This document shows positions 1 to 64,000 of a DNA stretch of 64,000 bases, piece after piece. Each line of letters opens with the position of its first letter. Positions within the stretch are counted from its first letter, which is position 1. The notes under the pieces were generated by a model, which was not told where the DNA came from, searched no databases, and saw nothing but the letters and a program-made list of their open reading frames with translations. Location of the stretch: positions 651,685 to 715,684 of the forward strand of contig JAHQJS010000007.1 in the NCBI GenBank assembly GCA_019057385.1, written 5' to 3'. A program made the translations under genes and the position numbers. The DNA comes from Candidatus Borrarchaeum weybense (lineage in GTDB: Archaea; Asgardarchaeota; Sifarchaeia; Borrarchaeales; Borrarchaeaceae).

Positions 1-2
1 CC

Positions 3-266
3 GATCCAAGTGGTACCTATTTTGGAAATCTAGCGGCAGTAATTGGTGCAGGTGAACAACAGGCTTTAGAATTGCTAGAGAAAGACTATCAACCGGATTT
101 AGATTTGGATGGGATGATATTGTTGTCATTAAGAGCGTTAGAACAGGTGATTGAGTCTGAACTTGATGCAACAAAGGTTGAAATTACGGTAATCACTGAG
201 GATGAACGGAAACTTAAGAATCTCACTGTTGAGGAAATCACTAACTATATTAAGAGAAAGACATAA
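3..266 (+). CDS. psmA: Proteasome alpha subunit, C-terminal part (5' truncated by window)
   Basis: Frame open from base 3: DPSGTYFGNLAAVIGAGEQQALELLEKDY..., typical of the 20S alpha-subunit C-terminal half. Confidence 0.85.
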   Translation, partial: DPSGTYFGNLAAVIGAGEQQALELLEKDYQPDLDLDGMILLSLRALEQVIESELDATKVEITVITEDERKLKNLTVEEITNYIKRKT

Positions 267-392
267 CTATGCCAGCAAATAATTTCAAAAGACCTTCGTT
301 TTTTCAGTTCTCTATTCTGTTCCATACCAGTCTCTTGCTTTTTTGAGAACTTTAAAATGCAGAATGGTTTAACTGAAATATAGTGAAGAAAA

Positions 393-701
393 TCAGTCGA
401 TATCTACATAAATTATGTCAGTTTTTTGAGACACGGACACTGAGAAATTGTTTGGCGTAATGTGGTAGAAATTCGTGACGAGTTGTGGTAAACAAAAGAT
501 AAATGCATTCTTAGTCTCTTTTACATCAATTTTATCATTCCAAATGCTTTTTTGAGCCATATCTTGTGACTTTTCAAGACTAATCGCTATTGTCTCTTTG
601 GAAAGCATGTAAAGATACGCAGAAGTCATCATTGGAATTTCTTTGAACATGTCTTTTGGTACTTCTATTTCATTTATTTCCATCTCGATAATTCGTGTCA
701 T
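393..701 (-). CDS. Hypothetical protein
   Basis: 102 aa ORF with AGGAG SD; 5 bp downstream of 707..1000. Confidence 0.6.
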   Translation of the reverse strand: MTRIIEMEINEIEVPKDMFKEIPMMTSAYLYMLSKETIAISLEKSQDMAQKSIWNDKIDVKETKNAFIFCLPQLVTNFYHITPNNFSVSVSQKTDIIYVDID

Positions 702-706
702 TTGAA

Positions 707-1000
707 CTACTCCTTGGTCACATGGACTCCATATACAATAAATTCTCTTATTAAGTTATTATATGTTTTCTCTCTTACGAATATCTCCACCAAGAATGGT
801 TTTCTATGTCCTTTTTTGAATTTTAAGATTAACCTAAATGATCCATCTGGAAGATATTCTCTTTCCTTTATTGAGGAATATAGTACTCGTCTTTTGATAT
901 ATCCCTCTGAAACCCCATCCTTCTCATGTTGCGAAACTTGAATAGGTGCTTTTCCCGCTAGGCGTACATATTCAAATGGAACTTCACGCTTGTTCATCAA
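707..1000 (-). CDS. Hypothetical protein
   Basis: 97 aa ORF with AGGTGA SD. Confidence 0.6.
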   Translation of the reverse strand: MMNKREVPFEYVRLAGKAPIQVSQHEKDGVSEGYIKRRVLYSSIKEREYLPDGSFRLILKFKKGHRKPFLVEIFVREKTYNNLIREFIVYGVHVTKE

Positions 1001-1160
1001 AGTCTCACCTAGTATCTTGAGGATTGGTAATTCATCTTTGTCTATTGTCTATATTACCTCGTCGTTATTTATAATTTAATCAATATTTATTAAGTGACTC
1101 TTTGTATAGATTTTCTCTATGGAATGAAAATACCCTGATATTGAGTATTGAGGGAACCAT

Positions 1161-2153
1161 ATGGATTTCTTCCGATTATCTAAGAAAGACCTAATCACGA
1201 CCCAGGAATGGTCCATGAACGACATCAACGCAGTTCTTGAGTGGACTCGCTATTTAAAGGAAAGTTATTACAAGGGTGATAAACCAAAACTTCTACCTGA
1301 CAAAACATTTCTGATGCTTTTTTATTCTATATCAACGCGAACGCGCATTTCCTTCGAGACAGCGATGACCGAACTGGGGGGACACGCCCAATTCGTGGAG
1401 TCTAAAACGACCCTACTAGACGCAGGCGAGTCTATCAAGGACACGGCAAAAGCGATGGCAAGGTATGCACAAGGCATTGGAATACGCCTATTAGAGCCAA
1501 GTGTTGGAAACAAAGTGATCCGAGAATACGCTAGCCACGTAAAAATACCAGTCATTAATATGGCTGATGACCGTTTTCACCCCTGTCAAGGACTTGGCGA
1601 TATATTTACCATTATAGAAAAGATGAAAGAGATAAGAAACAAAAAATTTCTGGTTACCTGGGCTAATTCTAACAACCCTCGATCCTGGTGTAGTGTCCAA
1701 AGCGCGATTCTAATTGCCACTCGTTTTGGAATGGACGTAACGCTGGCATATCCCTCTGAACATTTTGCTTTAGAGCCCACTGTAATTAACTGGTGCAAAC
1801 AAAACGCAGACGAATCTGGAGGCACATTTGAAATCAGTAATGATTTGCAGGATGCCTATAATTCAGCTCATGTGGTATTTCCACGTAATTGGATGACTGC
1901 TGAGGCCTTTGAAATTGGGATAGAACGAGAACTAGAGTTGTATAAGAGATACAGCGACTGGATATGCACCTCAGAGTTAATGGCGTCGACTGAAAAAGCG
2001 TTATTCTTGCACTCTATGCCTGTGTTTAGAGAAGAAGAGGCTACATCTGAAGTAGTAGATGCCCCATATTCTGTAATCTATGATCAAGCTGAGAATAGGT
2101 TGCATGTTCAAAAAGCAATACTTTCTTTAATGATGGGGGGTATGCCTTCGTAG
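1161..2153 (+). CDS. Ornithine/N-acylornithine carbamoyltransferase family protein (YgeW/AOTCase-like)
   Basis: STRT, HPCQ, DQAENRLH motifs; HSMP in place of HCLP; VTWA...TRFGMDVTLA resembles knotted transcarbamylases. Confidence 0.85.
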   Translation: MDFFRLSKKDLITTQEWSMNDINAVLEWTRYLKESYYKGDKPKLLPDKTFLMLFYSISTRTRISFETAMTELGGHAQFVESKTTLLDAGESIKDTAKAMARYAQGIGIRLLEPSVGNKVIREYASHVKIPVINMADDRFHPCQGLGDIFTIIEKMKEIRNKKFLVTWANSNNPRSWCSVQSAILIATRFGMDVTLAYPSEHFALEPTVINWCKQNADESGGTFEISNDLQDAYNSAHVVFPRNWMTAEAFEIGIERELELYKRYSDWICTSELMASTEKALFLHSMPVFREEEATSEVVDAPYSVIYDQAENRLHVQKAILSLMMGGMPS

Positions 2154-2245
2154 ATTTAACCCAAAAATCGTTTTTAAATGAATATATTAGAATAACAACG
2201 GTTCTTGCCTTCAGGAAAAGTATTTTAAACACGAAAAATTCAGTT

Positions 2246-2428
2246 ATGCAACTATTGGAGTTGATGTTAATGAATGAATTCAAAGGAACATGTCCCCGAT
2301 GTGGGAGTACAAGTTCTGTTGACTTAGGAAACCCAACCATACCTGTTGGAAAAACTCGACAAGCACGCGTTAATGTCAGAGAATGCACAAAATGTAAACT
2401 CGTGTATTATGAGGCTTATCAAGAATAG
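2246..2428 (+). CDS. Small zinc-ribbon protein
   Basis: CPRC...CTKC; GGAGTTGA SD suggests true start near 2264-2270. Confidence 0.6.
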   Translation: MQLLELMLMNEFKGTCPRCGSTSSVDLGNPTIPVGKTRQARVNVRECTKCKLVYYEAYQE

Positions 2429-2705
2429 TATTTCTTAATGCAATTACATCTGCAATATTTTACATTTTTCATTATTTTTTGTTTTATTTTGATTTAACTC
2501 AATGCTATTTTGAATACTTCAGGCCATAGATGATATTTGAAACTATAGAAACTAGATGTAGTTATTATCAAAGGCAAGCTCAACCATTCTTGCCTCGAAA
2601 AACTTAGATAATCAAAATTAAATCTTAGGTATGAGTTTAGGGATTACCAGAATTATTTTTACCCTCTGAGTGTTGCGCACATTCATTTCAGATCGTGAAA
2701 ATGCC

Positions 2706-2772
2706 TTGTCTGATTACAATTTGAAACGTTGTTTTTTTACAATTTGAAATATTGTCTGATTACAATTTAAAA
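2706..2772. repeat. Three tandem 23-bp repeats, each with a TTGT-N6-ACAA dyad
   Basis: ttgtctgattacaatttgaaa at 2706, ttgtttttttacaatttgaaa at 2729, ttgtctgattacaatttaaaa at 2752. Confidence 0.9.
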
Positions 2773-2858
2773 AGAGCGTAAGAGTAATAAGTTCACATTC
2801 ATACAAAAGAATACAAATAAATTACAAATAGTCACAAAGATATAGGGGGATGTAAGTT

Positions 2859-3398
2859 ATGAGTGCGCCTAACTATGTTAAGAAGGTAGTCACAATTCCT
2901 AATGAAGTCTATGAGAAATTAATAACTTTCAGGAATGATAACGAGCTTTTCTCTCATTTCTGTCATCGAGTCTTTGCATTATTTCTAGAAAGAAGTCAAT
3001 TGGCTGACTTCGACCGTATTGGCATTTCAAAAGATGCCTTCACCAAATTAATTGAAAATTATCCCAAAGAAAAGATTAATGAACTCATTCCGTCGCTTGA
3101 AGCTTGCTTAGAAACTGCTTTAGGGAAAAAAATTGACACTATGGATTTACAGAGAGAGATAGTTCCCTACCTAAAAAGAGTTATTGTTCACGTAGATAAT
3201 ATCTGCAACGTGTTCGATTTTAACTTCTTAGGGGGCAAAAACGAATTTCAAGTGTTTTGTACTTCCAAAGCTAAGGATAAGTATGTCGATTTCTGGACCG
3301 ATTATTTAGCAGCATTTTTCAATGCTAGAGGCTATAGTGTATTAGACAAAGACAAAAAAACAGGATATTTGTACATACACTTCAAAAAAGACAAGTAG
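2859..3398 (+). CDS. Hypothetical protein with putative N-terminal ribbon-helix-helix
   Basis: N-terminus KKVVTIPNEVYEKL fits the RHH strand-helix pattern; GGGGA SD. Confidence 0.6.
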   Translation: MSAPNYVKKVVTIPNEVYEKLITFRNDNELFSHFCHRVFALFLERSQLADFDRIGISKDAFTKLIENYPKEKINELIPSLEACLETALGKKIDTMDLQREIVPYLKRVIVHVDNICNVFDFNFLGGKNEFQVFCTSKAKDKYVDFWTDYLAAFFNARGYSVLDKDKKTGYLYIHFKKDK

Positions 3399-3459
3399 AT
3401 CTTGTATTACGCCGTAATTTCATTATAGTGAATTTGTGATTTTGTAAACTACCTCACAT

Positions 3460-4990
3460 CTCCCGCCTCTGGAAGCCCCTACCCTTTAGGGTGGGGAGGA
3501 AAGAGGCGTTTAGACTAACTTAAGTTAAAAAATAATCCTTTCCCATATTTAACCAACTCTACTTTTTTGATAGCTACGCTTTTGTCTTTTCCATTAACAT
3601 TTTTTAAAATAACTCGCTTTCCAAGACAATGAGTCCCTTTTACTCTATACGTTCTACCCTCAAACTTTACAAGATCATACGGTTGTAACGGGTATCTCTG
3701 TCTTCTAATAGACGGTTTGAAACCTTTTCTATTCAATTGGAGTGAACGATTATTGCGCCGCACCTGAATAACCTCATACGGTCTACACCGTGGTTGTGTT
3801 GTGCCTCCCGCAATGACAAACGCATCATTAACATGCGACTTTTCCAGTCCTAAATTGTTACGCTGGTATTTGGTGACGTATCCGTAAGTATGCTCTGCAC
3901 CTAACTGTTCTACTAGCCTCCAACGAATGTTATTAATACATGCTGGTGCTTTAAGTGGCGTCTTTGCCTGCTTTTGTATGTGTGGATAGCCAAACTCCTC
4001 TGCGGTCTTATCTCCCTTCTTTAGATTACAGTTCCTACATGATATCGTCAAATTCGACACTCGGTCTGTGCCACCTCTACTTTTCGGGACGATATGCTCG
4101 ACTTCTAAGGGCACGTTTGTGTTACCACAATAGGCGCACTTTCGTCCCCACTTATCCAATAGATATTCTTTGACTTCGTAGCCCTGTAGCTCGCCCTGCT
4201 GATATGCTACGCCTGTAATTTCTGGATGTCGCATTTTCTGTGTGTCGAAATTCGCAGTCTCTATCCTTTTGTAAGTTATAGGAAGTAGCGTTGCAAGTGT
4301 TTCAACTAATCGAATATGTGAGTCATGCCTATGCTGAGTACTAGGGGCTAACCATCCTTCAGGACGTTTACGATTATCAAATCGAGGTGGGCGATACCCT
4401 AATCTGCCTCTACGCGTTCTACGATACCTCCGCTTTTCTTCAAGCTTGTTAGACACATCCTTGCGCAAGTTTAACGTCCCACTGATGACTTCTAACGTAT
4501 CGGTCTTGGCACTAAATCCAATATTCGTAAATCCGATATCCACTCCTAATTTAATCAGTTGTGTCGCCTCTCCAGTGGCATAGTTCAACTGAATGGTGAA
4601 AGGACACCGTTTTACAACTGTAGCCTTTCCTTCTTTTAACAACCTCTTTCCGTTATGTTGTGTGGTAGGCATGAGCGGTTGCCCCCTCATGTTTACCACA
4701 TAGATAGGTACTCTCAAGTCCTATCTCCTCCTTTAACTGATGTTAAAGTCGGTTGGTTCTCTTCGCCAAGGTTATCAGTCAGTACTCTACGATGATCACT
4801 GAGCGTTTCCTCTCTGTTTAAACCACCGTTTACAGAGCAAGGGACTAGAGAAGCATCCCTTGGTGTGTTCTTTAACTCTCCTGATAACGTAGATACCGTC
4901 ATACACTATATGACCTCTCTTAGGCTAATCAACTAATTGCTCTCAGGTCTCACGACCCAAGCCCCTACCCTTTAGGGTGGGGTAATTGAC
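3460..4990 (-). mobile_element. IS200/IS605-family IscB element (no tnpA)
   Basis: Same subterminal hairpin gcccctaccctttagggtgggg at ~3475 and ~4961; minus-strand end GTCAATTACCCC at 4990; boundary near 3460 is approximate. Confidence 0.85.
3515..4717 (-). CDS. iscB: RNA-guided endonuclease IscB
   Basis: PLMP N-terminus, RuvC-I LGVDIG, RRYRRTRR bridge helix, RuvC-II IETANFD, HNH EVEHIVPKSRGG...NCN, RuvC-III SHVNDA. Confidence 0.95.
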   Translation of the reverse strand: MRVPIYVVNMRGQPLMPTTQHNGKRLLKEGKATVVKRCPFTIQLNYATGEATQLIKLGVDIGFTNIGFSAKTDTLEVISGTLNLRKDVSNKLEEKRRYRRTRRGRLGYRPPRFDNRKRPEGWLAPSTQHRHDSHIRLVETLATLLPITYKRIETANFDTQKMRHPEITGVAYQQGELQGYEVKEYLLDKWGRKCAYCGNTNVPLEVEHIVPKSRGGTDRVSNLTISCRNCNLKKGDKTAEEFGYPHIQKQAKTPLKAPACINNIRWRLVEQLGAEHTYGYVTKYQRNNLGLEKSHVNDAFVIAGGTTQPRCRPYEVIQVRRNNRSLQLNRKGFKPSIRRQRYPLQPYDLVKFEGRTYRVKGTHCLGKRVILKNVNGKDKSVAIKKVELVKYGKGLFFNLS

Positions 4991-5008
4991 ATTAATTCTT
5001 ATCCAGTG
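4720..5008 (-). ncRNA. IscB omega-RNA (scaffold ~4720-4990, 5' guide from flank ~4991-5008)
   Basis: Structured non-coding region directly upstream of iscB, starting GTCAATTACCCCACCCTAAAGGGTAGGGGCTTG...TAGTTGATTAG; typical omega-RNA position and 5' sequence. Confidence 0.8.
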
Positions 5009-5068
5009 CTATAATGCGTTGTTTTGACCATTAATGATTCAAAAAAACACAGAAATTAAATGCAGAAA

Positions 5069-5800
5069 TTATTCAATAGCCAGCTTAGGGTTGATTTTTA
5101 CCGCCCTTTTAAAGCATTCATCAGCTTTCTTAATATCGTCTAATTCTTTATAAGCGACTGCAAGGTTACTCCATGCATCTGCAAACTCGGGGTCAATTTC
5201 AACTGCTTTCTTAAAATTCCTGATCGCGTTTTTATGCTCACCCAACTCAGAATAAGCTAATCCTATGCATACCCAGGCAGTTGCAGCCAGCGGATCGATC
5301 TCAACAATCTTCTGAAAACTCTTAAGTGCCTTCTTATGTTCATCTAATTGTCCATAAGCCACCCCTAAGTTATACCAGGCATCCACATCTTCAGGGTCAA
5401 TTTCTACCACTTTTTTAAAACACTCTACCGCTTTTTCATGGTTTCCTAATTCTCCGTAGGTGCCTCCTAGATTGTACCATGCATCTTCGAACTCAGGGTC
5501 AAGTTTTACTGCCTTTTTATGGTATTTGATGGCATTTTTATAATCACTGAGTCTTCTATAGGTCTCACCTAGGTTAGTCCAAGCCCATGCGAACTCAGGA
5601 GCGATTTTTACAGTTTTTCTATAACAAACAAGTGCAGCATCATGCTCGCCTACTTCGCCATACGCTATACCCATGTTGTACCATGCCATTGTGTGGTTTT
5701 GATCGACCTTTAATGCTTTCTTGAATTCATCTATCGCTTTTTGGTGGTGACCTTGATCTAAGTGCTCAGTTCCTCTTTCAAAATGATCTTCCGCAGACAT
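5069..5800 (-). CDS. TPR repeat protein
   Basis: About 7 AWYNLG-type TPRs; start moved to MSAEDHF at 5800 by similarity to paralogue MSAEEYN. Confidence 0.9.
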   Translation of the reverse strand: MSAEDHFERGTEHLDQGHHQKAIDEFKKALKVDQNHTMAWYNMGIAYGEVGEHDAALVCYRKTVKIAPEFAWAWTNLGETYRRLSDYKNAIKYHKKAVKLDPEFEDAWYNLGGTYGELGNHEKAVECFKKVVEIDPEDVDAWYNLGVAYGQLDEHKKALKSFQKIVEIDPLAATAWVCIGLAYSELGEHKNAIRNFKKAVEIDPEFADAWSNLAVAYKELDDIKKADECFKRAVKINPKLAIE

Positions 5801-5987
5801 TTCTAACCCTATGCAGACTGATAGAAACACATCTTCAACTTCTGATAGATAAACTTTGTTTATAAAAGTGAGAATCTGCATCTATAGGCGAGCTGGGATA
5901 GTTCAAAGAGTTGATGAGTTTAGTTCCTAATACCGAACTTTAAATGCAAGAACAGATCACAAAAAAGGAAAAGAAGACTCAGAGGAA

Positions 5988-6539
5988 TTATTGGGAGACA
6001 GGTTTTTTCAGTTGAGCGCCACAGTTAGGGCAACTTATCCATCTGAAGTCTACAGCTTCACCACAATTGGGGCATGTCAACTCTCCCTGAGGTGTATTGC
6101 AGTAAGGACATGTAAGCCATCCGGGTTTAAGTCCTTTATCACAGTTAGTGCAGAACTTTTGAGCATTTTCCATTCTAAGCCACAAAGATTTAATGATAAC
6201 GTTCAAAGAATCTCTTAGATAGGCTTCTTCGGGTGTTTCATCTTCCATGTCTAGTTTTTCAAGGTTTATTTGTTCAAAATTGCTATCAGTGAAGGTAGCT
6301 AAACTTCTTTCATCATCTTTGCTCCTTAATCTCACAACAACGGCGATTCCGTTTGCGGTATCCTCTAAATATACTTCCCCAAATGTTTTTCCCAGTTTGC
6401 TTTTAAATTCAGTCAGAATATACTTTGATTCCAAAGAATAGACTTGCTCCATTTCAAATTCTTTAACCCACGCGAGAACTGCATTCCAACAATCAGGCAG
6501 TTTACGACCAATAAAAAAGTCATTCCAATCCATGTACAC
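5988..6539 (-). CDS. Protein with C-terminal double zinc ribbon
   Basis: CTNC, CPYC, CPNC, CPNC. Confidence 0.8.
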   Translation of the reverse strand: MYMDWNDFFIGRKLPDCWNAVLAWVKEFEMEQVYSLESKYILTEFKSKLGKTFGEVYLEDTANGIAVVVRLRSKDDERSLATFTDSNFEQINLEKLDMEDETPEEAYLRDSLNVIIKSLWLRMENAQKFCTNCDKGLKPGWLTCPYCNTPQGELTCPNCGEAVDFRWISCPNCGAQLKKPVSQ

Positions 6540-6606
6540 TTCTAAACTTCCTTTTTCACTGTTTAAATAAAAAAGAAATGAGGTTAAAAATGGGAGAAAT
6601 ATAGTT

Positions 6607-6969
6607 TCATTCTTTCATTTTCGATTCTATACTGCCTGAGAACTTTTGTAATTCATCAATTATTACTGGGGAGATTTCTTTTCCACTTTTTGATGGCCAC
6701 GCAATAAAGCGAATATCATCGTCAACAGTTCTAAATTCAAGACGGACTTTATGCTTCTTTTCTACCTTTTTTTCGACCTCAAGCCCTCCTCCTAGGTCAA
6801 TTTTCTTTTTACCGATGATTTTACCTCCTACGCTTTCCGTTACATCCCACTCACCTTTGATAGAATATCCTCGCATTATAAGTTGGCTTTTGTACATGTT
6901 CACGAAGCTGTTGACCTGATCTGCTAGACCCTCAATTCTGAGATCAACTATCAGTTCACTATCAGACAT
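6607..6969 (-). CDS. Hypothetical protein
   Basis: 120 aa, GAGGTG SD, operonic spacing. Confidence 0.7.
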   Translation of the reverse strand: MSDSELIVDLRIEGLADQVNSFVNMYKSQLIMRGYSIKGEWDVTESVGGKIIGKKKIDLGGGLEVEKKVEKKHKVRLEFRTVDDDIRFIAWPSKSGKEISPVIIDELQKFSGSIESKMKE

Positions 6970-6999
6970 CTTTACACCTCGATATACATTAAGGACAGC

Positions 7000-7197
7000 T
7001 TAGTCTTTGGCATAATACATCAGTTGATCATGTAGGAAGAAATACTCGTTCTTGCCGACATGGAAAACTATTTTTACACCTAATGTATTGGCGAGTTCCA
7101 CTAGTTCTTGTACGCTTGACATTTTTATATCCCAAGAATCTTTAAGTTTCTTATCGCTAATCCTTACTGTATCAGGGGTTACAATTTGTGCAGACAT
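7000..7197 (-). CDS. Hypothetical small protein
   Basis: 65 aa, GGTGA SD. Confidence 0.65.
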   Translation of the reverse strand: MSAQIVTPDTVRISDKKLKDSWDIKMSSVQELVELANTLGVKIVFHVGKNEYFFLHDQLMYYAKD

Positions 7198-7278
7198 CTC
7201 ACCACATCCTCCTTATTCTTACTTTTTAACTTTGCATTATTACGAAACCTACTTATATACTTTAGGACAAATATAGAA

Positions 7279-7293
7279 GTTACAAATTGTAAC
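7279..7293. promoter_or_regulatory. Perfect palindrome GTTACAA-A-TTGTAAC upstream of a TATA box
   Basis: 7-1-7 dyad about 20 bp upstream of minus-strand TATATAA (7253-7259) for the 7197 gene. Confidence 0.5.
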
Positions 7294-7460
7294 AAGTAGA
7301 TGTTTGTTTTCATATATCACTGTCTTAAAATGAGCCGCAAATTGATAAAATGCTTTAAAAAAGAGAAGAGAGTTGCAAAATCATTAAATTACTCAGAAAA
7401 ACTCATACTCCATTAAAAAGAATTAAAAAAAGTTAAAAAATGAAAAAATGAAGACAAAAG

Positions 7461-8384
7461 TTATTTCTCGTCGTCTTCAACTAATTTCTTCAATCTTACC
7501 TGTCGTAGTGCTTCTTTAACATCGTCTTGCTGTATCTCTTGTTCCTCAAGTTCAAGATCAGCTTCCTCTACTGGAGCAGAAGTTGCTACTGTTTCAGCAC
7601 GCATGCGTTTTCGTTTCATCCCTTTTTCTTTCAATGCACTTGAAACTCTCATCTCGATATCGCTTTCACTTAGCGTAACCCCTGGTGACTCAGCTTGGAT
7701 TTTCTGTAATTCTTGTGCTACAAATTCTTCGATTTTCAGTTTTTCAAGTTCGCTTTCGGCCACTCCAGTAATCAAAGACACAAGCAGATTAGCTTTTTCC
7801 AAGGGAATAAATGACCCCTTAGTAATTTCTGCCACTTCTTTGTACACATCTACCGCCTTTTTATAGGCCGCAATTTCAGGAAAACATCCAACAGAGTAGA
7901 TTAGAATACCTTTATCGTAAGCTCGCTGTGCTTCAGTTTTCCAGTTTTTTCCTTCAGGACAACCTTTTGGAAAATTGTCTCCACTAGGTTCTACTCCATG
8001 TGGTGGTGCATCACCCATCCATATAACAATCTTTGATGCTTTTTCACGCCAACTCAGACGAGTAATGTCAAATAACGCATCACACACCGCTTCAGGACCA
8101 TCACCGCCGCCATCAGCGTACATAGAAACAATTGCCTCTTGTATTTTGTCTGAATCATCATTAAAAGCAAATATCTTGGTTATAAAGCTCGTATCTTCTG
8201 GTGGATGGTCTCTATAACCTACTAGGCCAATTCTCAAAGAAGAACAGAGTTCTTTCACCCTGATGGTATGTATGATTTCCAGGATTTTTTGTTTCACGGT
8301 TTCGATGTAGGGTCCCATGCTACCCGTTTCGTCAACCATGAAGCACAGATCTAGTTGTCCAAGTTTTTCGGTAACGTCACTCAT
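7461..8384 (-). CDS. von Willebrand factor A domain protein
   Basis: MIDAS DETGSMG, GGGDGPEA, GDAPPHG; start MSDVTEK after GAGGG SD. Confidence 0.9.
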   Translation of the reverse strand: MSDVTEKLGQLDLCFMVDETGSMGPYIETVKQKILEIIHTIRVKELCSSLRIGLVGYRDHPPEDTSFITKIFAFNDDSDKIQEAIVSMYADGGGDGPEAVCDALFDITRLSWREKASKIVIWMGDAPPHGVEPSGDNFPKGCPEGKNWKTEAQRAYDKGILIYSVGCFPEIAAYKKAVDVYKEVAEITKGSFIPLEKANLLVSLITGVAESELEKLKIEEFVAQELQKIQAESPGVTLSESDIEMRVSSALKEKGMKRKRMRAETVATSAPVEEADLELEEQEIQQDDVKEALRQVRLKKLVEDDEK

Positions 8385-8539
8385 TTTTTTCCCTCTTATT
8401 TCTATTAAATTTACAATTGCTGACATTAATGAAAAAAGAATGTCCATTTTATGTAGAAATGGATTTCGAGTGATATATTTCTAACTGAAATTGACTTTTC
8501 TGTTTGATAAAAAATGAGATTATAGTGAATGATGCAAAA

Positions 8540-9781
8540 CTATACATTCACAAGTCCAGGATCAATTTCTAGTGCCTTGTCATAACATTCATTAGCTCTA
8601 TCACGTTCGCCTAAATTATAGAAAGCTAATCCCATGTTGTACCATGCATCTGCAAGTTCAGAATCAAGTTCCACAGTTTGTTGAAAACATTCGAGGGCTT
8701 TAGAGTGTTCACCTAAGTTACCATAATTGACTCCCATGTTCAACCAAGCAGTTACATCCTCTGGGTCTATTTCCACAACTTTTTGATAGCAGTCAATTGC
8801 TTTCTTGAATTTACTTTGTTCTCCGTAAACCCAACCCAAATTATACCATGCATTCACAAATTCCGGTTCAAGTTCCACTGCTTTCTTATAGCACTCAAGA
8901 GCTTTGTCATGATCTTCTAACTCGGTATAAACATTTCCTATGTTATTCCATGCAAATTCATGTTCAGGATCAAGTTCTATAACTTTTAAAAAACAGTTAA
9001 GTGCATTTTCGTTTTCATCTAACTCTATGTAAGCGATTCCCAGGTTATACCAAGCCCATAAAAAGTCTGGGTTAATTTCTACTGCTTTTTGATACGATTC
9101 AGTCTCTGTCTCAAAATTATCCAATTCCGCATAAACCAGTCCCATGTCGTACCAAACTTCGGCATCCTTAGGATTAGTATCTACAACTTTCTTGTAACAC
9201 TCGATAGCTCTATTAAACTCTTCCAACTCTTCATAAATCCGACCCATATTGTGCCAAGCGTCAGGATACTCGGGAATAATCTTTACAGCTTCTTGATAGC
9301 ATTCAAGCGCTTTATCGTATTCGCCTAGATTGTTATAGATCCAACCCATATTATACCATGCTTCTGCAAACTCAGGATCGATTTTAATCAGTTGTTTAAA
9401 GCAACCACGAGCCTTTTCGTATTCACCTAACTCTCTAAAGGCGATTCCCATATTATACCAGGCATCTTGATATTGAGGACCAATTTTGATTACTCTCTTA
9501 TAGCAGTCAATCTCCTTACTATATTCACCTAATTCACCATATGCGACGCCCATATTATACCACGCATCTGCATCCTCAGGAATAATCTCTATTGCTTTGT
9601 TATAGCAATCAATCTCCTTGTGAAACTCACCTAACTCTCTGTAAGTAACACCCATGTTGTACCATGCTTTAAAATAAGTAGGATCGACCTCTAATGCCTT
9701 CGTATACTGTTCTATTGCTTGCTGATATTGACCCTGTTCGGAATATTCATTTCCTCTCTCATTATATTCCTCTGCTGACAT
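8540..9781 (-). CDS. TPR repeat protein (~12 repeats)
   Basis: Regular 34-aa AWYNMG repeats. Confidence 0.95.
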   Translation of the reverse strand: MSAEEYNERGNEYSEQGQYQQAIEQYTKALEVDPTYFKAWYNMGVTYRELGEFHKEIDCYNKAIEIIPEDADAWYNMGVAYGELGEYSKEIDCYKRVIKIGPQYQDAWYNMGIAFRELGEYEKARGCFKQLIKIDPEFAEAWYNMGWIYNNLGEYDKALECYQEAVKIIPEYPDAWHNMGRIYEELEEFNRAIECYKKVVDTNPKDAEVWYDMGLVYAELDNFETETESYQKAVEINPDFLWAWYNLGIAYIELDENENALNCFLKVIELDPEHEFAWNNIGNVYTELEDHDKALECYKKAVELEPEFVNAWYNLGWVYGEQSKFKKAIDCYQKVVEIDPEDVTAWLNMGVNYGNLGEHSKALECFQQTVELDSELADAWYNMGLAFYNLGERDRANECYDKALEIDPGLVNV

Positions 9782-9869
9782 TTTCTACCACTTCCAAGTC
9801 CATTTTTCGTTCCTCTTATCAGAAACATAGTTAGGAAGAATTCTTCGTTTAAAACGTATCACGGAAAGG

Positions 9870-10805
9870 TCATTTTTTTACCAAATTTGGATTGATTTTA
9901 ATCGCCTTTTTGTAGCACTCATCAGCTTTCTCAGTGTAGCCTAATTTATCATAAGTTTGCCCCAGATCGATCCATGCATCTACGTATTCTGAGTCGATTT
10001 CTAGTGCTTTTTTATAACATCCAATAGCTTTTTTAAACTCACTTAAATCGTTATAGACGGCACCTAGATTATTCCAGGTATCTACATCTTCAGGATCAAT
10101 TTTTAATGCACTATAGAGATAATCAAGTGCTTTCTTATGTTCACCTAACTCCTTGTAGATCAATCCCTTACCTGTCAATGCCTCAGCATACTCAGGACTG
10201 ATGTCCAATGCCTTTTGAGCAGCATTTAGAGCACTATTAAAATCGCCCATCTTGGAGTATATTATTGCTATATTGAGCCATGCAGAAGCATGCTCAGGAT
10301 CAAGTTCTACCGCTGCTTTATAACAAGCTATCGCCTTTTTGAACTTGCCTAGTTGATTATAAGCTGTCCCTTTATGCGTCCAGGTTAAGGCATCCGTTGC
10401 TTGGATATTCACGACTTTTTTATAACAGTTCATGGCTTTATTAGGCTCTCCAAGAATAATATACACATCTGCCATGACAACCCATGCATAGGTATAATCA
10501 GGTGCAATTTCCACCGCTTTTTGATGACTTTTTAATGCTTCTTTAAATTTGCCTAGCTTCCCATACATTAATCCCATCATTTGCCACGCTTTAGCAAATC
10601 TAGGATTGATGTCAACTGCTTTTTTAAAAGACTTTAGCGCAGTTTTTAACTCGCCTAACATGTAATATGCAATTCCTATGTTACTCCATGCGCCATAGTC
10701 TCTTGGTTCTACCTTTAATGCTTTCCTGTATTCTGTGATGGCTTCATGATATTGTCCCTGCTCCCAATACTCATTTCCTCTGGCATTATAATCAGGTTCA
10801 GACAT
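9870..10805 (-). CDS. TPR repeat protein (~9 repeats)
   Basis: Regular 34-aa TPRs. Confidence 0.95.
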   Translation of the reverse strand: MSEPDYNARGNEYWEQGQYHEAITEYRKALKVEPRDYGAWSNIGIAYYMLGELKTALKSFKKAVDINPRFAKAWQMMGLMYGKLGKFKEALKSHQKAVEIAPDYTYAWVVMADVYIILGEPNKAMNCYKKVVNIQATDALTWTHKGTAYNQLGKFKKAIACYKAAVELDPEHASAWLNIAIIYSKMGDFNSALNAAQKALDISPEYAEALTGKGLIYKELGEHKKALDYLYSALKIDPEDVDTWNNLGAVYNDLSEFKKAIGCYKKALEIDSEYVDAWIDLGQTYDKLGYTEKADECYKKAIKINPNLVKK

Positions 10806-10916
10806 TCTTAATTACTCCATAACGATTGTTCTCAATTGTCGAAAGCACATCAAAATAACTTAAACATGGTTTTGAATAAAAAGAAGAGATGATTCATAAA
10901 TCACTCAAAATAAAAC

Positions 10917-12065
10917 TCATAAGAAGACCTTTTCTGCTGCTGATACTCCTGCTCCTAATTCAATATCAAATCCAAGTTCTTTTAATACCAATTCTGTCAT
11001 TTCTAACATTAAGAGAACCTCTCTATCTGTACAAAGATTCATATGCGCTGCACGAAATATTTTTCCTTTTACTTTTCCTTGCCCACCGGCAATTAACACT
11101 TTGTGCTTTAACATAGTTTTTCTAAATTCGGCGTCATCTAATCCGTCCAAATATTTTACTGCGGTAACTGTATTCGAGGCGTATTGTTGATCAGCAAATA
11201 AATCAAAGCCAATAGTTTTCATACCTTCCCGCATAGCTTGTGCACAAAGTCTATGTCGCTTTACACGGTTTTCGTATCCTTCTTCTAGAATCATTTGAAA
11301 CGCTTTATGCGCTGCATAAAACAATGGTAGTGCGGGTGTATACGGTGTATCGTATTTTTTGAAACTATTTCGATGTTTTTTGAGGTTTAAATAATAGGAA
11401 GGAATATCAGATCTGTTCTCAATAACTTCCCAAGCTCTCTGATTGACAGCTATCATACCTAATCCTGGTGGAATCCCTAAGCATTTTTGAGAGCCAGTAA
11501 CTAAAACATCAAAACCCCATTTATCAGTTTCACAATAATCTCCACCAACGGATGTTATAGCATCGACAATAAGAAGTTTATCATATTCTTGGGCAATTTT
11601 TGCGATTTCCTCTCCGGGTTGTAAAACGCCTGTAGAGGTTTCATTATGAGTAAACGTAATAAATTTGATATTGGGATTGTTTTCAAGTACAGCTATCATT
11701 TCATCAAGATTTACTGCTTTACCCCATTCAACATTAACTGGAATTGATTTCCCACCATAGGTTTGAGTGATTTCAATCCAGCGTTCAGCAAATTTTCCAC
11801 CCATGATGTTAAGAACCTCATCACCTTTAGAAACCAGATTTGCAATAGCTGAGTCCATGGCTGATGTCCCAGATCCAGAAAAAATAAACATGTCGTTCTG
11901 AGTTCGACAGATTTCTTTTAACATCTCTATGGATTCCTTAAGGATTTCCCGAAATTCGTTTGTCCTATGACCATAGAGAAGGCGATTCATAGCCTGATAT
12001 ACCTTAGGATGTATTTCCACTGGGCCAGGAATCATTAGCCTAATATTTTGTTCATCCATTTTCAA
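10917..12065 (-). CDS. Class V PLP aminotransferase (alanine-glyoxylate/serine-pyruvate family)
   Basis: MIPGP, HNETSTG, VDAITS, GSQKCLGIPPG. Confidence 0.92.
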   Translation of the reverse strand: MKMDEQNIRLMIPGPVEIHPKVYQAMNRLLYGHRTNEFREILKESIEMLKEICRTQNDMFIFSGSGTSAMDSAIANLVSKGDEVLNIMGGKFAERWIEITQTYGGKSIPVNVEWGKAVNLDEMIAVLENNPNIKFITFTHNETSTGVLQPGEEIAKIAQEYDKLLIVDAITSVGGDYCETDKWGFDVLVTGSQKCLGIPPGLGMIAVNQRAWEVIENRSDIPSYYLNLKKHRNSFKKYDTPYTPALPLFYAAHKAFQMILEEGYENRVKRHRLCAQAMREGMKTIGFDLFADQQYASNTVTAVKYLDGLDDAEFRKTMLKHKVLIAGGQGKVKGKIFRAAHMNLCTDREVLLMLEMTELVLKELGFDIELGAGVSAAEKVFL

Positions 12066-12176
12066 ACCACACTTAAAGTAATTAATATAATATCTTTGGT
12101 TTACTTTGTGAGTTTGATTTAAAGTTTTGGAAATCTACCAAAGCAATTACATTTTTAACTTAATACGTGTTGTTAG

Positions 12177-13430
12177 TTGACTAAAGGGATGAAAATGTGT
12201 GCACATGTATTTCTTATAGTATGTGATGGAATGGGGGACCGTCCGATTGAAGAATTAGATGGAAAAACCCCTGTAGAATTTGCAAATACTCCATGGTTAG
12301 ATAAATTATCAGAAGTTGGAATTAATGGAATTATGCATACACTTGGTACACCAGGCATAGTTCCTGGGAGCGATACGGCACATTTAGCGCTTTTTGGATA
12401 TGATCCACATATCTATTATTCGGGCCGTGGAGCATTCGAGGCTTTAGGTGTAGGATTGGAAGTAAAGGAAGGCGATGTAGCGCTACGAGGTAATTTTGCA
12501 ACGGTTGATGAGAATTTAAACGTATTAGACAGACGTGCTGGACGATATGTTCCTGAAGGTGATCAACTCGCAGCAGTAGTCAATGGATTAAAATTACCGG
12601 AGGCTCCTGATGTCGAAGTGATAGCAAAACATGCTACTCAGCACAGATGCGCTGTTATTCTCCGTGGACCGGGATTAAGTCACAAGGTTACAGATACTGA
12701 CCCTCATGAGACTAATGCAAAAGTAAAAATTGCTAAACCTTTAGATGATAGTGAAGAAGCACAAAAAACGGCAAATATCATTAATTCATTATCAGGAAAA
12801 TCCCATGAACTTCTCAAAGACCATCCATTGAATAAACAACGTCAAGAACGTGGAGATTTGCCTGGAAACATCATTATTCTTAGAGGTGCAGGGCAAGTAC
12901 CCAATGTAAAATCATTAACTCAGTTATATGGAATTAAAAGTGCAGTGATATCAACAAATGCGCTTTATCGGGGAGTTGCTCTAAGTATTGGAATGGAACA
13001 CCTTCCAGTCTCTGAAACAAAAGGAGACTATATCGTACTGGCAAAAAAAGCACTTGAGCGTTTCGATAACTATGATTTGTTCTTTATTCATGTTAAAGAC
13101 ACAGATAATGCCTCTCACGATGGAAATGCTGAAGAAAAGGTAAAAGTGATTGAACGCATTGATGAAATGATTAGTTATTTGTTCCCAAAAGTTGAAAGCA
13201 AAGAAGCGTATATCTGTGTAACTGCTGATCATACTACTTCAGTGAAAGCAAAAAACCATGTCGGTGACGATGTGCCAGTCGTTATAGCGGGTCCAGAAGT
13301 CCGTAGTGATTCTGTTAAGTCATTTTCAGAGAGAGCCTGTGCACTGGGAGGGCTTAATAGAATTCGAGGCATAGATATTATGCCTATATTAATGAGTTAT
13401 CTAGAAAAGACACCCATGTTCGGCTCATAG
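12177..13430 (+). CDS. apgM: 2,3-bisphosphoglycerate-independent phosphoglycerate mutase, archaeal type
   Basis: DGMGDRP, GKTP, PGSDTAH, GRGAFEALG, DNASHDG, TADHTT. Confidence 0.92.
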   Translation: MTKGMKMCAHVFLIVCDGMGDRPIEELDGKTPVEFANTPWLDKLSEVGINGIMHTLGTPGIVPGSDTAHLALFGYDPHIYYSGRGAFEALGVGLEVKEGDVALRGNFATVDENLNVLDRRAGRYVPEGDQLAAVVNGLKLPEAPDVEVIAKHATQHRCAVILRGPGLSHKVTDTDPHETNAKVKIAKPLDDSEEAQKTANIINSLSGKSHELLKDHPLNKQRQERGDLPGNIIILRGAGQVPNVKSLTQLYGIKSAVISTNALYRGVALSIGMEHLPVSETKGDYIVLAKKALERFDNYDLFFIHVKDTDNASHDGNAEEKVKVIERIDEMISYLFPKVESKEAYICVTADHTTSVKAKNHVGDDVPVVIAGPEVRSDSVKSFSERACALGGLNRIRGIDIMPILMSYLEKTPMFGS

Positions 13431-13617
13431 CCGCTTTCTATACTTTTTTAAGAGATTACTTGAATTTCAATGCAGCATTTCATATCTTTCTATCGAAAAT
13501 AGAATTATACCAATAGGAAGTAATTATAAAGCTAAAATCCTTTTTAAAAAAGTGTTATAAGCTCACTAAACTTCGATACTAAATAGAAATTATTAATGTC
13601 AAGAAGTTGATGTAAAC

Positions 13618-14595
13618 ATGGTCTGGCCGCCTCCCTATGGTGCACCTCCACAAAAACGCACTTCATCTACAGAAATAATTCATATATTAGTAGGAACCGT
13701 TCTTGTGTCACTGGTGATAGGATCGTTCTTTTTCGATCCGCTAAATTTGTTTGCGGACATTGCAATGAACCAGGATCAAATATTCTTATTTGTGTTAGTT
13801 TCGTTCCTAGCAGCACCTGCTTTCATCCTGCACGAGTTAGCACATAAATTCGTGGCTCAAAAATATGGTTTTTGGGGAGAATTCAGACTTATTCCTTTTG
13901 GCGTCGTCCTTACTATAATCTCAATAGTTTCTCCGTTTAAGTTAGTCGGACCTGGAGCTGTGATGATCTCTGGGGCAAATATCACACGAGAAAAAAATGG
14001 AAGGATTTCTTTGGCAGGACCAATAACAAATTTCATATTGATTGGGGTCTGCCTTCTTTTCGTTCCATTTTTACCATTCGAGATTGTTGGTCAACCATTT
14101 CTTGTAATACTTGCCCAGCTTAATGCTATTATTGCTGTATTTAATTTATTACCAGTCTCACTCTTGGATGGAAAGAAGATTTACAAATGGAATAAGACTG
14201 CATGGTTAGTCTCTATTGCTCTATCTGCATTCTTTTGGGTAGTTCTTCTTTTTTTAAGCGTATCGCCGTTCATCTGGGTTTTAATGGGAGTTGGGGTGTT
14301 AAGTGTTGCTGCGTTAATCTATTGGAACTTCTTCAGGGAAAAAAAAGGAAAAGAGATTGAAATAATTGATGCTTCAGAAATGCCATTTATTCCACGATTC
14401 ATTAGAAGTTCATCAGAGAGTGCATCAGAGGAAAAACCAGAGACTAAGATAAAATCTATGCTTGTTAGTGAGTGTGAACAATGTGGAAAAGCAGTATTTC
14501 TTCCTTTTAGGTGTTGGCGATGCGATGGGTTCTTCTGTTATGACCATAGATTGCCAGAAAACCATAACTGCCCTGCATTGAAGGGAGCAGGTTAG
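13618..14595 (+). CDS. Site-2 protease (M50) with C-terminal AN1-type zinc finger
   Basis: HELAH, AGPITN, FNLLP..LDG; C-terminal CEQC...CWRC...FC..HRLPENHNC. Confidence 0.88.
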   Translation: MVWPPPYGAPPQKRTSSTEIIHILVGTVLVSLVIGSFFFDPLNLFADIAMNQDQIFLFVLVSFLAAPAFILHELAHKFVAQKYGFWGEFRLIPFGVVLTIISIVSPFKLVGPGAVMISGANITREKNGRISLAGPITNFILIGVCLLFVPFLPFEIVGQPFLVILAQLNAIIAVFNLLPVSLLDGKKIYKWNKTAWLVSIALSAFFWVVLLFLSVSPFIWVLMGVGVLSVAALIYWNFFREKKGKEIEIIDASEMPFIPRFIRSSSESASEEKPETKIKSMLVSECEQCGKAVFLPFRCWRCDGFFCYDHRLPENHNCPALKGAG

Positions 14596-14740
14596 TTTAA
14601 ATTACTTTTTAGTTCTAAATAGAAAAAGGAAAGCTAAGAGCTCAAAAAAACTCTTAAAGTTGAAGAATTAAGTTGCTAATCTGATTTTAAGAAAAGCAAA
14701 AAAGAAAAAAGAGTAATTAAGAAAGATTTCATGCACACAT

Positions 14741-14944
14741 TTAACCTTTGATTGCTAGGTTAATGTCAGACATCATAACTTTCTTTCGTCCGGCGTGTTT
14801 GGCAAATCCGACCGCTTTCCTCGTGAGTATCTCACATTGTTCTTCAAGATAGTCAACGAGTTTCATTACAGCGCCCTTAGCTACCAATTTTGCGCCAGAT
14901 TCTTTCATAAGATCTCTAACTGGGGCAATTGCTAATCGAGCCAT
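14741..14944 (-). CDS. Archaeal histone (copy 1)
   Basis: HMf-like fold: AIAPVR.LMK..GA...AKHAGRKKV...D. Confidence 0.95.
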   Translation of the reverse strand: MARLAIAPVRDLMKESGAKLVAKGAVMKLVDYLEEQCEILTRKAVGFAKHAGRKKVMMSDINLAIKG

Positions 14945-15175
14945 AAAATCAACTCCACTTCAAAGAATGAACTGGTTTCATTCTTTCTGAAAAGTATTTC
15001 AGTCTTAAACCAATATATAAAGCTTCTGGTTGCCTCAACCAAGTTCCCCATTTAAAACTCATCATGAACTCGATACTCAACGAAAATCTTAATGATCATT
15101 ATAGTGCGCGCGCTATTGGAGGTAATCAGAGACTATAGCTATAATATAAGTATAATTCGAAGGCGACTTATTTGG
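14945..15175 (-). promoter_or_regulatory. Conserved histone upstream module, copy 1 (SD, 5' hairpin, TATA/BRE, palindrome, distal block)
   Basis: GGAGTTGA SD; hairpin 14962-14986; TTTATATA 15014-15021; TGGTTGCCTCAACCA 15027-15041; shared with copies 2 and 3. Confidence 0.75.
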
Positions 15176-15370
15176 GTGATGTGCTACACGCGCACAAACA
15201 TATAGTTCAATCAGAATCCACTCTTTAAGTCAATCACAATAGAATCAACTTTTCATAATATGTGTAAAAAATTGCTAGATTAGCTATAGGAAGATACGTG
15301 ATTAGCATAGCGGATTCTAAAATATAAAAAAAAAGAAAAAGGGGTATAAAGAAAGACTAGACACACACAT

Positions 15371-15574
15371 TTAACTTTTGATTGCTAGAGAGATGTCGGA
15401 CATCATAACTTTCTTTCGTCCGGCGTGTTTGGCAAATCCGACCGCTTTCCTTGTGAGCGTTTCACATTGCTCTTCAAGGTAGTCAACGAGTTTCAAAACT
15501 GCGTCTTTAGCTACCAATTTTGCGCCTGAGTCTTTCATAAGATCTCGAACTGGGGCAATTGCTAATCGAGCCAT
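15371..15574 (-). CDS. Archaeal histone (copy 2)
   Basis: Near-identical paralogue of 14741..14944. Confidence 0.95.
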   Translation of the reverse strand: MARLAIAPVRDLMKDSGAKLVAKDAVLKLVDYLEEQCETLTRKAVGFAKHAGRKKVMMSDISLAIKS

Positions 15575-15810
15575 AAAATCAACTCCACTTCGAAGAATGA
15601 ATTGATTTCATTCTTTCTGAAAGATCTTTGTACTATAATGACTATATAAAGCTTCTGGTTGCCTCAACCAAGTTCCCCAAATCAAGATACTCATGAACTT
15701 GGTGCTTATCGAAAATGTGGGCAGTCCATACCGCGAGCGCGTACTCGGAGTCAATCAGAGACAATAGATATTACTGAAATATTACCTCATAGCTACATAT
15801 TTGGATGACA
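15575..15810 (-). promoter_or_regulatory. Conserved histone upstream module, copy 2
   Basis: Hairpin 15593-15615, TATA ~15643-15650, palindrome 15656-15670, distal GAGCGCG...GGAGTCAATCAGAGAC block. Confidence 0.75.
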
Positions 15811-16064
15811 AAATATACCAACTTATGGCACGATTTAACCATGATTCCCATTTCTATTATTTTTCATCATAGAGAGTATCACTCAACAAATAACTCAAAT
15901 CCGTCTAACAATGAAAGCTCTACCTCAGAATAAGACTAAAATTTGCACAAAACTTTGGTTTAAATATCTAGCGAAAGCTACGCGAAGATAAATAACTAAC
16001 TTAATGAATTGCAGACACTAAAAAAAAGAAAAAAGGGTAGTTAAGAAAGATTCGACGCACACAT

Positions 16065-16268
16065 TTAACCTTTGATTGCTAGGTTAATGTCGGTCATCAT
16101 AACTTTCTTTCGTCCGGCGTGTTTGGCAAATCCGATCGCTTTCCTCGTGAGTTCTTCAACTTCTGCCTCAAGAAATTCAACGAGTTTGGATACAGCATCC
16201 TTAGCTACCAATTTTGCGCCAGATTCTTTCATAAGATCTCTAACTGGGGCAATTGCTAATCGAGCCAT
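16065..16268 (-). CDS. Archaeal histone (copy 3)
   Basis: Paralogue differing mainly in helix 2 (EFLEAEVEEL). Confidence 0.95.
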   Translation of the reverse strand: MARLAIAPVRDLMKESGAKLVAKDAVSKLVEFLEAEVEELTRKAIGFAKHAGRKKVMMTDINLAIKG

Positions 16269-16503
16269 AAAATCAACTCCACTTGCAAGAATGAATTGAT
16301 TTCATTCTTTCTGAAAGGTATTCAGTCCTAAGCCAATATATAAAGCTTCTGGTTGCCTCAATCCAACTCCTCATAATAAGACCATCATGAACTAAGTACT
16401 CATCGAAAGTTTTGGTATTCCATACTACGAGCGCGCAATCGGAGTCAATCAGAAACTATAAACATCACAAAAAACTTGATTCATTGATACTCATTTGGAT
16501 AAC
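16269..16503 (-). promoter_or_regulatory. Conserved histone upstream module, copy 3
   Basis: Hairpin 16287-16309, TATA ~16337-16344, imperfect palindrome 16350-16365, distal block. Confidence 0.75.
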
Positions 16504-16799
16504 CATATGCACATATTACCTGTAGAATTTAACATAAATTTTGTTTTTTTGGATAAAAAAATGCTTAGATCACTATTACAAAAAACAATCTGTTTCCTTT
16601 ACCGATTTCACTGAAAAAGGTTAAATCATTATTTAGAGCCATAAAAGCTTATCAGGATATCAATTGCAGTTTATATTAATTGAAAAAATTCTTCTAAGTG
16701 TTTTTAGTCTTTTTGTCATTACAAAGCGCGATAAAAAACTGTTTCTTTTGTGATTTTCTATTTTTTTAAAGTGTATGCTCTACTAAATTGTGTGTTGAT

Positions 16800-17044
16800 G
16801 TGAGCTACCTCGTACTAAAGCATCGAGGCTTCCTGCTTCTACGACAGACTCGATCCCCTTGTCGGGTTACGGAGGTCATATCTCCACAGGCTTAACATCC
16901 CTACGCCCCGTAGGTACGGTTAACCATCGTGATGCAATCGAAGTATGCACCTTGTCTACAAGTGTGCGTATTATCCCTCCAATTGCCGTTGATATCTCGT
17001 TATACCAACTATATAACTCTTAGGGAGACCCCTCGATCTAAGTG
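16800..17044 (-). mobile_element. ORF-less IS605-type element carrying a TnpB-type omega-RNA scaffold
   Basis: Minus strand: TTTAT|CACT...ACCGTACCTACGGGGCGTAGGG...AAGCCTGTGGAG...GAAGCAGGAAGCCTCG...GAGGTAGCTCAC, a typical tnpB right-end sequence. Confidence 0.7.
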
Positions 17045-17074
17045 ATAAAATTGAACACACATTATTGCAACTCA

Positions 17075-17419
17075 TCACCACGTTGAAACAGTGGTGCTTT
17101 CTTGCTCAGTTACTCGTAAAAAAATAGTTTCTTGCATTCTGAATAAAACGACTAACGTTCCAAAAACGGGGAAGATAGCAAGGATCAGAAACATTATGCG
17201 TATACCAAACATCTCAGCAATAATACCAGCTACTGTATTCACTCCATAGAATATCCCCACCATTATACTAGCCTGAAATAATGTAGCTCCAAGTGATTTT
17301 GCATAAAGAGGAATTATAACAACTGGAATTATTATCGAAAATGCGTAGAACCAGTTTACTGTGTTTATTGATAATAAGGAAGGATTAGAGTTATCTTTTG
17401 TTGAGTTCAATGTGCACAC
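17075..17419 (-). pseudogene. Internally deleted MFS transporter remnant
   Basis: MFS N-terminal motif PLYAKSLGAT...G joined directly to MFS C-terminal AGIIAEMFG...QET. Confidence 0.6.
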
Positions 17420-17608
17420 ATCTGTTCGTAAGAGAGACCATATTTCAATTTAGTCCATTGCGCAAGTTGAAAATTGAACTCATCACAAGCCTTATAAATC
17501 AACCGCATTGAAGACCACCTGTGCAAATTTTTGCTCCTATTAGCGTTATCTGATTTAAAAAACTCCAATAAATAAAAACATTCAATCTAATATGAGGCTT
17601 GATTTTTC

Positions 17609-18760
17609 TTGAAAAGCAGTACTCAAAGCTTGACAACTCTTAGTTTCGCTCACTATTTCAATGATACCTATTCAATGATTCTCCCTGGATTGATACCAAT
17701 TCTTATTCCTCTATTTGGACTTAGTTACTTTCAAGCAGGATTGGCTGCCATGCTTCTAGTAGCGATCCCTGCAGTTCTACAGCCATTGTTAGGACATTTT
17801 GGTGATGCAGGGAAAGCCAAACAAGTTTTGATTGGAGGATTAATACTCGTCAGTATCAGTACGGCATTTTTTGGCGCGGCTCCAAACTATATCATTTTTC
17901 TTCTTCTTTCTGGAATTGCAGGTGTCGGTCTTGCTGCATATCATCCACAAGCAACTTTATTTCTTTCAACTGACTTTGGAGGAGGAAAGGGGAAGGCATT
18001 GGGTATTCATGGGGCTGGAGGAAGTTTAGGTCATTTCTCTGGTCCAACGTTAATTACAATCTTGGCTTCCACAGTTATCGGATGGCAATTAGGCTTAGTT
18101 CTACTAGTCATTCCAACGATTTTAGTAGCAGTTGCGTGCTGGGTAATTCTTCACACTTCTGATTTATCTTCGAATTCAAGTGTTAAACATGCACCTTATA
18201 GTATCAAGAAAGCATTAACAATCCCGGTTATCATCCTTAGTATTGTAATGGCACTAAGAACCTCGGTTTACAGGGGTATTACTACTTTCTTACCTGCATT
18301 TTTTGTATCAGAAGGTATTTCATTGCTTTATGCAGGAGCGTTCACAGGAGTACTGTTAAGCGCTGGAATACTAGCCCAACCGTTATTTGGACTTATTTCA
18401 GATCGCATTGGCAGGAAAATAGTTGTTGTAACCACAATGCTAGCACTTTCACCGCTTGTCTTTGTTTTTGCATTTTTAGTATCTATTTCGGAATTACTTT
18501 TAATTATCGTTTTATTTCTAATTGGATTTTGTATTTTTGCAACGTTTCCTGTAGGATTAGCTTTTTCCGCGGAACTTGGAGAAAATAACGTCGCTATTAC
18601 TGTTGGTATCGTTTCGGGGATCTCTATGGGTTTTGCAGCCATGATCCCGCCAATAATTGGTTATATTATCGACATCTTTGGTTTCTTTGAGGCATTTGGC
18701 GTTTTGGCCGGCTTTAGCCTTTTGGGTGGGATGATATCTTTTTTTCTTCCAAAAAAATAG
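17609..18760 (+). CDS. MFS transporter (Fsr-like)
   Basis: ~12 TM; AHYFNDTY, QPLLG, GLISDRIGRK. Confidence 0.9.
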   Translation: MKSSTQSLTTLSFAHYFNDTYSMILPGLIPILIPLFGLSYFQAGLAAMLLVAIPAVLQPLLGHFGDAGKAKQVLIGGLILVSISTAFFGAAPNYIIFLLLSGIAGVGLAAYHPQATLFLSTDFGGGKGKALGIHGAGGSLGHFSGPTLITILASTVIGWQLGLVLLVIPTILVAVACWVILHTSDLSSNSSVKHAPYSIKKALTIPVIILSIVMALRTSVYRGITTFLPAFFVSEGISLLYAGAFTGVLLSAGILAQPLFGLISDRIGRKIVVVTTMLALSPLVFVFAFLVSISELLLIIVLFLIGFCIFATFPVGLAFSAELGENNVAITVGIVSGISMGFAAMIPPIIGYIIDIFGFFEAFGVLAGFSLLGGMISFFLPKK

Positions 18761-18899
18761 GGTGTATGCATTTGATTCATAACAAGAGGGGTCAAAAAAG
18801 ACTAAAACTTAATTATATGAGGACAAAATACAATTTAGGACTGAAAAATTGATCGGTAACAAAAAAAATGATATGATGTTGAGAGAAAGAGTAAGAAGA

Positions 18900-20729
18900 T
18901 TAAAGGAGTCCTATTTTTTCTTGAAAGATCTTATATCTTTTAATTATTTTTGCCCTTGAATATCTCTGAGTTAAGGTGCCTAAATGTCCCATTCGTTGTG
19001 CCACTAAATTCTGTTTGACTCCTAATTCTTGAAAAAACTCAGACATTGAATGTCTTAAACAATGTGCAGTGAAATAAACACCACTATTCTCTCTTAACTT
19101 TGAATATATCTGATGAATTATCCACGGATGAAGTTTCACTTTTTTTACTTTTCCAAGAGCGAAAAAAAAACCATCATGTTCAACTCTATGGATTTTTCTA
19201 AGTAACAATTGTTGTCTTACTAAAGCTTTCATCTCATTTGTTAATACGACAAATCTAATTTTGTCACGTTTACCTTTAACTTCTATGTAATGTTCTCTAT
19301 CGAATCGAGGGATAGGTTCATTTCCATTTTGTTTATTTTCCATTTCGTCTGGTTTGCCAAGCACCATGTCCATTGTAATTTTCTTGTATTCTGAAACCCT
19401 TAAGCCAAGGTTTAGTCCTAAATCAAAAATATTTTTCTCTATTGGATTATTTATCACTTTTCGAATTTGTTTAATTTCTTCTCTTGTCAAGGCTCTTGGT
19501 TTTGTCTCTGGTAATTGGGGAACAACTTGTGGGAGTTTCAAAGTTTCTTTGATTTCTAATACAATTGCAGTATCTATTATTGGTGAATGTATTTTATTCT
19601 TCTTACACCATTCCATTCCTTTTTTCCTTATATGCCATTTTTCTACCCATGTTAGAAAAGCTGATATTGATATTGCTTTATCTTTAATAGATACGGGAGA
19701 ATTAGGTTTTGTTTGTCTGGTACAGTTGGAGAAACTGCCATATTTCTTGAGATATTTAAAATATTCGATAATGATCTCTGAGTCAAGGTTCTTCCAAGTT
19801 TTTTCCTTTGATTTTAGGAAATTACAAAGATCTGCTATAGTTGATGTGTATTTAGCGATTGTTTTATCGCTTATTTTACCTTTTTTGTCATTTCTGTATG
19901 CGATGAGTAGATTATCGTACTCATGGAAAGTATGACTAAGCTGCATTCCGGCTTCCAGAAGTGCATTGTTCCACGAGCCAAAATGAATTGCATAAGTTAA
20001 AGGTGAAGGTAATAAAGGATCCTTTGAAAATTCACGATTAGCAGGAGTTTTTCTAGTTTCTTTTTTATAATTCTTCAATATTTTTAGGAGTTCTTCTTTC
20101 GTATATCGCTTTGTATTTGGATCAAAGCCTAATGATTCAATAAACTTGTTATAAGTTCCATAATAATTTACAAATGTATTTAAGCTTGGTAAATCTAATC
20201 CTAATCTTAACTTTGGAAATTCTCGTTTGGTAGGCACTCTTCCTGTCTCTTCTATGTATTTCTTAAACTCAAGTGCCTTTTTTTCTATCTGTTCTTTTTT
20301 ATATCGCTTTACTTTTGGATTATATCCCAAAAATTCAATAAACTTGTTATAACTTCCAAAATGCCTAACAAGAGTATTTACACTTGGCAGATCTAATTTC
20401 AATCTTAGGTTTGAAAACTCTTCACTGGTAGGAACTTTATTTGTTTCTTCTATGTATTTCTTAAGCGTGAATGCTTTATGATCCATCTCTTCCTTTGTAT
20501 ATCCCTGTTTTCCACGTCGCTTCGTAATTGATTCAAAGCCTAAAGATTCAATAAGCTTATTATAACTTCCATAATACTTAACAAATGTATTAAAACTTGG
20601 TAAATCCAATTCTGATCTTAACTTTAAAAATTCGTCTTTGGTGGGAATTTTATTTGTTTCGTCTATGTACTTCTTGAACCTAAGTGCTTTTTGTTTGATC
20701 TCTTCTTGTGTATATCCTTTTCGACCCAC
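18900..20729 (-). CDS. Tyrosine recombinase with four N-terminal homing-endonuclease-associated repeats
   Basis: GLRVSE, KGK, HCLRH, MGH, QRY catalytic set; four YT.EE...P...EF...LPS..T....FGS.N repeats. Confidence 0.85.
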   Translation of the reverse strand: MGRKGYTQEEIKQKALRFKKYIDETNKIPTKDEFLKLRSELDLPSFNTFVKYYGSYNKLIESLGFESITKRRGKQGYTKEEMDHKAFTLKKYIEETNKVPTSEEFSNLRLKLDLPSVNTLVRHFGSYNKFIEFLGYNPKVKRYKKEQIEKKALEFKKYIEETGRVPTKREFPKLRLGLDLPSLNTFVNYYGTYNKFIESLGFDPNTKRYTKEELLKILKNYKKETRKTPANREFSKDPLLPSPLTYAIHFGSWNNALLEAGMQLSHTFHEYDNLLIAYRNDKKGKISDKTIAKYTSTIADLCNFLKSKEKTWKNLDSEIIIEYFKYLKKYGSFSNCTRQTKPNSPVSIKDKAISISAFLTWVEKWHIRKKGMEWCKKNKIHSPIIDTAIVLEIKETLKLPQVVPQLPETKPRALTREEIKQIRKVINNPIEKNIFDLGLNLGLRVSEYKKITMDMVLGKPDEMENKQNGNEPIPRFDREHYIEVKGKRDKIRFVVLTNEMKALVRQQLLLRKIHRVEHDGFFFALGKVKKVKLHPWIIHQIYSKLRENSGVYFTAHCLRHSMSEFFQELGVKQNLVAQRMGHLGTLTQRYSRAKIIKRYKIFQEKIGLL

Positions 20730-21002
20730 GCAATCCCACCTTTACAAAATTATGTTCATCTATGATGTCTTCAGTATTTGAATGAAACCATTTGATAATG
20801 CAGTTTTTGTTGCACAATGATTTAGGTCGATTCACTTCGCTATACATGGATCAAAGTTTCTATAAAAACCCCTCAATTCAACTCCAAATAAGGTTAAGAT
20901 TTCTTTAGTTTGGCTGGAGCTGTGATTGCTATTCTTCTGCCTAAAATATAAGCACAAATAGTTGCCCACTTTTGGGTGTGAACAATCACGAATGAAAATT
21001 GT

Positions 21003-21350
21003 TTAAAGTTCTCTGTAGGACTTGTAACTGAAATATATGCAGGCTAGCCCATCCAAGATGAATGAAAACTGCTTTACAATGCTTATTGGATTCGTGAACG
21101 TATACCATGCTGGATTACCTGGAGTAACAATTAGTGCAGTTAAACCAATAATCAAGAGAAGTATTCCTAATATAAAAGCCGGCTTGATTTTCTTAATATA
21201 AAGTGGAATTAATATCCATGCTATAAGGGTCATTATCGAGAAGACAATCAGTGCAGAGGGTGACTGTAGGTTCATCATACTAGCGATCACGACGGATATA
21301 AGCGCCCAACCTGCCACTCCGATTAAGGTGATTACTGCACAAGTTAAATT
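21003..21350 (-). CDS. Small membrane protein, start uncertain (possible remnant)
   Basis: Four hydrophobic segments; the annotated 5' part lies in a low-complexity A-tract. Confidence 0.4.
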   Translation of the reverse strand, partial: NLTCAVITLIGVAGWALISVVIASMMNLQSPSALIVFSIMTLIAWILIPLYIKKIKPAFILGILLLIIGLTALIVTPGNPAWYTFTNPISIVKQFSFILDGLACIYFSYKSYREL

Positions 21351-21513
21351 AGAAATAGAAGCGTAATAAAAGTAAAAAAGCAAAAACGCGAAAAATAGTA
21401 GCAAAAAAGTGAAAAAGTAAAAATAAAATGAAATCAAGTTAGTTTCGCATCCAATTTCGTTTTATTCAATGAACTATTATATTGCAGATATATAAAAAAT
21501 ATCAGAAAGCATT

Positions 21514-22320
21514 TTAGTCAAGTATGATTCTTCTATGTCCCAAAGGGCATGTTCCATAATGACAGTCATACCAACCTTCGTCCCACTTTTCCTCGACGTT
21601 ATAATGGTTATAGCAATATATCTTATCACACTTTGGACAATATGCATCCATGCCCTCTTCAAGAGCTGGGGATTCATGCGCAAAATCGTGGACTTCAGCA
21701 AGTTTGTCTTCTTCTAATAAACTGAAAACCTTTTTAGCATCCTTCAAACTAAAAGATGCTGTTGTAGTGAGTCCAATATAATACAGGTATTTTTTGCCAT
21801 CTATACTGGAAACCCCAATTTTAAAGCCTGCCCCAACTTCTCCACAAATAGCGCACGGTAGATGATATTCTTCATCGCTGTACTTAATTACACGTTGAGT
21901 TGGTGCTTTGTGTTCCTCTTTACCCACTAAATTTTCTAATTCAGTAGAAATCTGTTCCCAACAAACTTCAAATGTAGCTCTTAGTTCTGACTCTAATTTT
22001 ATTCCATCTTTACCCGTGATCTTTAATTCACTCGAAGACTGTTCTAATCGACTTTTTGCCAATATCAAGTAAGACCAAGCCGACTTATCGTAATGAGTCC
22101 TATCATCGCTGATTCCTTTAAGCAGTTCCCATGCTGAGACGATACTAAAATAAACTTCTTTAACATCTGTAATCCACGCTTCATCAATAGATTCATCTGT
22201 AGTATTCAAAAATTCAATTATTTTGTCTTTTACATCTTCAAGTTTTTGTATTGAGTCTCTTATCTTCCAAACTCGTTCTCTAGCTTTGTCTTTAGCTTTA
22301 ACTTTTTTTTTACGTGGCAT
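21514..22320 (-). CDS. Hypothetical protein with C-terminal Cys/His cluster
   Basis: Start probably MPRKKK at 22320; CAIC, YCPKCDKIYCYNH, CPLGH. Confidence 0.7.
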   Translation of the reverse strand: MPRKKKVKAKDKARERVWKIRDSIQKLEDVKDKIIEFLNTTDESIDEAWITDVKEVYFSIVSAWELLKGISDDRTHYDKSAWSYLILAKSRLEQSSSELKITGKDGIKLESELRATFEVCWEQISTELENLVGKEEHKAPTQRVIKYSDEEYHLPCAICGEVGAGFKIGVSSIDGKKYLYYIGLTTTASFSLKDAKKVFSLLEEDKLAEVHDFAHESPALEEGMDAYCPKCDKIYCYNHYNVEEKWDEGWYDCHYGTCPLGHRRIILD

Positions 22321-22387
22321 TTTTTTTAAACTCTCAATTAAAAAATGGATTTGGGACTTAATATAACTTATCGATTGTATCATTGAA

Positions 22388-23356
22388 CTAGAAAAACTGT
22401 AGTCCACTATAAATCGCTATTGAGAATAACGCCGCCGCTGGAAAGGTGACACCCCAAGCAAAGGCAATTCCTTTAACGGTACGTGTATTTACTTTAATTT
22501 TTTTGGCGTATCCTACGCCTATGAGTGCCGCTACCAAAACTGCAGTTCCGGAGAGAGGCAATCCAAACCATGTGCCGAGAAACATAACAAGAGCCGTTGC
22601 AACTTGCGCGGCAAATGCTGATGAAGGAGTTAATTTTACCACTGAAGTTCCTAGTTCTAAAAGCACTCTTCTACCAAGGATCAGAAGTCCAATAGTTGCC
22701 CCAATACCTCCAATAATCAATAAAACAGTAAGTTCAACTGCGTGAATTAAAGGTGCAATCGCATTAGCTATATCATTTGCACCCCTGCTAAATTGTGTGA
22801 TCATTACAGCGACCAGAAGCATCTGTGCGAATAGTCTTTCTCTTTTTTCTACATCATTTAATCCTTTGACCTTTGAGAGAACACCTCTCTGCAAAGCGGT
22901 GTAGGTAAGGTATGCGATAACAAAACCCAGAATCGGAGAGATAGCCAAACCTACGAATACTAGCACAATAGCATTCCAATTAATATATGAAAAACCAATA
23001 ATTACGCCTAGTCCTATTATTGAACCTATCATAGCTTGTGTTGTAGAAATGGGAGATTTAAAGTAACTAGCTATCGTTAACCATGCTCCAACAGCGAAAA
23101 CTATAGATATAATCTCAATCATTGTTAAAGGCTTTGTAATAATTCCTTTTCCTAAGGTTTCTGCCACTCTGTCTCCTAGTACTAGAATCCCAGCGATGTT
23201 CAATACACATGCTAAAACTAAAGCGAATTTCAACTTAATATATCCCGAACCTACCGCTGGAGCAAATGTTTCATCATTACTACCAATGCCGAAGCTAATT
23301 GTAGATGCACCGCAAATACTTAAAATGAGTAATAGAAATATAGGTAGAGTAACCAT
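22388..23356 (-). CDS. pit: Inorganic phosphate transporter (PiT family)
   Basis: GSND and GANDIANA signatures, PISTT. Confidence 0.9.
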   Translation of the reverse strand: MVTLPIFLLLILSICGASTISFGIGSNDETFAPAVGSGYIKLKFALVLACVLNIAGILVLGDRVAETLGKGIITKPLTMIEIISIVFAVGAWLTIASYFKSPISTTQAMIGSIIGLGVIIGFSYINWNAIVLVFVGLAISPILGFVIAYLTYTALQRGVLSKVKGLNDVEKRERLFAQMLLVAVMITQFSRGANDIANAIAPLIHAVELTVLLIIGGIGATIGLLILGRRVLLELGTSVVKLTPSSAFAAQVATALVMFLGTWFGLPLSGTAVLVAALIGVGYAKKIKVNTRTVKGIAFAWGVTFPAAALFSIAIYSGLQFF

Positions 23357-23425
23357 CTCAACTCACATTTCTGGAAATGGCTCATATTATTTAAATCAAA
23401 CGATATTTCAGGATGGATATAAGAA

Positions 23426-24091
23426 ATGGCATTGAGAGGCACAATATCTGATCGAGACGCTAAGAAGAAAGCATTAGACTTATTTGCTGAGCAAATAGAA
23501 AAAGTTAAAGAGTGTATTGACGATTTGGAAGACGCTTTCGAAGAATTTTATAAAAACGAGGATTGCGGTGAGGCCTGCGACGAACTTATTGAAACTGAGG
23601 CAGAAGCGGACCGGGTGAAAGAACATCTCTTAGAACTATTGTTCAGAGGAACATTCCTTCCATTAACAGCTGAAGATCGCTTAAATTTAGTTATAATGAA
23701 TGATAATGTCGCTGATGCCGCAGAAAAGACGGCTCGTGTTTTGAAAGCGTATTTTCCAGCATTGCGAAGAATTGACAAGGATATGAAGTATCAAATATGG
23801 CAATTGTCTCGAAAGATGACAGAACTTGCAGAACATCTTGCAAACTCGCTTGAATTATTAGCTGATGATTTTGAAGGCGCATTTAAAGAAGCCAAGATGG
23901 TTGAAACGATGAGAAGAGATATCCGTCATAAAAGCTTCGATCTAATAGAACAATTGTTTAAAGAAGAAAAGAATGATATTAGCATTGCTTTGCTTACTAA
24001 AGAAATTATCCTTAATCTCGTTAACGTGGCAAACGTAGCGGAAGATGCCTCTGATTTTGTTACTGCAATTGTTATAAAATACTCATATTAA
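23426..24091 (+). CDS. DUF47 / PhoU-like phosphate transport regulator
   Basis: E.EAD..K...L....F.P...EDR...D..AD..E; divergent from pit. Confidence 0.88.
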   Translation: MALRGTISDRDAKKKALDLFAEQIEKVKECIDDLEDAFEEFYKNEDCGEACDELIETEAEADRVKEHLLELLFRGTFLPLTAEDRLNLVIMNDNVADAAEKTARVLKAYFPALRRIDKDMKYQIWQLSRKMTELAEHLANSLELLADDFEGAFKEAKMVETMRRDIRHKSFDLIEQLFKEEKNDISIALLTKEIILNLVNVANVAEDASDFVTAIVIKYSY

Positions 24092-24110
24092 GAAATACTA
24101 GAACCTTTCC

Positions 24111-24293
24111 TTAAGAATTAAGCGAGATAACGGTTTCTTGTACTTTCAGCAAGACAATTAATGATCCAATAATTGGTAAGATAGCGAGGATCATAAACAT
24201 AATACATAAACCCAAAAATTCTGCCACGATTCCGGCGAAAAGTGTGTTAATTGTTAAGAATGATCTCTTGAAATCGTCTTTTGCAGAGGTCAA
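24111..24293 (-). pseudogene. Second internally deleted MFS remnant, paralogous to 17075..17419
   Basis: N-terminal ..KD....L.INT joined to C-terminal AGIVAEFLG...QET. Confidence 0.55.
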
Positions 24294-24406
24294 AGTAATC
24301 GCATCTTTTTTTTTGGAAGTATCAAGTTTTAGCTATAATTCTTTAACGGTTATAGCAATTGATTTTTATAGTCTTAGTCCGTAAGACAATCGAAGAGTGT
24401 TCTGAG

Positions 24407-25174
24407 ATGACTACCATCCTTGAAGATTTATCAGAGTGTGAAAAAGCGCTACTAATATCAATACTGGACAATGATGGAGTTATCGTCCAGATTTGGGATA
24501 TGTGTTTTGCTAATCCCCCTGGAAAGCTAGTTCACTGGCACGCCTCCCAACTTGGCGTAGGCATTAAGAGAGTGTTCAAAATCATTCGAAAATTTACTAA
24601 GATGGGATTTGTTGAAAGAGTAGACTATAAACGTACCAAGGGCGATAAATTTATTATACCTAAATATGATCTCACAAACGAAGGAAGAAAAATAGCGGTT
24701 CAATTAAAGCGAGAAAAATTGATTAAACAACAACAAATCACTAAAGAGCCTAGTAAATGTCTTATGAGAGTTTTGATACAAGCCAGAAGCGAAGATATGT
24801 CTGAAGATTTTCTTTTTGCAACATTAAAGCATCGTATCGGGAACTTAGAGTCCGTTAAGATTAGAACAGAAAATATTGAGGGATCTAAGTATCTAATAAC
24901 TCGTGGAGACGTTGTTGTAGTTACTATGAAGCAAACAAGCTTTGGAAACAAGGTACTTATGAAAACGTTGAGATTATCGGAGGATCAGTCACAGATGGTT
25001 AAAAAATATGCGTGTACCTGTTCAACTGTACGAAGATGTTTACTGGCTGAGAAAACAATCAATTTCATGTTTGTTGAACAAGAACCTTTCATAGGTGATT
25101 TAAATCCTTGTGGCAGTTATAAAAAAGAAAAGGTAAAAATTATTCTTGAAGAATGGAAATTTCACACGAAGTAG
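24407..25174 (+). CDS. Hypothetical protein with winged-helix-like N-terminus
   Basis: LSECEKALL...KMGFVER...YDLTNEGRKIA. Confidence 0.6.
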   Translation: MTTILEDLSECEKALLISILDNDGVIVQIWDMCFANPPGKLVHWHASQLGVGIKRVFKIIRKFTKMGFVERVDYKRTKGDKFIIPKYDLTNEGRKIAVQLKREKLIKQQQITKEPSKCLMRVLIQARSEDMSEDFLFATLKHRIGNLESVKIRTENIEGSKYLITRGDVVVVTMKQTSFGNKVLMKTLRLSEDQSQMVKKYACTCSTVRRCLLAEKTINFMFVEQEPFIGDLNPCGSYKKEKVKIILEEWKFHTK

Positions 25175-25557
25175 TTTATTGATTATTTTTTTATTTTTGC
25201 GCTAAACATTCTTCTGTTTTCTTTATATGCTGATCAATTTCCTTTAGTAGTTTCTTATTAACTTATAATCTTCACGTTTTATTGAAATAATTGTCCGATA
25301 ATCGCGTTCATCAATTAAATGTCCGTTAAAGAGTTTGCAGAAAAACATATCTTAATATACTCCGAAAACATTTTTCTTAATTAGAATAGAGCTATGAATG
25401 TAGGTTAGTTTTCTATTATATCGAACTACTTTAGTTATACTGAGATCAAGCGGACATCTAAGTCAATTCGATCGTCTTAAAATAAAGTAGCAGATCATTT
25501 TAACATACCTACTTTGTAAGCTTTGCCGAATAAATATGACCATATGGAGGTGAAAAG

Positions 25558-26217
25558 ATGACACAGGAAAACAATCTACCACCAAAGGTTCCAACTAAAA
25601 TGCTGACAGAAGAAGTCCTAGATGGAATTACTAGCAGTGACTTACAAAGGGATACATATAGACCATATGGCATCTACATAACGACCAAGCGAATAATTGG
25701 TATAAAGCCAAATAAACTTCAGAAAATCAATCCTACGTGGTGGTTCGTTATTGTTCTAGGTATTGTGTTAGTGGGTACTCTCATTGGTTTAGGTGCATTA
25801 TTTGTTCCATTACTGATTGGTGGCTTTTTCTTGATTAGATTTATTCTAAGACGAACAATTTACAAACCAGATGATTTCTCTAAAAAAACGATAGAAGAAC
25901 TAGAAGAAAAAAGGGATTTCGAAGTATTTAAAGATGAGATAGAAGAAATCAGATTACAAGAACCGAAAGGAGCATTATTTGGTGGTCTAATGGGTGGATT
26001 CGGTGGACTTGGTGGATTTGGTAGATCAAGGAGAAGATCTAATCGTCCGTATAGAGACTTGGTTATTCAAGGTAATAAACGCGAATATAAAATCAATATC
26101 TTTAGAGGTAGCGCATTAGAGAAAATGTACGATATGTTTAATGAGCCTGAGACAATAGAGGATATATTTGAGCATGACAGAATGAAAGATATGCCTAATA
26201 ATCCTGCTATAGCATAA
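25558..26217 (+). CDS. Hypothetical membrane protein
   Basis: Two TM helices, Gly-rich segment, GGAGGTGA SD. Confidence 0.7.
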   Translation: MTQENNLPPKVPTKMLTEEVLDGITSSDLQRDTYRPYGIYITTKRIIGIKPNKLQKINPTWWFVIVLGIVLVGTLIGLGALFVPLLIGGFFLIRFILRRTIYKPDDFSKKTIEELEEKRDFEVFKDEIEEIRLQEPKGALFGGLMGGFGGLGGFGRSRRRSNRPYRDLVIQGNKREYKINIFRGSALEKMYDMFNEPETIEDIFEHDRMKDMPNNPAIA

Positions 26218-26332
26218 TAATGGAAAAAGGCTCATTAGATCTATTTTTAGAATAATATTTGAGATTCTTTTTCTAAAATTTATTTCATCCAAGTAGAATT
26301 CCAAATTTTTTTGGAATGGTATTCTAATGGAT

Positions 26333-27088
26333 TTATTTTACAGGGTCGTTAAAGGAACAAGGAACTACACAAACGCATTTCCCACAAACATCTGCTAATC
26401 CAAATTTTGAATATAAATCCGCGTTTGACAAACAAACTTCATAACACCGATGTCTATCAAAGGAATCAATTTTCAAGGCATTAAAGATGCAGTTCTCAAC
26501 ACATTGCTTACAGGTTTCGTTGTGCTTGTATAAACAGAATTCCTTTTGTGGTCTCTTTGTAGGTGTTATTTTTGCATTTGTTATTAAAGAGCCCAATCTT
26601 CCACAACATCCTCTTTCTGTAATAAGCATGTGATGTACGCCAAAATTGCCAAGTCCTGCAACAAACGCAACGTGCTTATGTGACCAATCACTAATTAATT
26701 CTTGTTCGTCGAAATTGTGGGTAGGAGGAAGAATCACTGATTTGAATTTTTGTTTTTCTAATTCTTCAGATAAAAATTCATTTAGATCTGATATTAGCTT
26801 ATTGGTTTCAATATAAGCGATAGCCCATTCTTCCGAACAATTCTGTCCATTTACATTGCTTAAAGGAATTTCTTTTTTGAATGGAATGAAATATGAAATC
26901 ACAGTTTCTGCGTCTTTAAGTAATTCTGTTGGTAAACTGTGTGTCTCACTTATTACTGTCTTTAATTTCAAAAATAAGGGATCATGAGCACTTGCAAACG
27001 CAATAAGTGGTTCTTCCCAATCAGTTTTAGTTTTATTTTGGGGTTTGTAGGTTTCTACAAATTCTTTGATGACATCTGAAATGTTCAT
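26333..27088 (-). CDS. QueG-like Fe-S protein (epoxyqueuosine reductase family)
   Basis: WSHKHVAFVAGLGNFG, GRLGS, C..C...C and CGKC...VPC. Confidence 0.8.
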   Translation of the reverse strand: MNISDVIKEFVETYKPQNKTKTDWEEPLIAFASAHDPLFLKLKTVISETHSLPTELLKDAETVISYFIPFKKEIPLSNVNGQNCSEEWAIAYIETNKLISDLNEFLSEELEKQKFKSVILPPTHNFDEQELISDWSHKHVAFVAGLGNFGVHHMLITERGCCGRLGSLITNAKITPTKRPQKEFCLYKHNETCKQCVENCIFNALKIDSFDRHRCYEVCLSNADLYSKFGLADVCGKCVCVVPCSFNDPVK

Positions 27089-27273
27089 ACGAAATATTCT
27101 AAATGAAATCCTTATAAAAGTAACTTGAACGCATTAATGGAGTTCTCTGAACCTTAACCTAGAATTTAGAGCATAAATTCAGCACATTCATGTGTCTTGA
27201 TTATAATCGTGCCAAAACAGTACTGAAAAGTTAAATAAAGAAGAATGTGCTTTATCTAGACTAGGGAACCAAA

Positions 27274-27651
27274 ATGCAGTGGGGATTCTTTCCCATTTTA
27301 ATGGGTATCATATTTTTTATCGTAATAGTAGCGAGTTTAATAGGAATTTGGCTGTGCATTTGGATATATCGAGATGCAGATGCTCGTGGAGAAAATGGGG
27401 CACTTTGGGTGATTATCCTACTTATATCTGGCCTCATTGGACTGATCGTATGGCTTGTTGTACGTAGTGACAAACCAATTGTCAATCCACGTATTACAGC
27501 TTCTAAATACAGGGCTCAGAGTCCAGAATATATACCTCCAACACCTAAGACTAAGACACCTCCACCAGGAAAGAAGTTTTGCAAAAATTGTGGCAAACCT
27601 ATCCCTCCAAATTCAGCGTTCTGTCCTCACTGTGGAATACGATTCGATTGA
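27274..27651 (+). CDS. Membrane protein with C-terminal zinc ribbon
   Basis: WIYRDA..RG...LW TM module; CKNC...FCPHCG. Confidence 0.8.
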   Translation: MQWGFFPILMGIIFFIVIVASLIGIWLCIWIYRDADARGENGALWVIILLISGLIGLIVWLVVRSDKPIVNPRITASKYRAQSPEYIPPTPKTKTPPPGKKFCKNCGKPIPPNSAFCPHCGIRFD

Positions 27652-27738
27652 GATATTTTGAACTAAAAACTTACTTCTTTTCTTAATTTCCTTCAGTATT
27701 AACAGGGAATTAGGGTATATCTTTTTTAGAAAGTTGAA

Positions 27739-27783
27739 GTGAACTACCTCCACCTGTCGGAAGAGGACTTCCCGCCGATTAAG
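27739..27783 (-). mobile_element. Minimal IS200/IS605 end-only element (PATE-like), family C
   Basis: Minus strand TTTAA|CTTAATCGGCGGGAAGTC...GAGGTAGTTCAC; homologous to 56516..56562. Confidence 0.65.
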
Positions 27784-27861
27784 TTAAATATAATCTTTAC
27801 TATATTTTAGTTTCAATTCATTGAAGAGAATAAAGACAATGAGTTGTTTGAGGGATGATAT

Positions 27862-29445
27862 GTGAACATTAGTTTTATTCCCAATTTTTTACTAAAACCA
27901 CTTCTCAAAATCACACCACTAGGACTTTTTTACCGGATGAGAAAAAATATAACGCGAAGTGAAAAGAACACAAAAAAAATCATCACTTTAGGTATAACTG
28001 ATTTTCTAGTAAAAAGAGGAGAACAAAGAGCACTTTATATTCTTAAAGAGACCGCTAAAAGAGTCCCAGCTTATGAAAATTTCTTGAAAGAAAAAGGTTA
28101 TTCTCAAAACGATATTGAAAACGCTAAGTCGATAAAAGATGCGCCAATTTCCGATAAGGCAAGTTATATTCGTCCTAATGAAAAACATCCTGCAGACCTT
28201 TGTATGGATGGAGAGATGAGCCCCGCAAAAATGATTGAAACCAGTTCTGGTTATTCTGGGAAACACACCTACTGGTTAAGGGATCTAAAAGAGGTGCTTA
28301 GAGAGGAGCGCCAGATTCCCGTTTTATTGTCCATTTTTTATGATGTAAGCGATGACGAAGCATTTGCGATAAATGGTTTTGCTTTAAGTAGTTGGGTTAC
28401 TGGAATTCAAGCTGGGAATGCATCAAGAAGAAAAACAGCAACTATTAATATTGGTCTAAACCCTCCTGAGATTGCTCAGACTATTGCTGATTTTTACAAA
28501 AGATATTCGATTAAATTTACGCCAGGCGGCTTCAAAAAAGCACTAATAATGAGTTATCCTCCCACAATAAAAACCATATTAGATATCCTTGATGAAATGA
28601 AATTCAACGAATGGGATAATATGGAAGAAACAATCTTTGTCTCCGGAGGAGACGGATTTCCTGAATCTTATAGAGAATACATCAAAAATAAAACAGGAGG
28701 AACGCTATTTTCCGCATACGGCTCTGCGGATACAGGCATTCAATTGGGTATTGAAGCCCCTGATTTGATACAGCTTAGAGGCTATCTTGATAAGAATCCT
28801 GAGTTATGTAGACAATTCTTTGGCAAGGACCATCCACCAATGCTATTCTATTACGATCCTACACACGTTTATATTGAAGTAGTGCCAGCGGAAACTGGAA
28901 TAAATGAACTGATTTTAACTCCATTGTACGAGAGGCGGCAACCCCTTATCAGATATAATATACATGATGAAGGTGGTGTTTTTTACAACCCGAAAAGCTC
29001 GAAAAGTGAATTAACTGATTTACTGAATCTCACACAGATAGAGCTTGAATATAGCTTGCCAATCGTTTATGTTTATGGTAGAAGCGATGGATCTATTGCT
29101 GTTTTTAGTGCCTACGTCTATCCTCAACAAATACAAGCAGCTATTTTTAGGAACCTCGCTGAAGAGTTTTGTCAACACTTCCATATCTCAAGTGAATACT
29201 CTGAAAACCAGAAACCACAACTTGTTGTTGACGTTTGCGTTTCATCCAAGCCAAGTTCTGAGCAGATCGACAGTTTACATTCAGATATTTTAAATTCTAA
29301 TGAAGATTTGGGTATTATTTTATCTGAAGGATTAGCAGATCCACCAAAAATAAACTTCTATTCAAAAGATGATTGGCCATGGGAAACTGCAAGAGGTCCT
29401 GGACAAAAAGAAAGGTATTTAGGAGCGCAGAAAAAACAAAAATGA
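27862..29445 (+). CDS. Phenylacetate-CoA ligase (PaaK)-like ANL family protein
   Basis: VPAY, TSSGYSG, YGSAD, PLIRYNIHDEG, GRSD. Confidence 0.8.
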   Translation: MNISFIPNFLLKPLLKITPLGLFYRMRKNITRSEKNTKKIITLGITDFLVKRGEQRALYILKETAKRVPAYENFLKEKGYSQNDIENAKSIKDAPISDKASYIRPNEKHPADLCMDGEMSPAKMIETSSGYSGKHTYWLRDLKEVLREERQIPVLLSIFYDVSDDEAFAINGFALSSWVTGIQAGNASRRKTATINIGLNPPEIAQTIADFYKRYSIKFTPGGFKKALIMSYPPTIKTILDILDEMKFNEWDNMEETIFVSGGDGFPESYREYIKNKTGGTLFSAYGSADTGIQLGIEAPDLIQLRGYLDKNPELCRQFFGKDHPPMLFYYDPTHVYIEVVPAETGINELILTPLYERRQPLIRYNIHDEGGVFYNPKSSKSELTDLLNLTQIELEYSLPIVYVYGRSDGSIAVFSAYVYPQQIQAAIFRNLAEEFCQHFHISSEYSENQKPQLVVDVCVSSKPSSEQIDSLHSDILNSNEDLGIILSEGLADPPKINFYSKDDWPWETARGPGQKERYLGAQKKQK

Positions 29446-29596
29446 GAGAAGACTAGGTCATACTATCTAGTTTCAAATCCTTTGAGGTATATTAGGAAAT
29501 CCTCCATATGTGTTAGTTCTTTATATTAAAGAGACTTCGCAATTAATGGTTTATATAGTTGAAAATGCATGTTTAATTTAGAAATAACTGCTGGAG

Positions 29597-30178
29597 GTGA
29601 AAGAACTGAGGAGAATTGCTATGAGTTTAGTGATGATAACTCTGCTTCTTACAATAGTTACCCCAGTATTCGCTGTAGAAAGTCTAACAGATGAGGATTA
29701 CTTTGTAAATGTTAATGCAGATGGCTCAGGATTTCGTATCGAATACGGCAAAGGCAATAATAATAATGAACTAGTCATTTGGAGTTTTTACGAATTTGAT
29801 GATGAAAACGAAGATCACAAGTTTCAAGATAATGAATTAATCGAGGCTACATACAGATTTAGTGGAGACACTTTAGAAAGAAAACAAAGACATGAACCTC
29901 AAACGAATATCGATGAGGAATGGCTTCATTATAGATTTAAATTTGAAGATGGAACAAGAATAGCATTTACAATCTATTTAAGAAGACCAAATCTTGTAGT
30001 CGACATCCAAGTAGTGCAGTACGATAAGAAACAACCATGGAATGATATAACAATCATTTATGAAATAAATGGCAATGGCAAATCTGCAGTGTTTGAGTAT
30101 CAGGCAACAGAACAAACAATCACAACAAAACTCAACCGTAACTTCCTTGATGATTTTATCGATTCGCTACCGTTCTAA
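29597..30178 (+). CDS. Secreted hypothetical protein
   Basis: Signal peptide RRIAMSLVMITLLLTIVTPVFA; true start may be 29606 or 29621. Confidence 0.65.
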   Translation: MKELRRIAMSLVMITLLLTIVTPVFAVESLTDEDYFVNVNADGSGFRIEYGKGNNNNELVIWSFYEFDDENEDHKFQDNELIEATYRFSGDTLERKQRHEPQTNIDEEWLHYRFKFEDGTRIAFTIYLRRPNLVVDIQVVQYDKKQPWNDITIIYEINGNGKSAVFEYQATEQTITTKLNRNFLDDFIDSLPF

Positions 30179-30510
30179 TATTCTGTTATTCATTTCTTTT
30201 TTGATCTTTTTTTATTCAAATTTTTGAATTCCAAGATAATATCGAGAAATTTCAAATAATAAAATCTAATAAAGCAGAGAATTACAGACATATCACATTG
30301 AGTGATTAAAATGTTTCAAACTATTTCTTTTTTTCCTACAGTTGATCCTTCTTTTATTTTTCATATCAAGTTGTCACTCTAAGGAAAATCAAAAAAAGAG
30401 ATAGATAGCAATAGTCCTATCGAATGGCTTTTTTATACTCATACGGTATATATTATATGAAATTTGAATCATAGTGATATAGCGATCAAAACCAATAGAA
30501 GGTGATTTAA

Positions 30511-30870
30511 ATGGAGGATAAAATCCCTCCACAAAAAGTTAGGTTTAATTACAAAAAAGCAGACGATTATCGAATAATCTTTGCGAATGGAGCATATGGA
30601 GGATTTACTCCAAGAAAAGAATTAATGTTTCATTTCTTTCACGAATATAAGGAAACTCCAGAAACAGAGGTAATGGCAATAGGAGAAGACGGTTCACCTA
30701 CACCAATAAGAAAAGATATTCCTGAAGAGATTGAAATGACAAGAGAACTAAAAGTTGGAATTGTTTTAACCATTGAGGAAGCATTTAGTATTGGAAGGTG
30801 GATGTTAGATAAAGTAGAAGAGTTTAAAAAAGCTGCCGAAGATAAATCTTCAGAAATTAAAATAGAATAA
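30511..30870 (+). CDS. Conserved hypothetical protein (DUF3467-like)
   Basis: FANGAYGGFTP..ELMFHFF.E motif; AGGTGA SD. Confidence 0.6.
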   Translation: MEDKIPPQKVRFNYKKADDYRIIFANGAYGGFTPRKELMFHFFHEYKETPETEVMAIGEDGSPTPIRKDIPEEIEMTRELKVGIVLTIEEAFSIGRWMLDKVEEFKKAAEDKSSEIKIE

Positions 30871-30889
30871 TACAAAGGAAGGAAGATGA

Positions 30890-31402
30890 TTGTATAAAGC
30901 CTCATCCGATTCACAGATTTTACCTTGGATAGAAGAAAGTGCAAATCCAGATGGTAAAACTCTTATTGGAAAAATTTATTGGACTTCACAAGCTATATCA
31001 CAATCTGAAGAACAACTTTGGACTTTTTTCATGAAAAGTATTTTGGAATTAATGGAACCAGAATTAGAAAAACCACTATTAACTCAGCAATTCCTGAACA
31101 TTCTTATAACTCAAAAGGTCTTAAAAGAACCATTATTTACTAAGGAAATTCTGAACGTAATAGTAGCTCAAAGTGCTTCTAAAAAGGATATCGAAGAATT
31201 TGATAAGGCATTTGAGTTATATAAACAAGAAAGGATTTCTTTAGGTAAAGCCGCAGAACTATGTGGTTTATATTATGACGAAATGCTTGCAGAGATAAAA
31301 AAAAGAGAATTAAACTTCTTTTTTGGTCCGAGAACTTTGGAAGAGGCAAAGAAAGGTGAAGAAGTTATTGATAAATACATGAGAAAGCGCAAAGAGGGAT
31401 AA
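30890..31402 (+). CDS. UPF0175-family antitoxin with N-terminal extension
   Basis: AFELYKQERISLGKAAELCGL....L..IKKR. Confidence 0.8.
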   Translation: MYKASSDSQILPWIEESANPDGKTLIGKIYWTSQAISQSEEQLWTFFMKSILELMEPELEKPLLTQQFLNILITQKVLKEPLFTKEILNVIVAQSASKKDIEEFDKAFELYKQERISLGKAAELCGLYYDEMLAEIKKRELNFFFGPRTLEEAKKGEEVIDKYMRKRKEG

Positions 31403-31860
31403 TTATTATTGTCTTAAATAATTCCTCTTTATCAGCAGCCAAGAAAATAGATGCTTTTGATATCTTGTATAAGTCATTTGAAAAGATTGTTATACCAAAT
31501 GGTGTCTTGAGAGAGTTTTCAAGAAAGTTTACTGAAGTGCCAGACTTCATTGAAGTAATTGAATTGGACAATGATCAAAAAGAACGAGCAAACATTCTGG
31601 GACTCGGCCTTGGAGAAAACGAAGGAATAATTCTAGCAAAAGATTTCGGTGTTCCTTTTGTTACCGATGACGGCGCAGTTAGAAATTTATGTGAAGAAAC
31701 TAACGTTGAATACTTTGGAATATTTGAACTTGTTCGAAAAGCATATATAAATTGTGTAATTTCAAGAGAACGACTTGAGAGTATAGTGAAGAAGTTACAA
31801 AATAATCTGTATTGCAAGCAATGGCTTATTGACTATGTTTTGAGTGCTGAAAAGCAATAA
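31399..31860 (+). CDS. PIN-domain toxin (DUF3368-like)
   Basis: In-frame extension IIVLNNSSL upstream of TTG 31465; IVIP..V.RE, LGLGE.E.I.LA, TDD. Confidence 0.8.
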   Translation: MIIIVLNNSSLSAAKKIDAFDILYKSFEKIVIPNGVLREFSRKFTEVPDFIEVIELDNDQKERANILGLGLGENEGIILAKDFGVPFVTDDGAVRNLCEETNVEYFGIFELVRKAYINCVISRERLESIVKKLQNNLYCKQWLIDYVLSAEKQ

Positions 31861-32195
31861 ATCTCAACAATATGTTTAGTAGTTTTTCTTTATCTATCAT
31901 AGGTTTCTATATATTTATTTCGATGTAAAATCAAAAAGCAGTACTATAAAAAAGAAATTTAATTCTAAACTTTGAACACCAATAAAATATAATTATTTCT
32001 CCTTGAAGATAAACTTGAAAATTGTTTGGATATTTATGATAAAATAAATATCCAAAGTAATAGTTGCGTGAAATTCTGGTTTCATGTAACTCATTTATAA
32101 ATAAACAGTTGATGAGTAATACTCAAAATTCAAAATATAGAGTTTTAGGAAGGGTAACTTTAGGGTATCTTGCCCAAATTTTGGAGGAGGAGACT

Positions 32196-33176
32196 GTGGC
32201 TAAGGAATTGGTGATACCTTGGGAATTCAAATATAAATGGACCATGGGAGGTTGGACAACCTGGCTCAAAGCATACCATTATGCTATCCGCGAGAAATAT
32301 GGTCCAGAAGCAGCACTTGAAATCTATGAAAGAACTTGCAAAATGGATGATAGAATAAAGAATATGACGGAAACAGTTCTAAAGGTCTTTAAACTGGAGG
32401 GAAACGATGCTGAAACAATAGGGACGTGGTGGAACATCTGGCATGAACTCACGGGGACGAGAGGTACTATAATTGAGTGGTCTAAAACAGCCTATAGATT
32501 TAAAGTCACTAAGTGTCCGACTAAAACAGAGACCAAAGATATCAGCGGTTGGTCGATAATACGTGCAAATCATATTACTAACGCCATAAATCCAAAAGCT
32601 GTCTTTGAACGACCTAAAGCAATGTGTGCAGGAGATTCATATTGCGAATATGTTTGGAAAATAGAAGAAAGTACCCCGATTAAGGGCGCTGAGGAGATTA
32701 TGGCTAAGAAAGTAGTGATACCTTGGGAACTAAAATACAAATTTGCTATGGGAGGTTGGGCATCCTACCTAAAAGCCTATCATTATGCTATCCGCGAGAA
32801 ATATGGTCCAAAAGCAGCACTTGAAATGTATGAAAGAATTAGCACTATGGATGACAGAGTAAAGAATGGTACAAAAACACTTCAACAGATCTTCAATCTA
32901 GAGGGAAACGATATTGAAACTATTAGGAAATGGTGGGAAATCTGGGCTGAACTTGTTGGGCAGGAAATTATTATACTTGAGCGGTCTAAAACCATCAATA
33001 GAACTAAATACACTAAGTGTCCGTACAAAACAGAGCCCAAAGATATCAGCGATTGGTGCACAATATTCGGTAATATTGTTAATAAGACCATAAATCCAAA
33101 GGCTACCACTGAACGACCTAAAGGGATGTGTGCTGGAGATCCTTATTGTGAATTCATTTGGAAAATAGAAGAGTGA
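32196..33176 (+). CDS. Tandem-duplicated V4R/ATC-hydrolase-like ligand-binding protein
   Basis: Two near-identical ~160 aa units ending PK.MCAGD.YCE..WKIEE; GTG start after GGAGGAG. Confidence 0.75.
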   Translation: MAKELVIPWEFKYKWTMGGWTTWLKAYHYAIREKYGPEAALEIYERTCKMDDRIKNMTETVLKVFKLEGNDAETIGTWWNIWHELTGTRGTIIEWSKTAYRFKVTKCPTKTETKDISGWSIIRANHITNAINPKAVFERPKAMCAGDSYCEYVWKIEESTPIKGAEEIMAKKVVIPWELKYKFAMGGWASYLKAYHYAIREKYGPKAALEMYERISTMDDRVKNGTKTLQQIFNLEGNDIETIRKWWEIWAELVGQEIIILERSKTINRTKYTKCPYKTEPKDISDWCTIFGNIVNKTINPKATTERPKGMCAGDPYCEFIWKIEE

Positions 33177-33257
33177 ACCTTGTCTTCAAAATTCTTCACT
33201 TCGAGTTAAATTCTCACTCTATTCATTTAAAAAACAAAGGACTGGAAATAATCTATT

Positions 33258-34070
33258 TTAAAACATAACAAATCGACTTAGTCTTTCTAATTTTTGATAG
33301 AAGGGTTCTCGTTCTTTTAATCTGATAATTTGAGCATATTTATCAGAAAGAGCGACAGACAAACTATCTCCTGCCTTTATTTCAAGATGTACCATATGAT
33401 CGTACTCTAAATAGCCCCTATTTTTTGTTATTTTTACAAAAAACCTATCACTTGTAACTATCGGTGGTACACGAGCTGAGATGGGGGATATTACCATTAC
33501 GTCTCCTTTGTGTATGATAGGACCATAAACATTGAAGTTATATGCAGTAGATCCCACTGGTGTTGCGAAAATTAATCCATCAGCTTTTACATCGCGAGGA
33601 TAGAATCTTTCAGTTGTACCTTCGTTCTTTACATAGAGACCGAAATGTATGCTGGAGGGACTATCTCCCCTAAAGAGTCGAACTTCATTCAGAGCGTGAT
33701 ATGTTTCGCCTTTAAATTCAAATCCTATTTTTCGATATTCTTCGATGGTATGATCTTGAAGAAGTTGTTCTAATGCGATATCCAAGTCCTGCACTCTAAA
33801 ATCAGCGTAAAATCCTAAACTTTTTTCTGATCTCCCTCCAATTGGAAGAACAGGTCCATCGAATTCATTCACCGCTTTTAGAAGTGTACCATCACCACCA
33901 ACTGAGATACAAATATCAGCATTTGTATCCACTACATCAAATAGCTGATACACTTTCTCTAATTCTGGATAATTCTGTTTAATCACTAGTTTTACTTTTT
34001 TTATATCTTCGAGACGCTGCATGTCGTCTATAACAGGGGGAGCCACTCTTCTTGAAGAGTGGTAGTTCAT
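33258..34070 (-). CDS. nadK: NAD(+) kinase
   Basis: GGDGTLL, LNE, ADGLIFATPVGSTAY. Confidence 0.88.
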   Translation of the reverse strand: MNYHSSRRVAPPVIDDMQRLEDIKKVKLVIKQNYPELEKVYQLFDVVDTNADICISVGGDGTLLKAVNEFDGPVLPIGGRSEKSLGFYADFRVQDLDIALEQLLQDHTIEEYRKIGFEFKGETYHALNEVRLFRGDSPSSIHFGLYVKNEGTTERFYPRDVKADGLIFATPVGSTAYNFNVYGPIIHKGDVMVISPISARVPPIVTSDRFFVKITKNRGYLEYDHMVHLEIKAGDSLSVALSDKYAQIIRLKEREPFYQKLERLSRFVMF

Positions 34071-34121
34071 AGAATCACCTCAAGAAATCCACTCACCTAA
34101 GTTATGGACGGTTCACCCTAT

Positions 34122-35063
34122 TTAATCATCCTCTTCATAATCTTTCCAATACTTTTCACCATAAAAGGATTCTGCTTTTGGAACGACCATTTCAACAACA
34201 TAATAATGGTCAGCCTTTCTAAATATATCGTTAAAGAAGTCTACATAGGGACTTTTGCAGTATGGACAAAGGCAGTTTGCCAAATACTTGAATTGACCTC
34301 CACAAGTACATGGAACGAAGTGATCTTCAATTAGCTGATAATTCTCAAGATTGAGCTGAATATCATAATCTGAAAAATCATAGGGTTGACTGAAAGGTGA
34401 AATTCGCTTCGCAGATAACTTATCTAACAATCTATCATACTTTTGATCGAATAAGGACACAGCCAGATAATTAGTACAGCGATCACAGTAGTAATAATCG
34501 ACATCTGAAAAGCCGACATGAAACATCCGAAACATGAAGAATTTGCCACAGAAATCACATGAACTGATAAATCGATTGTTTCCTGGTGTTACCCTTCCCG
34601 ATGTCACAAAACCACGTTCAAAAACTGTAGCACCTTTCTCTACCTCTATGACGTGATCATTCTTTTCAGAGGGTATCTGGAAGTGATCAAATCGATACAT
34701 GATTGTTGAGTATTCAACTTCCTGGTTTAATTCACCTTCTATAATAGTTAGGAATAAGATCCGATATAGATTGATATCAAGATAAATGCTTAAGGTTTTG
34801 CCAGCTAAATCATCCATATTTTGGAGGAAAAACTCATATCGCTTGATTAGCACTTCTTTTCCTAATTCATGGGTCATAAAATCGAGATAAAGTCTCTTTT
34901 CCTGATAATCTTCGTCAACAGTATATTGGATCGCTTCTGAAATACTTAAAGGAGTATTACTTGCAAACGCGCAAACAATTTTATTATTTATTTTTAGTGA
35001 AATTGTTTTATCCAAAACTTCATTTTCTTCTATCGAATTTAATTCATCTTGCATTTGCATCAC
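34122..35063 (-). CDS. Hypothetical Cys-rich protein
   Basis: CDFC, YCDRC, CTCGG, CPYC. Confidence 0.65.
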   Translation of the reverse strand: MMQMQDELNSIEENEVLDKTISLKINNKIVCAFASNTPLSISEAIQYTVDEDYQEKRLYLDFMTHELGKEVLIKRYEFFLQNMDDLAGKTLSIYLDINLYRILFLTIIEGELNQEVEYSTIMYRFDHFQIPSEKNDHVIEVEKGATVFERGFVTSGRVTPGNNRFISSCDFCGKFFMFRMFHVGFSDVDYYYCDRCTNYLAVSLFDQKYDRLLDKLSAKRISPFSQPYDFSDYDIQLNLENYQLIEDHFVPCTCGGQFKYLANCLCPYCKSPYVDFFNDIFRKADHYYVVEMVVPKAESFYGEKYWKDYEEDD

Positions 35064-35217
35064 CTAAAAATACTATACTTGTACATATTAATCTGGGCTT
35101 TCATTTAGGTGATTTTTGCAACCTCAGAAAAATCTCAGGCGTTTTTTGCCTAATTTCTACTTTTCTTACTAGATTTGAAAAACTCAAATTCCAAAAAAAA
35201 TAGACTTTCATACCTTA

Positions 35218-35646
35218 TTATTCATCGTAAGGTTTTCTTAAAGAAATCAAATATCTACGGATCTTTGTAGCGATTCTTTCCATCGTATCTAGAGCCACAC
35301 CAAGCATATAAGTACGAATTCTGACTTGACGTTCTTGTTTCGGTTTTGGAATGTAACAACAAAGCATTATTTCATCAATAATATCCCGGATAAGCACCGT
35401 TCCTTTGCTACTTTCAATTATTGAGGTTTGATGATAACCTGCATGTAGTTCTTCTATTGCTTTATTCGCTGTCGCATGAATAACAGCAGCTAGAGGAGTA
35501 AGTAGATCGATATCAGGTGCCTTTTCCGCATTGATTGAATATGCTATAGCAAATCCCTCTTTGGTGCATAAAACACTGATTGCAATTTCAGAGGATTCAT
35601 CTATTTCTGAAAGAACTTGCATAAGAGCTTTATCTCGAACAAGCAA
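35218..35646 (-). CDS. Roadblock/LAMTOR-domain protein
   Basis: VL.EI....I..SVLCTKEGF.IA...A...ATA.KAIEEL..G...IIE..KG. Confidence 0.8.
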   Translation of the reverse strand: MLVRDKALMQVLSEIDESSEIAISVLCTKEGFAIAYSINAEKAPDIDLLTPLAAVIHATANKAIEELHAGYHQTSIIESSKGTVLIRDIIDEIMLCCYIPKPKQERQVRIRTYMLGVALDTMERIATKIRRYLISLRKPYDE

Positions 35647-35831
35647 AATAGCATCAACACCAGTGTTGCAATAAACTGAAATCTTATACTTGGTTGCTCG
35701 TTATCAAATCTTTCCAATGATGTTTCATAAATTTTGTGAATAAATGGTACGGCAAAATAGCTTTATTGCTAACAAAGTTTTATAAACGGGATTGTTGAGA
35801 TAGCGAATTGTCACATTCGGAGGTAGAAAAA

Positions 35832-36080
35832 ATGACGATAAATGTACTAAAATTAGCAAGAAGATCACGAAAAGGATCTGAGTTTCGACATGGGAGAGGA
35901 AAAGAAACTATTTCCCCTAAAAGGGATATCAGGGCGATATTACAGCTAATCTTATCAATTGTAGTTTTCTTTGTGAGTCTTTACATCATTTTTATTGGAT
36001 CGTTCTCGGATAATGCAGAAAAACTGGCGTTCAGTATGCTTGGTGCAGTTATTGCCTTCTGGCTGACACCAGTCGGCTAA
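35832..36080 (+). CDS. Small two-TM membrane protein
   Basis: GGAGGT SD before ATG 35832; two hydrophobic helices. Confidence 0.55.
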   Translation: MTINVLKLARRSRKGSEFRHGRGKETISPKRDIRAILQLILSIVVFFVSLYIIFIGSFSDNAEKLAFSMLGAVIAFWLTPVG

Positions 36081-36082
36081 CT

Positions 36083-37498
36083 TCAATCTATTTTAAGCAA
36101 TCGCTTAGTTTCGTTAATTTTTTTTCTTAATTGGGGTGTAATTTCCTGTTCTTTTTTGATAACACGAAGTAAGTTTTTAATGTTCTCTACTTGTTGAGTC
36201 TGACCTGTCTGGATGTCTAGTCCTGTATAAAGTTCATAAGATTTTTTAAAACAGTCTAAAGACTTATTATAATCACCTAATTCCTGAGTTAGTAGACCTA
36301 TATCCTGCAAATCTTGCGCTTGATGTTTTTTATCATTGGTTTCTAAATCAATTTTATAGACTTCTTGAAAAATTCCTAGTGCCTTTGATAAGTCGCCATT
36401 CTTTTTGTACAACAAACCTAGATTCGCGAGACCATCTGATAGTTTTGATATATCGTTTAGTTCTTTAAATAATTTAGTAGCTTCGTGAAATTCGAAAATA
36501 GCTTCGTTAACTTTATTTAATCGAAAATAAAGAAACCCTGAATTATGAGATGTTTCAGCCATACCAGGTCTATGATCAATCTGAGAATATATCTCATGTG
36601 CATCTTGATTATATTTCAAGGATTCTGCCCAGTCCCCTTGATTTTTAAAAATCAATCCTAAATAACGTAAGGCATATGCCTGTCCTGTAAGACTATTTAT
36701 TTCTTTGTATATTTCAAGTGCTTTTTTAAAATGTTCCGTTGCATTATTGTAATCCCTCTCGTTTAAGCAAGAGATACCTAAGTGAATTGCTTCATTAGCA
36801 ATCTTGCCCTTACCAGCAGATTCTACACCTATTTCCGCAATTTCTTTATCGACCTCTAGCTGTCGAAGACGAGATTGAATCCGCTCATTACTTGGATTAA
36901 TTTCCAAAGCTTTCTTTATGCAATCTATTGCTTCTCGGTAAGAAGTTAGGTTTTCATAACAAATACTCATATTATGATATGCGTCAAAGTCCTGTGGATT
37001 GATGCTAATTGCCCTCTCATACGCTTTTATTGCGTTTTCAAACTGATTCAGGTATCTATACGCATTACCAAGGTCAAACCAAGCGTCTCCGTCCTCTTGA
37101 TCAATATTGATTGCCTCTTTATAGCATTGTAATGATTTTTTAAAAAGATCAACTCTTCTATCCTCTTCTCTTGTCCAATGTGCTAATCGTTCAGCACAAT
37201 ACCCACAATGAATCCATGCCACTTTATGTAATGGATCAAGTTTTGTCACTTCTTTAAAGGCTTGAATAGCATCTTTATAAAAATCTTGTCTTGCCATTAT
37301 ACCTGGTGGGTTGTCTCCTAATTTTTCTTTGGCAGCACCAAGATAAAACCAACCATTAACATAACTACCGTCTATCTTAATAGCTTTTTCAAAGCAATCT
37401 ACTGCCTCCAGATAGTCAAATGAATTTCCTGTACTAGCTTTATCAAATCCTATTTTTGCCCACTCAGCTGCTGTTTTTCCATCAATTTTTTCTGTGAT
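36083..37498 (-). CDS. TPR repeat protein
   Basis: TPRs throughout; frame continues with a TPR for 67 codons upstream of ATG 37297, to an ATC preceded by GGGTGA. Confidence 0.85.
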   Translation of the reverse strand: MTEKIDGKTAAEWAKIGFDKASTGNSFDYLEAVDCFEKAIKIDGSYVNGWFYLGAAKEKLGDNPPGIMARQDFYKDAIQAFKEVTKLDPLHKVAWIHCGYCAERLAHWTREEDRRVDLFKKSLQCYKEAINIDQEDGDAWFDLGNAYRYLNQFENAIKAYERAISINPQDFDAYHNMSICYENLTSYREAIDCIKKALEINPSNERIQSRLRQLEVDKEIAEIGVESAGKGKIANEAIHLGISCLNERDYNNATEHFKKALEIYKEINSLTGQAYALRYLGLIFKNQGDWAESLKYNQDAHEIYSQIDHRPGMAETSHNSGFLYFRLNKVNEAIFEFHEATKLFKELNDISKLSDGLANLGLLYKKNGDLSKALGIFQEVYKIDLETNDKKHQAQDLQDIGLLTQELGDYNKSLDCFKKSYELYTGLDIQTGQTQQVENIKNLLRVIKKEQEITPQLRKKINETKRLLKID

Positions 37499-37689
37499 TT
37501 TGATTCACCCACCTTACTTTTTCCTATTCTGTTTTGATACGTTTTTAGGCTAAATGAAAATATCGAGCAAAGAACAAATAATAATAGAAGGAGAACTCGA
37601 ATATAAAGTAATAACGTTCGTTGGACCAAAAAAACTATTTCTGTTCCTTATTATTGAGTTCGAAAGTTCGATGAAAATTTAGTTTCAAT

Positions 37690-40600
37690 TTAATTTGTTT
37701 TAGGAAGAATCACGTGAAATGTACTTCCCTCTCCAACCTTACTTTCTACCCATATACTGCCACCATGCAATTTCACATATTCTTTTGAAATCGCAAGCCC
37801 TAATCCAGTGCGTGCGAATTCAGATTGAAAACGAGAAGATTCAGAGAAATCAGTTACATGGAAAGGTTGGAAAATCTTTTCAAACTCATTTTCTGGAATG
37901 CCAATTCCAGTATCTTTCACAGAAACATGGAGATTGAATTCTTCTTCTAGAATCTTAACTTCAATCATACCGCCATCAGGCGTATACTTTATAGCATTTG
38001 AAAGTAAATTTGTGAATACACTCCGGATCATGTCTTCATCGATTTGGATCTGAGGTAATTGATTTGGAGAATGAAGTTCAAGTTTATGACCATGAATTTT
38101 TGCAATTGGTAAGACTTCATTAATAACCTGACCGATGATTGTGTCAAGTGAGCCTGATTCCTGCTTTATTTTTCTTGTACCTGCTTCGAGCCGTGTATAA
38201 TCAAGAAGGTTATTAATAAGAGCCGCCAATCTATCTGCATTACGTGTTATAATCTTTATCTTATCGTGGACTTCATTAGGCAGTTCCCAATATCCATGTT
38301 CACTTTTTATTTTAAGAAGCTCTACATGTGCTTTCATCGCGCTTAAAGGGGTTCGAAGTTCATGTGCTGCTAAATTAATGAACTGAGATTTTATTTTTTC
38401 CACTTTCTTCTTTTCAGTGATATCACGAACAATACCCCACATTCCCGTTGCTTTACCTTCTTGGTCTTTTATGACCCAGCTCCTTGTTGAGACCGGGAAG
38501 ATTTTTCCATCATTCCTAATCCCTTCTGCTTCAAATTCATCTGAATAGCCTCGTTGAATTATTTGATTTGTAATAATCTTTGAAATCTTAGCATTCCATT
38601 TTTTAGGTGTGAGTTCAAAGAAGTTCATTTTATTGAGATCTTGCTTAGTGTATCCAATCATATCTACTAAAGCTTGATTACAGTCTATAATGTTTCCTTC
38701 TAGGTCAATGGAAACGATGCCATCTATTGAAGATTCATACAAACCTCTATAGCGCTCCTTTGAGTCCTTGAGATCTGAGGTCCTCTGTTCAACTATTCGT
38801 TCAAGATTTTCTGTATATTCCTTAATCTTTTCCTCTGCTTGCTTCTGAGCAGTAATATCTCGAATAATACCCCAAATTCCAATTATTTCGCCTTCCTGAT
38901 TTTTTATGGGCCATCCTCTGATAGCAACTGGGACAGTTGTCCCATCTTTTTGGATATATTCTTTTTCGAATTCTTCTGCATAGCCTAATTCAAGTAATTG
39001 GCGATGATTTTCTTTACTGGCCTTATACCATCTTTTAGGCGTGATGTTGAAGATGTTAATGTCACGTAGTTCTTCCTTGCGATAACCGAGCATTTCTGCA
39101 AATGCCTGATTGCATTCAATTATATGTCCTTCTGAGTCCAATGAGACTATACCATCAATAGATGAGTCATATAGTCCACGATAACGCTCTTCTGAATCTT
39201 TTAGAGCATTTTCTAGTTCTTTTCGTCCTGTGATATCCTTAATAGTTTCTACAACTGCTACTACGTTTCCTTCAGCGTCTTTCATTGGAGAACTTGTAAC
39301 CAAAGTATTCATCCAACTTCCGTCTAAGCGTCTGACTGTTTGTTCCGAAGCAAATCTTTGTCCTTCAGTAAACACTGTTTCGACGGTACATTCAGGGCAT
39401 GGTTTATCAAAACCTTTATACGTTTTATAGCATTTTTTACCTATGACGTCTCCCCATATATCTTGTGTAGATTCATTTGCCCAGATTATGTCTAATTCCT
39501 CATTTTGGATCGTGATAAGATCTCCTATACCCGCTAAAATTGCTTTTTGTTTTTCTTCAGAGTCACTTAAGGCTTTTGTCCTTTCCTCGACAAGATTTTC
39601 GAGGTTTTCTGTATAATCTTTAAGTTGCTTTTCCAAATTCTTTAATTCAGTTATATCCTTAGCGACCTCTACAACCGCAAAAATATTTCCCTCAGCATTT
39701 CGTACAGGAGAACTGGTAACTAAAACGTTGCTAATTGTTCCATTTGTATTCATATGAGATTGCTCTGTTACTACTGTTTTCCCTTCATTGAATACTGCTT
39801 CAACAGTACATTCGGGGCAAGGTTTAGTTAAGCCCTTATATGCCCTATAACACTTTCTTCCAACAATATCTCCATAACGATCTCTCACTGCTTGATTTAT
39901 CCAGATGACGTCCAAATCTTTGTTATGAATTCCAACAAGATCTCCTATTCCAGTTAATATTGCTGTTAATCTTTCTTCTGATTCTTTAAAGGCCTTTGTT
40001 CTTTCTTCGACGAGTTTTTCAAGGTTTTCAGTATAGCTTGTTATTTTTTTCTCCATCTGTTTACGTTCTGTTATATCTCTTCCAATAAGAATAATCCCTG
40101 CTAAATTATCCTCGTTGTCTTGCATTATTGATGACGAGAATGAAATAGGGATAAGATATCCATTCTTCGTTTTAATGTTCATCTCAACATCGTTGACATT
40201 TCCTGCTTTTATTAGATTATCAAATACACAACCTACGGAACCTGGATTATCATTTTTATTAATCAAAATGTTCTCTAAAGGCATCTGAATCATTTCATGT
40301 TCTTTATATTCAAGAAGTTGTAACGAAGCTAGATTAGCTGAAATTATTTTTCCTTCTGGACTAACCAAAAAAAGGGCATCAGACATGGTAGCAATAACAC
40401 TGTCTGCTGCTGTTGATGGTGATAGAATGAACAACTCATGTCTTAGAATTGCATACCCAATGAAAAAACTTCCTAGGACTGCTGAAGATGCGGTAAATTC
40501 TGGAATTCTTATTTGAATTGAAGGTAATAACCATTCAGTAACAATACCAAGAAGTACTGGAAAAGAAATTCCAATCGATACATACTTTGCTTGTTTTTTC

Positions 40601-41115
40601 TTTCTTAGATCAATTGATTTCATGTAATATTGTAGGCAAAGACAAAAAGCAAAAATGCCTAATCCTGCACCCCATGTCCTTGAAACAATGAATAACAGAA
40701 AATTTTCAGGAATATCATAGGTCCAGCCCCAATATGTCCATATTGGTTCTCCCGAGAATGCTGTCAAGTCAAGATAAACAATAATCAAAGCTGGAGCATA
40801 CATTAGTGGGTATGTAAGTTTATTTCTAAGTATTTTTACGTGTTCAGTAAAAACAAGTACAAAATGAAGCAAGAAAACTATCGTGAGAGGCCATAAACTG
40901 TTCATTTTTAACCAAAAAGCTGCAATATGAAATTCTGTTGCACTTCGATAACCAAATTCTGTCATTGCCCAGTAGGCTTGAGAAAGACAGAAGATCATGA
41001 AAAGTCTGTTAATCCAGTTCTTTGAATCTTTTGACAATACAAAACTCCCTAAAAAGATTGACACAACGGCACTTAGTAGAGAGAATAGAGCGAACTCGTT
41101 CATTGTCAGACTCAC
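37690..41115 (-). CDS. Membrane sensor histidine kinase (7TM N-terminus, five PAS domains)
   Basis: HELRTPL H-box, NLLSNAIKY, DTGIGI, GLGLAI; repeated PAS ...DIT. Confidence 0.95.
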   Translation of the reverse strand: MSLTMNEFALFSLLSAVVSIFLGSFVLSKDSKNWINRLFMIFCLSQAYWAMTEFGYRSATEFHIAAFWLKMNSLWPLTIVFLLHFVLVFTEHVKILRNKLTYPLMYAPALIIVYLDLTAFSGEPIWTYWGWTYDIPENFLLFIVSRTWGAGLGIFAFCLCLQYYMKSIDLRKKKQAKYVSIGISFPVLLGIVTEWLLPSIQIRIPEFTASSAVLGSFFIGYAILRHELFILSPSTAADSVIATMSDALFLVSPEGKIISANLASLQLLEYKEHEMIQMPLENILINKNDNPGSVGCVFDNLIKAGNVNDVEMNIKTKNGYLIPISFSSSIMQDNEDNLAGIILIGRDITERKQMEKKITSYTENLEKLVEERTKAFKESEERLTAILTGIGDLVGIHNKDLDVIWINQAVRDRYGDIVGRKCYRAYKGLTKPCPECTVEAVFNEGKTVVTEQSHMNTNGTISNVLVTSSPVRNAEGNIFAVVEVAKDITELKNLEKQLKDYTENLENLVEERTKALSDSEEKQKAILAGIGDLITIQNEELDIIWANESTQDIWGDVIGKKCYKTYKGFDKPCPECTVETVFTEGQRFASEQTVRRLDGSWMNTLVTSSPMKDAEGNVVAVVETIKDITGRKELENALKDSEERYRGLYDSSIDGIVSLDSEGHIIECNQAFAEMLGYRKEELRDINIFNITPKRWYKASKENHRQLLELGYAEEFEKEYIQKDGTTVPVAIRGWPIKNQEGEIIGIWGIIRDITAQKQAEEKIKEYTENLERIVEQRTSDLKDSKERYRGLYESSIDGIVSIDLEGNIIDCNQALVDMIGYTKQDLNKMNFFELTPKKWNAKISKIITNQIIQRGYSDEFEAEGIRNDGKIFPVSTRSWVIKDQEGKATGMWGIVRDITEKKKVEKIKSQFINLAAHELRTPLSAMKAHVELLKIKSEHGYWELPNEVHDKIKIITRNADRLAALINNLLDYTRLEAGTRKIKQESGSLDTIIGQVINEVLPIAKIHGHKLELHSPNQLPQIQIDEDMIRSVFTNLLSNAIKYTPDGGMIEVKILEEEFNLHVSVKDTGIGIPENEFEKIFQPFHVTDFSESSRFQSEFARTGLGLAISKEYVKLHGGSIWVESKVGEGSTFHVILPKTN

Positions 41116-41384
41116 ACCATCTTTTTAAAGACCCCGAAACAATAGAAGGTTTATGAGAACTAAATTGCTTTTGAGTTATTACACCTCATTTACATTCACT
41201 ATAAAATGACTCTCAATAATTTAATATAAAGTTTCTGACAAGTTAATCGCACATTTAGAGCGCGCCTTTTTACTAAAAAGGTTTTTCAAAACACTTTTTG
41301 ATGATTACATGATTTTAAATACTAAAACAAAGGAAGACTGCTTAAGATACTATTTCGCTCTATTAAGTATTCGAGGACAAAATT

Positions 41385-42524
41385 ATGCAGAATAATCGAA
41401 TTTTCAAGATACTTCAAGAATTAGTAAAGATTCCTTCCCAATACGGTAATGAACAAAAGATTAGTTCGTGGATTTTTGATTTTCTTGCAGATCTAGGTTA
41501 TGAACCATACAAAGTTGAAGTTCCGGATAGTGGACCTGATGTCATTGCGGAATTCCATGTAGATTCAAACAAACCGTGGATTCTCTTGAATTCACATTCG
41601 GATACAGTTGAGGAAATGCGCGGTTGGACTCGGGATCCATATGGAGAAATTGTTGGTGAAAAATTCTATGGTATCGGCGCTTGTGATATGAAATCTGGTT
41701 TAGCTGTCCAACTTGGAATTATGGAAGGCTTACTTAAAGGAGAATTCAAACCTAACCTTAATGTTTTGTTTACGGCGGTTACTGATGAAGAACTTTGGTC
41801 ACGGGGTACTATTACTCTAATTGATAAAAATATCATTTCGCCCGACAAAGTCGCTTATGCAATTGTTGGCGAACCCCATTATTTAGGAAATTTTCTTGTT
41901 GGGAGGCGTGGAAGACTTATTTTGGATATTGTTGTACATGGAAAAGCTGCTCACGGTGCAACTCCAAAGAGAGGAGTCAATGCAATAAATGAGGTTGCTC
42001 GTATCGTTCAAAGTTTAGAAGCTCTAGATGTGGGATGGTTCCCTCAATTCAATATTGAAGGTAGTCAATGCTTCTTAGCTATTAATGGTGGTGTTAATAG
42101 TCTATCAGTACCGGAAACAGTCAAACTAGTATTAGACCGTCATTATCTTCCTATAGAAACTTCTGAAATGGTATTGGACGCAGTTCTTGACATTATTCAC
42201 AATACTGAATTAGATCCAGAGACAAAAGTTGAAGTAAGTATACACCCACGCCCTACACGTCAACCATTACCCTTTTATACTCCGCTAGATAATCCATTAG
42301 TACAAATAACTGCAGAAGAAGTCAAATTACAAACAGATATTGAACCTCGGTTTTTATTAGGTAGAACTGTGGCTGATAGCAATTTCGTTGGAATGTTGGG
42401 GATTCCTACTATTGATTTAGGGCCGTCAGGGAAAAAATCACATTCGGCTGATGAATGGTGCGATATCCCCTCGCTTGAAAAGATTTACAAGGTATATAAG
42501 GGCGTGCTATCAAAACTGCATTAA
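41385..42524 (+). CDS. M20 family metallopeptidase (ArgE/DapE-like)
   Basis: SHSDTV, GACDMK, DEE, GEP, HSADE. Confidence 0.9.
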   Translation: MQNNRIFKILQELVKIPSQYGNEQKISSWIFDFLADLGYEPYKVEVPDSGPDVIAEFHVDSNKPWILLNSHSDTVEEMRGWTRDPYGEIVGEKFYGIGACDMKSGLAVQLGIMEGLLKGEFKPNLNVLFTAVTDEELWSRGTITLIDKNIISPDKVAYAIVGEPHYLGNFLVGRRGRLILDIVVHGKAAHGATPKRGVNAINEVARIVQSLEALDVGWFPQFNIEGSQCFLAINGGVNSLSVPETVKLVLDRHYLPIETSEMVLDAVLDIIHNTELDPETKVEVSIHPRPTRQPLPFYTPLDNPLVQITAEEVKLQTDIEPRFLLGRTVADSNFVGMLGIPTIDLGPSGKKSHSADEWCDIPSLEKIYKVYKGVLSKLH

Positions 42525-42637
42525 AACTACTGACATATCTTGTCTTTAACCTCACCTATTCCAAATTCTGAGGCGTAGAACTATTAATGATGACTAGAAT
42601 GCCTAAATTATGAAAAAAAGAGAAAGTGACTGTTTAT

Positions 42638-42889
42638 CACTCCGCCGCAAGAAGACCCCTCAACTTGTAATTGTGTGTTTTAATTGTTTCACTTTCACGA
42701 TACTCCCTAACCTTTAAGTACTGATTCGCATAGATCGTAAGTAGAATTGAGCTGAGGTAACACTCGCCAGTTCTCACCTTAACTTCACATCGCGTTCAGG
42801 ACAGGGACTGCCCGTAGAGCCTGTTTGACATGTCCCGTTGGGGAATGGATGATTCAGGAAGCCAGCCTACTTGTAGGGTGGTAGTTCAC
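42638..42889 (+). mobile_element. ORF-less IS605-type element with TnpB-type omega-RNA scaffold
   Basis: TTTAT|CACTCCGCCGCAAGAAGACCCCTCAACTTG left end; right end GGACAGGGACTGCCC...GAGCCTGT...TCAGGAAGCC...GGGTGGTAGTTCAC. Confidence 0.75.
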
Positions 42890-42893
42890 TCAG

Positions 42894-43610
42894 TTAGCCC
42901 TTTGGCAAATAGGGCATCAGTAACGTGGCCAGCAGACGCATTTCACGGTTCTGTGTATATATAATTCCAGGACCTGTAAATCGCATAACTATGCCTTCGC
43001 CTCCAAGTAAGAAACTTTTCTTGCCTCCAACTTTTGATGTACGATATTGCATGTTTGCCGGGAACGCCATCATCACTCCAGTGTCAATGACAAATTCTTC
43101 GCCTGGGCCAATCTCGTGTCGTTCAATGTAACCATATCCACCGAGCCAGACATCACCTTCGGCTTCAGCAAAAACTTTTGTTAAAAATAACCCTTCACCA
43201 CCTAACAGGCTTGCAATTTTGCCCACTTGAGTGGTGACTTGAACCGAGGGAGTGCTTGCAATATATGCATCTTTACTTAAAGTCCATTCTTCTCCTTGAT
43301 TAAGATGTATGTGAATAATGTCTCCTGGTGCTCCATGAGCAAAAGCTATCATGCCAGACTTAGTTGAACCTTCTTCAAGTTCGAAGAAGTTCAGAAACAT
43401 TGATTCTCCAGAAAATTTTCTTTTCAAACCTCGTAAGATGCCTCCTGCTGATTTCGTTTTCATATCGACATGCCCATCCATATAAACCATTGCTCCGCCC
43501 TCTGCTACTACTTGTTGTCCTGGTTGGTCTAGATAAATGCGAACTACCGAAAATGCGGGACGTCCAGTAATTTCATATCTTAAAAACGATTTTTCCTTTT
43601 CTTCAGACAT
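42894..43610 (-). CDS. AIM24 family protein (TIGR00266)
   Basis: VAEGGAMVYM, GESMF, GGEGLF, IDTG, GPG.IY.Q. Confidence 0.9.
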   Translation of the reverse strand: MSEEKEKSFLRYEITGRPAFSVVRIYLDQPGQQVVAEGGAMVYMDGHVDMKTKSAGGILRGLKRKFSGESMFLNFFELEEGSTKSGMIAFAHGAPGDIIHIHLNQGEEWTLSKDAYIASTPSVQVTTQVGKIASLLGGEGLFLTKVFAEAEGDVWLGGYGYIERHEIGPGEEFVIDTGVMMAFPANMQYRTSKVGGKKSFLLGGEGIVMRFTGPGIIYTQNREMRLLATLLMPYLPKG

Positions 43611-43738
43611 TTTTCTTTCACCCTTTCAATTTTTTAAACGCTTTTAATTCAATTTATACCATAGTCATTTTCATCCTTTTATAGCTTGGTTTAACAGGCA
43701 GAAATCTTATTATACATTTCTTTATTAAGTTTTGAAAG

Positions 43739-44740
43739 GTGTTTGAAGTGTCTGAAATAATCATTTTATCTCAAGATGATGTAAGATCATGTCTTCCGAT
43801 GAGTGACGCTATTAAAGCGGTTACTGATGCTTACAAGGCTTTCGCACTAGGACAAGTTGAAATGCCTCAGGTTCAACACTTGGATGTGGCAAAATACAGA
43901 GGCGAAGTTGATATTAAATCGGGAGCTGCAGAGAACTTTGGACTAATTGGAACCAAGATTGCATCTGGTTATTATGATAATCCAAAACTAGGTCTACCAC
44001 CAGGATTTGCAGTCATCATCTTACTAGATCTAAAGACAAGCATGCCTCTCGCGATCATGGATGGATCATATGTTACTGCGGTCAGAACTGGTGCTGCGGG
44101 TGCTGTAGCTGCCAGTGTTCTTGCAAGAAAAGATGCTAAACGAGTGGGTGTTATTGGCTCAGGAACACAAGGGCGAATGCAGGTTTTGGCTCTAAATGAA
44201 ATTTTTCCTTTGGAGCAAGTAAAGGTATTCAATATTAACAAGGTTAACAGTGAGAAATATGCAGTTGAGATGAGTGAGCGACTTGGCATCGATGTTCAGG
44301 CTGTTGATACTGCTCAAAATGCTGTGAGTAATGTAGATATCGTTATTACGGCAGTTCCATCCAAAAAAGCTATGGTAATGGATGAATGGATTGAAGATGG
44401 CATGCATATAAATGCATTTGGAGCAGATGGTCCTGGCAAACAAGAACTAGATCCTAATATTATGAAACGAGCACAAGCAAAGATCGTGGTTGACAGCCTT
44501 AAGCAGTGTCGCGTGATCGGTGAAACCCAACATGCTCTTAAACAAGGCTTGATCCAAGAAAGTGATATCTACGCTGAGATTGGAGAGATTTTACTTGGAA
44601 ACAAAAAAGGAAGAGAGACCGAGGAAGAAATAACGGTTTTTGACAGTACAGGGTTAGCCGTTCAAGATATTGCGGCTGCGAATGTCGTGTATCAACTCGC
44701 AAAACAGAAGGATATGGGGAAACGCGTTAAGTTACTTTGA
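43739..44740 (+). CDS. Ornithine cyclodeaminase / archaeal alanine dehydrogenase family
   Basis: TAVRTGAAG, GSGTQG, GADGPGKQELD, FDSTGLAVQD. Confidence 0.9.
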   Translation: MFEVSEIIILSQDDVRSCLPMSDAIKAVTDAYKAFALGQVEMPQVQHLDVAKYRGEVDIKSGAAENFGLIGTKIASGYYDNPKLGLPPGFAVIILLDLKTSMPLAIMDGSYVTAVRTGAAGAVAASVLARKDAKRVGVIGSGTQGRMQVLALNEIFPLEQVKVFNINKVNSEKYAVEMSERLGIDVQAVDTAQNAVSNVDIVITAVPSKKAMVMDEWIEDGMHINAFGADGPGKQELDPNIMKRAQAKIVVDSLKQCRVIGETQHALKQGLIQESDIYAEIGEILLGNKKGRETEEEITVFDSTGLAVQDIAAANVVYQLAKQKDMGKRVKLL

Positions 44741-44779
44741 TTGAAAATATTTGATCTTATAAAGGAGTCCACGAATCGC

Positions 44780-45730
44780 ATGGTAACACTCCAAGATATT
44801 AAAGCAGCGAGGGAAGTCATAAGAACAGGTGTTAAAAAAACCCCTCTAATTCATTCAAAATTTTTAAGCAGTTATTGCGGTGGGACAGTTTACCTTAAGC
44901 TCGAAAACCAACAAATTACAAACTCCTTTAAAATCAGGGGGGCACTAAACCGAATGTCAAAGTTAAACCCTCCTGAAAAAAGACGAGGAGTCGTTACGGC
45001 ATCATCGGGTAATCATGCTCAGGCCGTTGCCCGAGTAGCTGAGCTGATGAATATTTCTGCAAGGATTTTTGTTCCAAAGAATACATCTAAGTCAAAGCTG
45101 GATAAAATTAAGAAATATAATGCCGAAATAGTACTTCACGGCGATTATGACGAAGTCGAGACAAAAGCAAGAGAAGTAGCGATAAAGGAAGGGTTAACAT
45201 ATATTAGTCCATATAACGATGAAAGTATCATCGCTGGCCAAGGAACAGTAGGTTTAGAGATTCTTGAAGATCTACCTAACGTTGATATCATCATTGTAGC
45301 AGTTGGGGGTGGAGGTTTAATTTCGGGTATAGCAATTGCAGCAAAAAGTATTAATCCAAACATCAAAGTTATCGGTGTGCAATCAGAAGCAGCAGCAACT
45401 GTTCACGAATCTTTGAAAGCGGGAAAAATCATTTGGATAAAAGAGGAAGAATCGATTGCAGAGGGATTACTGGGAGGCATTGAACAGGGTGCCATTACCT
45501 TTGAATTGATTAAAAAATATATAGATAATCTTGTGGTCGTTAAAGAAGAGACAATAAAAAATGCCATAAAAATACTATGGGAGAAGGACAAGCAAGTTAC
45601 AGAGGGCGCTGGTGCAATTGCTATTGCGCCCATATTGGAAAATAAAGATGAATTCAAAGAAAAAACTGTTGTTTCAGTAATAAGTGGAGGCAACATTGAA
45701 GAAAATCTCTTTAAGACAATCATAAACTGA
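44780..45730 (+). CDS. Threonine/serine dehydratase (PLP, no regulatory domain)
   Basis: LKLEN...SFKIRGA, SSGNH, GGGGL, SGGN; start MVTLQ after AGGAG. Confidence 0.9.
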   Translation: MVTLQDIKAAREVIRTGVKKTPLIHSKFLSSYCGGTVYLKLENQQITNSFKIRGALNRMSKLNPPEKRRGVVTASSGNHAQAVARVAELMNISARIFVPKNTSKSKLDKIKKYNAEIVLHGDYDEVETKAREVAIKEGLTYISPYNDESIIAGQGTVGLEILEDLPNVDIIIVAVGGGGLISGIAIAAKSINPNIKVIGVQSEAAATVHESLKAGKIIWIKEEESIAEGLLGGIEQGAITFELIKKYIDNLVVVKEETIKNAIKILWEKDKQVTEGAGAIAIAPILENKDEFKEKTVVSVISGGNIEENLFKTIIN

Positions 45731-45740
45731 AGCTGATTCA

Positions 45741-46751
45741 ATGAATTTGCTCGCTTTTGTATTTCTATTTATTGGGGCATATGTTGTAGTTTATTTCGGA
45801 GCTGACGTTTTTATTGACGGATTAAAGGATTTTAGTGAAAAACATCATTTGTCCCCTTTAATCATCGGATTACTGATTCTAGGCGTAGATCCAGAAGAAT
45901 CTGTTGCCTCAATTTTTGCCTCCATAGAAGGTCTTCAACACGTGGCAATTGGGAATGTCATTGGAAATACTATCATTGCAATCACAATAGCATTTGGACT
46001 TCCTGCGTTATTTTTCTCTCTAGATTTCGAAAGGATCCCGAGATTTTACCCTCTTTTGCTATGTCTTCTTACAACAACTGTGATTCTAGGAGTTTATTTG
46101 CCAAAAGGTTTGCTAATTTTTGGTTCGGTCAATTTAGCATTGTTTGGGTGGTACCTACTGCGTAATATTCGCGCATACAAAGTGCGTCATATTACTGAAA
46201 TAATCATTTCTGATGATGATGATGGTGATGAAAATAATAACCAAAGTGATGAAGATGAAGCACATCAAGAGACAAAAGAACTAAAAGAAGATTCTGATGC
46301 TATTATCATCGGAAAATCGCTATTAGGATTCATTCTCATCATTATCGGTGGCTTCTTTCTCATATTTGCTACTGAGAACATTATTATCATTACCGGTTTG
46401 ACTGAATCGTTGTTTGGGTTTTTAATAATAGCTTGGACAACAAACGCAGAAGAATTATTTTTAATCGTTTCAGCTATCAGAAAACACAACCAGGAACTGG
46501 GTATTGGAGCAGAAATCGGAAAAGTTGTATGGAATTTAGGCGTCACTTTTGGAATAAGCGGAATTATTCTTCAGGATTTAACACCTACGCCAATTTATCC
46601 AATTAACCTAGCAATTCTAGTGATAGTAATTTTAATGTTCACAGGAATCTCGATTAAAAATAAATTATCAAGAAGGATGGGGATATTGTTTCTTTTAATT
46701 CTCGTTGTTTTTGTGATTGTCAACAGTGTTTTTGGACTCCCAATAAATTAA
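45741..46751 (+). CDS. Sodium:calcium antiporter family protein
   Basis: Two alpha-repeats (DPEES...GNVIGN; NAEEL...GAEIGK) with acidic central loop. Confidence 0.8.
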   Translation: MNLLAFVFLFIGAYVVVYFGADVFIDGLKDFSEKHHLSPLIIGLLILGVDPEESVASIFASIEGLQHVAIGNVIGNTIIAITIAFGLPALFFSLDFERIPRFYPLLLCLLTTTVILGVYLPKGLLIFGSVNLALFGWYLLRNIRAYKVRHITEIIISDDDDGDENNNQSDEDEAHQETKELKEDSDAIIIGKSLLGFILIIIGGFFLIFATENIIIITGLTESLFGFLIIAWTTNAEELFLIVSAIRKHNQELGIGAEIGKVVWNLGVTFGISGIILQDLTPTPIYPINLAILVIVILMFTGISIKNKLSRRMGILFLLILVVFVIVNSVFGLPIN

Positions 46752-46837
46752 ATCTATCCAAGGTGCGCTAAACTTCCAGCTGCTAAAATGTTTGAAAATT
46801 AACTGTTAGTTTCAATTTTTCTGCTTAACTACTTTAT

Positions 46838-46947
46838 CATTTCACCGCAAGAAGACCCCTCAACTTGATGGGGGGATGAAAGTGAACACAAATTACCGCC
46901 ATTCATCACCCCGCTGAAGCGGTGGTGCTTTCTTGTTCAATCCTTTG
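46838..46947. mobile_element. Two head-to-head IS200/IS605 left-end remnants (families A and B)
   Basis: + strand TTTAT|CATTTCACCGCAAGAAGACCCCTCAACTTG (as at 42638); - strand TTTAC|...CAAGAAAGCACC...GGTGATGAAT (as at 53060). Confidence 0.65.
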
Positions 46948-47017
46948 GTAAATAGGGCATAAGTAAATAAACAAATAGTTCCAAAAATTCAAAAATCATC
47001 TTTATGGAAGCACGAAA

Positions 47018-47926
47018 ATGTGGACTGATCCCAACTATAGACGTTCTCTTCTCATAACAGCAGCGGCGCCTCTATGTTGGAGCATAGGTGGTCTTGGCAT
47101 AAGGATTGTAACCACCAATATATGGGAAACTGTTTTTTGGCGTGCTTTTTTCATGGGATTAACGGTACTAGTATTTTTAATCTTAAGAGACCAAAGGAGT
47201 TTTTTTAAATCCTTTAAAAGAAGCGGAATCCCAGGTGTGGCGACTGGAGTTTTTCTTGCAATGTCCATGATATTTTATGTGAATTCTCTTGCATATACCA
47301 CAGTGGCAAACGCACTTGTACTACAAGGGACTGCACCATTATTTGCCGCGCTATTTGGTTGGTTCTTACTTCGTGAACGGGTTGGAGTCAGAACAGGTCT
47401 AGCAGTTGTTATTGTGATGATAAGCATGTTTGCTATGGTATCTGACTCCCTGGTAACAGGAACATTGCTAGGAGATGTCTTCGCGTTGGGAAACGCTGTA
47501 TCGCTTGCAAGTTATATTATAGTTGTTAGAAGAACTCGCGAAATCAATTTAATTCCGGCAATATGTCTTGCTGGGTTTATTTCAGCGATTGTAGCTTTGC
47601 CATTGATGACAACCTATATGATCTCAGCACATGATCTCAGCATTTTGGTCACTCTTGGTGCAATTCAAGTAGGACTTGGTTCATGCTTGTTTGTAATAGG
47701 ATCTCGTAATTTGCAACCTGCCCAATCAGGACTTTTAACACTACTTGAAACCATTCTCGGTTCTCTTTGGGTATGGATTTTTATCGGTGAACAACCTACG
47801 ACAATCGCATTAATCAGTGGTGTAATAATAGTAATCACACTTGCTTTACATACGATTTTTGATTCTCGACTTTCTGAGAGTTCTCTCACTACAAGAAACA
47901 AGAAATCTCATCAGGATAATTACTAG
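47018..47926 (+). CDS. DMT/EamA family transporter
   Basis: 10 TM, TTVANAL...TAPLF...LRE, GEQP. Confidence 0.9.
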   Translation: MWTDPNYRRSLLITAAAPLCWSIGGLGIRIVTTNIWETVFWRAFFMGLTVLVFLILRDQRSFFKSFKRSGIPGVATGVFLAMSMIFYVNSLAYTTVANALVLQGTAPLFAALFGWFLLRERVGVRTGLAVVIVMISMFAMVSDSLVTGTLLGDVFALGNAVSLASYIIVVRRTREINLIPAICLAGFISAIVALPLMTTYMISAHDLSILVTLGAIQVGLGSCLFVIGSRNLQPAQSGLLTLLETILGSLWVWIFIGEQPTTIALISGVIIVITLALHTIFDSRLSESSLTTRNKKSHQDNY

Positions 47927-48351
47927 TTTATATGTTCATGTTAATATGGCCCTATAAAATACTTGATAACAAACAAGCTAATGTATATTTCTTTTATTGT
48001 CTTAGAAGAGCCAGATCAAGAATTTAAACTCTATACGAATTGGTAAGAATAGATTTTTCACTGAAAAAACTTATACGAGCAAATAATTCTTGGTTTTAAT
48101 CAATTAGATTACTTATTTTTTTGTGATGATAAATCATGTAGAATATCTGTAATAGTAAAATTTATATATAAGTTTAACTTAACCTTTCTGTTTGCAAAGG
48201 TAAACCATAAGATGAGATGCGAGTTTCAGGTTTTCTGAATACCGTTAAAATAATACTCATTAAACTTCGTTTTTGAAAGTATTATCTTAAATCGATACCG
48301 TACACCGTAAACCACCCGTGTCTTTGAGAAATTCAAGGAGAAACACTTTAA

Positions 48352-49317
48352 ATGAATGAATCCATTGATCTAAAGAAAACTCTTTATAAAGATATAGATA
48401 AAGCTTTTTGTCGAGAGGCTTTTTGTGCAGATTGTGGATCTGCGAATGTTGTCTGTGACGATACTCGTGGTGAGATTATTTGCAATGACTGTGGGTTAGT
48501 TATTGAAGAACATATGATGGATCTGGGGCCTGAATGGCGCAGTTACACGGCAGAAGAACGAAAGAAACGAAGTCGTGTAGGAAGCCCCATTAATTATTCA
48601 ATCCATGATAAAGGCTTATCAACTATGATTGGCCGTGAAAATAAAGACATTTATGGAAAAAAACTTGCACCCAGCCGACGTGCTGAAATTTACAGAATGC
48701 GAAAGTGGCAACGACGTACTCGGACGCATAGTTCTCGCGAGCGAAACCTTATTCAAGCGTTAAGTGAGTTAGACCGCTTAGCGAGTCAAATGGGTATTCC
48801 CCGATCAATTAAAGAAGAAGCTGCGATTATCTATCGAAAAGCATTAGAAAAACGCATGAGCCGTGGTACTACCATTGAAGTTATGGTTGCCGCTACCTTG
48901 TATGCGGCCTGTCGTATCAGAAAAATTCCTAGAACCTTAGATGAAACTGCAGAACACTCACGTACTAATAAAAAACAACTAGGACAGTGTTTCAGACAGC
49001 TTGTAAGGCTGGTTGATGTAGCAATCCCCATTAGTACACCAATTGATTTCATATCCCGGTTTTCTAACGAACTTTCACTTACTGGAAAAGCATCAGGACG
49101 CGCTATAAAGATCCTTGAAACAGCTAAAAAAGCAGGGATCACTGCTGGAAAGGATCCAACCGGATTGGCCGCAGCAGCTCTCTATATCTCTGGAATATTA
49201 GAAGATGAACGACGAACACAACGTGAAATCGCACGTGTTGCACGAGTCACAGAAGTTACAGTCAGAAACCGCTACAAAGAGTTAGTTAAAAACTTGCAGA
49301 TTGCAGTAGCAGTTTAA
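48352..49317 (+). CDS. tfb: Transcription initiation factor IIB
   Basis: Zn ribbon CADC..CNDC, GPEWR, two cyclin repeats, VTEVTVRNRYKEL. Confidence 0.97.
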   Translation: MNESIDLKKTLYKDIDKAFCREAFCADCGSANVVCDDTRGEIICNDCGLVIEEHMMDLGPEWRSYTAEERKKRSRVGSPINYSIHDKGLSTMIGRENKDIYGKKLAPSRRAEIYRMRKWQRRTRTHSSRERNLIQALSELDRLASQMGIPRSIKEEAAIIYRKALEKRMSRGTTIEVMVAATLYAACRIRKIPRTLDETAEHSRTNKKQLGQCFRQLVRLVDVAIPISTPIDFISRFSNELSLTGKASGRAIKILETAKKAGITAGKDPTGLAAAALYISGILEDERRTQREIARVARVTEVTVRNRYKELVKNLQIAVAV

Positions 49318-49445
49318 ATGCCCCAAAAAAGCTTCTCTTTTTTTTATTTTTTATTTGATGATAATAAAAGATTTATAAACACGGTTTTTTACAGAGTTTC
49401 TGTCAGGCTCTTGACTTTCTTGAACTACATATCTTGTTACTATAA

Positions 49446-50144
49446 ATGAAGGTCCCGAAAATGCACGGCGAAGTCGAAACTTCTATGATAACACGTTATT
49501 TCATGCTGATAGTCCACGTTTTTATTATAAATTTTGTTACTTGGGTTTATTTTGGCGGTGGAATAGAGTTAATCGGTAATTTGTTCGGTATCACTTGGCA
49601 ATCAGGTGATGTGACCCGTAGAATTATCCTTCTAATTTTTAGCATTGTTTTTTTCCTCAGACTTAATCTAACATCATTTTATTTGCTTCGGCGCAAAGTA
49701 GATTGGAAAGAAACAGGTGCAATCATTGGCGCAATTGTTTTCTATCAACTCGGATTCGCGTTAAGCGGTGGTGCCCAATCTGCACCCATCGATGTCGTAG
49801 ATTATATTGCTATCATTATTTTCTTTATAGGAAGTTTCCTCAATACAGGATCCGAGTTTCAGCGAAAACGATTCAAAGACCGACCAGAAAATAATGGACA
49901 ACTCTACACTGGCGGTCTATTTGGTTTCGCAAGACATATTAACTATTTTGGTGATACTGTCTGGTTAATTGGCTGGGCGATAATGACTCGCAACTGGTGG
50001 TCCGCCATCATGCCGATATTCTGCACATTAAACTTCGTGTTATTTTTAATTCCAATGCTCTCCAAGTATTTAGAAGAACGTTACAAAGAACAATATCGTA
50101 AATGGGCCAGCAAAACCAAGAAGTTTATCCCGTTTGTATATTGA
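49446..50144 (+). CDS. DUF1295 / steroid 5-alpha-reductase-like membrane protein
   Basis: FK..PEN.G.LYTGGLF...RH.NYFGD, KFIPFVY. Confidence 0.85.
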   Translation: MKVPKMHGEVETSMITRYFMLIVHVFIINFVTWVYFGGGIELIGNLFGITWQSGDVTRRIILLIFSIVFFLRLNLTSFYLLRRKVDWKETGAIIGAIVFYQLGFALSGGAQSAPIDVVDYIAIIIFFIGSFLNTGSEFQRKRFKDRPENNGQLYTGGLFGFARHINYFGDTVWLIGWAIMTRNWWSAIMPIFCTLNFVLFLIPMLSKYLEERYKEQYRKWASKTKKFIPFVY

Positions 50145-50204
50145 TTTTTCCTTAAAAACTATGAACGTTTCTTTACTTATTAGGCTTTAATTCAGATTAA
50201 GTAT

Positions 50205-51200
50205 TTAGCGCATAATTGGCGGAGGGGAATTCTTAATGACTTCTACTATCATACGTAAGTTTTCTTCAGGTGTATCAATAGGGATGACACAACCAGGTGC
50301 AAGTAACAAGTGTGGATTGGAAATCTGCATAACTTCTTGCAGTTGCTTAGCTATAGCGAGCGATGTTCCTTTTCTAATTGTTTCAGTTTCGTCAATTCCA
50401 CCAAAGAGGCCTTTATTGAAGATTTTAAGGGCTTCTCTTATTGTTGGAGATGTATGTTGACTATGCCAGTTAATGGCGTCTATGGGATAATTATCAGCGA
50501 TATAATTGAACAAAGGCTTATTTCCATGAACATGAAACACTATAAAGTCAGCATGGGACCTGAGATCATTCAATAATTTAAGTGTATACTTAGCCTCAAA
50601 ATCCAAGAACTGTTGGTTCTTAAGTTTTCCTTCTACACTATGTAGAGAAGCAATAAAGAGGCCATTTGTACCTGCATCTAGGACTGCATGTCCGAATTCG
50701 GTCATAACCCTTGTTATTACTTTAAGGCCTTCTTCAATCTGGGAAGGAGCTTCATAAACATGATTCACGATATTAGGAGCTAGCTGACTTGCTACCATAA
50801 AGGGGCTGAAAACCGTCATCATTAACGGAACATTTCCACTTAGTATTTTCGATACCATCCGAACACCATCTAATTGCCTGCCAAATTCACCATCCGTCGG
50901 ATCCACTTCTTCGATGATCTCAAAGTCCGAAGCATTCTTGATTGGAGAGTTTAACACTGACGGTGAACCATAGATTGGATGAATCGGTCCTACTTCGCAG
51001 CCCCAGTCAACTATGCAATAACTTCCATGTGGAGTAAGTTTCAATACGTCAGAATCATACGTCTTTTGAAACCTCACATGTGCATCTGCAAAGCCCTGTG
51101 GCGTCCTATCATCGCTAGGAAAATGTTTCCATAACGCATACGCCCAACGATCTAAAGAACCGCCTGAGAAAGTTGTCATTAACCTATCCAATTTATCCAT
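50205..51200 (-). CDS. Uroporphyrinogen decarboxylase family protein
   Basis: TVFSPF, FHVHG, GGID, LAPGCVIP.DTP.EN. Confidence 0.85.
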   Translation of the reverse strand: MDKLDRLMTTFSGGSLDRWAYALWKHFPSDDRTPQGFADAHVRFQKTYDSDVLKLTPHGSYCIVDWGCEVGPIHPIYGSPSVLNSPIKNASDFEIIEEVDPTDGEFGRQLDGVRMVSKILSGNVPLMMTVFSPFMVASQLAPNIVNHVYEAPSQIEEGLKVITRVMTEFGHAVLDAGTNGLFIASLHSVEGKLKNQQFLDFEAKYTLKLLNDLRSHADFIVFHVHGNKPLFNYIADNYPIDAINWHSQHTSPTIREALKIFNKGLFGGIDETETIRKGTSLAIAKQLQEVMQISNPHLLLAPGCVIPIDTPEENLRMIVEVIKNSPPPIMR

Positions 51201-51294
51201 ATCATCACTTTTCTACTGTCTTAATCCAATTCTCACGTTGTCTTCAATAAATATATATTAGTGCTAATATCATATATTAAGCTGGAGGACTTCT

Positions 51295-51807
51295 ATGCCT
51301 ACTAACGCTAAGCAACGAACTCTAAAGGACATAAGTGTACGTTATAATCTTCAACCGGGAGATATGGGTAACGTTGTTTATCTTCACGCTATAATTTATG
51401 CTGAGGAATACGGATTTGATCATACATTTGAAGGATACGTTGCATCAGGTCTTGCTGAATTCGCTCAATCATTCAATTCGAACAAAGATCGACTTTGGGT
51501 TGCAGAAATTAAAGGAAAAATTATTGGTTCAATCGCTGTTTTTGGACGTTCTGAATCAGAAGCACAACTTAGATGGTTTCTTGTCATTCCGAATTTCCGT
51601 GGTCTTGGGCTTGGGAAATTGCTTTTTGAGGAATCTATTTTGTTCTGCAAAAAGTGTGGATTCAAGAATGTTTTTCTGTGGACATTCAGGGGCTTAGACG
51701 CAGCAAATTATTTGTATAAATCTGCTGGTTTCGAAAAAACAGAAGAGATAACCCACGAAATTTGGGGCCAAACACTTACGGAAGAGCGATATGAATTAAG
51801 ATTGTAA
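51295..51807 (+). CDS. GNAT acetyltransferase
   Basis: LRWFLV.P.FRGLGLG, LY...GF. Confidence 0.9.
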   Translation: MPTNAKQRTLKDISVRYNLQPGDMGNVVYLHAIIYAEEYGFDHTFEGYVASGLAEFAQSFNSNKDRLWVAEIKGKIIGSIAVFGRSESEAQLRWFLVIPNFRGLGLGKLLFEESILFCKKCGFKNVFLWTFRGLDAANYLYKSAGFEKTEEITHEIWGQTLTEERYELRL

Positions 51808-51815
51808 TTCAACTT

Positions 51816-52382
51816 CTACAATATAGTCTTTAATTTTTTCCAATCTTCCTCGATAGCGCTTCTTAAGCCTGGATTTCTTAATGCTGCTGCGGGATGATAC
51901 ATGGGAATTAGTTTGGCTTTCAAGAACAAGGTTGATAACGAAAAGGGCTTTGTATGTATGTCTCTCATAAGGGCTTTCGGGAGTTTGAATTTCTCAAAAA
52001 TAAATTTGACCGCAACATTACCGAGCAAAATTATTGTTTTTGGTTTGATTAACTCAATTTGTTTTTCCAAATAAGGTGTACATGCTGCTATTTGATCTTT
52101 GGTAACTTTGTTCTCAGGTAAGTAGGATTTTATGATGTTTGCAATGTAGACCTCTTCTCGTTTTAATCCTGCATAACTAAGTAGTTTGTTAAGTAGTTTT
52201 CCTGCAGCACCCACGAAGGGACGTCCTTGTTGATCTTCATTATACCCAGGTCCTAGTCCTATTAACATGATTTTTGCATCTTCAGGTCCTTCCCCAAACA
52301 CCGCGTTTTTTCTTCCTTTCCATAATTCACATTTTTTACAGTTTTCTACTTGCTCTTGTAATTCTAATAATTCATTTTTCAT
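51816..52382 (-). CDS. Uracil-DNA glycosylase family-4-like protein (divergent motifs)
   Basis: CKKC, VFGEG, GRPFVGAAG, YHPAAALR; GLGPG instead of GEAPG. Confidence 0.85.
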   Translation of the reverse strand: MKNELLELQEQVENCKKCELWKGRKNAVFGEGPEDAKIMLIGLGPGYNEDQQGRPFVGAAGKLLNKLLSYAGLKREEVYIANIIKSYLPENKVTKDQIAACTPYLEKQIELIKPKTIILLGNVAVKFIFEKFKLPKALMRDIHTKPFSLSTLFLKAKLIPMYHPAAALRNPGLRSAIEEDWKKLKTIL

Positions 52383-52453
52383 TTAGATCGCCACAATCTC
52401 CTAAACAAATACATTAGCGAATGTAAAGAATTTTTCTATGATTAAAAATCCAT

Positions 52454-52996
52454 TTAAGGTAGAACGAATTCCCATTTGCACCATAGATCCGATGGATGCT
52501 CATCTGGAGGACATACTAAGCAGTTAACTTCAACACTTGAATTCAATGTTTTTGCAAAATTTTTCAAATAGCCAAATCGAACTTGTTTACATGGAAATTC
52601 TTCTAAATCCTTGTTCAAGCGTGCTTCTTGTGTCCTACATCTTTCAACACGCAGGATTGCACGCTGATCATTTACCTCAATAACTTTAAAGGGTTGATCT
52701 AAAGCCCAGCTTGACTTTTTCAAACAATTCATAATTGTTGGGACATCAGCATTTTCATTTACTTTAAACATTCTTCTTAAGCTTTTGGCTTCGATTTTAG
52801 CCATAATTTGCCAAACCTGACTGTCTATTTCGGTCGCAGCTTGCGTACCAAATTTTTCCTCTATTCCTAGGAAATATAAGCCATCAACACGCCATAAATT
52901 TCTTACTTGAAGAAATAAGAAATCAAGCAATTCTTCAATAGGCATTTCAGCCAATTTTTCACGATCTTTAGTACTTCCAGGGGGATAATCATTCAT
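52454..52996 (-). CDS. DUF6125-like protein
   Basis: W.VDGLYF..IEE.FG, CRTQ.AR, CK.V, CPPD.HP..LWC.WEF. Confidence 0.75.
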   Translation of the reverse strand: MNDYPPGSTKDREKLAEMPIEELLDFLFLQVRNLWRVDGLYFLGIEEKFGTQAATEIDSQVWQIMAKIEAKSLRRMFKVNENADVPTIMNCLKKSSWALDQPFKVIEVNDQRAILRVERCRTQEARLNKDLEEFPCKQVRFGYLKNFAKTLNSSVEVNCLVCPPDEHPSDLWCKWEFVLP

Positions 52997-53059
52997 TTAA
53001 GACACCACTAATTATTCTTAGTTATCCAACAAATGTTTTAAAATTTATCATTTCTTTAC

Positions 53060-53117
53060 TGATAACTAAGCAAGAAAGCACCAATGCGTTAGCGTGGTGA
53101 TGAATTGCATATATCAC
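53060..53117 (+). mobile_element. IS200/IS605 end-only remnant, family B
   Basis: TTTAC|...CAAGAAAGCACCAATGCGTTAGCGTGGTGATGAAT...TCAC; matches reverse of 46901-46935. Confidence 0.6.
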
Positions 53118-53156
53118 TGTTTCAATAGATAGATATTTAATTGTTCATAACATTTT

Positions 53157-53390
53157 TTGGCAGAATCCGTAAGTCTTAAATATAAACCCTATACTATAGA
53201 GATATATTGGGCTCGTGACAATCCAGTACATGAAGTAGTCATCATGGGACTTAGCCATGAAGCGACTAGTTATCTAGCGTTGAATTTGCTTCGGTACCGG
53301 ATTCGAATGTATTCCCGAGATAAGTATTACATATTGGTGAAGGATAAAAGAAGAATTTCTGTCGTGCACGATAAACAGTTCAGTTTTTAA
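53157..53390 (+). CDS. Hypothetical small protein
   Basis: 77 aa ORF, probably leaderless. Confidence 0.4.
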   Translation: MAESVSLKYKPYTIEIYWARDNPVHEVVIMGLSHEATSYLALNLLRYRIRMYSRDKYYILVKDKRRISVVHDKQFSF

Positions 53391-53510
53391 GAAATGTCGG
53401 GATTGCATAAGCCCCCAGTTCTTTTTATTTAATTCTAAGAATAATGCTTTAAACAGGAATTCGTTTTTTTATCATGCAGAAACTATAATTGCTATTAACT
53501 AACAGATTAA

Positions 53511-53942
53511 GTGGTCGGGTGCAAGACAATGATGAATCAGATAGATGCCTTCTTAAATAAGAACAATGTTTTTGCTGTTGTTGGAGTCTCAAGAAACCCT
53601 AGCAAATTTGGTTACATTATCTATCAAGATTTAAAACGAAAGGGTTACAAAGTGCTCCCTATTAACCCAAATGCCAAAATAATTAATGGCGATAAGGCTT
53701 ATGCTTCTCTTTCAGAATTACCTATTCAACCAGATGTTGTTGATATAGTAGTTCCACCAAATGTGGCTTTTTATGTTGTAAAAGAATGCAATGCACTTGG
53801 AATTCAAAAAGTATGGTTGCAACCCGGAGCCGAGTCAGATGAAGTGGTTGATTTTTGCTATGACCATGATATTGAAGTTATATACGGGATGTGTGTTTTG
53901 GTCGAATCAAGTAATGTGGGAACGGCTATGAGGCACAAATAA
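53511..53942 (+). CDS. CoA-binding protein (YccU-like)
   Basis: AVVGVS.NPSKFG, PINP, VWLQPG, CVLV. Confidence 0.9.
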   Translation: MVGCKTMMNQIDAFLNKNNVFAVVGVSRNPSKFGYIIYQDLKRKGYKVLPINPNAKIINGDKAYASLSELPIQPDVVDIVVPPNVAFYVVKECNALGIQKVWLQPGAESDEVVDFCYDHDIEVIYGMCVLVESSNVGTAMRHK

Positions 53943-53977
53943 TGAAGTCCAATAAGCAGCAATACACTTTTGTGATT

Positions 53978-54300
53978 CTAATTTTCAAGGAAACAATGCG
54001 AGATTAAAAGTTCTTCTAAAGCGTCTAGTTCATAATGGCCACACGCTTTCAATTCTTGAAAAATTAACGTCGGAGTTGCTACAATATCATATTTTTCCGC
54101 AACCTCTGGGTATAAAGTAACATCTATTTTAGTGACTTTGATAGGTAATCCTTTATTTGCAATAATTGCTGAAAGGAATGTTTCAACTTTAACTCCATGT
54201 GAAGAATATGGGGATGTAAAAAACAGTAGATCTGACTTTGAGTCTTGTTCATTATTATCCTTTCTGGGATCCTGAAATGCACTTATCTTAACAAACGCCC
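53978..54300 (-). CDS. Thioredoxin-fold / KaiB-like protein lacking CxxC; start uncertain
   Basis: FFTSPYSSHG, IDVTLYPEVAEKYDIVATPTLI. Confidence 0.6.
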
Positions 54301-54535
54301 CACTTTTTCTGATATGCTCCAAATAATAACCTGCAATTTGATTATAAAAGTGATTCGGGTGCGCGCAACTGCATAGAGTAATCAAATATTCAAATTGAAA
54401 ATTCAGGAAACAAATAAGGGAAACAAGAAACAGCCACAAAACAAAGGACTAACCTTTTTTCAGAAAGACAAGAGAGAATTTCATTTTAGGTAGAATGCAA
54501 CTGTACAAAGCTTTATTTAATAAATCCAAGCATGC

Positions 54536-56494
54536 TTGCGTATGAAGTTATTTTTTAATACCTGTCCACGAGATTGTTATGATACTTGTAGTATTGTGAC
54601 CGCTGTGGATGAAGGCAAACTAATCGAAGTAAAAGCAAACTCTAATCATCCTATCACACAAGGTTATTTGTGTCCAAAAGGTCAGAACTTGATTAAGTAT
54701 GTCTATCATAAAGATCGCGTGCTTTATCCACTTAGGAGGACTGGTTCAAAAGGTGAGGGTAAATTCAAGAAAATCTCTTGGGATGATGCCCTCAATGAGA
54801 TTGCATCCAGACTGACTAAAGTGATCAACGAAAACGGATCGAAAACTGTGTTACACTACGATTATGGCGGTCATAGCGGATTAATAAGTTTAAATTTTCC
54901 AAAAAGGTTTTTCAATGCTATTGGGAGCGCAGAAACGACATACTCGATCTGTGATACTGCAGGAGAACTTGCTGTAGAATTACACTATGGTAAGAGATAT
55001 GGCAGAAAACCCGAAGAGATGCTTAAGTCAAAGTTAATCGTCTATTGGGGATTTAATGCCGCCGTAAGTAACCTTCATAATTTTGGTTTGGCAAAACAAG
55101 CTAAAGAAAAAGGAACTAAAATATATGTGATTGACCCTATCGCAAATGAAACAACAAGGCTTGGTACACATCTTAGGATACGTCCAGCAACTGATGTAAT
55201 TTTTGCCTTTGGTATCGCAAAATATCTTATCGATAATGAGCTAATTGATTCCGATTTTATAAACGAGCATACACACGGTTTTGAAGATTTTAAAGGATAT
55301 TTATCAAAATATACCACCGAATACGTCTCTAAACATACTGGAATCTCTACTCAAGACATAAAGTCTTTTGCAGTAGATTATGCTGCTCTAAAACCTAACT
55401 TTATAAATATCGGTTATGGATTGCAAAAACAAATTAACGGCGGCGAGATTGTTCGTGCTATATGCCTTCTACCTGCATTAATTGGAGTTCCTCGTGGTTT
55501 TTACTATTGTAATAGCGAAAGAGATTTTGATAAAGCATATTTGAAGGCTACACACTTGAGACCTAATAATCCAGTAAAATATGTGAGTTCACAGCTTGGT
55601 AGAGATTTGATATCAAAAGAAATCAATTTTCTTTTTGTTTACAACGCGAATCCGGCAGCTACATCCCCCAACCAAACTCTTGTCAAAAAAGGGCTTCTAC
55701 ATGAAGATTTGTTTGTTGTAGTACATGATTTGTTTTTAACAGATACCACACTGTATGCGGATATAGTTTTACCCGCGGCTTCATTCTTTGAAACGATGGA
55801 TATTAACATCTCTTATTGGCATTACTATCTCTCATTAAATCAAAAAGCAATTGAACCGATAGATGAGGCAAAAAGCAATTCTGAAGTATTCCGGCTTCTT
55901 GCAAAAAAGATGGGGCTCTCACAGCCGGAACTTTTTGAACCTGATGAAGACGTAATCAAAAAGTTAATTTCAACTTCTAAAACAATTGAAGGACGATATG
56001 AGGATTTACTGCAAAAAGGCTTCTTGCGAATGAAACAACTGCCCTTAATGGAATTCCAAACGAAATCTGGAAAAATAGAATTTAGTTCATCAAGAGCACA
56101 GGAACTTGGACTCTCAAGTTTCCCAATAGTACTGGATGAACACCCCCAATTTCCTCTACGGCTTATTTCTTCTGCACATCCCTTGATCCTACATTCTCAG
56201 TATTTTAACATTCAATCAATAAAACCATATATTCTTGTAAATCCAACTGACGCAATAAAGAGAATGATAAAAAACAAGGATGCTACTCGAATCTTTAATG
56301 AAAGAGGATCATTAGTTTTGCCAGTAAAAATCAGTGAAAACGTACCAGAAGGGGTGATTTGGACTTTTAGATCTCCATGGGTGTCATTATCACATGATAA
56401 AAAAAATGTAAATGTTCTTACTAATGATGATTTTCAAAGGTCAAGCTATGGGTCTACTTTCAATTCCACTTTCGTAGAACTTGAAAAAACATAG
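54536..56494 (+). CDS. Molybdopterin oxidoreductase (DMSO reductase family)
   Basis: TCPRDCYDTC...LCPKG 4Fe-4S motif, ISWDDAL, DIVLPA. Confidence 0.92.
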   Translation: MRMKLFFNTCPRDCYDTCSIVTAVDEGKLIEVKANSNHPITQGYLCPKGQNLIKYVYHKDRVLYPLRRTGSKGEGKFKKISWDDALNEIASRLTKVINENGSKTVLHYDYGGHSGLISLNFPKRFFNAIGSAETTYSICDTAGELAVELHYGKRYGRKPEEMLKSKLIVYWGFNAAVSNLHNFGLAKQAKEKGTKIYVIDPIANETTRLGTHLRIRPATDVIFAFGIAKYLIDNELIDSDFINEHTHGFEDFKGYLSKYTTEYVSKHTGISTQDIKSFAVDYAALKPNFINIGYGLQKQINGGEIVRAICLLPALIGVPRGFYYCNSERDFDKAYLKATHLRPNNPVKYVSSQLGRDLISKEINFLFVYNANPAATSPNQTLVKKGLLHEDLFVVVHDLFLTDTTLYADIVLPAASFFETMDINISYWHYYLSLNQKAIEPIDEAKSNSEVFRLLAKKMGLSQPELFEPDEDVIKKLISTSKTIEGRYEDLLQKGFLRMKQLPLMEFQTKSGKIEFSSSRAQELGLSSFPIVLDEHPQFPLRLISSAHPLILHSQYFNIQSIKPYILVNPTDAIKRMIKNKDATRIFNERGSLVLPVKISENVPEGVIWTFRSPWVSLSHDKKNVNVLTNDDFQRSSYGSTFNSTFVELEKT

Positions 56495-56515
56495 TTATCC
56501 TTAGTTTTCATTTAA

Positions 56516-56562
56516 CTTTGTCGGCGGGAAGTCTCCTTCCGAGAGGGAGGGGAGGATGTCAC
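56516..56562 (+). mobile_element. Minimal IS200/IS605 end-only element, family C
   Basis: TTTAA|CTTTGTCGGCGGGAAGTCTCCTTCCGAGAGGGAGGGGAGGATGTCAC. Confidence 0.65.
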
Positions 56563-56659
56563 ATAGATGGTTTCAAATATTTTATCTAATCTTTAGAGTG
56601 ATACCTTATATTGGTTAAAGTGCATTTAATTCTAATAACAACAATGGAGTTAGTAAAAA

Positions 56660-56767
56660 ATGAGTGTTAAAGTTAAAGTCCTTATTATCCTTATCATAAT
56701 TGCCATCGCCATCGCGTTTGGCTACTATATGGTGTTGAGGCTTAGTCAACCACATCAATTATTGTGA
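56660..56767 (+). CDS. Unannotated 35-aa single-pass membrane protein
   Basis: MSVKVKVLIILIIIAIAIAFGYYMVLRLSQPHQLL; GGAG SD and upstream CTTATAT TATA-like box. Confidence 0.45.
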   Translation: MSVKVKVLIILIIIAIAIAFGYYMVLRLSQPHQLL

Positions 56768-56790
56768 ATTTGAATTTTTTTTTAACTTAA

Positions 56791-57990
56791 TCATTCAATA
56801 TCTATGTTGAACTGCTCAAATAATTCACCAAAATCTATTCCAGCAACCTTTTTCGTTTTATACTGATTATAAAGAGCATTATGAGCATTAATGAGAATTT
56901 CTGAAGTTATCCCATGCGAAATTGAAAAGTACGTTTCAACATAAGCTGCAAGATCATCGCATATCTTGATTATTTTGCCATCTACTGGAGAATAAGAATC
57001 GCTATTAAACGACTCATTGATCTTTTCCGAACTAACAAGTTTTATTTCATTATTTTCAGTTTTGATCTTGCTTTCAAATTCATCTTCTATGAAATATCTG
57101 AAATCTTTGTGCCAAGCAGAGGGAAGAAGTGGTAGAAGTTTTTCTTCGAGTTGTTCTTTCTCAATCTCTTCAATTATAGCTCTGAGACCCTCAACAGATT
57201 TTTTCACAGGAGAAACAATATCTCTGGTCAAAACTTCGGGAAGATCATGGAAAAGACCTGTAAAATAATTATTAACAATCCTTTTTGAGCAAGCGTTTAA
57301 TTCTATTGAAAACAGGTTTGAGAGCATAGCAACTACTAGCATGTGTCCCATAACCGATGTCTCTGGGAGTCTTGGTGTTTGAGCCCATCGTTGCTGAAAC
57401 CTCAGTTGCCCAACATAATCTATAAACGCGTTTATTTTACCCGATACTAATCTTTGTACACCAATGAGGTCGATGTGTTCTTTAAGCTCGTTTTCGATCG
57501 CTGCTTTGGTACTTTCAAGTCCATACATATCCTTGTTTAAATTATATATAATCCGAAATTCCCAATTAGTTGCCAGATAATGGGCAGCTCTTAATATTTT
57601 CTTCTCCAAGGGGGAAATTGGTAAGAATAAATATTCTCTAAACTCCTTAAAGAATTTCTCTTGAATATCTATCTTATTTTTGAGTTGGTCTAAAACCCAT
57701 TCGTTGAGTTCTTTTCCTTTACGACGCATAAGTTTGTGAAAAATAGGAGGTTTGATATCAGTAAGAATGATTCGATGCAGGAATTCAAAAAGTCCACCTT
57801 CAATTAAGCCTTTCCAATTTATTTCCACCTTTCTTTCAGTTTCCTCAAATTTTGCCAGTACATACGCTATGATCATTTTATGTGCTTGTTTATCAAGTTC
57901 TGTAAAACCGACTCTTGGTCTAATATGATCATTCCATCGCTGGATGTGTGCTGCCTGATAGAAAAGCTCGATTATTGCTTTACTTAGCAT
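56791..57990 (-). CDS. Duplicated HD-domain phosphohydrolase (YfbR-like)
   Basis: IQRWNDH...QAHK and QQRWAQ...VMGH...HDLPE. Confidence 0.85.
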   Translation of the reverse strand: MLSKAIIELFYQAAHIQRWNDHIRPRVGFTELDKQAHKMIIAYVLAKFEETERKVEINWKGLIEGGLFEFLHRIILTDIKPPIFHKLMRRKGKELNEWVLDQLKNKIDIQEKFFKEFREYLFLPISPLEKKILRAAHYLATNWEFRIIYNLNKDMYGLESTKAAIENELKEHIDLIGVQRLVSGKINAFIDYVGQLRFQQRWAQTPRLPETSVMGHMLVVAMLSNLFSIELNACSKRIVNNYFTGLFHDLPEVLTRDIVSPVKKSVEGLRAIIEEIEKEQLEEKLLPLLPSAWHKDFRYFIEDEFESKIKTENNEIKLVSSEKINESFNSDSYSPVDGKIIKICDDLAAYVETYFSISHGITSEILINAHNALYNQYKTKKVAGIDFGELFEQFNIDIE

Positions 57991-58053
57991 ACTAAACTTC
58001 CTCTCATTGTAGGTCCAATATATGTAGAATACCCATAATCATCTGCTGGCAGA

Positions 58054-59508
58054 TCATACATAAGCAAGCAAGTATTTATGTAACTTAACCATCGCTAGTG
58101 TATCTTGTTCGCAATAGGCTAAAAGGTTTCTTCTTACTTTTTCAATATCCTTATCTTCATATTTTTCAAGCGCTAAAAAGGCAAAAGATAACATTGCTGT
58201 ATCGCCGTCTGCAATTTCTAGTGAATCATATGACATGCCAGGCACTAAGGCAGGTAGTACGGTCTTCACTGATGTGCTACCATGAAAATTTGGATGATAA
58301 AAATTCTTTTTTATCATGTGCTCAAGATTTACCAAACGATCAATTAATGAATTCAAATCTTTCGATAGGTCAGGATATACTTCTACAAGATTAGTAATGA
58401 TGGTCTTTTCAAAATTGGAATACACGACGATACTGCCCTTTCCCCTTAGATCTTTGATTAAATGCTCAGCAAATTCCTTTCTAAAATCCCTATGATGATC
58501 TGCTAAGTATTCGAAGTGATCAATAATTTGACCTGGCTCAGAACATTTGTGTATAGAATATTGTGTAGGACTTTGTGTATAAGGAGCAATCTTGGGAAAT
58601 AATGGGACTGGCGTCAAGAACGTCTCGAAATCCAGATAAAAGGTAGGCCATAATATGGATTCTAATTTTACTTTGAGTTGATTGCCAACGATTGGTTGCT
58701 TTAATTGTACACTCTTTTTCACTTTAGCTTGAATTTCAGTCAAAGGAAATCCATTAGGGATATCTTCAATGCGAAAAATGCCCAATTCTTTAAGTTTATC
58801 AAATTTGGATCGACTTAATCGTTGAAGATCGAATATATGATTTTCAATGTCTTTCCCTAAACAATCCTTGAAAATTTCACATTTGCGGCAGTCTAATTCA
58901 AGTTTAGGAGGAGGTTTTGTTTTATTTCTTGTTATTTCTTCGATCTGATGACTCTTAGTTTTAAATTCTTCAACTCGATCCCTAACCTCGTCTGTGTGAT
59001 CGATTTCCAAAAAAAGTTTGTCATTTTCCATTCCTAATCGGAAATCCTTAGAGATCAATATTAATGAGGATTGAGAGATATTGATCTCTGAATACTCAAT
59101 GACCATAGTTGTATAGGCCATATCATCAATAAAGTCCTTCTTATCATTCACACTGGATTTTACTTCAAACAAATGCCAACCTTCGTCATTTCGCTTTAAT
59201 ATATCTGCTCTAGCTACCAATCTGTCAATGAGGAAAGTTGCTTCAAAGAGTATTGAAGTACTGGGACCATCCATCAAACTCTTTGTTTTCTGTGAAGCAG
59301 ATTCCATATTCTCGTCATCAATTAATATTCCCTCTGGATAAAGCTCCCTTGCCCTCCTTCCAATCCCCATCTCTTCTTCCATTATTTTGCTGAATGTTTG
59401 TTTCAAAGAGATTTGTTCTGTCCTCATCAACCAGCCTAACGTAGGACATACTAGAGTATTCAAGAAGATTTCTTTTGTAACATTTTGCAAGCTGTTTCCC
59501 TCAGTCAT
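58054..59508 (-). CDS. DUF2779 protein (PD-(D/E)xK-like N-terminus, RNase H-like C-terminus)
   Basis: ARADIL...EVKSS; YLDFET, FEK, S.K.VLP, YCEQDT. Confidence 0.85.
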   Translation of the reverse strand: MTEGNSLQNVTKEIFLNTLVCPTLGWLMRTEQISLKQTFSKIMEEEMGIGRRARELYPEGILIDDENMESASQKTKSLMDGPSTSILFEATFLIDRLVARADILKRNDEGWHLFEVKSSVNDKKDFIDDMAYTTMVIEYSEINISQSSLILISKDFRLGMENDKLFLEIDHTDEVRDRVEEFKTKSHQIEEITRNKTKPPPKLELDCRKCEIFKDCLGKDIENHIFDLQRLSRSKFDKLKELGIFRIEDIPNGFPLTEIQAKVKKSVQLKQPIVGNQLKVKLESILWPTFYLDFETFLTPVPLFPKIAPYTQSPTQYSIHKCSEPGQIIDHFEYLADHHRDFRKEFAEHLIKDLRGKGSIVVYSNFEKTIITNLVEVYPDLSKDLNSLIDRLVNLEHMIKKNFYHPNFHGSTSVKTVLPALVPGMSYDSLEIADGDTAMLSFAFLALEKYEDKDIEKVRRNLLAYCEQDTLAMVKLHKYLLAYV

Positions 59509-59684
59509 ACTAAGATACCCTGGCTTTAAACAAGTTTTTATGAAATTCTAGCAAACTCTCTTATATTAATTTCAAAATCAAGTGAAGTTCAGAATTACAA
59601 AATTAAAAGAATTATTTCATTAAGAAGCGAACGCTTTTATTTCAAAAGGTTATCAAAAGCTTAATTCAAGGAGGTAAGAACTGC

Positions 59685-61124
59685 ATGCCAATGGTATCGA
59701 TCATTAAGGAAACTGATCCTGAAATCGCTGTTGAAAAGGCAATTAATCTGTTAGGTGGAATAAGAAGTTTTATAAATAAAGGAGAGACCGTCTTTATACA
59801 CCCCAATTGGTGTGGAGGCGTGCCAGGCAAACAAGGGTCATATACTAATCCAAAAGTACTCACTACGTTGATCAAATTAATTGATTCTTGTAATCCTGCA
59901 AAAATTATTGTTGGTGAATCAGAAGCTACAAGTCAACACTTTAACCTTATGTATATGTCTTCAGGCTCGAAAGAAGCCATAGAAGAACTAAAATCAACAA
60001 ATGGAATTGATGTACAGGTCGTCAATTTAAGCGAAGGAGAAATGGTGACTATTGATCATCCAGATGCCTACATCGCAAAAAAGTTAACTGTTTCTAAAGT
60101 TTTAACAAAAGCAGATAAAATAGTCAACGTTCCAGTATTAAAATCTCATGTTTTTTGCGATATAACTGTTAGTTTAAAGAATATGTTTGGTTTACTCCCA
60201 GAACGTAAGAAAGGACGACTTCATTTTAAAGGACTCAATGAAATCATTGTAGATATAAATTCTGCATTTCCTTCCGACTTAATTGTCGTTGACGGTATCA
60301 TCGGTATGGATGGATGGGGTCCGCTCAAAGGTGATCCTAAGGAATTAGGTTTTGTTTTAGCAGGTGATAATCTTTTAGCAGTAGATACTGTCGCGGCTAC
60401 CATCGCTGGATATGATCCTACAAGCATTACACATTTTCAATTAGCTGAACAAAAAAATATTGGTTCACTCAGCATGGAAACCATTGAACTTAAAGGCAAT
60501 TCAATAACTGATGTTAAGCCAACGTCGTTTAAGAAACCGCCTGAAAATGTTGTAGAGGGATACAGAAAACAAGTAAAGGAGTTGCGAGAGGAGTTAGCTG
60601 CCAAATCTATATCTTTTGAAGAAGGTGCTACATTCATCCAAGATGCTATATTTGCTGAATGGCAAGATGCTTTTGAGGGCTGGCAATCCAAAAGTAAACC
60701 ATCCGCTCCGAAAGCCGTTCCAAAACCACCCAGCGAGGTAAAAAGATCGGGAAAGGCTGAAGTAATTGCTAGAATGGAAAAGATAAATCGGAGTGAAAAA
60801 GCCAAAGAAAAAATGAAAAAATGGGCTAAAAAGAAGCCAAAAATTGTTCAATTCATTCTAGACGGAGAACCTGGTCCCTTTTATTGTGTTTTTGAACAAG
60901 ACAAGGTAAATGTCGTCGAAGGTACTTGCGAACAAAAAACGGATGTAATTTTCGAAACAGATACGGAAACATGGACACAACTTCAACTTGGCGAAGTGGA
61001 TGGAGTACAAGCATATTATGATGGAGCTTATAAGATATACGGAGGCAGCGGCATGGGCAAATTCGATGACGCGAAGACCTATACAGCGATTTGTTGGGAG
61101 AGTTACAAAGACTTAGGGGAATGA
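59685..61124 (+). CDS. DUF362 domain protein fused to C-terminal SCP2 sterol-carrier domain
   Basis: VPVLKSH...SLKNMFG, DGIIGMDG.GP; C-terminal D..F.TD..TW..L..GE.DG..AY..G..KI.G. Confidence 0.8.
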   Translation: MPMVSIIKETDPEIAVEKAINLLGGIRSFINKGETVFIHPNWCGGVPGKQGSYTNPKVLTTLIKLIDSCNPAKIIVGESEATSQHFNLMYMSSGSKEAIEELKSTNGIDVQVVNLSEGEMVTIDHPDAYIAKKLTVSKVLTKADKIVNVPVLKSHVFCDITVSLKNMFGLLPERKKGRLHFKGLNEIIVDINSAFPSDLIVVDGIIGMDGWGPLKGDPKELGFVLAGDNLLAVDTVAATIAGYDPTSITHFQLAEQKNIGSLSMETIELKGNSITDVKPTSFKKPPENVVEGYRKQVKELREELAAKSISFEEGATFIQDAIFAEWQDAFEGWQSKSKPSAPKAVPKPPSEVKRSGKAEVIARMEKINRSEKAKEKMKKWAKKKPKIVQFILDGEPGPFYCVFEQDKVNVVEGTCEQKTDVIFETDTETWTQLQLGEVDGVQAYYDGAYKIYGGSGMGKFDDAKTYTAICWESYKDLGE

Positions 61125-61154
61125 TGGAAAACAACAGATTCTTTCTTTGGATAA

Positions 61155-61583
61155 TCAGTGCTCTGCTAATTTAGGTTTTAAGCTAATCGCTTTTCGATAA
61201 CATTCAAGAGCCTGAATAGGATTATGTGAGCTTATGTAAAGAAGGCCCATGTTATACCATGTTAATGCATGGTCAGGGTTTATTCTTACTGCATTTTGAA
61301 AACACTCATATGCCTTCTTGTTGTCACCTAGCTCGTAATGAGTAGCTCCCAAGTTATTCCAAGTATCTGCTAGTTCAGAATCGATGCTTAATGCTTTTTG
61401 AAAACAATAAATTGCTTTTTCATACTCATGCAATTTGAAAAAGGCATATCCCATATTACTCCATTGCTTGACGAAATTAGGATCTAGTTTTACAGCTTGA
61501 TCGTACTCTTTTATTGCTTCTCTATATTGGCCTTGTGCCAAATATACTGTTCCTTTATCGAAATGACCCTTTGCTGACTCCAT
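61155..61583 (-). CDS. TPR repeat protein (~4 repeats)
   Basis: TPR consensus; paralogous to the TPRs at 5069-10805. Confidence 0.9.
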   Translation of the reverse strand: MESAKGHFDKGTVYLAQGQYREAIKEYDQAVKLDPNFVKQWSNMGYAFFKLHEYEKAIYCFQKALSIDSELADTWNNLGATHYELGDNKKAYECFQNAVRINPDHALTWYNMGLLYISSHNPIQALECYRKAISLKPKLAEH

Positions 61584-61724
61584 TTTGCCATGCTGCCCCC
61601 TATAAAATAACTAAGCAATTACGAGTCTGCATAGAAAAAATAAATTATCTTTATTAAAAACCTCACTTCTTAGGCAAATAAGATCTCTATCATTCCATAG
61701 CTTAATTGATGATCGAAACGACTT

Positions 61725-62681
61725 TTAGCTCTGTATTTGTTGCCTTAGGAGTTTAAAGAATGCCGTTAGATCTATGTTTCCGCCGCTTATTATCATTCCA
61801 ACTCTTTTGTTCTTAACTTTTAGGTCTCCAAAACGTAAACCAGCTAACGGAACTGCTCCTGATGGTTCTACTACAAGTTTCATTCGTTCCCATAGAAACT
61901 TCATGGCCTTTAGAATTTGTTTCTCGGTTACAGTCAAGATATCAGCAACATTTTCTTGGATAATCTTGAATGTGATGTTACCCAATGATGTCCTAAGTCC
62001 ATCTGCAATAGTATTAGGGTTGACTGAAGGAACAATTTTACCTGTTTTAAAGGATCTGTAAGCATCGTCGGCATTTTTGGGCTCTACTCCTATTACCTTC
62101 GCCTCTGAACAAAGACCTTTAACTGCAATTGACGTGCCACTTATCAATCCTCCACCACCCACTGGTGCTAAAACCATATCAAGCGAACCTACTTCCTCAA
62201 TTAATTCATAAGCAGCGGTACCCGCTCCATAAATGACATTTAAATCGTTGTAAGGATGAATTAACGTATATTCATGTTGTTTAATTAATTCTGCTGTCTT
62301 TTCTGCACGATCTGTAGGTTTAATTCCGCAAAACACAATTTTTGCACCATAACCACGTGTTGCAGCGATTTTCACGTGGGAGGAATTCTCTGGCATAACT
62401 ATAACCGCATTAACATCCAGTAAATTGGCTGCTAGGGCAACAGCTTGAGCATGATTACCAGAAGAATGGGTAATCACTCCTTTTCGCTTTTCTTCAAGAG
62501 GTAATTGACTGATAGCATTATAAGCCCCACGAAATTTGAAGGCACCAATTCGCTGAAAATTCTCGCATTTAAGAAAAATCTGTCCCCCAGTTATAGCATT
62601 AAGGTTACGGCTAGTCATTACTGGTGTGCGATTGGCTATTAGCCTGAGTCTTTCACGTGCTGCCTCAACTTCGTCAAACAT
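61725..62681 (-). CDS. Serine/threonine dehydratase / serine racemase family
   Basis: LKCENFQRIGAFKFRGA, SSGNHAQA, GGGGL, EPSGA, SGGN. Confidence 0.92.
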   Translation of the reverse strand: MFDEVEAARERLRLIANRTPVMTSRNLNAITGGQIFLKCENFQRIGAFKFRGAYNAISQLPLEEKRKGVITHSSGNHAQAVALAANLLDVNAVIVMPENSSHVKIAATRGYGAKIVFCGIKPTDRAEKTAELIKQHEYTLIHPYNDLNVIYGAGTAAYELIEEVGSLDMVLAPVGGGGLISGTSIAVKGLCSEAKVIGVEPKNADDAYRSFKTGKIVPSVNPNTIADGLRTSLGNITFKIIQENVADILTVTEKQILKAMKFLWERMKLVVEPSGAVPLAGLRFGDLKVKNKRVGMIISGGNIDLTAFFKLLRQQIQS

Positions 62682-62778
62682 ATTTATCGAGAAAGTAGTG
62701 AAAAGAAGTGTTTAAAAATTCTTCTACCGCCTAAACTTTGAGTATAAGGGTGGTTTTTTTTATTGAAGAAACGATTCA

Positions 62779-62822
62779 GTGAACTACCACCCAATAAGGT
62801 GAGGGGTCTTCTTGCGAGGGGA
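62779..62822 (-). mobile_element. Minimal IS200/IS605 end-only element, family A
   Basis: Minus strand ...CCCCTCGCAAGAAGACCCCTCACCTTATTGGGTGGTAGTTCAC: left and right ends of the 42638 element fused. Confidence 0.7.
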
Positions 62823-63050
62823 TTAAAACCTATTATTTTGAGAGATACGCTTCAAAAATCAAGTGTTTTTCTCTCAATGCACTTCTATTCGCACAGACTT
62901 ATTCCTTTTTCTGTTTTTTCTTTTTAGCTTGCTTTCGACCTTTTTTCCCCATAAATTTACACCTCTTACGCCTAAAGATTGTGGCATAAATCTATAAAAA
63001 CTTTTAGAATCAAAAAAAAAATTTGACGCGACTCTACCGATTTTGTTACT

Positions 63051-63301
63051 CGCGAACAAGGGGCACAGTTCTTCAAAGAACTCGGAGAGAAGGTACAATC
63101 CGAACCATTTGAAATTCTGGGTTTTACTGCTCAAGATGATAGGATGATCGTTGAGGGACGTAATCGAGGAGTCGTCAAGGCCACCGGTCAAGCCTATGAA
63201 CATGATTGGGTAATGTTTTTCACTCTGAAAGAAGGCAAAATTTCGAGATGCTAGCAATACTACGCACAGTTGATGTAGCAACGGCATTTCGCGGTGAATG
63301 A
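63051..63301 (+). pseudogene. SnoaL/NTF2-like protein pseudogene fragment
   Basis: AQFFKEL...AQDDRMIVEG...ATGQAYEHDWVMFFTLKEGKI, then in-frame TAG and a frameshift; no start. Confidence 0.7.
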
Positions 63302-63347
63302 ACTCCTTAGTGAGGCTAAAGTGATTTAATAAGAAAAGGACTATACA

Positions 63348-63998
63348 CTAACCAGTCGCTTGGGTCGTGCAAAATCTTTCTAAATATTCCCTGGCTAGTT
63401 CTCCCGCTTCCTTAACAGTTTCCCAGGGTATTCCAGGTACTCCGCATGACATGATCAGAATATTTTTTGTTGTAGGCATGATCTTTGAAAAATCAGCATC
63501 CCTGTAGGGATATATGGCAATTAACCTTTCCTCATCAGAAACGACTATTTCCTTTCCAGTTAAAATTTTAGGTGTTTTCATACCTATTCCTAAGAATTCT
63601 TCATTTGCAGTCGCAAATCTCATAGTTAGTTCTCCTGGAATCAGATCAGCATTAAAAGCGGCGAGGGGAATTCCACTTTTAATGGATGCAAGATTATAGG
63701 CATCCACACCAGTATTAATTTTCGGTAATGGCTTTCCCTGAAGAATTCTCCTGATTAAAGCTTCAGAAGCGGGCCTTATCTTCGTTGGGTCTATATTGAT
63801 TTTCCAGAAGAAATCTCGATATTTCCTGAAAGTCTCATTATCCTTGAGAGTTTCTAAGAGATAAGATGATTTAATTTCATGAATAATAACTTCTTTGAAT
63901 TTCTCTAAATGAAGTGCTTCCTTCTCTATTTTAAGGTCTTTAACGGTCAAAAAACTGACCCTTAAATCGGGAAACCTTTCCCTAATCTCTTGATGATA
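63348..63998 (-). CDS. B3/B4 domain protein (PheRS-beta editing-like), 5' truncated by window
   Basis: IDPTKIRPASEALIRR, IN..VDAYN, YPYRD; frame open to window end. Confidence 0.88.
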   Translation of the reverse strand, partial: YHQEIRERFPDLRVSFLTVKDLKIEKEALHLEKFKEVIIHEIKSSYLLETLKDNETFRKYRDFFWKINIDPTKIRPASEALIRRILQGKPLPKINTGVDAYNLASIKSGIPLAAFNADLIPGELTMRFATANEEFLGIGMKTPKILTGKEIVVSDEERLIAIYPYRDADFSKIMPTTKNILIMSCGVPGIPWETVKEAGELAREYLERFCTTQATG

Positions 63999-64000
63999 TG

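Follow-up and report, generated by a model that had tools for sequence, protein, structure and literature searches.

A tandem array of three histone genes with a shared, probably composite promoter in an Asgard archaeon

The window, the stretch of 64,000 nucleotides that was analysed, comes from the 4.18-Mb genome of an Asgard archaeon of the Borrarchaeum/Sifarchaeum genus (G000 below) and has on its minus strand three histone genes arranged head-to-tail. The genes are denoted A (positions 16065..16268, the first to be transcribed), B (15371..15574) and C (14741..14944), and their open reading frames bear out the preliminary description of this locus, which had reported three histones of 67 amino acids with start-to-start distances of 694 bp (A-B) and 630 bp (B-C). 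Each product matches the Pfam family CBFD_NFYB_HMF (PF00808), with 42.0, 41.1 and 35.1 bits for A, B and C respectively against a cut-off of 21.4, and each consists of a single histone fold of 67 residues, as is characteristic of HMf-type archaeal histones. Comparison with the PDB gave HPhA (E 7e-14, histone B) and HMfA/HMfB (E 1e-10 to 4e-11) as the best solved relatives. The three proteins are 85-92% identical to one another and are paralogs of one histone type. Invariant in all of them is KHAGRKKVMMSD, which we take to represent the loop and tetramer residues (RKK/RKT motif, His ~49, Asp ~59), the HMfB positions having been assigned by eye.

All three genes are transcribed, as RNA-library contigs from four metatranscriptome studies contain pieces of each at 95-100% identity. 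These contigs leave the spacers uncovered and have ends near -28 to -31 and 20-27 nt past the stop codons, but as they break at points of paralog divergence or at T tracts, both features are uninformative on the extent of the transcripts. Every unit of the array has the same order from 5' to 3'. It opens with a set of upstream blocks and BRE/TATA, the predicted 5' end then carries a palindrome, and the Shine-Dalgarno region, the gene and an oligo-T terminator follow. No transcription-factor gene was found linked to the array.

The DNA upstream of each histone gene carries, over approximately 235 bp, one set of blocks whose order and spacing do not differ between A, B and C, and every block named in the preliminary description was located at equal relative positions in the three units. 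The units can be aligned from ~-231 to ~+250, the upstream part with a single gap column. Read from distal to proximal, the words in common are CCAAAT, GTyTCTGATTGnCTCC, CGCGC, TTTCGnT, AGTTCATGA, TGrGGA and TTGAGGCAACCAGAAGC + TTTATATA; these are followed by the palindrome AAGAATGAA-N5-TTCATTCTT and by GGAGTTGAT, TAAATGTGTG, TCTTTCTT and oligo-T. Delimited by conservation across units and species, blocks b1-b8 (CCAAAT to TTGAGGCAACCAGAAGC) occupy -230 to -77 from the ATG, at 16345..16498 in unit A, 15651..15804 in unit B and 15022..15175 in unit C, all on the minus strand. Adjoining them is the TATA box TTTATATA (A 16337..16344, B 15643-15650, C 15014-15021), which together with the BRE-like AGAAGC that directly precedes it is invariant in 17 of 17 units, as expected of an archaeal TBP/TFB promoter. 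From the usual archaeal distance between TATA and start, transcription is predicted to begin near -44, ~31-33 nt downstream of the first base of TATA. The blocks thereby reach ~190 bp upstream of the predicted start, and the patchy conservation over ~230 bp that had been reported at first sight holds at ~235 bp, a length exceeding that of the archaeal promoters known to us.

The blocks gave no match to motifs of characterised archaeal regulators. Their invariant words include CCAAAT as well as CAATCAG, the latter on the opposite strand and seen as GATTG on the gene strand; the G001 clade alone has a true CCAATCAG, and a search for NF-YA (PF02045) found no match in the G000 genome or in any of the control genomes. 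Two internal repeats were considered and set aside. The resemblance of the distal TCTGATTG to the reverse complement of the BRE-adjacent CAACCAGA was no better than chance by a rough count, and the same was true of the recurrence of TTCAT; we retain both as leads only.

The inverted repeat at the predicted 5' end (A 16286..16310, AAAGAATGAA-N5-TTCATTCTT; B 15592-15616; C 14962-14986) begins 2-3 nt past the predicted start, has 9-10 bp and a loop of 4-6 nt, and folds as a hairpin at -6 to -12 kcal/mol in 16 of the 16 units folded. Both of its arms are kept in sequence, with a single pair-preserving change near the loop, so that a role at the level of RNA is indistinguishable from one at the level of DNA. 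A second palindrome, a perfect TGGTTG-N3-CAACCA abutting BRE/TATA, had been ascribed to every unit; it is present in some, B and C of this genome included, but elsewhere its left arm varies, and what is conserved beside the BRE across 17 units is only (A)TTG-N-GG-N-AACCAG. Downstream of the hairpin lies the Shine-Dalgarno region GGAGTTGAT (A 16272..16280, B 15578-15586, C 14948-14956). The 3' region is likewise conserved and comprises the stop codon, ATGTGTG, TCTTTCTT and the oligo-T terminator (A 16020..16067, B 15326-15373, C 14698-14743). No 3' stem-loop was found there, as the folding energies of these regions, 0 to -1.8 kcal/mol, do not surpass those of shuffled sequences. Pairing between the 5' and 3' untranslated regions (AGAAAGA with UCUUUCU) was dropped as a candidate, since it amounts to 7 bp only and shows no covariation.

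Absence from related genomes had been named beforehand as a result that would speak against a dedicated histone locus. The four other species of the genus all have the array, as do five metagenome contigs, a sample that represents a single genus with all its members related. Orthologs of histone B occur in all congeners and those of histone A in G002, G003, G004, L111 and L154, while histone C is restricted to the G000/G002/G004 clade; G002 and G004 keep the order A-B-C, and G003 and the G001 clade have A-B. Between G004 and contig L154 the A unit shows a discrepancy. The flank is syntenic as well, an M50-AN1 gene adjoining the last unit, and on the G001-like contig L174 this gene comes directly after unit B. 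Among 40 relatives, the DNA upstream of B matched only the arrays of the four congeners. Tandem or adjacent histone paralogs are also found in other Asgard genomes, and the array as such is therefore not unique. Two histone genes of the sister genus, unlinked to each other, have 175 bp of upstream DNA that is 89% identical, as against 82% in the coding sequence, and two further Asgard genomes of one family (L176 and L177), possibly of Loki type, have histone pairs with patchy upstream blocks in common.

Comparison between species was used to show that the upstream blocks are under purifying selection while the spacers diverge. Columns identical in units A, B and C of G000 were 86-90% identical to G003 or to the G001 clade, whereas the other columns were 48-61% identical; the third codon positions of flanking genes are 58-65% identical between the same species. 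Identity among the three units of one genome is thus a predictor of which columns are kept in independent lineages (Fisher p 1e-5 to 5e-10), and the invariant distal columns cluster in runs of at least 4 (p = 0.004, column permutation). Block conservation no greater than neutral decay, the other outcome foreseen as damaging to the proposal, is contradicted by these figures. The comparison with synonymous divergence proposed at the same time was carried out and gave a dS of 0.1-0.5 between paralogs, lower than the divergence of the spacers; this coding dS is depressed and mosaic, and is hence unfit as a clean neutral yardstick. Length is constrained together with sequence. Over -240..-1 in 11 units there is one gap column, and for the same species pair 7 gap events were counted in 911 bp of histone upstream DNA versus 25 in 563 bp of ordinary intergenic DNA (p = 4e-6), making such events 5-8 times rarer upstream of the histone genes, relative to a baseline of three intergenic regions, as 20 kb of the window showed little synteny between G000 and G003.

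The module was found nowhere else in the 4.18-Mb genome. In nhmmer searches only the three units were recovered, profiles built from the distal and proximal parts, the UTR and the terminator gave nothing beyond chance outside the array, and whole-genome mismatch scans detected single blocks outside it at chance frequency only. A fourth close histone paralog has a different upstream region. The cis-elements are unique to the three units in this genome and conserved across paralogs and five species, and in this sense they are dedicated to the array, as had been proposed. A wider regulon, which a genome-wide motif scan was meant to reveal, did not emerge: no other gene carries the motifs, and there is thus no regulon to back a classical regulator.

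Unit B has in addition a far-upstream spacer of its own (15805..16019, minus strand), which is absent from the A and C units and whose length is frozen across species. The distance from the stop codon of A to the ATG of B is 493 bp in five species, and between G000 and G003 the spacer is 79% identical with zero gap events. It contains no ORF and no RNA structure, and the far-upstream spacers have no similarity to the module or to one another.

Taken together, we consider that the locus is probably a tandem array, conserved within the genus, in which each of three histone genes is transcribed independently from a copy of the same composite promoter, made up of blocks in fixed geometry that are putative factor sites. 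At the approximately eight blocks between -230 and -77, one or more proteins that recognise specific DNA sequences would dock in a fixed three-dimensional arrangement, and the element TTGnGGnAACCAG, which abuts the BRE, lies where an archaeal activator assisting the recruitment of TFB and TBP is typically placed. From the invariant BRE/TATA, transcription would start near -44 and yield a short monocistronic mRNA of ~280 nt, opening with the stem-loop and closing at the oligo-T tract. The stem-loop may stabilise the mRNA or, if it acts in the DNA as a palindrome shortly past the start, serve as the operator of a repressor. The net effect would be a high and coordinated supply of the three histone variants. 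More tentatively, and with considerable doubt, the blocks could be seen as a histone-specific enhancer-like module of Asgard archaea of this class, with approximately eight sites in rigid geometry that extend to ~190 bp upstream of the start (for B, with the 493-bp frozen spacer); a dedicated reader, either a factor or a nucleoprotein complex, would tie the variants to growth or replication, and such a module would be an independent archaeal counterpart of eukaryotic histone UASs, with lineage-specific turnover of its elements.

A model of multiple factor sites leaves the frozen length of the block-free B spacer unexplained. A rival reading, which we hold to be unlikely, is autoregulation by wrapping. 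The upstream DNA, for B the whole 493-bp spacer, would here be the platform for a positioned multimer of histones or of another chromatin protein, the extent of which senses free histone and occludes or exposes the TATA box, with lengths frozen by geometry. Indels are indeed excluded over 235-430 bp, the block-free spacer included, the genes of the array themselves encode a wrapping protein, and distances of 694 and 630 bp are both within 1 bp of whole 10.5-bp turns (chance ~0.08). However, neither G+C nor AT-rich dinucleotides recur with a period of 10-11 bp, and invariant words of 5-17 nt suit sequence-specific readers, whereas archaeal histones are not known to require them.

Somewhat less credible is that the main control is translational and the distal DNA secondary, with the 5' stem-loop alternating with a pairing that hides the Shine-Dalgarno region and start codon, either in the manner of a thermometer or operated by a protein. 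The 5' arm and loop of the hairpin can pair with the Shine-Dalgarno region in 10 of 16 units, forming with GGAGUUGAUUUUAU a duplex of 9-13 bp at -9 to -13 kcal/mol (z -3 to -5 versus shuffles); in units A and B of G000 this pairing is also the fold of lowest energy, and in the G001 clade it survives one double change, from A-U to U-A. Against this, it is absent or weak in unit C of both G000 and G004, in both G003 units, in L174_B and in L154_A, and is therefore less conserved than the hairpin itself, while the selected distal blocks are left unaccounted for.

Fainter still is the prospect of a hidden product upstream of the genes, a small RNA, an antisense or divergent transcript or a micro-peptide, of which the blocks would be the conserved parts. 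Strict length and variable stretches between conserved words can mark structured RNAs too, and the near-symmetric TATA word could in principle fire both ways, but the sequence on the opposite strand upstream of TATA is not conserved. In every unit, stop codons interrupt each of the six frames, both over -240..-45 and in the B spacer, and rule out a hidden ORF. A structured RNA is ruled out by consensus folds that are weak and have no covariation support (RNAalifold -6 to -7 kcal/mol on either strand, with a positive covariation term, which is a penalty), by the B spacer, in which 19 of 63 predicted pairs are broken and MFE z-scores are ~0, and by the Rfam 15 covariance models, which had no match in 14600-17100 even at E = 1. 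These three lines of evidence point to a function at the level of DNA, as the preferred reading of a composite promoter would have it. Elsewhere, the sole Rfam match in the window was HEARO, at 4752-4990.

Gene conversion was followed with trees of separate parts of the unit. In the tree of -240..-95 the units group by paralog class, C at 100/100, with the minimal number of label changes, which was equalled in 0 of 200 label shuffles; the distal spacers have thus not been homogenised by gene conversion. Trees of -95..-1 and of the coding sequence mix the paralog classes, so that the proximal promoter and coding parts have passed between copies by gene conversion and have evolved in concert, while the distal spacers have not. 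Identity in the proximal promoter is 0.99 for G004_A and G004_B, 0.95 for G000_C and G002_A and 0.81 for G000_A and G004_A, and L168 has an A unit with a B-like coding core. Although this active gene conversion and the low paralog dS would favour a core promoter only, with the remaining likeness left from a recent tandem duplication and upheld by conversion, we regard that account as highly improbable, since the distal spacers are unconverted and paralog-specific while the blocks that they separate stay unchanged in 17 units, the block columns foretell which positions are kept in independent lineages, the duplication is older than a species split with third codon positions ~60% identical, and paralogs are no longer alignable beyond -240.

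For the control of the amount and ratio of histone variants in archaea, the locus provides a precisely delimited set of candidate elements, backed by conservation among paralogs and species, in the archaeal group closest to eukaryotes, and it documents concerted evolution within an archaeal histone array. The principle of a long upstream region common to paralogs recurs in the sister genus with a different sequence. The array is thus a concrete point of departure for work on the regulation of histone supply in archaea, and a fixed-geometry activator platform, if true, would be longer than the archaeal promoter architectures known to us.

Several characterised systems resemble parts of the array. 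Conserved sites for archaeal activators lie next to the BRE in the cases of Ptr2 (Methanocaldococcus jannaschii), the GvpE UAS (Halobacterium) and TFB-RF1 (Pyrococcus). The array likewise has a conserved element abutting the BRE on its upstream side, where such activators aid the recruitment of TBP or TFB; those sites span some tens of bp, whereas here approximately eight blocks at frozen spacing extend to ~190 bp upstream of the predicted start, with no further target genes in the genome. The inverted repeat at the predicted start would, by its position, fit either of two known roles, that of the 5'-terminal stem-loops which stabilise bacterial mRNAs such as ompA, or that of the operators overlapping the start site which are bound by the archaeal repressors MDR1, Phr and NrpR.

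The proteins themselves, with a single histone fold of 67 residues, are like those of hmfA/hmfB (Methanothermus fervidus), HPhA (Pyrococcus) and htkA/htkB (Thermococcus kodakarensis), and the units look like single genes with BRE/TATA and an oligo-T end, as do archaeal HMf-type genes. Archaeal histones, those of Asgard archaea included, are usually encoded in single-gene operons (PMC10919886). In contrast to these genes, the present ones form a three-copy tandem of fixed spacing that is conserved in the genus, and in each copy the BRE is preceded by ~150 bp of selected blocks, while a palindrome lies at the predicted 5' end. In the literature searched, no description of the cis-regulation of archaeal histone genes was found.

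The preliminary description had also drawn a parallel with the clustered histone genes of eukaryotes. Eukaryotic clusters contain H2A, H2B, H3 and H4, whereas the array consists of paralogs of one type with no divergent pairs, and unlike the replication-dependent clusters it has no 3' stem-loop and terminates at oligo-T. As the 3' stem-loop is missing and a single histone type is present, the parallel stands as an analogy only, and not as homology. Within these bounds the likeness is of several kinds. In eukaryotic clusters, as here, each gene has its own promoter, the genes have upstream elements in common that are specific to the gene family (for example the Spt10 UAS in yeast), and the copies evolve in concert. 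Eukaryotic histone promoter elements moreover undergo lineage-specific turnover (PMC1794435), and since histone genes of the sister genus have another upstream region in common, the cis-elements of these archaeal histone genes appear to turn over between lineages as well.

The three 67-aa histone ORFs of the window (G000:C7:651685-715684, in a 4.18-Mb genome of 8 contigs) were located by ORF and Pfam searches on the minus strand, A at 16065-16268, B at 15371-15574 and C at 14741-14944, with start-to-start distances of 694 and 630 bp. With 35-42 bits, each exceeded the Pfam cut-off for archaeal histones (21.4 bits), and their nearest solved relatives were HPhA and HMfA/B. The preliminary description of a three-unit array with one block order was correct, as the units could be aligned between about -231 and about +250, counted from the ATG, with a single upstream gap column, while upstream of -240 the paralogs were 40-45% identical in alignment, the level of random DNA. 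The upstream order common to A, B and C was CCAAAT, GTyTCTGATTGnCTCC, CGCGC, TATGG/TAATG, TTTCGnT, AGTTCATGA, TGrGGA and TTGAGGCAACCAGAAGC, directly abutted downstream by TTTATATA; this was followed by the inverted repeat AAAGAATGAA-N5-TTCATTCTT, by GGAGTTGAT and by the gene, 3' of which lay TAAATGTGTG, TCTTTCTT and an oligo-T tract. The palindrome assigned to the BRE held in part: across 17 non-redundant units (A)TTG-N-GG-N-AACCAG was conserved, but the left arm was variable. A fourth close histone paralog, on contig C4, has an upstream region unrelated to this module, yet conserved among its own orthologs, and the module is thus not carried by every histone gene of G000. A fifth histone-fold gene at G000:C5:100564, 45-48% identical to A-C, has a Lys/Ala-rich N-terminal extension (AKKKKAAPKRAASK...), its start codon being uncertain.

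Four tests agreed that conservation exceeds what decay after duplication would leave. Columns identical in A, B and C of G000 were 86-90% identical to orthologs of two other lineages of the genus (G003 or the G001 clade), against 48-61% for the other columns, and this contrast held with the distal part alone (Fisher p 1e-5 to 5e-10). The invariant columns of the distal part were clustered, in runs of at least 4 (p = 0.004). In a maximum-likelihood tree of -240..-95 the units grouped by paralog class (C support 100/100), with the minimum possible number of label changes, matched by none of 200 label shuffles, which indicates that the distal spacers are orthologous and not homogenised; the blocks are invariant although the spacers separating them stay paralog-specific. 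Finally, gap events (runs of inserted or deleted bases) between G000 and G003 numbered 7 in 911 bp of histone upstream DNA versus 25 in 563 bp of ordinary intergenic DNA (p = 4e-6), about one per 130 bp and one per 22 bp; the corresponding identities were 74-80% and 67-71%, with 58-65% at third codon positions of flanking genes. Synonymous divergence inside the genes was unusable as a yardstick, since dS between paralogs was low (0.1-0.5) and mosaic. The B-specific part of the A-B spacer (15805-16019) was without gap events between G000 and G003; although it is common to neither A nor C, the distance from A stop codon to B ATG is exactly 493 bp in five species, and no ORF or RNA structure was found in this part.

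Homogenisation was seen closer to the genes and inside them, the paralog classes being mixed in trees built on the proximal promoter (-95..-1) and on coding sequence. In G004, another species of the genus, the proximal region of A was 99% identical to that of B. Units B and C of metagenome contig L154 matched those of G004 at 100% identity, while the unconverted A unit of this contig (L154:12859-13306) was only 89% identical to that of G004 (L023), with its B-like proximal promoter; the converted A of G004 may therefore be a strain difference due to gene conversion, or else an artefact of chimeric assembly. The A unit of metagenome contig L168 (L168:562-765) had upstream DNA 100% identical to that of G001 A and a B-like central helix (EGECE for EAEVEE), a pattern suggestive of gene conversion within the coding region.

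Absence from related genomes, which the preliminary description named as a refuting outcome, was not observed: the upstream DNA of B had a match in each of the four other species of the genus, and none of 36 further Asgard genomes gave a convincing one. The A-B-C triplet was also present in G004 and G002, G003 had A-B, and the G001 array was split over two contigs. Scanning metagenomes with an 18-nt BRE/TATA word yielded five further genuine contigs, namely L154 (three units), L168 (A and B), L111, L162 and L174. In the G001-like L174 the M50-AN1 peptidase gene directly follows unit B, whereas in the window it follows C, so that the array of the deeper-branching species has two genes. Public records with the same array were those of Candidatus Borrarchaeum yapensis, Candidatus Sifarchaeum marinoarchaea, a Borrarchaeota archaeon and a Promethearchaeota archaeon, which places G000 among the Asgard archaea. 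An IS605-type OrfB/TnpB gene (L023:1485-2543; Pfam PF01385, 50 bits) separates the MFS gene from histone A in G004, and the matching place in the window (16780-17049) holds only a G+C-rich relic; elements of this kind seem to be drawn to the site upstream of the array.

The elements proved to be dedicated, as had been proposed: across the whole genome, profiles built separately for distal part, proximal part, leader and terminator matched only the three units, and single blocks outside the array occurred at chance frequency, so that neither a repeat nor a wider regulon was found. A structured RNA in the distal part was rejected: on both strands the consensus folds were weak (-6 to -7 kcal/mol) and covariation added a penalty, its term being positive. 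Rfam, searched with a threshold as loose as E = 1, gave no match to the module. The sole Rfam match in the window was a full-length HEARO RNA (RF02033, 129 bits; 4752-4990, minus strand). Rotational positioning had no signature, as no 10-11-bp compositional periodicity was found. Coding was dismissed by stops in all six frames of every unit.

TTTATATA lies at -76..-69, immediately preceded by AGAAGC, and usual archaeal spacing predicts a transcription start near -44, at the CA of TTTCAGA, in which case the inverted repeat would begin 2-3 nt into the mRNA. On folding, each of 16 units gave the 5' hairpin, at -6 to -12 kcal/mol; the 3' region was unstructured and ended in oligo-T, and each gene would be expected to yield a monocistronic mRNA of about 280 nt. 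Contigs from four metatranscriptome studies matched stretches of each of the three genes (95-100% identity), and no contig bridged two of them; as they break where the paralogs diverge, they prove neither transcript ends nor spacer silence. Ten of the 16 units allowed an alternative pairing (z -3 to -5) that joins the hairpin's 5' arm and loop to the Shine-Dalgarno site and to the start codon. In A and B (16272-16310 and 15578-15616) this pairing was the minimum-energy leader fold, its 13 consecutive pairs taking in the Shine-Dalgarno site and AU of the start codon; it was missing in C and in G003, and is thus a lead rather than a conserved feature.

We consider it rather probable that the locus carries a multi-site DNA control module specific to these histone genes and kept by selection, within an array that shows concerted proximal evolution. 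The blocks, in fixed geometry, would act as putative control sites for the histone genes, and a strong BRE/TATA and a 5'-terminal palindrome would complete the control region of each unit.

According to a review (PMC10919886), archaeal histones, those of Asgard archaea among them, are usually encoded in single-gene operons, and our literature search found no paper treating cis-regulation of archaeal histone genes. Histone genes adjacent or a few hundred bp apart also occur in other Asgard genomes. In two of these, of one family, possibly Loki-type, histone pairs 595 bp (L176, G173:C30) and 1034 bp apart (L177, G124:C354) have patchy blocks in common upstream of the TATA box. Two unlinked histone genes of the sister genus (L110, G005:C20; L109, G005:C178) are 89% identical over 175 bp of upstream DNA, versus 82% in the coding core; one encodes a lysine-rich N-terminal tail of roughly 45 aa, its paralog being tail-less. 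Long upstream regions common to paralogs thus occur repeatedly in this class, each time with different sequence, which resembles the lineage-specific turnover described for promoters of eukaryotic histone genes (PMC1794435). The suggested likeness to eukaryotic clustered histone genes stands as a functional analogy and nothing beyond it. Archaeal promoters with upstream sites and tandem paralog arrays are both known kinds, and the locus is a variant of both.

Follow-up and report, generated by a model that had tools for sequence, protein, structure and literature searches.

A candidate recombinase-only integrative element with a four-unit HNH_repeat array at the 3' end of a transporter gene in an Asgard archaeon

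The segment at 18718-20908 in the DNA of Candidatus Borrarchaeum weybense analyzed here (64,000 nucleotides of contig JAHQJS010000007.1, called the window) is probably a very small site-specific integrative element, and its only gene encodes a Xer-like tyrosine recombinase with an N-terminal four-unit HNH_repeat array. An integrase normally travels with many other genes, in a virus, plasmid, or island. In this family, the whole mobile unit appears to consist of the recombinase, in some cases with a single small partner gene, and a spare gene end that repairs the gene hit. Comparison of filled and empty sites in related genomes suggests that the element is mobile.

Insertion, borders, and target gene

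Three same-genus genomes (G004, G001, and G002) have an empty site at this locus. In G004, the counterparts of window positions 17226-18729 and 20903-22484 directly adjoin, overlapping by 15 bp, and G001 and G002 are arranged likewise; the extra DNA in the window is thus an insertion of 2191 bp, counted with one copy of the junction core. An independent assembly (GCA_019058535.1) has the same filled arrangement. An earlier sequence-only reading of this DNA had guessed at a solo mobile element and proposed comparing empty with filled loci. The comparison bears the guess out: the empty sites bound 2191 bp with the recombinase as the only gene, and relatives are likewise small differences between genomes. 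The features of the locus are as follows (window coordinates).

17609..18760, (+) strand: MFS transporter target gene, 383 aa (Pfam MFS_1, E 3.7e-39)
18712..18717, (+) strand: left junction core CTTTAG (three-way alignment of filled versus empty sites)
18718..20908, no strand: inserted element (empty sites in G004, G001, and G002)
18718..18760, (+) strand: substitute MFS 3' end, element borne, encoding ...LLGGMISFFLPKK*
18761..18899, no strand: non-coding arm from the substitute gene end to the recombinase stop (sequence read)
18900..20729, (-) strand: recombinase gene P0001, 609 aa, sole gene within the element
18903..19502, (-) strand: catalytic domain, aa 410-609 (PF00589 match and invariant columns)
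19515..19922, (-) strand: helical core-binding-type domain, aa 270-405 (sub-threshold Phage_int_SAM_1/4/5; AlphaFold2 helices)
19935..20111, (-) strand: repeat R4, second repeat type, in every family member
20121..20720, (-) strand: repeats R3, R2, and R1, the first repeat type triplicated (Tandem Repeats Finder period, 198 bp)
20730..20902, no strand: upstream non-coding arm, including the GGTGG motif (sequence read)
20903..20908, (+) strand: right junction core CTTTAG, 6 bp identical to the left core
20909..20951, (+) strand: displaced native MFS 3' end, 14 codons plus stop, with one mismatch in 43 bp against the working end in G004

The insertion point lies 14 codons ahead of the MFS stop, and the MFS gene is chimeric, with host sequence through 18717 and its last 14 codons from the element. 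Orthologues in G004, G001, and G002 are 90-95% identical. The native end encodes ...LAGAVIAILLPKI*, to which the substitute end is identical at 7/14 residues; the figure is 9/14 against the C-termini of more distant MFS orthologues (70-77% overall identity). Distant orthologues were considered as the donor of the substitute end and set aside, being only marginally closer (9/14 versus 7/14), and the gene adjoining one of them (L057) is not a recombinase. Because the substitute and native ends are homologs with about 56% identity in DNA, the 5 to 6 identical base pairs where one end gives way to the other could be due to chance and need not mark a crossover.

The neighboring genes are ordinary (MFS, PHO4, and PhoU_div) and no tRNA was found in the window, in agreement with the sequence-only reading, which had seen neither virus genes nor a tRNA nearby. 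It had also seen no obvious att sites; this holds by eye, but comparison with the sister genomes revealed the CTTTAG junctions. The upstream arm holds no small open reading frame, in contrast to some relatives. No convincing repeated motif that could be an arm-type binding site was found in the two non-coding arms, where a k-mer search gave only low-complexity or two-copy matches, as expected of AT-rich DNA. Apart from the coding repeats, inverted and direct repeats were short and unconvincing, and no terminal inverted repeats were found.

In the explanation that we favor, a circular form would carry an attachment site in which the CTTTAG core precedes a mimic of the final 14 MFS codons. The recombinase would pair this site with its counterpart in the MFS gene on the chromosome, and strands would be exchanged within the 6-bp core by the usual tyrosine-recombinase mechanism. 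The MFS frame would thereby be restored to full length by the substitute end, with the native end displaced downstream. We infer the circular intermediate, the exchange within the core, and any present-day activity from this arrangement. The repeats would serve as accessory DNA-binding modules that pick or hold target or arm DNA, akin to a lambda-type arm-binding domain, and a gain of units (from two to four in this protein) would alter or broaden recognition.

The recombinase and its repeat array

The P0001 reading frame has a GTG start, preceded at 7-8 nt by a Shine-Dalgarno-like GGTGG, and is open throughout its 609 aa. Both Pfam models expected by the sequence-only reading match above their cut-offs: HNH_repeat (PF18780; 116.9 bits; cut-off, 26; E 5e-34) over four stretches and Phage_integrase (PF00589; 35.4 bits; cut-off, 27.1) over residues 413-591. 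The first match also upholds its recognition of a repeat pattern associated with homing endonucleases. Pfam and NCBIfam show repeat and recombinase domains alone, with no nuclease domain (HNH, GIY-YIG, LAGLIDADG, etc.) in P0001.

The R-K-HxxR-H-Y catalytic set is complete, as had been read from the letters, and its residues (R444, K487, H556, R559, H582, and Y590) are invariant in an alignment of 10 family members. The K, HxxR, H, and Y motifs line up with those of the genome's own XerA, and the nearest solved structure is Pyrococcus abyssi XerA (4a8e, E 2.8e-9). The SAM-like core-binding region that was also described is helical in the AlphaFold2 model, but its matches to Phage_int_SAM_1/4/5 (E 5e-4 to 2.4e-3) each fall under the Pfam gathering score.

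A purpose-built repeat HMM placed the four units at aa 4-66, 76-136, 141-203, and 207-263, and Tandem Repeats Finder reported 20094-20720 (period, 198 bp; 3.1 copies; 73% matches; score, 466). Three of the units are closely alike in DNA as well as protein, as the sequence-only reading had noticed: R1-R3 share 59-68% protein and 74-79% DNA identity, and R4 is of a second type. Relatives begin at about aa 140 in the alignment, where R3 is the counterpart of their single first-type repeat and R1 and R2 are extra copies. These extra repeats (dS 0.54-0.73) are kept under purifying selection, with a dN/dS of 0.29-0.42 that also led us to reject positive (diversifying) selection on the repeats. Conservation is a little lower in the repeats (mean pairwise identity, 0.49-0.52) than in the catalytic domain (0.64).

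The array had been taken to be expandable, with a survey of homologues as the check. Repeat number does vary, from two to four, among 20 fusion proteins (two repeats in 17, three in 2, and four in 1), and each expanded array pairs with a two-repeat sister in the tree. Judging from this tree, two repeats are the family norm, and the three- and four-unit arrays arose three separate times. HNH_repeat is restricted to four recombinase genes in this genome.

The AlphaFold2 model of the repeat (pLDDT 92.9) has four helices per unit. The best structural match of the repeat in VIA was SauUSI 616-668 (Z 5.7, within the range that the tool calls a common arrangement), followed by DsrC, TetR, LOTUS, and the R2 Myb region (Z 4-5), and these helix-turn-helix-like matches are weak; a Foldseek search of the repeat pair against the PDB gave no match at E <= 0.001. 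The repeats may bind DNA and set the target.

Related copies and alternative explanations

The family is known only from Sifarchaeum/Borrarchaeum-like Asgard archaea, being found in 3/5 genomes of the genus and in 0/36 other same-phylum genomes searched. Carrier genomes hold several diverged copies at different places (four in the source genome). Identity between copies is 46-60%, with a maximum of 49% inside the source genome, where near-identical copies are absent, so there is no sign of recent bursts. A metagenome scan yielded nine loci, mostly repeats of known ones, and no family member was found among the IMG/VR viral contigs scanned.

Four further copies are 1.6- to 1.7-kb differences against empty or near-empty sites, at the 3' ends of arginase-family, LysE, radical SAM, and 87-aa genes. 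In each, the recombinase is convergent with its target, with the recombinase stop lying anywhere from 160 bp before the target stop to a 30-bp overlap. The copy in G003 (Ca. Sifarchaeum marinoarchaea) is a 1.66-kb insertion (empty site, G000 C8:56184-56188) in the 3' end of the arginase-family gene, to which it brings a substitute C-terminus such that the protein stays at 320 aa. Copy own_C is a 1.6-kb insertion with an empty site in G004, and its flanks form a diverged direct repeat of about 115 bp, namely, the substitute and native ends of the 87-aa gene. Copies own_B and P0009 adjoin the same LysE gene in five contigs, where G002 has just 68 bp. Copy P0005 is a 1.68-kb segment against 184 bp in G000 C4 and carries a substitute radical-SAM C-terminus. 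The displaced native end is missing in the own_B and P0005 copies, and the copy at G004:C27 lies midway in a broken gene from which 487 bp are gone. Borders could not be mapped for the own_D, G004:C120, and G003:C15 copies, because sister genomes carry different DNA there.

Reconstruction of attP/attB for the window, own_C, and L008 elements gave no common motif, and the cores differ (CTTTAG in the window and about CAAGT in own_C). A small RHH-like (ribbon-helix-helix-like) gene lies upstream in L059, L022, L055, and own_D and is the only conserved neighbor found between copies; the window element lacks it and could have lost a directionality factor, in which case it might not be able to excise. 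L021 and L022 are 2.6- to 2.8-kb segments with extra small open reading frames. A repeat of 180-330 nt upstream of the own_B recombinase was rejected as part of the family elements; it is a separate multi-copy structured element with no Rfam match.

We consider it improbable that the element is the leftover of a larger provirus, plasmid, or island, pared to integrase and attachment sites and now immobile. Such a history would fit its lack of replication, packaging, or transfer genes, the age and divergence of the copies (with no identical pairs), and the extra DNA in relatives, namely, the RHH-like gene, the longer segments of L021 and L022, and the broken host gene at G004:C27. However, five separate copies each measure 1.6-2.2 kb, the three cleanest retain both junctions, and it is unlikely that repeated internal deletions would converge on one minimal unit. 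The loci have only the RHH-like gene and the recombinase in common, IMG/VR yielded no relative, and purifying selection still acts on the reading frame, the catalytic residues, and each of the four repeats. We give equally little weight to spread as a free-standing homing gene, in which a damaged empty allele would be repaired from a filled allele via flanking homology (the gene body on one side and the displaced old end on the other) with no conservative core exchange. A substitute C-terminus, an enzyme gene, and a displaced old end are the anatomy of mobile endonuclease open reading frames, the repeat module is usually joined to homing nucleases and helicases, and the short core could be a chance identity between homologous gene ends. 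The enzyme class differs, though: mobile endonucleases use a nuclease and repair, whereas P0001 has PF18780 and PF00589 only and a complete tyrosine-recombinase catalytic set. Conservative exchange is the established mode of action of these recombinases, and on its left side the duplication has a sharp boundary at the core.

A role in host housekeeping or regulation is highly improbable, whether the protein is pictured as resolving chromosome dimers in the manner of XerA or as a domesticated switch for exchanging the MFS C-terminus. Xer-type proteins do provide the best NCBIfam model and the best solved relative for P0001, and the MFS gene is whole in filled and empty states alike. Archaeal XerA (NF040815; 4a8e) is the closest system by sequence and is alike in catalytic fold, K/HxxR/H/Y motifs, and core-binding plus catalytic body. 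P0001 nevertheless scores 56.4 bits against the XerA equivalog model NF040815 (cut-off, 220), and the genome encodes a bona fide XerA elsewhere (G000 C4:1215570-1216397; 253.5 bits), with which P0001 shares 24% identity over 119 residues. Unlike XerA, P0001 carries 265 additional N-terminal residues that form the repeat array, and it has several paralogues (four diverged ones in one genome, at unrelated loci), a patchy presence among sister genomes, and a location inside an insertion that is missing from G004, G001, and G002. We therefore reject its identity as XerA; the vertically conserved XerA of fixed architecture, which the sequence-only reading had allowed for, does not describe this gene. 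The family was not found in 2/5 genus genomes searched, both of them incomplete. A reversible switch is implausible, since an excised circle without a replicon would presumably be lost.

Meaning and comparison with known systems

Other HNH_repeat (PF18780) proteins, which include homing endonucleases, SF2-helicase fusions, and repeat-only arrays, contain the same unit in tandem arrays of variable length, reaching 22 units, alone or behind ResIII/helicase domains. The partner in P0001 is instead a tyrosine recombinase, with nuclease and helicase domains absent. This fusion suggests a targeting module common to different mobility enzymes. If the array sets the target, it would offer a natural system for reading, and perhaps altering, the target choice of a site-specific recombinase via its repeats. 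A bolder proposal, which we regard as unlikely, is that the HNH_repeat units form a modular, extendable DNA-reading array in which adding or swapping units would retarget the recombinase to a new gene end, and that the one- or two-gene Asgard elements would be a self-sufficient recombinase-only transposable class, the prokaryotic lifestyle counterpart of Cryptons, with target choice readable from the array. The family extends a very short list of described Asgard archaeal mobile elements. Our literature search found no paper on this fusion or these elements, and the content of Aloposons, like that of the other Asgard elements in print, is unrelated.

The SSV-type ("suicidal") archaeal integrases have their attachment site inside the integrase gene, which is split upon insertion (PMC8371274). 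They share archaeal tyrosine-recombinase-driven integration with the window element, whose integrase gene is whole when inserted and which is therefore not of that type. A usual insertion sequence was rejected, as near-identical copies and terminal inverted repeats are both absent. tRNA-targeting integrases and those of phage 21 and e14 (E. coli icd) insert in a gene 3' end and carry a replacement end. The gene-3'-end integrases resemble the window element in their short identical core, diverged gene-end copy through which the gene stays functional, and displaced native end downstream, but they move many-gene elements of tens of kilobases, whereas members of the window family are 1.6-2.2 kb with the recombinase as the whole cargo, target assorted protein-coding genes, and have an HNH_repeat array rather than a lambda-type arm-binding domain as the accessory N-terminal domain. 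Cryptons, DNA transposons of eukaryotes, have a tyrosine recombinase as their sole product, and this enzyme often carries an added DNA-binding domain; none is known to rebuild the end of its target gene. They are likened to the window element by lifestyle, with no sequence relationship implied: both are a few kilobases long, have a single recombinase gene, lack terminal inverted repeats, and have ends with short direct identity.

Recombinase gene and repeat array

18900-20729 (-): recombinase gene, one open frame of 609 codons, GTG start

The gene encodes protein P0001 and is on a 905-kb contig, one of eight that make up the 4.18-Mb genome. The sequence shows a GGTGG motif 7-8 nt upstream of its GTG start. 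A Pfam scan matched four HNH_repeat units (PF18780; 116.9 bits, E 5e-34) and a Phage_integrase catalytic domain (PF00589; residues 413-591, 35.4 bits); between them, three SAM-like core-binding families matched, all below threshold. Across the family alignment, residues R444, K487, H556, R559, H582, and Y590 do not vary, and they correspond to the K, HxxR, H, and Y motifs of XerA from the same genome. The sequence-only reading, of a four-repeat tyrosine recombinase with a full R-K-H-R-H-Y set, is borne out by both profiles and the invariant residues. It had also named a refuting case, a vertically conserved XerA, which does not apply, since the recombinase scores 56 bits against the XerA equivalog (cut-off, 220) and a separate gene of the same genome (contig C4, 1215570-1216397) scores 253.5 bits. 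By sequence it is a Xer-like, distant member of the tyrosine recombinases.

Tandem Repeats Finder reported a 198-bp period (3.1 copies) at 20094-20720. Units R1 to R3 share 59-68% identity as protein and 74-79% as DNA, and R4 is a second repeat type, unlike these. In P0001, the first type is triplicated, and the dS (0.54-0.73) and dN/dS (0.29-0.42) of its copies indicate that the duplication is old and that each copy is maintained by selection. Repeat number varies among the fusion proteins, in line with the expandable array inferred from the sequence alone: by repeat HMM, 17 of 20 have two units, 2 have three (P0028 and P0042), and only P0001 has four. When the recombinase bodies were placed in a tree, every expanded protein fell beside a two-unit sister (P0001/P0003, P0028/P0033, and P0042/own_C, the last a copy in the window's genome), so the array grew at least three times. 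Mean pairwise identity across the family is 0.49-0.52 for the repeats versus 0.64 for the catalytic domain.

An AlphaFold2 model of the R3-R4 pair (pLDDT, 92.9) has four helices per unit. Its best fold match was weak (SauUSI residues 616-668; Z, 5.7), as were the next (DsrC, TetR, LOTUS, and the R2 Myb region; Z, 4-5), and Foldseek gave no match at an E value of ≤0.001. In other proteins, HNH_repeat arrays reach 22 units and are found alone, after SF2-helicase/ResIII domains, or with HNH nucleases. These data fit, and do not prove, a nucleic-acid-binding module. Candidate binding sites were sought in the non-coding arms of the element and none was found; the array may have a role in targeting.

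Insertion in the MFS gene

17609-18760: MFS transporter gene
18718-20908: inserted element, 2191 bp by filled/empty-site alignment, recombinase its sole gene
21514-22407: 297-aa gene

Both genes beside the element were looked up in the other four genomes of the genus, G001, G002, and G004 among them. Their spacing is ~530 bp in G004 versus 2754 bp in the window, and window positions 17226-18729 and 20903-22484 map at the DNA level to abutting G004 stretches with a 15-bp overlap. Flanks also abut in G001 and G002, where the recombinase segment is absent; the comparison of empty and filled loci proposed from the sequence yields a discrete insertion. The filled arrangement recurs in an independent assembly and is therefore not an assembly artefact.

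In a three-way alignment, host sequence continues up to CTTTAG at 18712-18717, after which an element-borne stretch completes the MFS reading frame, ending in LLGGMISFFLPKK and a stop. A second CTTTAG (20903-20908) precedes the native MFS end, LAGAVIAILLPKI and a stop, which differs from the working gene end of G004 by one mismatch in 43 bp. This 6-bp core lies inside homologous sequence, and its identity could therefore be a chance match. The recombinase and MFS genes are convergent. The substitute end matches the native end at 7/14 positions, and the C termini of MFS orthologues with 70-77% overall identity at 9/14, which hints weakly that the element came from a more distant host while keeping to the same gene.

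Family members, targets, and surroundings

Borders could be drawn for four further copies (own_B to own_D denote copies in the window's genome, G000; P0005 and P0009 are related recombinases).

Copy in G003/Ca. Sifarchaeum: 1.66 kb, against empty site G000 C8:56184-56188; target, arginase-family gene
own_C: 1.6 kb, against empty site in G004; target, 87-aa gene
own_B and relative P0009: about 1.7 kb, against 68 bp in G002; target, LysE gene
P0005: 1.68 kb, against 184 bp in G000; target, radical-SAM gene

In every bordered copy, the recombinase is convergent with its target, and a substitute end lies just past the recombinase stop. The arginase-family gene has a substitute C terminus and is still 320 aa long. 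At own_C (core, about CAAGT), a diverged direct repeat of ~115 bp comprises the substitute and native ends. In five contigs, own_B or P0009 adjoins the same LysE gene, which has a substitute C terminus, and at P0005 the substitute end overlaps the recombinase stop; the displaced old end was not found at either the LysE or the radical-SAM sites. The exception is a G004 copy (contig C27; locus L022, 9520-12322) with extra small ORFs, which departs from the pattern that spares the gene end: it sits mid-gene, with 487 bp missing, in a 319-aa gene whose G000 counterpart (C5:77401-78360) is intact.

For three further copies, comparison with the other genomes gave no borders. A variable spot between common flanks (G000 C4:1272199-1274922; L021 8997-11561) holds a family recombinase and an RDD/zinc-ribbon gene in G004 and three unrelated ORFs (176, 327, and 135 aa) in G000. 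A stretch at G000 C7:822391-822637 with no adjoining recombinase is 80% identical to the 247 bp just upstream of the P0005 recombinase (L053 4697-4943); it is possibly a scar or a small gene that the two places share.

Small upstream genes of relatives, with weak ribbon-helix-helix-type matches:
L059 1091-1507
L022 9577-9981
L055 2440-2826
L016 2688-3263 (-)

These genes (128-191 aa) are mutually homologous, and one abuts the recombinase start in L059, L022, L055, and own_D; they may encode a directionality or regulatory factor. In L053 only the last 15 residues remain, and the window element, with 173 bp upstream of its recombinase, has none, so conserved family content is one or two genes.

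Close relatives (46-60% identity) fall into roughly a dozen clusters in a set of 5.8 billion proteins, all with PF18780 plus PF00589. Searching 1.8 billion representatives with a profile added a few more distant fusion proteins; the remaining matches near the top were repeat arrays without a recombinase. Among carriers, the nearest named Asgard MAGs are Candidatus Sifarchaeum marinoarchaea and Candidatus Borrarchaeum yapensis. The family is present in three of the five genomes of the genus and was not found in 36 other genomes of the phylum or, as relatives, in IMG/VR. The window's own genome carries four copies, all diverged, whose recombinase genes contain all of its HNH_repeat matches. No recent copies were found, no neighboring genes are shared between copies, and no replication, packaging, or transfer gene recurs. 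own_C (C7:572237-573637) and own_B (C7:592905-594218) are on the same strand, only 19 kb apart and ~76 kb from the window copy.

Just upstream of the own_B recombinase is one copy of a GC-rich, structured-looking repeat of about 330 nt, with at least six copies in G000 and more in sister genomes. It ends in GGTGGTAGTTCAC, has no match in Rfam, and may be a stand-alone guide-RNA-type scaffold.

C7:236297-236623, C7:366698-367025, C8:187417-187749, C4:1217840-1218152, C4:85491-85805: copies in G000
C7:592701-592895 (L011 1315-1494): truncated copy
L049 2615-2940: full copy

Elsewhere, the window holds a complete-looking IscB locus (3515-4990, minus strand), and 14595-17075 has no ORF of ≥100 aa; sister-assembly gene calls place short histone-fold genes (67 aa) at the equivalent of the latter.

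3515-4717 (-): IscB protein, RRXRR + HNH, 400 aa
4752-4990 (-): HEARO/omega-type RNA directly preceding the IscB gene, 129 bits (gathering score, 83)

Proposed mechanism and known systems

These sequences are most economically read as a site-specific integrative element that has kept only its recombinase. As attachment site it would carry a short core and, after it, a sequence imitating the end of the target gene; conservative exchange within the core would integrate the element and leave the target working. A homing-like spread in which a filled allele serves as the repair template would yield the same anatomy, but the recombinase lacks a nuclease domain and its active site is complete, and we consider this route improbable.

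Asgard archaea go unmentioned in a review of archaeal tyrosine recombinases (PMC8371274), and the Asgard mobile-element papers PMC8813620 and PMC11529989 describe no matching element. In the literature searched, PF18780 was found only in a repeat-modelling context. The small element family is real and unusual, with a new domain fusion. Integrases that target tRNA genes, and those of phage 21 and e14 in icd, also use gene 3' ends and bring a spare end; the window element resembles them in lifestyle and differs in being stripped to one gene with another accessory domain. As a recombinase-only element it resembles the eukaryotic Cryptons in lifestyle.
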